A DNA stretch of 12,803 nucleotides, from assembly GCA_964415125.1 (NCBI GenBank), contig CAYQAD010000042.1:1-12803 (forward strand), in the 5' to 3' direction. The position numbers were made by a program, and so were the translations under genes. The notes beneath the pieces are model-generated. The model was not told the origin of the DNA and searched no databases. It was given only the letters and a program-made list of their open reading frames with translations. Source of the DNA: an uncultured Phycisphaeraceae bacterium (GTDB lineage: Bacteria > Planctomycetota > Phycisphaerae > Phycisphaerales > UBA1924). Below are positions 1 through 12,803 of this stretch, in pieces (positions within the stretch are counted from its first letter, which is position 1; each line of letters starts with the position of its first letter).

Positions 1-2
1 TC

Positions 3-644
3 GGGCACGAGCTGTGGGACGCGACGGTGCGGTACGCGCCGGACTCGCAGCAGCAGTCCACGCCGCCGCAGACCGGCGAGAGCACGTTCGCGTTCGACAC
101 CGGCGGCGGCACGCAGCACATCACCCAGAGCAAGCAGACCGTCGGCACGTACGCGGCGTCGGGCACCACCGCGCCGGACTTCCAGGGCGCGATCGGCGTC
201 ACGCAGGACGCGGTCGAGGGCGTCGACATCACTGTGCCGATCTACCAGTTCAGCGAGACGCACTACCTGCCCGCCGCGGCGGTCACCAACTCGTACAAGG
301 GCGCGCTCTTCAACCTCACCGGCAAGGTGAACAGCGGCGGGTTCCGCGGGTTCGCAGCGGGCGAGGTGCTGTTCCTTGGGGCGACCGGTGCCCGCCGTGG
401 CACAGGCCCCGACGACGACTGGGAGATCACGTTCCGCTTCGCCGCGAGCCCGAACGTCACCGGGCTCTCGGTTGGCTCGATCAAATCTTCCGGGGGCGGC
501 ATCGCCAAGAAGGGGTGGGAGTACCTCTGGGTCCGCTACGCGGATCAGGAGGACACGAGCGCGAACACGATCGTGAAGCGTCCCGTCGCGGCGTACGTCG
601 AGCGGGTGTACGACCAGGGCAACTTCGGAGGGCTCGGGATATGA
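3..644 (+). CDS. Hypothetical protein, 5'-truncated at the window edge. The frame is open from nt 3; the track's M at 27 is a GTG. It ends at TGA 642-644 and may be the N-terminal part of the downstream PEP-CTERM repeat protein.
   Basis: The reading frame is open from the window start with GC-rich third positions typical of coding sequence here. There are no recognisable catalytic motifs. It is in the same frame as the 735..2615 CDS and is separated from it by a single TGA. Confidence 0.5.
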   Translation, partial: GHELWDATVRYAPDSQQQSTPPQTGESTFAFDTGGGTQHITQSKQTVGTYAASGTTAPDFQGAIGVTQDAVEGVDITVPIYQFSETHYLPAAAVTNSYKGALFNLTGKVNSGGFRGFAAGEVLFLGATGARRGTGPDDDWEITFRFAASPNVTGLSVGSIKSSGGGIAKKGWEYLWVRYADQEDTSANTIVKRPVAAYVERVYDQGNFGGLGI

Positions 645-734
645 GTCGGGGGGCCGGGCTTTCAGGACTTCGGCCTCCCGGGCGGCAACACGCTTCAGAC
701 GAACCTCGAGGTCAAGAACGAGGGTGCGTTCAGG

Positions 735-2615
735 ATGACTTCCGGCATTGTCACCGCAGTGCTCTTTGATAACCGGGTCGGTGGCGAGACTTTCCTATCG
801 GGTGGCGTGGTGCGGCTTGTGTCGACCGACCCCGGCAACAATCGCCCGCGCCTCTTCGACAATCGCGGGCGGCTTGAGATCACGGGTGCACGCGTCGAGG
901 ACGTTGACAGCTTCAAGACATTCGTGGGGAGTAGCACGCTGATCGGCGGCTCAAGCGTCGTTGAGGCTCTGTCTTTCAAGAACGAGGGCGGTGCGGTGCA
1001 GCGGGATGCTGCGCGGCTCTCGGTGCAGGACCTGGACAATCGCGCCACCGGCGACTTCTTGTTCCAGGGTGGTCGGATCGAGTTCGGAGATGTGTTCATC
1101 AATCAGGGTGGTGCGACGTTCGGCATGTCGGGCGGCGTGCTTCAAGGGCCGTCGGCGTCAAGCAGCGGCAGGGGTGATATCGAGAACGAGGGATCGTTCC
1201 AGGTTGCGGGTGGTCTGGTGCAAGCGATCGATGTCTTCAGGAACGGTTCCGGCGGGGTGTTTGACCTCGGTGGCGGCGACTTTCGCGTCGGTGCGATGAG
1301 CAACCGCTGGCAGGCGCAATTCTCCGGTGGTGTGCTCAACGTCCAGACGGACGTCGAGAACTCGGCCAACGCGATGCTGCGCGTGTTGCAGCAGGGGCGG
1401 ATTGCGCGGACGGGCGTGCCCGGGGCGAGTGTGCCGTTTCGCAACGCGGGCGTGATGGAGTTGTTCGGCGGGACGATCGAGGGCTTCAACACCTTCGAGA
1501 CGACATCCAGCGGCACGACAACGATCGGGGTGGCAGGCAGCGGTCGGCCCGCGCTGCTGAGCGTGCTCGACTTCACCACCAACGGCGACACAACGGTCGG
1601 CCCCGGTGGCAGGCTTCGGTCGAATGGTGTCGACGTGGGAGGCGGCGGGAGCCTTGTTGTTGCGGAGGGGGGTGATGTCACGCTCTCGCTGCTCGGCCGG
1701 GGTAATCTGGCCAATCGCGGCTCGATCGTCGTCGATGGCGCGAACGCTCGCCTGCGAGACATCGGGGACTTCGAGACTGTCGCGGGCTCGACGACCACGG
1801 TGGAAGATGGCGGCGTGGTTTCGAGTGTGACGCGGTACTTCAACAGCGGGCTTACGACCGTGGGGGGCGGTGGCCGGATCGCCGCTTCGCTCACCGAGGT
1901 TCGCGGCGGCGGCGAGATTCGCGTCGACGCGGGCGGTGTGCTCGCGAGCGGTGGCGGTGTGGTTGTGGAATCGGGCGCGACGCTGGCACTCGATGGCGGC
2001 GTGGTCGAGGTCGCGGGCGGCTTTGTTGAACTTGCAGGGGAGATGCTCGTCACGGGAGATGCGCGGGTGCTTTCCATCGGCGGGGGCGGCGCGGTGCTGA
2101 CCGGGCCGGGCTCGGACATCGTGGCGGGTAGCGCGGCTTCTCTCGATGCGACGGTGTACGGCGGCGGCAACGTGTTCGGCGTCGACGGGCCGATCGAGCT
2201 TCTCGGGTCGGTGGTGCCCGGCGCGGGTGCGGCCGCGTTGACGGCGGGGCAGATGGACTGGATCGGCGATGTCTCGCTCGGGGACGGGGCGGAGCTTGTG
2301 CTTGAGCTGCTCGCGCTCGACTCGCACGACTCGGTGGAGCTGCAATCCGGAACGGCGACCCTCGGCGGCACGCTCAGGGTGCGGCTAGGCCCGGACTACG
2401 TGCCGGCGGATGGGGACATCTTCGAGATCGTGACGACGCCGGGCGGTGTGATCTCGGGACAGTTCGCCGCGATCGACGCGCCGGCGCTCACGGGCAATCT
2501 GTTCTTTGACGTCGAGTACAGCGACGGGCTCACGACGCTTCGGGTGGTGCCGACGCCGGGGGTGGTGACGCTGATTGGAGTCGCGGGGCTGATCGGGACT
2601 CGTCGGCGGCGATAG
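735..2615 (+). CDS. Gly-rich repeat (beta-helix/adhesin-like) surface protein with a C-terminal PEP-CTERM-type exosortase sorting signal
   Basis: The 626-aa ORF has ~25-40 aa repeats built on N-[EQ]-G ... GG ... motifs. The C-terminus is VVPTPGVVTLIGVAGLIGTRRRR: a PEP-like motif (PTP variant), a hydrophobic helix and an Arg cluster. There is no convincing signal peptide after ATG 735, and the repeat pattern continues upstream of the ATG. Confidence 0.7.
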   Translation: MTSGIVTAVLFDNRVGGETFLSGGVVRLVSTDPGNNRPRLFDNRGRLEITGARVEDVDSFKTFVGSSTLIGGSSVVEALSFKNEGGAVQRDAARLSVQDLDNRATGDFLFQGGRIEFGDVFINQGGATFGMSGGVLQGPSASSSGRGDIENEGSFQVAGGLVQAIDVFRNGSGGVFDLGGGDFRVGAMSNRWQAQFSGGVLNVQTDVENSANAMLRVLQQGRIARTGVPGASVPFRNAGVMELFGGTIEGFNTFETTSSGTTTIGVAGSGRPALLSVLDFTTNGDTTVGPGGRLRSNGVDVGGGGSLVVAEGGDVTLSLLGRGNLANRGSIVVDGANARLRDIGDFETVAGSTTTVEDGGVVSSVTRYFNSGLTTVGGGGRIAASLTEVRGGGEIRVDAGGVLASGGGVVVESGATLALDGGVVEVAGGFVELAGEMLVTGDARVLSIGGGGAVLTGPGSDIVAGSAASLDATVYGGGNVFGVDGPIELLGSVVPGAGAAALTAGQMDWIGDVSLGDGAELVLELLALDSHDSVELQSGTATLGGTLRVRLGPDYVPADGDIFEIVTTPGGVISGQFAAIDAPALTGNLFFDVEYSDGLTTLRVVPTPGVVTLIGVAGLIGTRRRR

Positions 2616-2678
2616 ATCACGATCGGAGGCGCGTGTCGGCGGCGGTCGCGTGTGCGGCTGCCGTCGTACGCTGCGCAT

Positions 2679-2699
2679 GCCCCGCATCCGAGGCGGGGC
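2679..2699. terminator. GC hairpin (gccccgc-atccgag-gcggggc) between convergent genes; possible bidirectional terminator
   Basis: A 7-bp perfect inverted repeat with a 7-nt loop lies in the 99-bp gap between the PEP-CTERM gene stop (2615) and the ABM gene stop (2715). There is no U-tract. Confidence 0.3.
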
Positions 2700-2714
2700 G
2701 GTGCGTCGGGTCGG

Positions 2715-3008
2715 CTACCGCACCTGGGTCATCTCGAAAAGCTCCACAGCCTCGACCGCCCCCTCGGTCGCGGAGCCGAAGGCCGACAGATGCGGCGCGT
2801 CCATGTGTGCTTGCCAAAGCGCACGGCTTTCCCATGTCTCGAAGAACATGAAGTGCTCGGGCGAGTCGTTGTCCTGGTGCAGGTCGTACCGAAGGCACCC
2901 TGCCTCGGCGCGCGTGATCGGCACGAGCTTCTCCAGTTCCTCGCGGACGAGATCCACCGCGTCGGGTTTCGCGCGGATGTGGGCGACAACGGTGAGGTGG
3001 GTGCTCAT
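2715..3008 (-). CDS. Antibiotic-biosynthesis-monooxygenase (ABM) family protein, YgiN-like putative quinol monooxygenase
   Basis: The translation MSTHLTVVAHIRAKPD...EAGCLRYDLHQD...FFETWESRALWQAHMDAPHL matches the ABM/YgiN fold signature (ferredoxin-like, ~97 aa). The start was chosen at the internal ATG (3008) that yields the canonical ~97-aa protein. The track ORF extends to 3107. Confidence 0.7.
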   Translation of the reverse strand: MSTHLTVVAHIRAKPDAVDLVREELEKLVPITRAEAGCLRYDLHQDNDSPEHFMFFETWESRALWQAHMDAPHLSAFGSATEGAVEAVELFEMTQVR

Positions 3009-3097
3009 GGTCGGCATGGTAAACGCTGGTGGCGGCAAGCCACTCGCATCGCAGCTGTGTGGCATAGCTCTTGTCGTCGGCGGGCGTTCTGCCGCAA

Positions 3098-3107
3098 TTG
3101 GCGCCAA
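3098..3107. promoter_or_regulatory. Perfect 10-bp palindrome TTGGCGCCAA in the divergent ABM/peptidase intergenic region
   Basis: Seen directly in the sequence. It lies about 90 bp upstream of the ABM start and 170 bp upstream of the peptidase start, so it is a candidate operator. Confidence 0.2.
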
Positions 3108-3276
3108 GGCCGTCCATATTGGTGGAGCTCAGCGTTGAAGGACTGGCGGCTCGCGAGGCGAATGCGAAGACATGCTTTCTGCGGCATGGCATTCGACGCA
3201 TACTGTTCTGCTCGGGCCGGGGAAGACCGCCCGAACGCCAATCGACCACCAAAGCCTCCAAGGAGTCACGAGTACA

Positions 3277-5231
3277 TGCAGCACCATCTCACGATCGCGA
3301 CCAGCCTTGTTCTCGCGGCCTTCGGCGGCACGGCATCGTCGGCTCTTGCTTCGGACTCGGCCTCGGCGTTGACCACGCCCGAGCCCTCGGCGCGGGCCGC
3401 GCAGACGCCCGGTGCGCTCGTGTCTCCGATCGCCGATGCGCTCGCGTCCGTGCCCGATGACGTTCGCGCCTTTGACATGCACATCTCGACGCTGGCGAAC
3501 CCATTCATGCAGGGCCGAACGCCCGGCACGCCGGGTTCGGAGTTTGCCAAGGCGTACCTCGAGTTTTACTTCCGTGAGGCGGGGCTGGTGAAGCCGTTTG
3601 CGGAGGAGACGTCGAGCGGGCGTGCAGTCGCGGGCGAGATGTCGTACCGGCAGCCCTTCGAGATCTCGGGTCGCGCGGAGGTCGTCGCGCAAGCAATGAC
3701 CGCGTTCGAGGCCGACGGCCAGCGCATCGGCCGGCTGCAGCCCGGCGAGGACTTCAACGCCACCGGCTTGGGGCTCGGCGGTGCGGCGCAGGGCCAGGCC
3801 GTGTTCGTCGGGTACTCCACCGTCAATGGCGAGTACGACGCGTACGCGCCGGCCGAGGACCTCGATCTGACCGGCAAGGTCGCGCTGATGCTCCGATTCG
3901 AGCCCATGAACGACCAGGGCATGAGCCGATTCACGGGCGGGCAGTGGTCGGCGGCGGCGGGCTTTAATGGCAAGCTCCGCGCGGTCGCCGAGCGCAATCC
4001 CGCAGCGGTGGTCATCATCAACCCGCCGAACACGGCCGACCCGCGCGCCACGCGCCTGATGCCGAGCGGCGGCGGGGGTCGGCCGATCCTCGACGTGCCC
4101 GTCCTGCACATGTCCGCCGCGGCCGGGCAGCGGCTGATCGCGGGTCTCGATGCGCAGGGACGATCGCTGGCGACCTTCCAGCAACTCGCCGACACGCAGC
4201 CGACGATCGTGGAACTCGACGGCACCGTGCAGCTCTACGCCGACATCGAGCGCACATCGCTCAAGCCGGAGAACGTCGCGGGGCTCCTGCCCGGCAAGGG
4301 TGACCTCGCCGACGAGTACGTCGTGATCGGCGGCCACTTCGATCACACGGGCAACGGCGGCTTCGGCGCGCCCACGTCGATCTCGCAGGTGCACGAGGGC
4401 GCCGACGACAACGCGTCGGGCACCGCGGGCGTCCTAATCCTGGCCGACCGTCTCGCCCGGACCTACGCGGAGCTCCCCGAGGGCGCGAGCGCCCGATCGA
4501 TTCTGTTCATCGGTTTCGATGCGGAGGAGTCCGGGTTGAACGGCGCGTACCACTACGTCGCCAACCCGGTCGCGCCGATCGAGGACCATGTGCTCATGCT
4601 GAACCTCGACATGATCGGCCGCGTCGTCAATGGCGGGCTCTCGCTGCAGGGCGCGACGTCCGCCGTCGGCTTTGAGGATTGGCTGCAGCCGTACATGGAC
4701 GCTTCGCCGCTGAACTTTGCCGTGTCGCAGACCGTCGGCCGCCGGTCCGACCACGCGCCGTTCTACTTCGAGGGCAACGTGCCCGTGCTCTTCGGGATCA
4801 TAAACCCGCTGCACAACGACTACCACACCGACCGCGACGAGGCATGGAAGATCAACCGCGTCGGCAGCGTGCAGGTCATCGACTTCTTCGAGAACATCGC
4901 CACGGCGATCGCGCTCCAGCCTGAGCGGCTGCAGTACGCGGCACCCACCGCGCAGACCGCCGCCCCGCGCACACGCGTGGTCGTCGGCGTCCAGCCGCGC
5001 GACGTCCCGGAGGGCGGCGTGCTGCTCGCGAACGTCTCACCGAACACCTCGGCGTCCGCCGGCGGGCTCGTCGACGGAGACCGGATCATCGAGTGGGGCG
5101 GCAAGGAGGTCACCAACGTGACGGCGTGGGTCCAGATGCTCGCCCAGCACGAGCCCGACGACCTGGTCGACGTCGCGGTGATGCGCGACGGCAACCGCTT
5201 CGAGACAACGCTCACGCTCCGGCCGCGATAA
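3277..5231 (+). CDS. Secreted M28-family Zn aminopeptidase with PA (protease-associated) domain and C-terminal PDZ domain
   Basis: AGGAG lies 9 nt upstream of ATG 3277. The N-terminal signal peptide is MQHHLTIATSLVLAAFGGTASSALA. M28 metal-ligand motifs are present: GGHFDH, GADDNASG, GFDAEESGLNGAYHY, NLDMIG, DYHTDRDE. The C-terminus is PDZ-like (GVLLANVSP...GDRIIEWGG...). The track ORF (2652..) is an upstream frame extension without a start signal. Confidence 0.85.
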
Positions 5232-5282
5232 GAACACGTCCAGCCCGATCGAGGAACGCCCCGACCGGCGGCTGCGCACCAC

Positions 5283-6302
5283 CTAGGTTCGCACGGAGAC
5301 GGTCACCCGCCGACGCTCATCCTCCTCGCGATGGAGCTTGACGGGCAGGAACGTCTCGATGACCGCGGCATTGGTCACCGAATGGCCCGTGAGGCTCCCC
5401 GTGCGGTAGGCCCCGCCCCCCGCGATCGCGAGGGGCAGCATGAGCTGGTCGGCCAGGTGCTTCCACACGGGCACGTCGGCGCTCAGGTACCGCCGAACGC
5501 TCGACGCGGCCCCGCGGGCGACCTTCTCGGCGGACACGCCGCGCTCGCCGAAGCCCGTGAACACCTCCGTGATGTCCTCGCGCGCAACCTCAATGCTGAC
5601 GATATTCCCCGGGCCGACGCCGTCGTCGAGTTGCTCGAGCGCAACCTCTTCCTCGGCCCAGCCGAGCTTCTCGCGCAGCACGTGCGCCTCGCGCTTCGCG
5701 ATCGAGCCTGGCAGGCCGGCGACCGTTGCGATCGCGCGTCTCCTCGTCACGGGCGTCGTATCAATGAGTTCCAGCGGGCGCAGTCGTGGCACCGGGGTAA
5801 TATCCACACGGATCCTGCCGCCGCCCGCCGGATAAAAACCGTGTCGCTCGAGCTGCAAGTCGACGGCGGGGCCCATCCGGTTGATGAGCGGCAGGAATGC
5901 GCTCTTAAGGAAGTGCACGCTCGGCGCATGCATGTTGTGCGTGCCGCCGGACAGCGTGATGGTGGAGGGCTCGCTCGCGGTGAGCAGCGCGGGCAGGACG
6001 GTCTGCAGCACCAGCGTGGTGCTCCCCGCCGTGCCGATCGAGAAGTCGTACGAGCCGCCCTTGATATCGCCGGGCGTGAACTCGATCGCTGTCGAGCCGA
6101 GCTCGGCGCCCGCGACCTCTCCACCGCACGCTGCGCGTGCCGCTTCGACCGAGGTGAGGTGCTGCCGCATGAGCCCGGGCTTGGCCCGGCCTGCCCGGAT
6201 GTTCTCGATCCGGAAGGGCTGGCCCGTGACCATGGAGAGCGCGAGCGACGTGCGCAGCACCTGCCCGCCGCCCTCGCCCTGTGCGCCATCGACACGGATC
6301 AT
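5283..6302 (-). CDS. rtcA: RNA 3'-terminal phosphate cyclase RtcA
   Basis: The translation aligns along its length with E. coli RtcA (DGAQGEGGGQ(V/I)LR...IRAGRAKPGL(M/L)RQHLT...LVLQTVLPAL...HGFYPAGGG...YLADQL(M/V)LP(L/M)A(I/L)AG). ATG 6302 overlaps the upstream gene's TGA (ATGA). An alternative GTG start lies at 6308. Confidence 0.9.
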   Translation of the reverse strand: MIRVDGAQGEGGGQVLRTSLALSMVTGQPFRIENIRAGRAKPGLMRQHLTSVEAARAACGGEVAGAELGSTAIEFTPGDIKGGSYDFSIGTAGSTTLVLQTVLPALLTASEPSTITLSGGTHNMHAPSVHFLKSAFLPLINRMGPAVDLQLERHGFYPAGGGRIRVDITPVPRLRPLELIDTTPVTRRRAIATVAGLPGSIAKREAHVLREKLGWAEEEVALEQLDDGVGPGNIVSIEVAREDITEVFTGFGERGVSAEKVARGAASSVRRYLSADVPVWKHLADQLMLPLAIAGGGAYRTGSLTGHSVTNAAVIETFLPVKLHREEDERRRVTVSVRT

Positions 6303-7561
6303 CGCCACACTCCTGCCCGTCGCCGGCGCTTTGGTGCGCGCGGCGCCGCCTCACTCGCAGCGCCACCGCTCGCAGCGGGGCGGCGCCAGTCCTCGCGCAT
6401 GATCCTGTTGATGAGCACGGCGGATGTGGCGTGCTCTCCCGCCATTACCTCGCGCACGATCTCGTGGCGGCTGCGCACGTGGGGGAACAGGCGATCGACG
6501 TAGTCCATCGCCACGTCCGACTGCAGCAACGGCACCTCGATCTTGATGTCGGCTCGGCCCGGCCGGATCAGCGCCGGGTCGAGGCGTTCGATGTGGTTGG
6601 TAGACATGATCAGGATCCGCCCGTTCTGCGGCGCGATGACACCGTCGATGCAGTTTAAGAAGCCGGAGAACGTGATGCCGTCGGCGTCCTCGCTCGAACG
6701 TTGGTGGAAGGCGCAGTCAACATCTTCGATGAGCACGATCGAGCCCTCACGCACACCCTCGAACGCGGTGAAGAGGTCCTCGTCCGATCGCATGTCCGCC
6801 AGCGGGATCACCGCGAGGCGGCGCTTGAGCTCGGAGGCGAGCGCGTGCGAGATGGAAGTCTTGCCCGTGCCGGGGTTGCCGTGCAGCAGAATGCCGAGGC
6901 GCCAGGGGATGCCCAGCCGCTCGTAGTCGTCGCGGCTCTCGGTGAACTCCCGCACGCGTGCTGCGAAGTCCTCGAAGAAGCGTGGCGGCAAACACAGCGT
7001 TCGCGGCTCGCGCAGCGGCAGCGTGATCGTGGAGCTTGCGCCGTACTTGCCGCACAGGTCGACCCGCTGGCGGTCTTCCATGACGTTCGCCCGCTGCTTG
7101 GTTGCGCTGAGCATGCGCGCAAGATCCGCCGGCGTGGCGAAGAGCACCTCCACGCGGATGATGAACCGGCGGACGAGATCCGCGCTTCCGCCCCCGGCCG
7201 CCTCCTCGCGGCGGATCGACACGCGGCACCATTTGCCGTGGACGCGTGCCCAGAAGCTGTCCGAACCGGCGGCGAAGGCCGACGCGGCAGCGCGTTCCTC
7301 GTAGTCGTCGGTCGTGCTGCGCACCTCGAGCGTTCGCGGGCCTCCGGGTCGGCGCGCGTGCTCGGTCAGCAGGCCGAGCCACGCGTCGTAGAGCGGGTGC
7401 TTCTCCCGGATCTCGATGACGCGCGTGAAGATGCCCCGCGCCAAGGAGAAGACGCGGTCGGGCAGCGCGCGGAGCTGATAGCCGATCCAGCCGGCGATCA
7501 TGAGCGTGAGTCCGCCTTGCACGACGGGCGATTCTTTGATGATGTTCTGTATCCAGTCCAT
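6299..7561 (-). CDS. BCS1-like AAA+ ATPase (BCS1_N-like N-terminal region with a hydrophobic segment, plus AAA domain)
   Basis: Walker A GILLHGNPGTGKTS, Walker B IVLIEDVDCAF, the BCS1-typical ITFSGFLNCIDGV, and sensor/Arg-finger RILIMSTNHIERLDPALIRPGRAD are present. The N-terminus MDWIQNII...GGLTLMIAGWIGY and the ...HGKWCRVSIRREE segment resemble the Bcs1 N-domain. Its stop overlaps the rtcA start. Confidence 0.85.
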   Translation of the reverse strand: MDWIQNIIKESPVVQGGLTLMIAGWIGYQLRALPDRVFSLARGIFTRVIEIREKHPLYDAWLGLLTEHARRPGGPRTLEVRSTTDDYEERAAASAFAAGSDSFWARVHGKWCRVSIRREEAAGGGSADLVRRFIIRVEVLFATPADLARMLSATKQRANVMEDRQRVDLCGKYGASSTITLPLREPRTLCLPPRFFEDFAARVREFTESRDDYERLGIPWRLGILLHGNPGTGKTSISHALASELKRRLAVIPLADMRSDEDLFTAFEGVREGSIVLIEDVDCAFHQRSSEDADGITFSGFLNCIDGVIAPQNGRILIMSTNHIERLDPALIRPGRADIKIEVPLLQSDVAMDYVDRLFPHVRSRHEIVREVMAGEHATSAVLINRIMREDWRRPAASGGAASEAAPRAPKRRRRAGVWR

Positions 7562-7623
7562 GATGCTTCAAGGTCAGTGCGCGCAGCGACAGCGCCGCCG
7601 CGAGGTCGTCAGCATGATGCCGC

Positions 7624-7643
7624 GTTCCGCAAATGGGCGGAAC
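7624..7643. other. Inverted repeat gttccgc-aaatgg-gcggaac (7-bp stem) in the rtcB-AAA intergenic gap
   Basis: A perfect 7-bp stem with a 6-nt loop lies 63 nt upstream of the AAA start codon. It could be an RNA hairpin in the inter-cistronic transcript or a protein-binding site. Confidence 0.25.
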
Positions 7644-7791
7644 CGGACGAACGGCGCACCATCTCGACGATGGCGGCCTCACGAGGTTGTCATGTGGGGG
7701 GTGGCCCCACCGGCGTCGCCGGCGGAGCGGCGACAGGTTACGTTGAAGCTTGGTTTCCGTGCAGCAATGGGCACCTCCTGTCGGGGACGCA

Positions 7792-7819
7792 AGTATCGGC
7801 GCCTCCGATTCCATGTCAA
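7792..7819 (-). promoter_or_regulatory. Candidate sigma70-like promoter (minus strand: TTGACA, 16-17 nt spacer, GATACT) in the rtcB-AAA gap
   Basis: It sits in a locally AT-rich patch just downstream of the rtcB stop and would read toward the AAA-rtcA genes. This is sequence similarity only, and the promoter rules of this lineage are unknown. Confidence 0.2.
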
Positions 7820-7866
7820 GCGCAATTCAGAAAGTCATAGAAACTCTTCGCGCGGCGTGTGCATGC

Positions 7867-9363
7867 CTAGTCGTCGGGCTTGTCGCCGTCCTTGATGACA
7901 AACGTCGCCTGGAGCCGTGCGACTTCGCTCGCGAGCCCGGCGGCCTTCACGGATCTGAGTACCTCGTCGAAGTCCTTGTACGCAGCGGGCGCCTCGTCGA
8001 TGGGGTAGTTGCGGCAGTTCGTCAGGATGTCGCGCTCGGAGAACGACGCGTTGATCGCCGCCTGGTCGAGCGTGCGAGTCGCGGCCTTGCGGCCCATGAC
8101 TCGGCCGGCGCCGTGGTTCACGCTGAAGCACGAGAGCTCGGCGCCCGGATCGGCAACCATGACCGCCGAGCCCGCCTGTGGGTTGCCCGGGAGCAGGATG
8201 GGATGGCCGGTTGCTTCGAAGGGCGTGCCCTTGAGCGCGTGATGGCCGGCGGGGAAAGCGCGCGTGGCACCCTTGCGGTGCACCCAGTGCGGCTTGCCGT
8301 CGATGATCTCCTTGCGCGCAACGTTGTGGCTGATGAAGTACACGAGCTTGCCGTTGATGCCCGGGAAGACCTCCTGGAACGCTTCGAGAATCAGCGCGTT
8401 GATGAGCAGGTGGTTGAGCGTTGCGAAGTTCGCGCCGATCGCCATGTCGTCGAGGTACTTGCATGCCTCCTCGGTGCCGAGTGGGGCGTGGACGAGTTGG
8501 CGGTCGCCGCCGGGCAGCGGGATCCCCCAGGTCTTGAAGTGCTGCTCGAGCGCCTTGAACTGCCCCGCGGCCATGTCGTGCCCCAGGCCTCGCGAGCCGC
8601 AGTGGGAGAGGAACGCAACGCCGCCGTCGCGCAGGCCGAACACTTCGGCCGCCTCGCGGGCGCGCTCGCCCTCGCTGACTCGAACGATCTCGCACTCGCC
8701 GAAGTGGTTCCCTCCGCCGTAGGACCCGAGCTGGCGGATCTTCTTGGGAAATCTCTCATAGAACCGGGCGTCGCCCTTGTGGAGCTCGAGGCGGGCGCGC
8801 AGCGCGTCGGCCGAGCCGTCGTGCCCGGTATGGATGCTGTCCTCGCACCGATCGGCCCACTCGGGCGGAATGCCGAGCACGCGGCAGACCTCGTCGGTCG
8901 CACCCTCGGTGACGACGCGCGTGCCGACCTCGTGCGAGACCTCGCGTGACTTCGGCGCGTGCCGCTGCCCGCGCCCCGCGCCGGTCGGCGTGCGCTCACA
9001 GATCGCGTCGATGATCGCGCGCCGCGTGCGAGCGTCGCGCACGGCCTCCTCGTCGAGATCGAGCGCGAGAAGGCTCATGGAGCACTTGATGTCAACGCCG
9101 ACGGGCCCGGGGTAGATGTGCGAAGGGCTCGCCATCACGCACCCGACCGGCGTGCCGTAGCCGACGTGGGCGTCGGGGTTCAGGACAAGGTGCGACACGC
9201 CGGGCGCCATAGCCGAGTTGACGGTCTGGCGCAGGCAGCCCGCGTCAAAGGTCTCGCGGATCGCCGGCGTCCCGATGACGGTGACGGGCTTGCGGTCGTC
9301 CGGCAAGGGAAGGATGCCGGTTGCCTCGCCGGTCTCGATGATCGTGGTTGTGTCGCTTGCCAT
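7867..9363 (-). CDS. rtcB: RNA-splicing ligase RtcB (3'-phosphate/5'-OH RNA ligase)
   Basis: RtcB signature blocks are present: NPDAH, GVDIKCSM (active-site Cys), GGNHFGE, SHCGSRGLGH, SHNVA, HRKGATRAF, NHGAGRVMGRK. AGGAG lies 6 nt upstream of ATG 9363. Confidence 0.9.
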   Translation of the reverse strand: MASDTTTIIETGEATGILPLPDDRKPVTVIGTPAIRETFDAGCLRQTVNSAMAPGVSHLVLNPDAHVGYGTPVGCVMASPSHIYPGPVGVDIKCSMSLLALDLDEEAVRDARTRRAIIDAICERTPTGAGRGQRHAPKSREVSHEVGTRVVTEGATDEVCRVLGIPPEWADRCEDSIHTGHDGSADALRARLELHKGDARFYERFPKKIRQLGSYGGGNHFGECEIVRVSEGERAREAAEVFGLRDGGVAFLSHCGSRGLGHDMAAGQFKALEQHFKTWGIPLPGGDRQLVHAPLGTEEACKYLDDMAIGANFATLNHLLINALILEAFQEVFPGINGKLVYFISHNVARKEIIDGKPHWVHRKGATRAFPAGHHALKGTPFEATGHPILLPGNPQAGSAVMVADPGAELSCFSVNHGAGRVMGRKAATRTLDQAAINASFSERDILTNCRNYPIDEAPAAYKDFDEVLRSVKAAGLASEVARLQATFVIKDGDKPDD

Positions 9364-9542
9364 GTCGATCTCCTGGGTTGGAAAGATACTGCGAGCAACC
9401 CCGGCGGTTTCTGAATCCGCGGCTTGCCCTCTGGATAGGTCGCTCTGCGGCCGAGGCGTCGAGCGTTGCGTGCGTCCCCGCGCGTCTCACGCTGGGCGTT
9501 GGTGTGCAAAGCGCTGCGCCCGCGTTGGCGAACGCGAGCGCG

Positions 9543-10670
9543 TTAGTGGGCGGCCTGGCCCTTGCGGATCAGCGAGCCGACCTGGTCGGCGAGGTCGCCC
9601 GAGCCGAGCACGAACGTCGCGTCGGTGCCCTTGAGGATCTCCTGCAGGGTTTCCAGCTCCTTCATTCGCGCGAGCACCGGGTTGTCCGCGAGGAGCTTCG
9701 CGGTGTTTGCCTGGCTGCGCGATGCCGCGGTCTCCTCGCGACGGCGAATGAGGTTGGCCTCGGCCTGCTTCTCCGCGACGATGACCTCGTTGAGGATCAC
9801 CTTCATGTCCCCGGGGAGGATGATGTCTCGCAGGCCGACGCCCGCGACCGCCACGCCGAAGGCGGCCGCTCGCGTCGCCAATCGGCTGCGGATCTCGTTG
9901 CCCACGTCGTCCTTGTCGCTGAGCAGCTTCTCGAGGCTTCGCCCGCCGACGGCGGCGCGGAGCTGGAGTTGCGCCTCGCGATAGAGCGACTGGGTCCAGT
10001 CGGCGACTTCCGTGACCGCCTTGACCGGGTCGGTGACGCGGTGCGTCGCGACGAGGTTGACCCGCAGCGTGACCTTGTCGGCCGTCATGATCTCCTGCCC
10101 CTGGATGTCGGCAACGTGCTCTCGCAGATCGACGGGCTTCCAGGTGACGGCCGGCCCGCCTCGCCAGTACACAAAGTGTCCCGGTCCGAGCTGGTCGACG
10201 AGCTTGCCCTCGCGGAAGAGCATGACGCGTTCGTGGGCCTCCACGCGGACGCCGTTGAAATACTTCGCGCCCGCGGGGAAGTTGAGGATGGACTCGAGCC
10301 GGGGGTGCTCGAAGCGGGGCTCGTTCACGTTGTGCCGCTCGACCTCGACCGCTGCCGGCCCGCTCCAGTACGCGTGGAGGCCGGGGCCGAGCACGGCTTC
10401 GAGCCGACCGTTGACCCAGGCGAGGGCGCGCTCGTCGTCCTTCAGGTCGACGATCGTGAGGCGGGATGCCAGCTGCGGCTCACGCGTGAGGGCTTCGAGC
10501 CGATCGTGCGTGAAGCGGGGCGTCAGCGTGTCCACAACCTCGAAGGTGTCGTGCCGACGGAGGGGCCAAGTTGCAACGCGGTGTGCACCGGGGTCGAGCA
10601 CCGCCCGGAGGTCGCCGTGGCGGAACCACAGGCCGAGTTCGTGCTTGCGGATTCGGAGTGTCTTCATCAT
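9543..10670 (-). CDS. SPFH/band-7 (stomatin/slipin-like) domain protein with no N-terminal transmembrane helix and three tandem N-terminal repeats
   Basis: The C-terminal ~200 aa is a classical SPFH domain (QEIMTADKVTLRVN...LRDIILPGDMKVILNEVIVAEKQAEANLIRRREETAAS...). AAAGGAG lies 8 nt upstream of ATGATG at 10670. The track ORF extends upstream to 11081 through low-complexity sequence with no start signal. Confidence 0.8.
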   Translation of the reverse strand: MMKTLRIRKHELGLWFRHGDLRAVLDPGAHRVATWPLRRHDTFEVVDTLTPRFTHDRLEALTREPQLASRLTIVDLKDDERALAWVNGRLEAVLGPGLHAYWSGPAAVEVERHNVNEPRFEHPRLESILNFPAGAKYFNGVRVEAHERVMLFREGKLVDQLGPGHFVYWRGGPAVTWKPVDLREHVADIQGQEIMTADKVTLRVNLVATHRVTDPVKAVTEVADWTQSLYREAQLQLRAAVGGRSLEKLLSDKDDVGNEIRSRLATRAAAFGVAVAGVGLRDIILPGDMKVILNEVIVAEKQAEANLIRRREETAASRSQANTAKLLADNPVLARMKELETLQEILKGTDATFVLGSGDLADQVGSLIRKGQAAH

Positions 10671-11028
10671 CACGTGGGCTCCTTTCGTTGGGCTCGTGAT
10701 GCGTGCGAGTGGGGGAGTTGCTTCGAATGCGAGCCAAGGGGTTCCTTGCGCTGCCCGCCCGTTTCTGCGGCGGGGTCCGGGTTGAGGCCCGACGCACGCC
10801 GCTCGTGCGCTCGCGGCGTGTCGCCCCATCGGCTCGCCGGTGGCGGGCGTCTTGGGGGAGGTGCCGCGAGCGTGTCGCGTCGATTGCCGGGCCGGTATCC
10901 GCCGGACCACGGGCCGCGTCGCCGGTGCTTCCCTCCGCCGGAGCGCCGCGGGGCGGCGTGCCGACAGCCGGGTCGCGGCGGGCATGCGGTTCGGTGGGCC
11001 CTTGGCCCACGGTGTGCTTTGGCCAGTC

Positions 11029-11097
11029 TGCTCTGGGCGGGATTCGAACCCGCAGGTCTTGCGACCCTGACCGTCCGTCATCTGGTTCAGAGATGCG
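11029..11097 (-). ncRNA. tRNA-like element B: T-arm plus acceptor 3' strand fragment with an upstream GNRA hairpin, directly abutting element A
   Basis: The minus strand reads ...CATCT-CTGAACC-AGATG...CAGGGTC-GCAA-GACCTG-GCGGG-TTCGAAT-CCCGC-CCAGAGC-A. It has a perfect T-arm and acceptor 3' half. No matching acceptor 5' strand or D-arm is present, so it is not a complete tRNA. Confidence 0.35.
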
Positions 11098-11169
11098 GGT
11101 TGCGTGCCGGACTCGAACCGGCAACAGCCGAGGGGTAACTCGGTGCTCTACCAATTGAGCAAACGCTTC
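11098..11169 (-). ncRNA. tRNA-like element A: near-complete cloverleaf with non-canonical features (candidate Y-RNA-like tRNA mimic or tRNA pseudogene)
   Basis: The minus strand reads GAAGCGT-TT-GCTC-AATTGGTA-GAGC-A-CCGAG-TTACCC-CTCGG-CTGTT-GCCGG-TTCGAGT-CCGGC-ACGCAAC-C. It has canonical D-arm and T-arm (TTCGA loop). The anticodon loop is only 6 nt, and the acceptor stem has two A-A mismatches with no encoded CCA. Confidence 0.5.
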
Positions 11170-11376
11170 ATGTCCGCCGGCAGAACCCGTGTTCGCGAAA
11201 CGCGGGACGCCGAGAGGCGCCGCGTCGCCGGACGGCGGGGCATGACAAAGGGGTGGGTGATGTTGAACTCGCCGCAGCACGGGCCCTGGTCGAATCGCGA
11301 GGCGGCCCGCAGTGCGTGGACCTCGCTGGGGCGGAGGCGGCGGCGTGTGTTGTGGATCGATCGGGCTTCCATGGTC

Positions 11377-11404
11377 GGCCTCCTGTCGTGAATGACGGGA
11401 GGCC
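11377..11404. other. Stable hairpin ggcctcctg-tcgtgaatga-cgggaggcc (9-bp stem including one G-U)
   Basis: Seen directly in the rtcR-operon intergenic region. No U-tract follows on either strand. Confidence 0.3.
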
Positions 11405-11520
11405 CTTATGCACGACGCGTGCCAGCCTCGTCGGCCGGAGACGCCAGAACAAAAAACACCGTTTGGAGGCTGTGAACGCGGATGGCGATCGTTGCAGGTG
11501 CAGCGTCGCGTTTGGAATGT

Positions 11521-11536
11521 CGATACAATTGTATCG
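11521..11536. promoter_or_regulatory. Perfect 16-bp palindrome CGATACAATTGTATCG in an AT-rich patch 30 bp upstream of rtcR; candidate operator / divergent -10 elements
   Basis: Each half contains TACAAT (near TATAAT). It is unusually AT-rich for this ~70% GC locus and lies between rtcR and the divergent tRNA-like/SPFH-rtcB-AAA-rtcA string. Confidence 0.35.
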
Positions 11537-11565
11537 TATCTGATCTCGATTGATCGTGAGGTACC

Positions 11566-12803
11566 TTGGCAGCTCGCAAGTCCATCCCGCGTCCGACGGT
11601 GGTGCTCGGCATCCTCGGGACCACGCTCGACACCGGGAAGGGCCCCAAGCGGTGGGAGCGCTGGCGGCCGACCGTGTCGCTCTGCCAGCACGAAGATCTC
11701 CTTGTCGATCGCCTCGAGCTGTTGCACGATCAGCGGGCGTCGCGCCTCGCGGAGACGATCATCGCGGACATCGCGTCGGTCTCGCCCGAGACGCGGGTCG
11801 TCCAGCACCTCGTGGACATCACCGACCCGTGGGACTTCGAGGAGGTCTACGGCTCGCTGCACGAGTTCGCGGCGGGTTACGACTTCGACACCGAGCGCGA
11901 GGACTACCTCGTCCACATCACCACGGGCACGCACGTCGCGCAGATCTGCAACTTCCTCCTCACCGAGGCCCGCTACTTCCCCGCGCGGCTGATCCAGACC
12001 AGCCCGCCCCGCGGCAACAAGGGGCGAAGCACCGACAGCCCCGGGCTGTTCAGCATCATCGACCTCGACCTTTCGCGGTACGACCGCCTCGCGGCACGAT
12101 TCGAGCGCGAGCACACCGACGCGATCGCCTCGCTCAAGGGGGGCATCGAGACGAGAAACCCGTCGTTCAACCGGCTCATCGAACGCATCGAGCACGTCGC
12201 GGCACGGACGACCGATCCGATCCTGATCACGGGGCCCACGGGTGCCGGCAAGTCACGCCTGGCGGGGCGGATCTTCGAGCTCCGCAAGCATCGCCGGCTG
12301 GTGCGGGGCGAGCTCGTCGAGGTGAACTGCGCGACCCTTCGCGGCGATGGCGCGATGTCGGCGCTCTTCGGGCACAAGAAGGGCGCGTTCACCGGCGCGG
12401 CCTCCGACCGCGCGGGACTGTTGCGGTCCGCCGATGGCGGCACGCTGTTCCTCGATGAGATCGGCGAGCTCGGGCTCGACGAGCAGGCAATGCTGCTCCG
12501 GGCGATCGAGGAGAAACGGTTCCTCTCGCTCGGTGCCGACACGGAGACATCGAGCGATTTCCAGCTCATCGCGGGGACCAACCGCGATCTTGCGGAGCGC
12601 GTACGCAGCGGCGAGTTCCGGGAGGACCTGCTCGCGCGGATCAACCTTTGGACCTTCGAGATGCCCGCGCTGCGTGATCGCCCGGAAGACATCGAGCCGA
12701 ACCTTGACTACGAGCTGGAGCGATACGCGCGGGACCGCGGGCAGTTCGTGCGGTTCAGCGCCGAGGCGAGGTCGGCGTTTCTGGCGTTCGCGACCGGGCC
12801 CGA
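11566..12803 (+). CDS. rtcR: Sigma54-dependent transcriptional regulator RtcR (N-terminal CARF-type sensor domain plus AAA+ sigma54-activation domain); 3' end beyond the window
   Basis: The translation aligns along its length with E. coli RtcR: ...WERWRPTVSLCQHEDLLVDRLELLHD...SPET...DPWDFEEVYG...YLVHITTGTHVAQIC...ARLIQTSPP...IDLDLSRY..., then Walker A ITGPTGAGKS, GAFTGA, LFLDEIGEL, and the ESR-like GEFREDLLARINLW. The start is inferred at TTG 11566, with a possible GTG at 11599. The frame is open to the window end, so it is absent from the ORF track. Confidence 0.85.
   Translation, partial: MAARKSIPRPTVVLGILGTTLDTGKGPKRWERWRPTVSLCQHEDLLVDRLELLHDQRASRLAETIIADIASVSPETRVVQHLVDITDPWDFEEVYGSLHEFAAGYDFDTEREDYLVHITTGTHVAQICNFLLTEARYFPARLIQTSPPRGNKGRSTDSPGLFSIIDLDLSRYDRLAARFEREHTDAIASLKGGIETRNPSFNRLIERIEHVAARTTDPILITGPTGAGKSRLAGRIFELRKHRRLVRGELVEVNCATLRGDGAMSALFGHKKGAFTGAASDRAGLLRSADGGTLFLDEIGELGLDEQAMLLRAIEEKRFLSLGADTETSSDFQLIAGTNRDLAERVRSGEFREDLLARINLWTFEMPALRDRPEDIEPNLDYELERYARDRGQFVRFSAEARSAFLAFATGP

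Follow-up and report, generated by a model that had tools for sequence, protein, structure and literature searches.

A BCS1-family AAA+ gene with its own putative promoter and leader between rtcB and rtcA in an RtcR/sigma-54-headed SPFH RNA-repair locus

What are an SPFH protein and a BCS1-like AAA+ ATPase doing in the same string of genes as rtcB and rtcA, and do the two belong together? We addressed this question in the whole stretch of DNA analyzed here (the window), which is an entire MAG contig of 12,803 bp. On its minus strand lie a sigma-54 promoter, a tRNA-like RNA with a half-tRNA element, a TM-less SPFH gene, rtcB, a BCS1-family AAA+ gene and rtcA. The parts named in a first-pass annotation were all recovered, with Pfam (RTC, AAA, RtcB, Band_7, RtcR/CARF and Sigma54_activat) identifying the proteins and Rfam and ARAGORN the tRNA-like element:

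11566..12803, plus strand: 5' part of rtcR, 412 codons, TTG start assumed (Pfam RtcR/CARF 9.5e-84, Sigma54_activat 1.6e-48)
11409..11424, minus strand: sigma-54 (-24/-12) promoter TGGCACGCGTCGTGCA, heading the string, 1 mismatch to TGGCAC-N5-TTGCW
10671..11400, minus strand: SPFH 5' leader RNA, long and conserved, holding both tRNA-like modules
11098..11169, minus strand: tRNA-like RNA, equivalent to 'b7a-tRNA' (Rfam tRNA 39.1 bits; ARAGORN 'tRNA-???')
11037..11069, minus strand: partial tRNA-like module, a GCAA-loop hairpin plus T-arm GCGGGTTCGAATCCCGC, conserved in relatives
9543..10670, minus strand: SPFH/stomatin-like ('slipin') protein without a TM segment, 375 aa (Pfam Band_7 3e-31; PDB stomatin 1e-30)
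7867..9363, minus strand: rtcB RNA ligase, 498 aa (Pfam RtcB 5.6e-102)
6299..7561, minus strand: BCS1-family AAA+ ATPase, 420 aa (Pfam AAA 3e-22)
5283..6302, minus strand: rtcA RNA 3'-phosphate cyclase (Pfam RTC 7e-81 plus RTC_insert; NCBIfam equivalog 1e-132)

The rtcR gene combines a CARF domain with a sigma-54 activator and is divergent from the minus-strand string. It was also matched by NCBIfam RNA_repair_RtcR (2e-194) and by the PADLOC RtcR model (2e-201), and its C-terminal HTH is missing because the contig end cuts the gene. Relatives carry the same sigma-54 motif in 10 of 11 rtcR-divergent intergenic regions, and the initial description of a non-canonical Rtc locus held up, with RtcR and a sigma-54 promoter at its head.

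Alignment of 17 SPFH upstream regions revealed conserved blocks both 5' and 3' of the tRNA-like modules in the long SPFH leader, and the SD GAAAGGAG immediately precedes the SPFH start codon. Tandem tRNA-like elements had been proposed for this region, and the first of them was confirmed. Its anticodon loop has 6 nt, and its acceptor stem is frayed, with two mismatches according to ARAGORN. Compensatory changes occur at 5 of 5 anticodon-stem pairs among 11 relatives and at 9 of 22 pairs of the consensus structure, and the anticodon is unconstrained, differing between close relatives. The second element falls short of a whole tRNA and consists of the GCAA hairpin and T-arm at 11037-11069; in the Phycisphaerae group this partial module is kept 42-70 nt past the first T-arm, its hairpin with compensatory changes, and it weakly matches the tRNA-like part of a Deinococcus Y RNA. 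Among SPFH loci, the T-arm motif occurs within 750 nt upstream in 70 of 74, and a co-directional tRNA or tRNA-like gene lies upstream in 65 of 81. SPFH and tRNA-like RNA are a conserved unit, which adjoins RtcB in ~10 of the 80 sampled SPFH loci and mostly does not adjoin it.

The SPFH protein starts with three beta units, continues with the SPFH domain and ends in a long helix. A 512-aa ORF at this position was over-called; the start is ATG 10670, which gives a 375-aa product identical to database protein P0121. A hydrophobicity scan found no segment of TM strength in this protein, which fits its earlier designation as cytosolic. Its AF2 model (pLDDT 83) matched stomatin, HflK/C and major vault protein (MVP) in Foldseek, with the MVP alignments being the longest. 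MVP with its vault RNA presents the same succession of beta-repeat units, SPFH 'shoulder' and long helix in a soluble protein associated with a small ncRNA, but the window protein has only three short N-terminal units, the sequence similarity is confined to the SPFH part, and a cage is a prediction for the window protein. In the vault context, TEP1 carries a TROVE domain.

A Band-7 protein and a 'b7a-tRNA' adjoining RtcB were predicted by Burroughs and Aravind in 2016, as cited in bioRxiv 10.1101/312249, where the b7a RNA is given as strongly tRNA-like and as a prediction only. In addition, the P. aeruginosa SPFH gene PaFlo8 is embedded in an rtc locus (PMC13086221). The first-pass annotation had regarded the cargo of the locus as undescribed, and these precedents overturn that claim for its SPFH portion: the combination of SPFH, tRNA-like RNA and RtcB is an already described type, in which SPFH and a tRNA-like RNA lie by RtcB/RtcA with a divergent RtcR. 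Relative to the systems as outlined there, the window differs in that its RNA is embedded in a longer, conserved leader that holds a half-tRNA as second module and in that the BCS1-like AAA+ is an addition. The arrangement is also like that of Salmonella rsr-yrlBA-rtcBA, which has a cofactor protein and a tRNA-like ncRNA between an RtcR-dependent sigma-54 promoter and rtcB, except that SPFH and b7a RNA replace Ro60 and YrlA; no Ro60 homologue was found in the window, and loci L005 and L092 carry Ro60 and YrlA in the same slot (YrlA match in L005, 66.6 bits). What looks new is a BCS1-family AAA+ with its own promoter and leader mini-ORF in an Rtc operon; no paper in our literature search connected BCS1 with Rtc, the neighbor lists of Burroughs and Aravind (2016) lying outside that search.

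The AAA+ protein begins with a conserved hydrophobic helix, followed by a BCS1-type N-domain and one AAA domain, and ends in a basic tail; its Walker A/B motifs and arginine fingers are intact in the subfamily alignment. Its designation as BCS1-like was upheld by both profile and fold, even though the BCS1_N Pfam match (2e-4) fell under the cut-off: the subfamily profile matched full-length mitochondrial BCS1 in the PDB (E 1.5e-49), and the top 17 Foldseek matches of the AF2 model were all Bcs1, followed by B. subtilis YjoB. The resemblance to YjoB and to mitochondrial BCS1, the heptameric AAA enzyme that translocates the folded Rieske protein, thus covers the full-length sequence and the fold, with an N-terminal helix, a BCS1-specific domain and a single AAA domain in common. 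In contrast with mitochondrial BCS1, to which it is only 26% identical, the window protein is bacterial, lies in an RNA-repair operon without Rieske or bc1 context, has a basic C-terminal tail, and has a weakly hydrophobic N-terminal helix (KD19 1.0-1.4, under the usual TM level).

At the downstream junction, the rtcA ORF was called as 5283-6308 on the minus strand. ATG 6302, which has an SD, AGGAG, 9 nt ahead of it, is most likely the rtcA start and would overlap the AAA stop codon by 4 nt (ATGA), an overlap that recurs in L001 and L008. Translation of rtcA would therefore depend on that of the AAA gene, in line with the coupling proposed in the first-pass annotation.

That the whole string forms one transcript under RtcR control, as had also been proposed, is not supported in view of the spacer between rtcB and the AAA gene, where we found the following predicted elements:

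7792..7819, minus strand: sigma-70-type promoter TTGACA-N16-GATACT
7738..7782, minus strand: AAA leader made up of GACAGGAGG and a mini-ORF, GACAGGAGG serving both as a strong SD and as the 5' strand of helix P0
7767-7738, minus strand: mini-ORF TTG CTG CAC GGA AAC CAA GCT TCA ACG TAA, 9 codons
7705..7737, minus strand: three overlapping helices, P0, P1 and P2, predicted by folding directly 3' of the mini-ORF stop codon

The sigma-70-type site is the only one in 6.6 kb (0.3 expected), and its -35 TTGAC and the A2/T6 of the -10 element are kept in 10 of 11 AAA loci, including those outside Rtc operons. The mini-ORF is present in all 12 AAA loci examined; it has 9 codons in 10 of them, 10 in one and 13 in another, and it is rich in rare codons (GC3 0.53 versus 0.86 in AAA genes, p = 6e-15). 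A strong SD and the three helices likewise accompany the AAA gene throughout. Among 173 loci, the leader motif occurs only upstream of AAA genes. Given these conserved motifs ahead of the AAA+ gene, the string is probably not a single RtcR-only transcript.

In the predicted helices, CCUGUC pairs with GACAGG of the SD region (P0), GUCGCCG with CGGCGAC (P1), and CUCCGCCGGC with GCCGGUGGGG (P2). Pairing across loci is kept at 98% for P0, 94% for P1 and 76% for P2; covariation was not significant, with compensatory change at 1 and 2 pairs only. P0, P1 and P2 correspond to helices 1:2, 2:3 and 3:4, and region 2 follows the stop codon at a distance of 0-3 nt. Leader-peptide attenuators, examples of which are the trp operon, the 9-codon cat/cmlA leaders, erm and tnaC, likewise have a short, rare-codon-rich ORF with a strong SD and conserved length but not sequence, and the position of the ribosome chooses between helices 1:2, 2:3 and 3:4. 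The AAA leader differs from them in lacking a U-tract terminator: no U-tract was found 3' of P2, so P2 is not a canonical terminator. It also differs in that the regulated start codon is 156-315 nt off and is not predicted to change in accessibility; a modelled ribosome on the leader did not consistently open the AAA start region. The C-over-G bias 3' of the helices was inconsistent.

We then considered how closely the AAA gene is tied to its neighbors. The AAA+ subfamily forms a tight Phycisphaerae clade in which 9 of 14 contexts, the window counted, have the order rtcB-AAA-rtcA. The recurrence of this order in 8 contexts beyond the window, together with that of SPFH, tRNA-like RNA and rtcB (with or without rtcA) in L008, L010, L011 and L071, indicates that the extra genes are not a random insertion. 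Across the rtcB-AAA-rtcA loci, the identities of AAA, RtcB and RtcA to the window drop in step, and the order is kept though RtcB falls to ~70% identity and the upstream cofactor varies (SPFH, Ro60 or none). In contrast, the SPFH and BCS1-AAA pairing highlighted by the annotation did not survive the neighborhood survey, since the AAA gene is present in only 1 of 80 SPFH loci (L008) and is also found with Ro60/YrlA (L005, L092), with no cofactor gene (L001, L006) or standing alone (L003, L169, L171 and the JGI contig of P0047). An obligate SPFH-AAA machine, a fixed pair like HflK/C with FtsH, is largely refuted by these co-occurrence counts, with 79 of 80 SPFH loci lacking AAA, and we consider it very improbable even though solved SPFH cages enclose an AAA protease, the SPFH model matches FtsH-HflKC entries in fold, and both genes are present in the window, L008 and a 9.9-kb ENA contig. 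Because AAA stands alone in 4 contexts and is absent from closely related SPFH-Rtc operons such as L071, L010 and L011, its link to Rtc is facultative.

On balance, we think that the window probably holds an RtcR/sigma-54-controlled operon of Band-7/SPFH, b7a RNA and RtcB, with a lineage-specific, self-regulated AAA+ cassette inserted between rtcB and rtcA, the cassette consisting of the sigma-70 promoter, the 9-codon leader ORF, the three overlapping helices and the BCS1-family AAA+ gene. It is possible, if rather doubtful, that the cassette is instead an autonomous AAA+ stress element that landed once between rtcB and rtcA in the Phycisphaerae ancestor and has no role in RNA repair. The solitary AAA genes, the close SPFH-Rtc relatives without one, and the conserved promoter and leader of its own in every AAA context would fit such a hitch-hiker, as would L170, where AAA and its leader have outlasted the decay of SPFH and rtcB and are retained beside their remnants, and the nearest AAA outgroup (44% identity), which lies on an IMG/VR viral contig. 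However, the slot between rtcB and rtcA has been kept despite RtcB divergence and differing cofactors, the ATGA overlap ties rtcA translation to AAA, and a leader that apparently monitors translation suits the theme of the operon. A role in defense or abortive infection, with RtcR sensing phage-induced RNA damage and a membrane-anchored BCS1-like ATPase serving as effector or as exporter of a folded effector, appears unlikely. PADLOC does have an RtcR-CARF model, AAA weakly resembles IetA, solved BCS1 structures carry names that describe it as translocating folded proteins, the N-terminal hydrophobic helix of AAA aligns with the BCS1 TM segment, and the outgroup locus L007, on a prophage-like contig, has SMC-like, HerA-like and UvrD genes around it. 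Yet SPFH, RtcB, RtcA and AAA match no defense-system model above noise, the N-terminal segment is less hydrophobic than TM segments usually are, AAA has no conserved neighbor that would be a candidate for an exported effector, AAA was not found on plasmids nor its leader on viral contigs, and the genes flanking AAA loci are mostly housekeeping.

If the window is an Rtc operon with an inserted cassette, the RtcR CARF domain would sense damaged RNA, by analogy with Salmonella and E. coli, and RtcR would fire the sigma-54 promoter. The first transcript would then yield the structured leader, with its non-decoding tRNA mimic and half-tRNA, followed by SPFH and RtcB. The anchorless, vault-like SPFH is probably a soluble ring or cage that, with the tRNA-like RNA, may scaffold RtcB, a role like that suggested for Ro60 and YrlA in the sister operons. 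AAA+ and the coupled RtcA would also be made from their own promoter, behind a leader of trp-type attenuator geometry in which a ribosome running through the rare-codon mini-ORF would favor P2, while one stalled there by damaged tRNAs or ribosomes would favor P1 and read-through; Rho, a roadblock or RNA stability are candidate outputs. The AAA+ would thus act as a stress-induced remodeller in a translation-damage response, and the locus may represent a modest new twist on the sensing and mending of damaged translation machinery.

In Anabaena, rtcB is induced along with a slipin-family protein, an AAA-family ATPase and an array of tRNA genes as part of the TrcR translational-stress regulon (PMC10272220). 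This is the same component list as that of the window and its sister loci, as far as family names go. The Anabaena genes are scattered and controlled by a repressor, and neither RtcR nor sigma-54 is involved. We take this regulon as an independent experimental hint for the reading of the window as an Rtc operon with an inserted AAA+ cassette.

The window is a complete 12,803-bp MAG contig with a G+C content of 68%, and its nearest relatives are Phycisphaerales/Planctomycetota MAGs. Pfam searches found rtcA, an AAA+ ATPase gene, rtcB, an SPFH/Band_7 gene and a divergent rtcR just as the first-pass annotation had named them, with rtcB and rtcA co-directional and the AAA+ gene (hereafter AAA) lying between the two.

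Features of the window
27-644, plus strand: ORF without a family match (Pfam, PHROGs)
735-2615, plus strand: 626-aa ORF without a family match (Pfam, PHROGs)
3306-5231, plus strand: gene convergent with rtcA, encoding a secreted M28 peptidase (PA and PDZ domains)
5283-6308, minus strand: rtcA, likely start ATG 6302 (Pfam RTC, 7e-81)
6299-7561, minus strand: AAA+ ATPase, 420 aa (Pfam)
7767-7738, minus strand: mini-ORF MLHGNQAST, called from its Shine-Dalgarno (SD) site and start codon
7819-7792, minus strand: predicted sigma-70-type promoter, TTGACA-N16-GATACT
7867-9363, minus strand: rtcB (Pfam RtcB, 6e-102)
start ATG 10670, minus strand: SPFH/Band_7 protein, 375 aa (Pfam Band_7, 3e-31)
11037-11069, minus strand: second, partial element, a GCAA hairpin plus T-arm
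11098-11169, minus strand: tRNA-like RNA, or b7a-tRNA (ARAGORN, Rfam)
11409-11424, minus strand: predicted sigma-54 (-24/-12) promoter TGGCACGCGTCGTGCA, a motif match heading the operon
11566 to contig end, divergent: rtcR, with the C-terminal HTH beyond the end (Pfam RtcR, 1e-83; Sigma54_activat, 2e-48; NCBIfam RtcR, 2e-194)

The RtcR of the window combines an N-terminal CARF-type RtcR domain with a sigma-54 AAA+ activator domain (Pfam, NCBIfam), which bears out the earlier reading of a CARF-containing regulator, and the TGGCACGCGTCGTGCA-type sigma-54 motif was present in 10 of 11 rtcR-divergent spacers of related loci. In Salmonella and E. coli, the literature describes RtcR as being activated by damaged tRNA via its CARF domain, and breaks bearing 2',3'-cyclic phosphates as being healed and sealed by RtcA and RtcB. 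By analogy, the window locus would likewise sense damaged tRNA through RtcR and heal and seal it through RtcA and RtcB. The most probable rtcA start, ATG 6302, shares the tetranucleotide ATGA with the end of AAA, an overlap of start and stop codons through which AAA and rtcA would be translationally coupled, as the first-pass annotation had held; its 512-aa ORF start for SPFH gave way to the true start at ATG 10670. Of the two ORFs without a family match, the 626-aa one has a product that is Gly/Val-rich and repetitive and has a PEP-CTERM-like tail (VPTPGVVTLIGVAGLIGTRRRR).

The locus is real and conserved, and most of it is a predicted system that is already known. According to a bioRxiv preprint (10.1101/312249), Burroughs and Aravind (2016) predicted a Band-7 protein and a b7a-tRNA, a tRNA-like RNA beside the Band-7 gene, next to RtcB, and a 2026 paper describes PaFlo8, an SPFH gene embedded in the rtc locus of P. 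aeruginosa (PMC13086221). The belief that the SPFH cargo was undescribed was therefore wrong. Both parts of this module, as defined through that preprint, are present in the window: a Band-7 gene beside rtcB and an adjacent tRNA-like ncRNA. The Ro60/Y-RNA module is represented there only by a weak partial Y-RNA match (16.5 bits against a threshold of 80), with no Ro60 match, and is carried instead by the sister loci L005 and L092 (L-handles denote related loci from database genomes). The occupant of the cofactor slot can thus be exchanged: the slot takes SPFH and b7a RNA, takes Ro60 and YrlA, or stays empty. Ro60 homologues also lie beside SPFH and tRNA-like units in Planctomycetaceae/Pirellulaceae (L074, 6512-8140; L062, 3037-3600), a co-presence that fits the reported occasional mixing of both cofactor systems. 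The translational-stress regulon of Anabaena offers an independent hint at how such loci work: under the control of a repressor, it switches on rtcB together with genes for a slipin-family protein and an AAA-family ATPase and an array of 26 tRNAs (PMC10272220), a list of components that parallels, by family name, that of the window and its sister loci. The function of bacterial RtcB/RtcA operons and their odd cargo, whether Ro60/Y RNA or SPFH/tRNA-like RNA, is still largely unexplained.

The tRNA-like RNA departs from a canonical tRNA, in which the anticodon loop has 7 nt, the 7-bp acceptor stem pairs along its whole length and the anticodon identity is conserved. Its anticodon loop is 6 nt long, two mismatches lie at the end of its acceptor stem (ARAGORN, Rfam), and the anticodon of the SPFH-proximal element is erratic even among close relatives (CAU, GAU, CCA, CAC). 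The tandem tRNA-like elements reported earlier were upheld for the copy at 11098-11169, whereas the second amounts merely to the GCAA hairpin and T-arm at 11037-11069. In the Phycisphaerae group, a hairpin and second T-arm follow 42-70 nt past the tRNA-like RNA. Co-directional tRNA or tRNA-like genes were found upstream of SPFH in 65 of 81 loci, and a T-arm motif lay within 750 nt upstream in 70 of 74. In an RNAalifold consensus of 11 sequences, compensatory changes occurred at 9 of 22 pairs, including all five anticodon-stem pairs.

The conserved RNA round the b7a-tRNA (window ~10671-11400, minus strand) is far longer than a tRNA in an alignment of 17 loci, with blocks upstream (CGTCCGGCGRCGC and GYGTTTCGCG..CGGGTTCTG) and downstream (GATACCG, CTCAA and CCCCGCCG..CGGGCG) that reach the SD site GAAAGGAG. 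This pattern of conservation suggests a structured RNA or 5' UTR of ~600 nt ahead of SPFH. Arrays of 3-10 canonical-looking tRNA genes, such as Lys-Lys-Thr-Arg-Asn-Trp or Trp-Thr-Arg-Arg-Arg-Cys, flank the SPFH and tRNA-like unit on the same strand, no more than 1.5 kb from SPFH, in L008 (5801-6160), L014-L017, L025, L038, L051-L054, L058, L066, L079 and L081. In L008, genes for Leu-CAG, Pro-TGG, Asp-GTC and His-GTG tRNAs lie between SPFH and rtcB within the RtcR-headed operon. The arrayed genes may be a source of spare tRNAs produced when needed, which recalls the trn operon of Anabaena.

The SPFH protein, whose gene lies 179 nt upstream of rtcB, is identical to the database protein P0121 and belongs to the NCBI "slipin family protein" family, which is large and well conserved (>4,800 matches; at least 581 loci in species-representative genomes). 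Its profile matched stomatin in the PDB (1e-30 over residues 143-355), and in its AF2 model (pLDDT 83) the SPFH domain follows three N-terminal beta units and leads into a long helix (helices at 286-348). When this model was searched with Foldseek, major vault protein gave the longest alignments, and stomatin and HflK/C cages gave the best E-values. An SPFH domain followed by a long, putatively oligomerising helix is common to the window protein and the stomatin family, whereas the membrane anchor of that family is absent: hydropathy analysis found no segment hydrophobic enough for a hairpin or TM anchor ahead of the SPFH domain, where the first 140 residues form the beta units, and the hydropathy maximum (1.59) falls within the SPFH domain itself. 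SPFH would assemble in soluble form, in the manner of stomatin or vaults, and together with the tRNA mimic would scaffold RtcB; a vault-like SPFH with a dedicated tRNA mimic would make a compact system for studying RNA-protein cages in RNA repair.

Since rtcB lay within 9 kb in only ~10 of 80 SPFH loci, the SPFH and RNA unit is largely autonomous in the loci sampled. More distant SPFH proteins, sharing 35-38% identity, are encoded in Burkholderia, Citrobacter and E. coli. Citrobacter freundii (L173, NZ_CP151862.1, 4966-8919) carries rtcR next to a slipin gene and a nucleotidyltransferase gene, perhaps RlaP-like, without rtcB or rtcA, while E. coli STEC639 (L172, 7004-8928) carries the slipin and nucleotidyltransferase genes without rtcR, rtcB or rtcA. 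Within the 450-nt slipin leader of these two enterobacteria, only a T-arm-like hairpin (UGGGUUCGAUUCCCA) was detectable.

The AAA+ protein is a true BCS1-family member, with the BCS1-specific N-domain and a single classical AAA domain. Although Pfam BCS1_N alone falls below threshold for the window protein, the subfamily profile matched full-length mitochondrial BCS1 in the PDB (residues 11-386, E 1.5e-49), and Foldseek with the AF2 model (pLDDT 79) returned Bcs1 first (406 columns, E 4e-28), followed by B. subtilis YjoB. Mitochondrial BCS1 is a heptamer that translocates its substrate in the folded state. The window protein retains intact Walker A/B, sensor and arginine-finger motifs, and its C-terminal tail is basic. 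The N-terminal helix is conserved and weakly hydrophobic; its segment SPxVQGGLxLMxAGWLGYQL lines up with the TM region of BCS1, yet has a Kyte-Doolittle 19-residue mean of only 1.0-1.4. PADLOC matches of AAA to IetA and TRIP13 were set aside as generic AAA similarity, RtcR alone having a PADLOC model. The homologues form a tight clade (52-97% identity), all from Phycisphaerae-type MAGs, beyond which identity falls to ~35% with generic bacterial BCS1-like proteins. To our knowledge, the BCS1 family has no known role in bacteria.

The first-pass annotation had paired SPFH with the BCS1-type ATPase, and the neighbourhoods of the clade bear on this pairing.

Gene arrangements around AAA-clade members
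SPFH-rtcB-AAA-rtcA: the window, L008, a 9.9-kb ENA contig
Ro60-(YrlA)-rtcB-AAA-rtcA: L005, L092
rtcB-x-AAA-(x)-rtcA without a cofactor gene: L001, L006
Short contigs with rtcB-AAA-rtcA: L089, L091
Intact AAA downstream of SPFH and rtcB remnants in a decayed operon: L170
Stand-alone AAA: L003, L169, L171, a JGI contig

Conservation of the cassette beside rtcB and rtcA thus held in part: rtcB-AAA-rtcA recurs in L001, L005, L006, L008, L089, L091, L092 and the ENA contig, whereas AAA stands alone in L003, L169, L171 and the JGI contig. Conversely, L010, L011 and L071 are SPFH-Rtc operons of close relatives that lack AAA. Since AAA occurs with SPFH, with Ro60, without a cofactor or alone, and SPFH-Rtc operons occur without it, AAA is a facultative companion of rtcB and rtcA confined to this lineage rather than a partner of SPFH, and the proposed pairing is not supported. 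No Rtc genes were found beside distant BCS1-like genes (no more than 36% identity) in the neighbourhoods checked. In L170 (3777-4114), C-terminal remnants of SPFH (E 2e-5) and rtcB (E 1e-7) lie just upstream of the intact leader and AAA; judged by these remnants, L170 is a decayed SPFH-rtcB-AAA operon with AAA as its sole survivor.

Full-text searches for RtcB with SPFH/tRNA-like RNA, or with BCS1, returned nothing relevant on AAA+ genes in Rtc operons, with Burroughs and Aravind (2016) represented at second hand. The cassette made up of the BCS1-family AAA+ gene and its leader seems to be new, is limited to one uncultured Planctomycetes clade and is not obligatorily tied to Rtc. A mobile-element origin was considered and rejected: the clade was not found on plasmids, nor its leader motif in viral contigs, and the single case on a viral contig is the nearest outgroup (44% identity, without the leader), carried by a 107-kb IMG/VR prediction (L007, the same as L174). 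On that contig (4200-14200), the outgroup gene sits between an SMC_N-like ATPase gene and HerA_C-like, DUF5131 and UvrD-helicase genes, with phage tail genes upstream, surroundings that are possibly a defence or anti-defence island.

One type of leader precedes every AAA-clade member, inside or outside Rtc operons, and among 173 loci scanned its motif was found only upstream of AAA genes.

Coordinates of AAA leaders
Window: 7705-7819, minus strand
L001: 7764-7819
L003: 7725-7779
L008: 7799-7854
L092: 6782-6836
L170: 4259-4314
L171: 5304-5370

The leader runs from a sigma-70-type promoter through GACAGGAGG, a strong Shine-Dalgarno sequence, and the mini-ORF to CCUGUCGCCGCUCCGCCGGCGACGCCGGUGGGG, placed 0-3 nt from the stop codon. 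The window promoter is the sole such site in 6.6 kb (0.3 expected). All 12 AAA loci have the GGAGG site and start codon, and the mini-ORF is nine codons long in 10 loci, with lengths of 10 and 13 codons in the remaining two. The sequence of the candidate leader peptide varies; its length, frame and SD site are kept. Its GC3 is 0.53 versus 0.86 in AAA genes (p = 6e-15), and the mini-ORF is therefore built of rare codons. The window leader can fold helices P0 (GACAGG/CCUGUC), P1 (GUCGCCG/CGGCGAC) and P2 (CUCCGCCGGC/GCCGGUGGGG), which overlap, are 76-98% paired and match the 1:2, 2:3 and 3:4 helix geometry of a trp-type attenuator. Covariation of these helices was not significant, being too sparse in the 10 sequences, with compensatory changes at only 3 pairs and shuffle controls not exceeded.

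From this anatomy, the AAA leader looks like a ribosome-sensing attenuator. It differs from leader-peptide attenuators whose output is a hairpin with a U-tract: a scan of the leader found no intrinsic terminator, and no U-tract follows P2. Unmasking of the SD site by a leader ribosome was rejected as the mechanism, since forcing the mini-ORF region to be single-stranded did not consistently open the AAA start in 11 loci. A C>G bias of the kind expected for Rho loading was inconsistent beyond the first 45 nt after the helices. It follows from the sequence that AAA and the coupled rtcA would own a promoter besides the RtcR-dependent one, which makes the single RtcR-controlled transcript of the first-pass annotation doubtful, given the predicted site at 7819-7792.

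With expression tuned by ribosome progress on the mini-ORF, the AAA+ protein would be a remodeller induced by translation stress. A fuller scheme, which we regard as unlikely, has the BCS1 AAA+ recruited as a second, RtcR-independent arm of RNA repair. The rare-codon leader ORF of ~9 codons would read ribosome or tRNA health, switching on AAA+ and RtcA when translation falters, and the ATPase would remodel or extract damaged RNPs (stalled ribosomes, nicked tRNA held by proteins), or pass clients in folded form to the scaffold built by SPFH or Ro60, and so open broken ends to RtcA and RtcB. If true, this scheme and the Anabaena regulon would together suggest that RtcB, slipin, AAA+ and spare or mimic tRNAs make up a "translation-damage toolkit" of wide distribution. 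The interest of the cassette lies in a BCS1-type ATPase held beside repair enzymes in one lineage, with an apparent sensor of ribosome speed; were the leader truly to sense translation damage, it would provide a second, testable input to RNA repair and a handle on the role of bacterial BCS1-like ATPases.

Several further genes adjoin members of the clade. In L003 (6205-10773), and also in L004, the stand-alone AAA and its leader follow three small genes, and a gene for a 474-aa HEAT-like protein comes next. One of the small L003 genes encodes a bacterial eRF1-like protein (baeRF_family12/Host_attach, 1.7e-10), a possible further link to translation rescue in this one genome. The Rtc operon of L006 has extra inserts (6962-7522 and 9428-9970), a DUF6714 gene after rtcB and a PF10237 "N6-adenine methyltransferase" gene between AAA and rtcA. 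Ankyrin-repeat proteins are encoded beside rtcR, or near stand-alone AAA, in the Phycisphaerae loci L001 (2138-3871), L002 (83-1816), L008 (1-1956) and L003 (4792-5781).

Follow-up and report, generated by a model that had tools for sequence, protein, structure and literature searches.

Mitochondrial Bcs1 (BCS1L) is a heptameric AAA translocase of folded Rieske protein. Bcs1-like ATPases are numerous in bacteria as well, but in the literature searched only the distant YjoB of Bacillus subtilis, a soluble, hexameric, substrate-specific chaperone (PDB 7W42), has been characterised experimentally. The RNA-repair operons rtcBA and rsr-yrlBA-rtcBA are known from E. coli and Salmonella. Operons controlled by RtcR and sigma-54 are induced by broken tRNAs. 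RtcR itself is activated by cyclic-phosphate tRNA fragments, and induction requires RtcA (PMC7790460). Stall-sensing leaders (e.g. toiL-topAI, ermCL, the cat/cmlA leaders, and tnaC) place a short uORF in front of the regulated gene; the uORF of toiL senses ribosome-targeting antibiotics (PMC12121999).

The window, i.e. the whole analysed stretch of 12,803 nucleotides, carries rtcR, a sigma-54 promoter, a tRNA-like RNA, an SPFH gene, rtcB, a gene for a Bcs1-like AAA+ ATPase, and rtcA (Table 1). The genes surrounding the ATPase gene form an RtcR/sigma-54 RNA-repair operon. No connection between Bcs1 and Rtc proteins was found in the literature searched, although a mention in the RNA-repair survey of Burroughs and Aravind (2016) is possible. 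A jumbo-phage paper that had been considered as such a link was discarded: BCS1 and RtcB appear there in unrelated sections.

Table 1. Features of the window, listed by position, with the evidence for each.
Feature	Position	Strand	Evidence or detail
rtcA, RNA 3'-terminal phosphate cyclase	5283..6302	-	Pfam RTC 6.9e-81; NCBIfam cyclase equivalog NF003246 1.3e-132
ATGA overlap (rtcA ATG 6302-6300, ATPase TGA 6301-6299)	6299..6302	-	sequence gtgtggcgATGAtc
Bcs1-like AAA+ ATPase CDS, ATG start, 420 aa + TGA	6299..7561	-	ORF, Pfam, PDB, Foldseek, hhalign, dN/dS
Arg/Lys-rich C-terminal tail, 10 K+R in 32 residues	6302..6397	-	sequence, family alignment
rtcA Shine-Dalgarno (SD) AGGAG	6314-6310	-
AAA module, residues ~195-390	6392..6979	-	Pfam AAA, PDB match, motifs
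RPGR arginine fingers, residues 333-336	6554-6565	-
Sensor-1 STN, residues 320-322
TFSGFLN, residues 297-303	6653-6673	-	ITFSGFLNCIDGV
Walker B IVLIED, residues 275-280	6722-6739	-	context IVLIEDVDCAF
Walker A GNPGTGKT, residues 228-235	6857-6880	-
Bcs1-specific (seal-forming) N-domain equivalent, residues ~46-182	7016..7426	-	AF2 beta-rich domain; Foldseek and hhalign alignment
Candidate membrane anchor, residues 12-30, conserved hydrophobic helix SPxVQGGLxLMxAGWLGYQL, then basic stretch	7472..7528	-	family conservation, Bcs1 TM alignment, AF2
Remaining leader to ATPase ATG, poorly conserved, GC-rich hairpins of varying sequence	7562..7703	-	upstream alignment
Switch region: P0 3' arm, P1, P2	7704..7737	-	pair counts, covariation, energies, CM
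Helix P2	7727-7719 with 7713-7705	-
Helix P1	7734-7728 with 7721-7715	-
Helix P0	CCUGUC 7737-7732 with GACAGG 7782-7777	-
Leader translation unit: GACAGG 7782-7777, SD AGGAGGUG 7779-7772, uORF 7767-7738	7738..7782	-	uORF comparison
Sigma-70-type promoter TTGACA-16-GATACT	7792..7819	-	10/12 matches
rtcB, RNA 3'-P/2',3'-cP ligase	7867..9363	-	PF01139 5.6e-102
SPFH/band-7 (HflK-like) gene, same operon	9543..10673	-	PF01145 1.4e-30
tRNA-like RNA in operon leader	11097..11169	-	ARAGORN 'tRNA-???'; Rfam tRNA 39.1 bits
Sigma-54 promoter TGGCACgcgtcGTGCA	11409..11424	-	sequence scan
rtcR, divergent, CARF-like RtcR domain + sigma-54 activator domain, runs off window	11566..12803	+	PF06956 9.4e-84; PF00158 1.6e-48

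Placement of the ATPase among Bcs1 proteins

The reading frame of the ATPase is genuine rather than a chance product of high GC content: homologues match down to E 1e-269 and dN/dS is 0.08 against the 90%-identical orthologue in locus L051. Over all comparisons dN/dS ranged from 0.08 to 0.28, and the gene is under purifying selection. The protein contains a single classical AAA module (Pfam AAA, E 3.1e-22), whose Walker B motif carries ED instead of DE, a signature common to Bcs1 and YjoB (PMC9565160). All motifs that the first-pass annotation had quoted as hallmarks of the BCS1 clade were found in the 420-aa ORF.

Membership of the Bcs1 clade, which that annotation had also proposed, is supported by three kinds of sequence and model comparison that agree with each other. 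Among solved structures, the best sequence match (phmmer against the PDB) was mitochondrial Bcs1 (E 1.5e-29), with residues 18-343 of the ATPase aligned to residues 56-386 of yeast Bcs1 across the transmembrane helix, the N-domain, and the AAA module. When the AF2 monomer model (pLDDT 77.8, with low confidence at residues 73-98) was searched with Foldseek, matches 1-17 were all full-length Bcs1, the best at E 3.5e-27 (structure 8tp1, 413 aligned columns, TM 0.58); YjoB was the next fold match (E 1e-14). Finally, hhalign against canonical bacterial proteins with the domains BCS1_N, AAA, and AAA_lid_BCS1 gave 100% probability (E 1.2e-78) over residues 3-392.

The profile search for BCS1_N plus AAA returned a divided result: AAA was recovered, but BCS1_N scored 21.8 bits, under its 28.1-bit cut-off. 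Foldseek, phmmer, and hhalign nevertheless place a Bcs1-specific N-domain between the N-terminal helix and the AAA module. PF25426 (AAA_lid_BCS1) matched none of the 59 orthologue clusters but did match distant bacterial homologues; the hhalign alignment still runs through residue 392.

The N-terminal hydrophobic anchor claimed at first pass stands in part. The segment aligns with the transmembrane helix of Bcs1 and is modelled by AF2 within one long helix (residues 12-45), whose acidic N-flank and basic C-flank would fit an N-out/C-in topology. Its hydrophobicity is only moderate, with a Kyte-Doolittle mean of 1.02 for residues 12-30, which lies below the classical TM threshold. The segment is a candidate membrane anchor of the ATPase.

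The leader upstream of the ATPase gene

The spacer between rtcB and the AAA gene measures 305 bp and holds a promoter, an SD, a uORF, and three helices, contents that the first-pass annotation had missed. The sigma-70-type promoter was the sole promoter-like match in the 6.5 kb scanned on both strands, and its -35 (TTGAC) and -10 (ATAMT) elements are conserved in approximately 18 of 20 orthologous leaders. With a promoter and leader of its own, the AAA gene is more than one further cistron of the sigma-54 operon. The leader accompanies it in rtc-linked and unlinked loci alike.

Across the orthologues, the leaders share a pattern of AGGAGGUG, 6 nt, and a TTG or ATG codon. The uORF of the window has nine codons (TTG...TAA, MLHGNQAST), and this length is kept exactly in 19 of 22 leaders; the variants have 10, 12 or 14 codons and hence differ by whole-codon steps. 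Only TTG and ATG serve as starts and only TGA and TAA as stops, while the peptide sequence varies. Such constraints suggest that the uORF is translated; a functional leader peptide was ruled out, since the peptide sequence is not conserved.

The three helices, which enclose or follow the uORF, are mutually exclusive in a chain: P0 excludes P1 and P1 excludes P2, with overlaps at alignment columns 53-55 and 70-72. P0 is 95% paired and invariant, and as it never varies it is uninformative for covariation. P1 is 91.6% paired, with one covarying pair that stems from about two independent events. P2 is 88.6% paired and has four covarying pairs (slid controls, 28-50%). In approximately 1 Mb of loci, including distant ones, CM R1 matched each orthologous locus exactly once and no other locus. 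Folding z-scores for the whole leader were modest (median approximately -1.2). A search of Rfam with the whole window and with the leader alone matched no family to the leader.

An element through which the helices could act was sought in several ways. No recognisable SD for the AAA gene was present in the poorly conserved stretch next to its start (7562..7703), RNAalifold on the 70 nt before this start gave no consensus structure for an RBS-sequestering helix, and folding z-scores of the last 60 nt of the leader were not significant. A scan of the minus strand from rtcB to rtcA yielded no intrinsic U-tract terminator. A Rho-utilisation site was considered and dropped, as the C>G skew extends over only ~25 nt, too short to claim one. 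Set against the class of sensory uORFs, the leader thus offers a short ORF with its own SD and mutually exclusive covarying helices, but no output element was found. On these grounds, the leader may act as a ribosome-stall sensor.

Coupling to rtcA and occurrence of the subfamily

As stated at first pass, the stop codon TGA of the ATPase overlaps the start of rtcA on the minus strand. The SD of rtcA, 7 nt upstream, is encoded by the last codons of the ATPase. The overlap and the upstream SD are kept together in nine loci at 65-97% identity (loci named with the same arrangement are L001, L002, L003, L005, L006, L051, L052, and L131), pointing to selection on co-expression. Because the ATPase stop overlaps the rtcA start, rtcA would also obtain RtcR-independent expression under control of the leader. 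rtcB and rtcA lie on one strand, with no terminator predicted between them. An equivalent sigma-54 promoter (TGGCAC-N5-xTGCA) is present in seven of nine related loci. Among related loci, the SPFH gene occurs only in L051, which also keeps the tRNA-like RNA with its 6-nt anticodon loop and two acceptor-stem mismatches.

The subfamily is small and was found only in Phycisphaerae/Planctomycetota assemblies, and all orthologues come from assemblies of uncultured organisms. rtcB and/or rtcA adjoin the orthologue at 16 of ~26 informative loci (the present window included), so that synteny with rtc genes extends to other genomes; the case named at first pass as refuting, that such synteny is never seen elsewhere, does not hold. 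As an rtc-operon component the ATPase is restricted to this Phycisphaerae subfamily, and such operons do not regularly contain it. The remaining ~10 loci have no rtc neighbour and present heterogeneous, unrelated contexts, in which the gene and its leader are intact. Consequently, association with rtc genes recurs without being obligatory, and the link could be one of regulatory convenience. A conserved protein partner was sought in the non-rtc loci and not found. In a single case, the copy at L046, a baeRF_family12/Host_attach gene adjoins the orthologue.

These distributions bear on two explanations of the gene order. In the first, the ATPase would physically associate with RtcA and/or RtcB and be dedicated to these repair enzymes, perhaps as their chaperone, assembly factor or membrane tether, in a stoichiometry set by translational coupling. 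The conserved overlap and SD agree with this, as does the position of the rtc-linked AAA gene, which is always between rtcB and rtcA; furthermore, RtcA and RtcB are known to bind RtcR, and hence regulation at the protein level exists in this system (PMC9650030). We nevertheless regard a dedicated partnership as unlikely, given the ~10 solitary orthologues with intact leaders. The second clade of rtc-linked loci has 20-700 nt between the AAA gene and rtcA, and at L014 a methyltransferase-like gene lies there. Moreover, in other bacteria the majority of rtcBA operons function with no Bcs1-like ATPase. Of the coupled expression and functional partnership with the cyclase that the overlap had been taken to imply, the coupling thus holds for nine loci, whereas the partnership is weakened by the solitary orthologues, by the spacing in the second clade, and by the gene's own promoter and leader.

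In the second explanation, promoter, leader, and AAA gene would form a passenger cassette that one or two lineages of Phycisphaerae acquired between rtcB and rtcA and that has no functional relation to RNA repair, with the overlap a by-product of compaction. The module is indeed self-sufficient (promoter, leader, and CDS) and found in unrelated contexts; rtc-linked loci fall into two clades, and linked and unlinked members interleave on a crude NJ tree. However, rtc linkage is found at all depths of the family (55% to 97% identity), and in L004 and L010 C-terminal remnants of RtcB precede the leader. These remnants indicate secondary loss of rtcB, which favours losses from a linked ancestor over repeated insertions. 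An unrelated passenger would also sit poorly with the selection on co-expression seen at the overlap and with RtcR and the uORF leader both plausibly responding to damaged translation. We consider this explanation rather improbable.

Candidate role and comparison with known systems

The reading that we prefer, with confidence evenly divided between its being right and wrong, is that the ATPase remodels or translocates protein, probably in association with the membrane, that its expression is regulated by translation stress, and that it was recruited to the response to RNA damage. The promoter of its own and a uORF resembling a sensor of stalled ribosomes suggest that the ATPase probably handles protein rather than RNA, and it would not be an RNA-end-healing enzyme. 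By analogy to Bcs1 and YjoB, its subunits should assemble into a ring whose chamber takes up a folded or partly folded protein, which is then remodelled or moved at the expense of ATP; the cytoplasmic side of the inner membrane is the most likely site. Its expression would be tied to translation damage twice, (i) through the RtcR/sigma-54 operon and (ii) through its own sigma-70-type promoter and ~200-nt leader. In the resting state, the leader would adopt P0 and P2; a ribosome on the uORF, or stalled within it, would break P0 and permit P1. A candidate substrate is a protein linked to damaged translation, e.g. a ribosome-nascent chain complex stalled at the membrane or an imported ribotoxin. 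The function of the ring, the sign and mechanism of the leader output, and a protein substrate linked to damaged translation are inferences.

If this reading is right, these bacteria meet ribotoxic or tRNA damage not only with RNA repair but also with a protein-handling arm. Through the leader they would, in addition, make RtcA without RtcR, which matters because RtcA is needed to generate the inducer of RtcR (PMC7790460). In any case, the subfamily offers a first contextual handle on what a bacterial Bcs1-like ATPase might do, and the leader, being compact, clearly covarying, and absent from Rfam, is directly testable with reporters.

A more far-reaching version, which we hold to be decidedly improbable, sees a new class of stall-sensor leader that fires a Bcs1-type translocase and RtcA without RtcR. 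RtcA would then convert 3'-phosphate tRNA fragments to 2',3'-cyclic-phosphate ligands that switch on RtcR in a feed-forward manner, while the ring would clear the protein damage by expelling or dismantling an imported ribotoxin or by clearing membrane-jammed ribosome-nascent chain complexes. In bacteria, such a system would correspond to the Cdc48/Vms1 arm of eukaryotic ribosome quality control.

A role as anti-phage or abortive-infection effector or sensor, in the manner of IetA or TRIP13, is very unlikely and was rejected. PADLOC did report IetA (47 bits) and TRIP13 (28 bits), and the N-terminally truncated, 44%-identical P0059 shares an island with genes for phage-tail, SMC-like, HerA-like, and UvrD proteins; yet what PADLOC matched is confined to the Walker A region or a generic AAA core, partner genes (IetS protease, HORMA protein) are lacking, the full-length similarity is to Bcs1, and the neighbours of true orthologues are housekeeping or rtc genes. 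That the ATPase is an orthodox Bcs1 equivalent, exporting folded Rieske or another cofactor-bearing protein for respiratory-complex assembly, is extremely improbable despite the common architecture, as no Rieske, cytochrome bc or Tat genes occur in the orthologous loci examined, its regulation points to translation stress, and bacteria export Rieske protein via Tat (PMC7994207).

The proposed stress-regulated remodeller can be compared with five described groups. One is the Planctomycetota proteins annotated as 'AAA family ATPase' or 'chaperone BCS1' (PF08740+PF00004+PF25426), which are homologous over the full length and have the same conserved GGLxLM N-terminal helix, but are only 31-35% identical to the ATPase. 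rtc genes were found beside these distant Bcs1-like genes in none of >100 loci, and an equivalent uORF leader in none of the 22 upstream regions scanned.

Mitochondrial Bcs1/BCS1L has the same N-helix, Bcs1-specific domain, and one AAA module, as well as the same ED Walker B, TFSG(L/F)LN..DGV, and RPGR motifs. The ATPase differs in being bacterial and ~25% identical, with BCS1_N below threshold and no Pfam AAA_lid_BCS1 match, and in its Arg-rich C-terminal tail, its RNA-repair operon, its uORF leader, and the absence of Rieske/bc1 genes nearby. YjoB likewise has ED in its Walker B and an N-domain that forms a chamber (PMC9565160), but has no hydrophobic N-terminal helix, is cytoplasmic and restricted to Bacillales, and stands in an unrelated gene context.

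With the stall-sensing leaders, the present leader shares a short, strongly initiated uORF followed by alternative helices (PMC12121999), and conservation of length rather than of peptide sequence. It differs from them in having no sequence relation, Rfam family, terminator or RBS-sequestering helix.

The rtcBA and rsr-yrlBA-rtcBA operons have the same divergent CARF-like rtcR, sigma-54 promoter, and order of rtcB then rtcA, and relatives of the present locus also carry Ro60 (Rsr), YrlA, and tRNA genes. The present locus differs by the Bcs1-like ATPase with its promoter and leader between rtcB and rtcA; the window further adds the SPFH gene and the tRNA-like RNA, whereas its relatives have ordinary tRNA genes within the operon.

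An RtcR-type RNA-repair operon with a Bcs1-class ATPase gene

The minus strand of the window carries a complete RtcR-type RNA-repair operon, in which a sigma-54 promoter is followed by a tRNA-like RNA, an SPFH/band-7 gene, rtcB, a spacer, the AAA gene (encoding a Bcs1-like AAA+ ATPase) and rtcA. The repeat protein and M28 peptidase genes at the left of the window are unrelated to this operon.

Positions of genes, RNA elements and ATPase motifs
Feature	Position	Strand	Details
Gly/Val-rich repeat protein gene	735-2615	+	626 aa; no Pfam match; PEP-CTERM-like C-terminus (VPTPG...TRRRR)
M28 peptidase gene	3300-5231	+	PA and PDZ domains
rtcA	6302-5283	-	domain search
AAA gene	6299-7561	-	420 codons
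ATPase, Walker A GNPGTGKT	residues 228-235		motif check
ATPase, Walker B IVLIED	residues 275-280		motif check
ATPase, TFSGFLN	residues 297-303		motif check
ATPase, sensor-1 STN	residues 320-322		motif check
ATPase, RPGR	residues 333-336		motif check
Spacer	between rtcB and AAA gene	-	305 bp
Helix P2	7727-7719 with 7713-7705	-	CUCCGCCGG with CCGGUGGGG
Helix P1	7734-7728 with 7721-7715	-	GUCGCCG with CGGCGAC
uORF	TTG start at 7767; TAA 7740-7738	-	start 6 nt after Shine-Dalgarno; 8 more codons
Helix P0	7782-7777 with 7737-7732	-	GACAGG with CCUGUC; encloses uORF, overlaps Shine-Dalgarno
Sigma-70-type promoter	7819-7792	-	TTGACA-16-GATACT; only promoter-like site in 6.5 kb, both strands
rtcB	9363-7867	-	domain search
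SPFH/band-7 gene	10673-9543	-	domain search
tRNA-like RNA	11169-11097	-	ARAGORN, Rfam
Candidate 74-codon ORF	11148-11372	-	
Sigma-54 promoter	11424-11409	-	TGGCACgcgtcGTGCA; equivalent site in 7 of 9 related loci
rtcR	~11566 to window end	+	RtcR/CARF-like domain (9.4e-84), sigma-54 activator domain (1.6e-48)

The G+C content of the window is about 68%, and long spurious ORFs are frequent. Despite this, the 420-codon frame is a genuine gene: sequence search returned homologues to E 1e-269, and dN/dS was 0.08 against the 90%-identical orthologue of locus L051 and 0.2-0.28 against 70%-identical orthologues, which shows purifying selection. All motifs quoted in the first-pass annotation were found in the product, and its assignment to the BCS1 clade was borne out by three independent tests: (i) in a sequence search of all PDB entries, the closest solved structures were Bcs1 of yeast and mouse (E 1.5e-29), aligned over residues 18-343, a stretch that takes in transmembrane helix, Bcs1-specific domain and AAA core; (ii) an AlphaFold2 model built from 29 family members (mean pLDDT 77.8) consists of a helix (residues 12-45), a beta-rich domain (46-182) and an AAA module, and its top 17 Foldseek matches in the PDB were Bcs1 chains (best E 3.5e-27, 413 columns aligned), followed by YjoB, a Bcs1-like chaperone of Bacillus subtilis; and (iii) profile-profile comparison matched residues 3-392 of the family to canonical bacterial BCS1_N + AAA + AAA_lid_BCS1 proteins (probability 100%, E 1.2e-78). 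A Pfam search gave AAA as the sole domain above threshold; BCS1_N reached 21.8 bits against a 28.1-bit cut-off. Walker B reads ED instead of DE, which the YjoB paper calls exceptional among classical AAA proteins and common to YjoB and Bcs1 (PMC9565160).

The classification is firm, membrane anchoring less so. A conserved stretch, SPxVQGGLxLMxAGWLGYQL, aligns to the transmembrane helix of Bcs1; its N-flank is acidic and its C-flank basic, and its Kyte-Doolittle mean is only 1.02. A 44%-identical relative, P0059 (L133, 7001-8125), has no N-terminal helix. Its neighbours are those of a phage-like island (phage-tail, LexA-like, SMC-like, HerA-like, DUF5131 and UvrD genes), and the protein may be a soluble offshoot with a different role.

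The SPFH/band-7 gene is HflK-like and, of the related loci, L051 alone has it. Membrane AAA proteases, FtsH for example, are organised by SPFH proteins, and this may bear on a Bcs1-like ring associated with the membrane. The tRNA-like RNA is conserved in L051 and lies about 230 nt 3′ of the sigma-54 promoter. Its D and T arms are normal, its anticodon loop is 6 nt long (UUACCC) and its acceptor stem has two A.A mismatches; ARAGORN could assign no anticodon, and the Rfam tRNA model scored 39 bits. A second T-arm-like GGTTCGAATCC follows at ~11030-11075 of the same strand. Possibly, the RNA is a Y-RNA/YrlA-like decoy or else a sensor RNA, placed here in an operon without Rsr. The candidate 74-codon ORF carries the same Shine-Dalgarno motif as the AAA leader (GACAGGAGG), starts right after the sigma-54 promoter and ends within the tRNA-like RNA; it differs from the L051 sequence at about 11 synonymous and 17 non-synonymous positions.

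In several related rtc operons, the interval from rtcR to rtcB also contains Ro60/Rsr, YrlA and ordinary tRNA genes. Apparently normal tRNAs or YrlA (RF02553, 75 bits in L001 and L010) lie between rtcR/rsr and rtcB in L001 (5873-6169), L006 (5565-5896), L051 (3927-4098) and L010 (7330-7469). The tRNAs found are Pro-UGG, Arg-ACG, Leu-CAG, His-GUG and Met-CAU. Since Arg and His tRNAs are classical anticodon nuclease targets, these genes may be spares induced by damage.

Linkage of the AAA gene to rtc genes

The ATPase belongs to a tight family of about 59 clusters (44-97% identity), whose named members are all from metagenome assemblies of Phycisphaerae or Planctomycetota; beyond it, identity falls to 31-35% and the matches are generic bacterial 'chaperone BCS1' proteins. 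We examined 45 genome and 80 metagenome loci, plus contigs of individual proteins, and located rtc neighbours by tblastn with the RtcA, RtcB, RtcR and SPFH proteins of the window. Neighbourhood to rtcA or rtcB, which the first-pass annotation had asked of orthologues elsewhere, was found in 16 loci including the window, with rtcB directly upstream and/or rtcA directly downstream (window, L001, L002, L003, L005, L006, L008, L010, L014, L015, L050, L051, L052, L056, L058 and L131). About ten orthologous loci with sufficient flank had no rtc gene by tblastn (L004, L007, L009, L011, L012, L013, L016, L053, L132 and the P0047 contig). Both counts are per locus, not per independent lineage; every orthologue is from a metagenome assembly, and near-duplicates occur among the loci. 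Neighbours in the unlinked loci were heterogeneous, comprising sugar metabolism genes, ATP synthase and one baeRF_family12/Host_attach protein. In more than 100 distant BCS1-like loci, tblastn detected no rtc genes. The association is real and lineage-specific, and insertion of the AAA gene between rtcB and rtcA is recurrent, not universal.

A solitary copy in L046 (6205-7319, 9349-10773) is preceded by three small genes and followed by one for a 474-aa protein of unknown function. One of the small genes belongs to the eRF1-like baeRF_family12/Host_attach family (Pfam 1.7e-10 and 5.4e-07); the pairing of such a factor with an AAA+ protein recalls Vms1-Cdc48, at this one locus only.

In a simple neighbour-joining tree, the rtc-linked members formed two clades with unlinked members between them. 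Remnants of the RtcB C-terminus (FVIKDGDKxDD; FV[IT]KDGDKxDD-like) lie directly upstream of the AAA leader in L004 (~4200-4300) and L010 (~7600-7720), both without intact rtcB. These sequences point to losses from an ancestral linked arrangement. The C-terminus of the AAA orthologue P0052, ARFVIKDGDKADD, is likewise the RtcB tail, and all three are traces of rearrangement where rtcB meets the leader.

At the other end of the gene, the minus strand (...caggagtgtggcgATGAtccgt...) confirms the overlap described earlier: the AAA stop codon TGA (6301-6299) starts one base into the rtcA ATG (6302-6300), and an AGGAG Shine-Dalgarno lies 7 nt upstream of the rtcA start. Throughout the clade of the window (nine loci), this translational overlap and its Shine-Dalgarno are conserved; the other rtc-linked clade has a spacer of 20-27 nt, or of about 700 nt with a gene between. 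This conserved overlap favours the rival view, close to the likely partnership with the cyclase in the first-pass annotation, that the ATPase is a dedicated partner of RtcA/RtcB, but the ten unlinked orthologues and the variable AAA-rtcA spacing in the second linked clade weaken it.

In one clade, a 182-aa N6-adenine methyltransferase-like protein (PF10237, 2.8e-13) is encoded between the AAA gene and rtcA (L014, 9407-9955; equivalent in L015). In L056 (2979-3461), the ATGA junction leads into what seems to be a short remnant of the RtcA N-terminus (IHINGSQ...), and intact rtcA comes after a gap of ~480 nt; this layout suggests that sequence was duplicated or inserted locally.

The leader of the AAA gene

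The rtcB-AAA spacer is a leader rather than a gap. When the 420 nt preceding the AAA start were aligned for 18 loci, a conserved element emerged, which occurs whether or not a locus is rtc-linked. The AAA gene has a private promoter, the hexamers of which are conserved in about 18 of 20 leaders. Further downstream, the motif GACAGGAGGUG contains AGGAGGUG, a perfect Shine-Dalgarno, ahead of the uORF. The latter is exactly nine codons long in 19 of 22 leaders, the three variants (10, 12 and 14 codons) differing by whole codons, and always starts with TTG or ATG and stops with TGA or TAA. Its peptide is unconserved (MLHGNQAST, MLHEYRNSL, MTLAIDSQF, MRTGLSSFM etc.). Length kept without peptide is the pattern expected if the act of translation matters and not its product. 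No comparable uORF was present upstream of 22 distant BCS1-like genes, and neither the window nor the leader alone gave an Rfam match for this element. One AAA orthologue (L017, 8001-8815) has lost residues ~135-273 by internal deletion, and its leader has lost the uORF start; the copy is probably a decaying pseudogene, and the two lesions fit joint decay of gene and leader.

Three helices, P0, P1 and P2, come directly after the uORF stop. As P1 shares bases with both P0 and P2, the RNA can form either P0+P2 or P1. In a 17-sequence alignment, 88.6% of P2 cells were paired, with compensatory changes at four pairs (12 cells; slid controls 28-50%). For P1, 91.6% were paired with one compensatory pair (slid controls 20-71%), its covariation amounting to about two independent events. 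P0 was 95% paired, invariant and hence uninformative for covariation. The uORF is embedded in mutually exclusive helices with covariation. Folding energies make P0+P2 the most stable state for the window and close relatives (-37.1 vs -31.5 kcal/mol for P1). A covariance model of the element, quickly calibrated and with rough E-values, found exactly one copy per orthologous locus and no further copies in ~1 Mb, including those distant BCS1-like loci that it was run over. No output element of the leader was located: a terminator scan found no U-tract terminator on the minus strand between rtcB and rtcA, consensus folding found no conserved helix over the AAA start, and the AAA gene has no recognisable Shine-Dalgarno of its own; P2 is followed only by a short C-rich, G-poor tract. 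The autonomy of this module would suit a passenger cassette of AAA gene and leader, a reading disfavoured by the depth of rtc linkage, the RtcB remnants and the selected AAA/rtcA overlap.

Proposed function and mechanism

Analogy with Bcs1 (PMC7994207) and YjoB (PMC9565160) makes the best reading of the ATPase a ring enclosing and remodelling or moving a folded protein. Its site of action would probably be the inner membrane, and its substrate a product of translation damage. A role as defence ATPase has PADLOC matches as its sole basis, and these are only partial; a Rieske-type translocase finds no support in the genomic context. Because RtcA is required to make the cyclic-phosphate ligand of RtcR (PMC7790460), a plausible gain from the overlap is that the internal promoter would provide RtcA independently of RtcR.

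Each of the three components (Bcs1-like ATPases, Rtc operons and sensory uORFs) was known before; no account of them together turned up in the literature searched, the scope of which did not extend to the RNA-repair survey of Burroughs and Aravind (2016). The leader is a new element that lends itself to testing. Broken tRNAs induce Rtc operons via RtcR (PMC7790460), and the leader would add a response to ribosome status for the AAA-rtcA pair. We infer three states of a ribosome-dependent switch: (i) with no ribosome on the leader, P0 and P2 would form; (ii) a ribosome initiating on the uORF, or stalled in its first codons, would occupy GACAGG and break P0, freeing CCUGUCGCCG for P1 and preventing P2; and (iii) a ribosome at the uORF stop would cover the 5′ arm of P1, allowing P2 to form. 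Such a logic would be that of stall-sensing leaders, e.g. toiL, where stalling within an 8-codon uORF is caused by different ribosome-targeting antibiotics and the downstream structure is remodelled (PMC12121999).

Follow-up and report, generated by a model that had tools for sequence, protein, structure and literature searches.

Gene Organization of the Locus

The DNA analysed here (hereafter, the window) covers positions 1 to 12,803 of contig CAYQAD010000042.1 (assembly GCA_964415125.1) from an uncultured Phycisphaeraceae bacterium. The 5′ part of rtcR lies at one end, and genes for an SPFH/Band_7 protein, RtcB, an AAA ATPase, and RtcA follow one another on the opposite strand. Two tRNA-like modules, elements A and B, are located in the interval between rtcR and the repair genes, upstream of all four genes and on the same strand. 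They were noticed in a first-pass annotation made from the sequence, and both proved to be real and conserved in related loci. The features of the window are listed below.

11566..12803, plus strand: 5′ part of rtcR, divergent from the operon and extending beyond the window (translation)
11409..11424, minus strand: sigma-54-type promoter, TGGCACgcgtcGTGCA (read from the sequence)
11168..11372, minus strand: putative upstream ORF of 74 codons with an AGGAGG ribosome-binding site (ORF comparison)
11181..11231, minus strand: conserved 5′ leader stem, CCG-G-CGA-CGC...GCG-UU-UCG...CGG, followed by a GGGUUCUG motif (52 loci)
11098..11169, minus strand: element A, a tRNA-like cloverleaf of b7a type whose anticodon loop has 6 nt (ARAGORN, Rfam)
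11079..11095, minus strand: lineage-specific inserted hairpin between A and B, CAUCU-CUGAACC-AGAUG (comparison of loci)
11054..11067, minus strand: hairpin 1 of B, GGGUC-GCAA-GACCU, with a GNRA loop (comparison of loci)
11037..11053, minus strand: T arm of B, perfect, GCGGG-UUCGAAU-CCCGC (sequence and comparison of loci)
11020..11036, minus strand: probable hairpin 3 of B, CCAG-AGCAGA-CUGG (11036-11023), followed by CCA (by-eye parse, 17 loci)
10729..11010, minus strand: large conserved 3′ domain containing a GGAUACC loop (10-sequence alignment)
10686-10678, minus strand: ribosome-binding site of the SPFH gene, GAAAGGAGC (sequence)
10670-9543, minus strand: SPFH/Band-7 (slipin) gene, 9543..10686 with its ribosome-binding site (Pfam Band_7, 1.4e-30)
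9363-7867, minus strand: RtcB (Pfam RtcB, 5.6e-102)
7561-6299, minus strand: AAA ATPase with a BCS1-like N-terminus (Pfam AAA, 3e-22)
6308-5283, minus strand: RtcA (Pfam RTC, 6.9e-81; NCBIfam RNA 3′-terminal phosphate cyclase)

The rtcR reading frame starts with TTG at 11566, and its translation begins with an RtcR-type region, after which comes the AAA+ domain of a sigma-54 activator; its orthologues in the related loci L161 and L162 possess the Pfam domains RtcR and Sigma54_activat. At the position of the sigma-54-type promoter, an element of the form TGGCA(C/T)-N5-nTGCA/TCGCA is aligned in L161, L162, L074, and L001. A search of all loci for canonical sigma-54 promoters found almost none beyond the RtcR-linked clade.

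The absence of a Ro60 gene, stated in the first-pass annotation, is confirmed: neither a TROVE/Ro60 domain nor an integrase is found among the 10 large ORFs scanned in the window, and no TROVE gene is called in L161 or L162. In PADLOC, the SPFH protein, RtcB, and RtcA have no match, and the AAA ATPase has only weak IetA/TRIP13-like matches. A tRNA-Met and/or a tRNA-Arg gene lies between the SPFH and RtcB genes in L161, L162, and L074; in the window, only a decayed T-arm remnant (9425-9399) is found there.

Element A, a Non-Decoding tRNA-Like Cloverleaf

The cloverleaf of element A has a D arm of GCTC-AATTGGTA-GAGC, an anticodon stem of CCGAG/CTCGG closing a 6-nt loop (TTACCC), and a T arm of GCCGG-TTCGAGT-CCGGC. 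The acceptor stem, GAAGCGT/ACGCAAC, contains two A-A mismatches, the discriminator base is C, and CCA is not encoded. This parse, proposed at first pass, is borne out by the sequence, ARAGORN, and Rfam. ARAGORN reports the element as “tRNA-???” rather than as a normal tRNA with a 7-nt loop, and the “anticodon” of 2 nt that it assigns indicates the 6-nt loop. Against the Rfam tRNA model, the element scores 39.1 bits (gathering score, 29; E = 2e-5 in a search of the whole window) over model positions 1-71, with non-canonical acceptor pairs 2 and 3 and an anticodon loop shorter by one nucleotide. All the nucleotides underlying the tRNA L-shape are retained, namely, U8, A14, G18G19, the A15:U48 pair, and the T loop UUCGAGU. 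The folding energy of the single sequence 11200-11020 is unremarkable and uninformative (z = -1.1); what sets A and B apart from chance is the score with the tRNA model, combined with their conservation and covariation among orthologous loci.

In Planctomycetota and Acidobacteriota, more than 75 loci have an A-type element 300-650 nt upstream of the SPFH/slipin orthologue. Adhaeretor mobilis HG15A2 (L057) and Sulfidibacter corallicola (L046) are examples of strains with the module. In the window, the Band_7 gene starts 428 nt 3′ of A on the same strand; the two are co-oriented neighbours in more than 100 loci, where the position of the leader relative to the SPFH start codon is fixed. It is the SPFH/Band-7 gene that element A accompanies, and not RtcB or RtcR. 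RtcB/RtcA are encoded downstream in the window, L002, L003, L074, L161, and L162, and the majority of orthologous loci consist of the SPFH gene and the leader, with RtcB and RtcR absent within 6 kb.

Covariation in the orthologous loci, which the first-pass annotation had named as a check on its reading, is found for the D, anticodon, and T helices of a conserved tRNA-like fold. In 62 aligned A loci, these three helices are 98-100% paired and all four helices covary; compensatory changes occur in 16 of 21 pairs. Sliding the partners lowers the covariation score from 0.54 to 0.06-0.12. The family covariance model, R1, gives 55-88 bits to about 50 further A loci outside its training set. Since R1 fails to separate some ordinary tRNAs (certain array tRNAs score 65-69 bits, and A of the window 71 bits), membership in the family rests on position and structure, not on score.

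The single scaffold carries at least 26 different “anticodons,” including the A34 triplets AUG, AAG, and AAU. The anticodon loop has 5, 6, or 8 nt instead of 7 nt in 10 of 76 members, and U33 is present in 74%. About 65% of the members lack pairing at the three outermost positions of the acceptor stem, and CCA is encoded in 9 of the 62. In the nearest relatives, L074 and L162, the element is almost a normal tRNA-Ile(GAU); that of L074 scores 63.8 bits as tRNA-Ile(GAU), with A73 and an encoded CCA. The anticodon loop of element A is free of decoding constraint, and its acceptor stem is imperfect. A decoding tRNA would have a 7-nt loop with U33 and a purine at 37, a 7-bp acceptor stem, and an anticodon constant among orthologues; the window copy lacks this loop length and an intact acceptor stem, and U33 and the anticodon vary across the family. 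As suspected at first pass, element A is non-decoding and represents a tRNA mimic in the leader of an RtcB operon controlled by RtcR/sigma-54. In genome annotation, A loci deserve at the least to be labelled as tRNA-like elements without a decoding role, and neither as tRNA genes nor as pseudogenes.

Element B and the Hairpin between A and B

Element B is a hairpin/T-arm/hairpin module and not the remnant of a second cloverleaf with an acceptor strand. It recurs with compensatory changes in 17 Phycisphaerae-type loci from different genomes, and is an accessory module of the Phycisphaerae branch, composed of a GNRA hairpin, a canonical T arm, and an abutting hairpin. The MAFFT alignment of the B modules was structurally wrong, and a hand-padded alignment fitted to the stems was used instead; its 100% pairing is given by construction, so only the compensatory changes count. 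Hairpin 1, preceded by a GGYA-type motif (GGUCA, 11072-11068), has equivalents of 4-6 bp located 0-3 nt 5′ of the T arm in 17 of 17 loci, with GNRA loops in 10 of them and compensatory changes in five of six pairs; in shuffled flanks used as a control, a stem of at least 4 bp appears in just 23%. The T loop, UUCRANU, is kept in all 17 modules. An equivalent of hairpin 3, abutting the T arm, can be parsed by eye in 17 of 17 loci, and is graded as probable because its automated detection was no better than in shuffled controls.

The first-pass annotation had correctly recognized a 5-bp hairpin, a GNRA-capped hairpin, and the perfect T arm; its “acceptor 3′ strand” (CCAGAGC) is instead the 5′ half of the hairpin at 11036-11023. 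Consequently, the end coordinate that it gave to B, 11029, falls inside CCAG-AGCAGA-CTGG and cuts this hairpin. The 5-bp hairpin (11095-11079) is an insertion restricted to the window, L161, and L162, among which the loop varies and a U-A pair gives way to C-G by compensatory substitution. In the other loci, A leads directly into the GGYA motif, without the inserted hairpin. Pairing of an invariant GUUCUG motif with hairpin 3 or the 3′ domain was also considered and rejected, because GUUCUG:CAGAGC is present in the window but is not conserved in L074 and others.

Conserved Structures Flanking A and B

The 5′ leader stem is found in 52 of 52 loci, and 11 of its 13 predicted pairs show compensatory changes. 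For example, CCG:CGG in 28 loci corresponds to CCA:UGG in 21, and the window carries a compensated CGA:UCG variant. On the other side, the 3′ domain is a multi-helix structure of about 280 nt, closed by the helix 11010-10998/10741-10729. It contains 69 predicted pairs in 10 sequences, 39 of which show compensatory changes, and 90.8% of the cells are paired; sliding the 3′ partners leaves 36-44%. Planctomycetia-type loci carry an equivalent of this domain. The structured leader reaches, uninterrupted, to about 45 nt from the SPFH ribosome-binding site, and no terminator-like site was found on the operon strand. In tblastn searches of the spacer between B and the SPFH gene in three frames, no consistent protein conservation was found, and a hidden ORF in the spacer was rejected on this ground. 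No Rfam family corresponds as such to the 5′ stem, to A or B, or to the 3′ domain, and tRNA is the sole family returned at gathering thresholds for the window and 11 loci. Judging from these sequence comparisons, A and B very likely represent two domains of a conserved structured RNA of about 500 nt, which would form the 5′ part of an SPFH/RtcB/AAA/RtcA transcript.

The putative upstream ORF crosses the 5′ leader stem and terminates with a TAG stop within the D loop of element A. An ORF of 70-78 codons with a shared ATG and Shine-Dalgarno sequence is open in five loci, and in L162 it is an annotated gene. Substitutions at codon positions 1, 2, and 3 number 79, 71, and 91, respectively, so that no peptide selection is evident; without a codon-position bias, the coding status of the ORF is uncertain. 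In L002, L003, and L081, a hairpin and a T arm occupy its place.

Comparison with Known RNAs

A tRNA-like RNA named b7a-tRNA (band 7-associated tRNA) was reportedly predicted by Burroughs & Aravind in Nucleic Acids Res 2016; 44:8525. A 2018 preprint presents b7a-tRNA as a predicted non-coding RNA that strongly resembles tRNA and adjoins Band-7/SPFH and, in some bacteria, RtcB; it is suggested to play for SPFH, in RNA repair, the part that Y RNA plays for Ro, and is stated to be without experimental validation (10.1101/312249). Element A shares the tRNA resemblance, the co-oriented Band-7/SPFH neighbour, and, in some operons, RtcB. In all likelihood, it is a b7a-type tRNA mimic inside a conserved structured leader, as far as b7a-tRNA can be compared by its description. 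The window copy differs in its 6-nt anticodon loop, the lineage-specific hairpin, the second T-arm module B that follows, the conserved 5′ stem and 3′ domain of about 280 nt, and the RtcR/sigma-54 promoter of its clade. The prediction of b7a-tRNA is ten years old, has no Rfam family, and is mentioned by only one later paper in the literature searched; the window offers a clean b7a-type instance under a recognisable RtcR/sigma-54 promoter. Furthermore, the comparative data go beyond the idea of a tRNA-like gene beside Band-7, in that they reveal a hypervariable loop, a second T-arm module, a large covarying RNA, a partner with the domain order of major vault protein, and frequent attachment to long tRNA arrays.

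In Salmonella, Y RNAs are encoded in RtcR-controlled operons together with rtcBA, and the first-pass annotation had put forward A and B as Y-RNA-like (YrlA) candidates. This proposal did not hold. A and B are not Y RNA or YrlA-type RNA, because the window lacks a Ro gene among the ORFs scanned, a Ro-binding motif, and a match to the YrlA model. The YrlA model (RF02553) has no match at E <= 10 in the window at 10850-11500; in relatives, it gives 24-27 bits, only at junctions of true adjacent tRNAs (gathering score, 69). The 760-nt leader contains no copy of GNCGAAN0-1G, the bacterial motif for Ro binding, and no terminal stem enclosing A and B was found. Bacterial Y RNAs (YrlA, Yrn1) do share with the leader tRNA-mimicking modules having T-arm and D-arm features, and Yrn1, like B, has a GNRA-type hairpin directly before the T arm. 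The match of this part of B to Deinococcus Yrn1 (RF01053) is weak and non-significant (16.5 bits, E = 3.9), and that of L006 scores 14.4 bits. In YrlA, a Ro-binding stem replaces the anticodon arm, whereas A keeps its own anticodon arm; the partner gene of Y RNA is Ro60/Rsr, whereas that of the leader is SPFH.

The B modules of L006, L007, and L082 resemble Tymovirus-type tRNA-like structures (RF00233), as they consist of a T arm, a C-rich linker, a hairpin, and ACCA. The hairpin loop can pair with the linker in the layout of the viral pseudoknotted acceptor arm. L006 scores 22.4 bits with the model, below the gathering score of 40, and only relatives of the ACCA type have the potential for the pseudoknot. 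In contrast, B of the window has neither the linker nor the pseudoknot potential, and a search of the window with RF00233 gave no match. Moreover, the viral structures form the 3′ end of an RNA, whereas the leader element would lie inside a bacterial transcript.

Many of the related loci have the leader and the SPFH gene within or at the end of same-strand arrays of 7-36 tRNA genes. Long tRNA arrays (L-arrays) are reported to occur in Planctomycetes, and those of cyanobacteria show a link to rtcB and translational stress (PMC8421152); SPFH/Band-7 genes go unmentioned in that paper. Unlike these loci, the window has no array, and A is not a decoding array member.

The SPFH Protein

The SPFH protein, whose homologues carry the name “slipin family protein,” consists of 375 amino acids, with no predicted transmembrane segment. 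Three N-terminal beta repeats, the SPFH domain, and a long helix make up its AlphaFold model. Stomatin, whose structure has been solved as 16-mer rings, is matched by the C-terminal part, and the whole model aligns with major vault protein at a query-normalised TM-score of 0.44-0.48 (rmsd, 14-16 Å). Major vault protein forms a cage associated with small structured RNAs, and the vault includes the TROVE-domain protein TEP1. The SPFH protein shows the same domain order, i.e., beta repeats, an SPFH “shoulder,” and a long helix, but is much smaller, with only three repeats. The likeness is at the fold level, and a cage and RNA binding are hypothetical here; vault RNA and the leader RNA have no sequence relationship.

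Possible Functions

The leader RNA would most likely act in tRNA repair as the RNA partner of a soluble SPFH oligomer that resembles vault protein. RtcR has been linked to damaged tRNA (PMC7790460). In the window, the RtcR/sigma-54 promoter would make the leader RNA once damaged tRNAs activate RtcR, and tRNA-processing enzymes might release a tRNA-like RNA from the leader. This RNA would bind the oligomeric SPFH protein encoded by its own transcript, and the resulting ribonucleoprotein, analogous to Ro/Y RNA or vault protein/vault RNA, may present or select tRNA-shaped substrates for healing and sealing by RtcA/RtcB, or may protect them. As RtcB and RtcR are absent within 6 kb in most orthologous loci, no role specific to RtcB repair can be central to the RNA. 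Overall, a b7a-type structured leader RNA as the ribonucleoprotein partner of SPFH is probably the best explanation; a trans-acting mechanism as such is a serious possibility, held with less assurance. If the RNA and the protein do form a particle, it would be a third paradigm of RNA-repair ribonucleoprotein beside Ro/Y RNA and vaults, and would provide a handle on how bacteria recognize tRNA-shaped substrates after damage by toxins or phages.

The main rival to the ribonucleoprotein reading is a cis-regulatory leader, in which the whole structure of about 500 nt stays on the mRNA and governs how this is processed, how stable it is, or how it is translated; the means might be recruitment of RNase P or tRNA-binding factors, or sensing of translation or tRNA status through the upstream ORF. 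Since the leader is long and has no obvious 3′ end, a cis-acting role fits as well as a released small RNA. Such a leader would agree with the unbroken structure close to the SPFH ribosome-binding site, the fixed distance to the start codon in more than 100 loci, the lack of a terminator-like site on the operon strand, and the strong covariation of the 3′ domain, which is typical of riboregulators. The upstream ORF, whose conserved Shine-Dalgarno sequence and ATG accompany an overlap with the 5′ stem and the 5′ strand of A in five loci, points in the same direction, but it shows no codon-position bias and is replaced in L002, L003, and L081. Alternative (on/off) pairing with the ribosome-binding site was not found, and retention of all nucleotides for tRNA tertiary interactions exceeds the needs of a simple processing signal. 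A purely cis-acting leader is regarded as a possible but less likely account; the two readings are compatible with each other. Rather improbable is a decoy or bait, in which the tRNA-shaped module absorbs anticodon nucleases or is cut by them, and fragments with 2′,3′-cyclic phosphate feed the CARF domain of RtcR. An arms race predicts a hypervariable anticodon loop on a constant scaffold as is seen in the A family, and long tRNA arrays, in or after which related loci lie, have been proposed as sponges for toxin RNases (PMC8421152). However, neutral drift explains the loop variation equally well, loops of 5, 6, or 8 nt are poor mimics of an anticodon loop, RtcR is absent from most loci, and the 5′ stem and the large 3′ domain are left unexplained.

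A genuine decoding tRNA, or a recently decayed tRNA pair, placed by chance in the rtcR-SPFH spacer is very improbable. Real tRNA genes do occur inside the operon in L161, L162, and L074, with the T-arm remnant at the corresponding place in the window, and A of L074 is close to a normal tRNA-Ile(GAU). Nevertheless, a scaffold with a changing “anticodon,” the truncated acceptor of most members, and the 6-nt loop and A-A mismatches of the window copy do not suit a decoding tRNA; the conserved hairpins of B are its own, and B does not duplicate the 3′-half of A (T stems, GCGGG vs. GCCGG), and conserved RNA structure flanks the pair on both sides. It is equally improbable that the pair is a YrlA/Y-RNA member or the remnant of an integrase insertion at a tRNA gene with an attL/attR-type duplication of the 3′-half. 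A duplicated T arm beside a tRNA-like gene can resemble an att site, and the weak Yrn1 matches of B and L006 lean toward a Y RNA. Against them stand the negative YrlA model and motif searches, the ORFs scanned, which include neither a Ro/TROVE gene nor an integrase, and the covariation of B across 17 loci of different genomes. The decayed tRNA pair and the integration remnant, both offered as alternatives at first pass, are effectively excluded by conservation and covariation over more than 75 loci.

A wider reading, advanced here only tentatively, is that the modules, instead of being a small tRNA mimic on their own, are domains of a previously undescribed class of highly structured RNA of about 500-600 nt, which together with SPFH would form a vault- or Ro-like ribonucleoprotein that monitors or repairs damaged tRNAs and would be tied to long tRNA arrays in some lineages and to RtcR/RtcB/RtcA in the lineage of the window. 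An RNA of this class would be composed of the 5′ stem, one to three T-arm modules, and the multi-helix domain of about 280 nt, always located before the gene of a soluble SPFH protein with the domain order of major vault protein.

Identity and fold of element A

[quoted passage not shown] According to that preprint, RtcB in some bacteria adjoins a Band-7-domain protein gene and a predicted non-coding RNA, and the b7a-tRNA lacked experimental validation as of 2018. Every b7a-tRNA feature stated there is found in A, and no further mention of the b7a-tRNA was found in the literature searched.

Features of the operon and its leader in the window (coordinates, strand, description)
TTG start at 11566, continuing past the window end, divergent from the operon: rtcR
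11424-11409, minus: sigma-54-type promoter, TGGCACgcgtcGTGCA
11407-11377, minus: hairpin GGCCUCC...GGAGGCC, just past the predicted sigma-54 transcription start
11372-11168, minus: upstream ORF, 74 codons, strong AGGAGG ribosome-binding site
11231-11181, minus: 5′ leader stem, conserved in aligned loci
11169-11098, minus: element A
11095-11079, minus: 5-bp hairpin CAUCU-CUGAACC-AGAUG
11067-11054, minus: GNRA hairpin GGGUC-GCAA-GACCU (hairpin 1 of element B)
11053-11037, minus: perfect T arm GCGGG-UUCGAAU-CCCGC
11036-11023, minus: hairpin CCAG-AGCAGA-CUGG (hairpin 3), then CCA
11010-10729, minus: multi-helix 3′ domain of about 280 nt, from B to about 45 nt before the SPFH ribosome-binding site
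10670-9543, minus: SPFH/Band_7 ("slipin") gene
9425-9399, minus: decayed tRNA remnant AAGCCGCGGATTCAGAAACCGCCGGGG, consisting of a mutated T arm and an acceptor strand, in the SPFH-RtcB spacer
9363-7867, minus: RtcB
7561-6299, minus: AAA ATPase with BCS1-like N-terminus and weak IetA/TRIP13-like matches, between RtcB and RtcA
6308-5283, minus: RtcA

ARAGORN calls A as "tRNA-???" with a two-base "anticodon," so its loop is 6 nt. The Rfam tRNA model gives 39.1 bits (E=2e-5, gathering score 29) with all 71 positions aligned, the loop short by one base and acceptor pairs 2 and 3 non-canonical. Thus the cloverleaf with a 6-nt anticodon loop, the two acceptor mismatches and the abnormal ARAGORN call, all anticipated in the first-pass annotation, are borne out. 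The tRNA tertiary core is complete (U8, A14, G18G19, A15:U48, and the T loop UUCGAGU). Folding energy is unremarkable (z=-1.1), and the case therefore depends on comparative data.

Loci were collected via an SPFH-homologue alignment, 80 from one genome per species and 80 from metagenomes, and L161 and L162, the two closest relatives at 90% and 81% protein identity, were added. In nearly all loci with enough upstream sequence, ARAGORN calls a same-strand tRNA about 430-550 nt 5′ of the SPFH start; the "identity" of this call varies by locus and is "???" in several. In an alignment of 62 elements, the D arm (UAGCUCA..GG.UAGAGCA) and the T arm are almost invariant, the D, anticodon and T helices are 98-100% paired, and compensatory changes are found in 16 of 21 pairs. 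The covariation score is 0.54 versus 0.06-0.12 with the 3′ partners slid: the tRNA-like fold is conserved in related loci. Conservation of the acceptor is limited to the inner 3-4 pairs; about 65% of members lack pairing at the outer three. A covariance model from this alignment detects about 50 more elements (55-88 bits) that occupy the equivalent position in loci outside the training set; it also gives some ordinary tRNAs 65-69 bits, so that its score by itself cannot define the family. Upstream of SPFH in L030, L019, L005, L090, and L110, a hairpin and T arm replaces A or just a degenerate D arm is left, and the full cloverleaf may thus be dispensable in some lineages.

The anticodon loop is 7 nt in 66 of 76 members, 6 nt in seven (the window and L161 among them), 8 nt in two and 5 nt in one. 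U33 is present in just 74% of the 7-nt loops, and at least 26 different "anticodons" occur, including the A34 triplets AUG, AAG, and AAU. For example, a constant anticodon stem (CCAGA/UCUGG) in the Planctomycetia clade carries the loops CUUGGGA, CUGAGGA, AAAGAA, CCAUGAC, CGGCAAA, CUGAUAA, etc., and one stem in the window's clade carries CUGAUAA in L162 and L074, and the 6-nt loops UUACCC in the window and ACAUAC in L161. Only 9 of 62 A-type elements encode CCA 3′ of the discriminator. Such free-running loops on one orthologous scaffold are unlike decoding tRNAs: A is a tRNA-shaped, non-decoding domain.

The first-pass annotation had proposed two tandem Y-RNA-like tRNA mimics. Of that proposal, the tRNA mimic with a link to RNA repair is retained, and the family changes from Y RNA to b7a-tRNA. 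Y-RNA identity is rejected: the YrlA covariance model gave no match in this region at E<=10, the Ro-binding-type motif GNCGAAN0-1G is absent, and no Ro/TROVE gene was found among the 10 large ORFs scanned, the missing Ro60 gene having been noticed already.

Element B, a second T-arm module

Element B lies just 3′ of A. Its CUGAACC hairpin, GNRA hairpin and perfect T arm were read correctly at first, while the supposed acceptor 3′ strand, CCAGAGC, is instead the 5′ half of the probable hairpin 3. A second T arm lies 42-70 nt past that of A in 17 Phycisphaerae-type loci, always in the order GGYA motif, hairpin of 4-6 bp, linker of 0-3 nt, T arm (loop UUCRANU) and a further hairpin. Hairpin 1, whose loop is GNRA in 10 of the 17, has ten stem sequences with compensatory changes in 5 of 6 pairs, in an alignment fitted to the stems; stems of 4 bp or more are found in all 17 real flanks versus 23% of shuffled ones. 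The GNRA hairpin and T arm of Deinococcus Yrn1 are matched by the same part of B, non-significantly (16.5 bits, E=3.9), and also in L006. The CUGAACC hairpin between A and B is confined to the window, L161 and L162, with a U-A to C-G compensation; since its loop varies in sequence and length, the hairpin is not anticodon-like.

(A/U)CCA comes after hairpin 3 in eleven relatives (e.g., L004, L006, L007, L008, L038, L082, and L085). The loop of this hairpin, with the consensus YCGGAUA/UCGGUCAU, can pair in 8 of the 11 with CCG in the C-rich linker 3′ of the T arm (P ~0.001 versus shuffles), a layout resembling the pseudoknotted acceptor arm of the Tymovirus tRNA-like structure. The corresponding Rfam model (RF00233) gives 22.4 bits on the L006 B region, under its gathering score of 40. 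The window's B has neither (A/U)CCA after hairpin 3 nor the loop-linker pairing.

In the aligned sequences of L002 and L003, a third module made up of a long hairpin and then a canonical T arm stands some 160 nt 5′ of A's T loop, where the window's clade has the upstream ORF. A T-loop motif, as motif evidence only, is found at this position in L081, L085, and L086. The number of T arms may therefore reach three in some leaders.

A decayed tRNA pair, the alternative raised earlier for A and B, is excluded by the conserved, covarying A and by the B layout kept in 17 loci. Decay is seen in the SPFH-RtcB spacer, where the closest relatives L161, L162, and L074 have intact tRNA-Met(CAU) and/or tRNA-Arg(ACG) inside the operon at the position of the window's remnant: real tRNA genes decay there, whereas A and B persist.

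Flanking structures and the upstream ORF

About 750 nt are non-coding on the operon strand between the sigma-54-type promoter and the SPFH gene, and A and B are parts of a much larger structured RNA. The stem 5′ of A is common to 52 of 52 aligned loci, CCR-G-CGG-CGC...[variable hairpin]...GYGYG-UU-CCG-N5-7-YGG, then GUUCUG. Its covariation is clean (CCG:CGG in 28 loci, CCA:UGG in 21), and the window has a compensated CGA:UCG variant. The 3′ domain is closed by a 13-bp helix (11010-10998/10741-10729) and has a conserved GGAUACC loop. Among ten sequences, compensatory changes occur in 39 of 69 predicted pairs, and 90.8% of cells are paired versus 36-44% with partners slid. GGAUACC and CUCAA..C..CCCG recur as common motifs in the equivalent domain of Planctomycetia-type loci (67 pairs, 37 compensatory), and 79 of 136 loci have a GGAUACC-like motif at about -220 to -270. 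The spacer has no protein-level conservation, and the flanking structures match no Rfam family at gathering score in the window and 11 other loci.

The upstream ORF runs through the 5′ leader stem to a TAG stop within A, which in L161, L162, L074, and L001 is the TAG of the conserved UAGCUC opening A's D stem. The ORF is open in five loci with ATG and Shine-Dalgarno shared, is annotated as a gene in L162, and has no codon-position bias. Its translation would open the leader stem and A's acceptor; the hairpin at 11407-11377, noticed because an Rfam model happened to match the opposite strand, would mask its Shine-Dalgarno.

Leaving aside the founding b7a-tRNA paper, the B module, the large conserved structures 5′ of A and 3′ of B, the tRNA-array link and the vault-protein-like partner appear to be undescribed.

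The SPFH protein and possible mechanisms

SPFH proteins assemble into large rings or cages. The window's SPFH protein, whose homologues assign the source organism to the Phycisphaerales (phylum Planctomycetota), has no predicted transmembrane segment and is predicted to be soluble. Its C-terminal two-thirds match stomatin, solved as 16-mer rings. In the AlphaFold model (pLDDT 83.6), three N-terminal beta repeats, each similar to the first strands of an SPFH domain, precede the SPFH domain and a long helix. In Foldseek, the full-length model aligns with major vault protein (TM-score normalised to query 0.44-0.48), and also with stomatin, HflK/C and prohibitin.

The presence of RtcR, RtcB and RtcA beside SPFH is confined to the window's closest relatives (L002, L003, L074, L161, and L162; rearranged in L001), and L032 has RtcR alone. 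Most loci combine leader and SPFH with unrelated neighbors, so the core unit is RNA plus SPFH, with the Rtc genes as a lineage-specific addition. L161, too, has an AAA gene immediately 3′ of RtcB, and tblastn found no counterpart of the window's AAA ATPase in L074, L002, and L003. No terminator-like site was found on the operon strand.

The data directly support a tRNA-shaped non-decoding domain, a second T-arm module and two more structured domains, constantly linked to a soluble SPFH gene, with a conserved sigma-54 promoter beside rtcR in the window. RtcR is turned on by tRNA fragments with 2′,3′-cyclic phosphate ends (PMC7790460). Upon tRNA damage, the leader would be transcribed together with the operon, and the tRNA-like RNA, freed or still attached, might bind the SPFH oligomer, forming a particle possibly analogous to Ro/Y RNA and vault protein/vault RNA. 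Such a particle could aid RtcA and RtcB in finding, holding or protecting tRNA-shaped substrates. This role of the RNA as an SPFH-oligomer partner is proposed tentatively. The main rival, a purely cis-acting leader governing processing, stability or translation, is taken to be somewhat less likely. Alternatively, A would be a decoy or bait for anticodon nucleases, which would account for the hypervariable anticodon loop but leave the other leader domains unexplained.

Association with tRNA arrays

Same-strand arrays of 7-36 tRNA genes contain leader and SPFH, or end with them, in at least 19 of the 80 genome loci. Long tRNA arrays are known in Planctomycetes, and in cyanobacteria they have been tied to rtcB and to stress of translation (PMC8421152, where SPFH genes go unmentioned), and in Anabaena a slipin gene, the array and rtcB all belong to one TrcR regulon (PMC10272220). 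In the 6 kb upstream of SPFH in L007, L008, L009, L038, L054, L057, L062, L064, L069, L075, L078, and others, the arrays stop just before the leader, and they sometimes resume past SPFH. All 20 amino acids are represented in the L008 array. In Planctomycetia, tRNA-Cys(GCA) is almost always found 50-100 nt upstream of the 5′ leader stem. Arrays of L008 and L038 also contain, upstream of the leader, a divergent RtcB-like ORF about 25% identical to the window's RtcB (-2429..-1308 and -2545..-1427, respectively, counted from the SPFH start).
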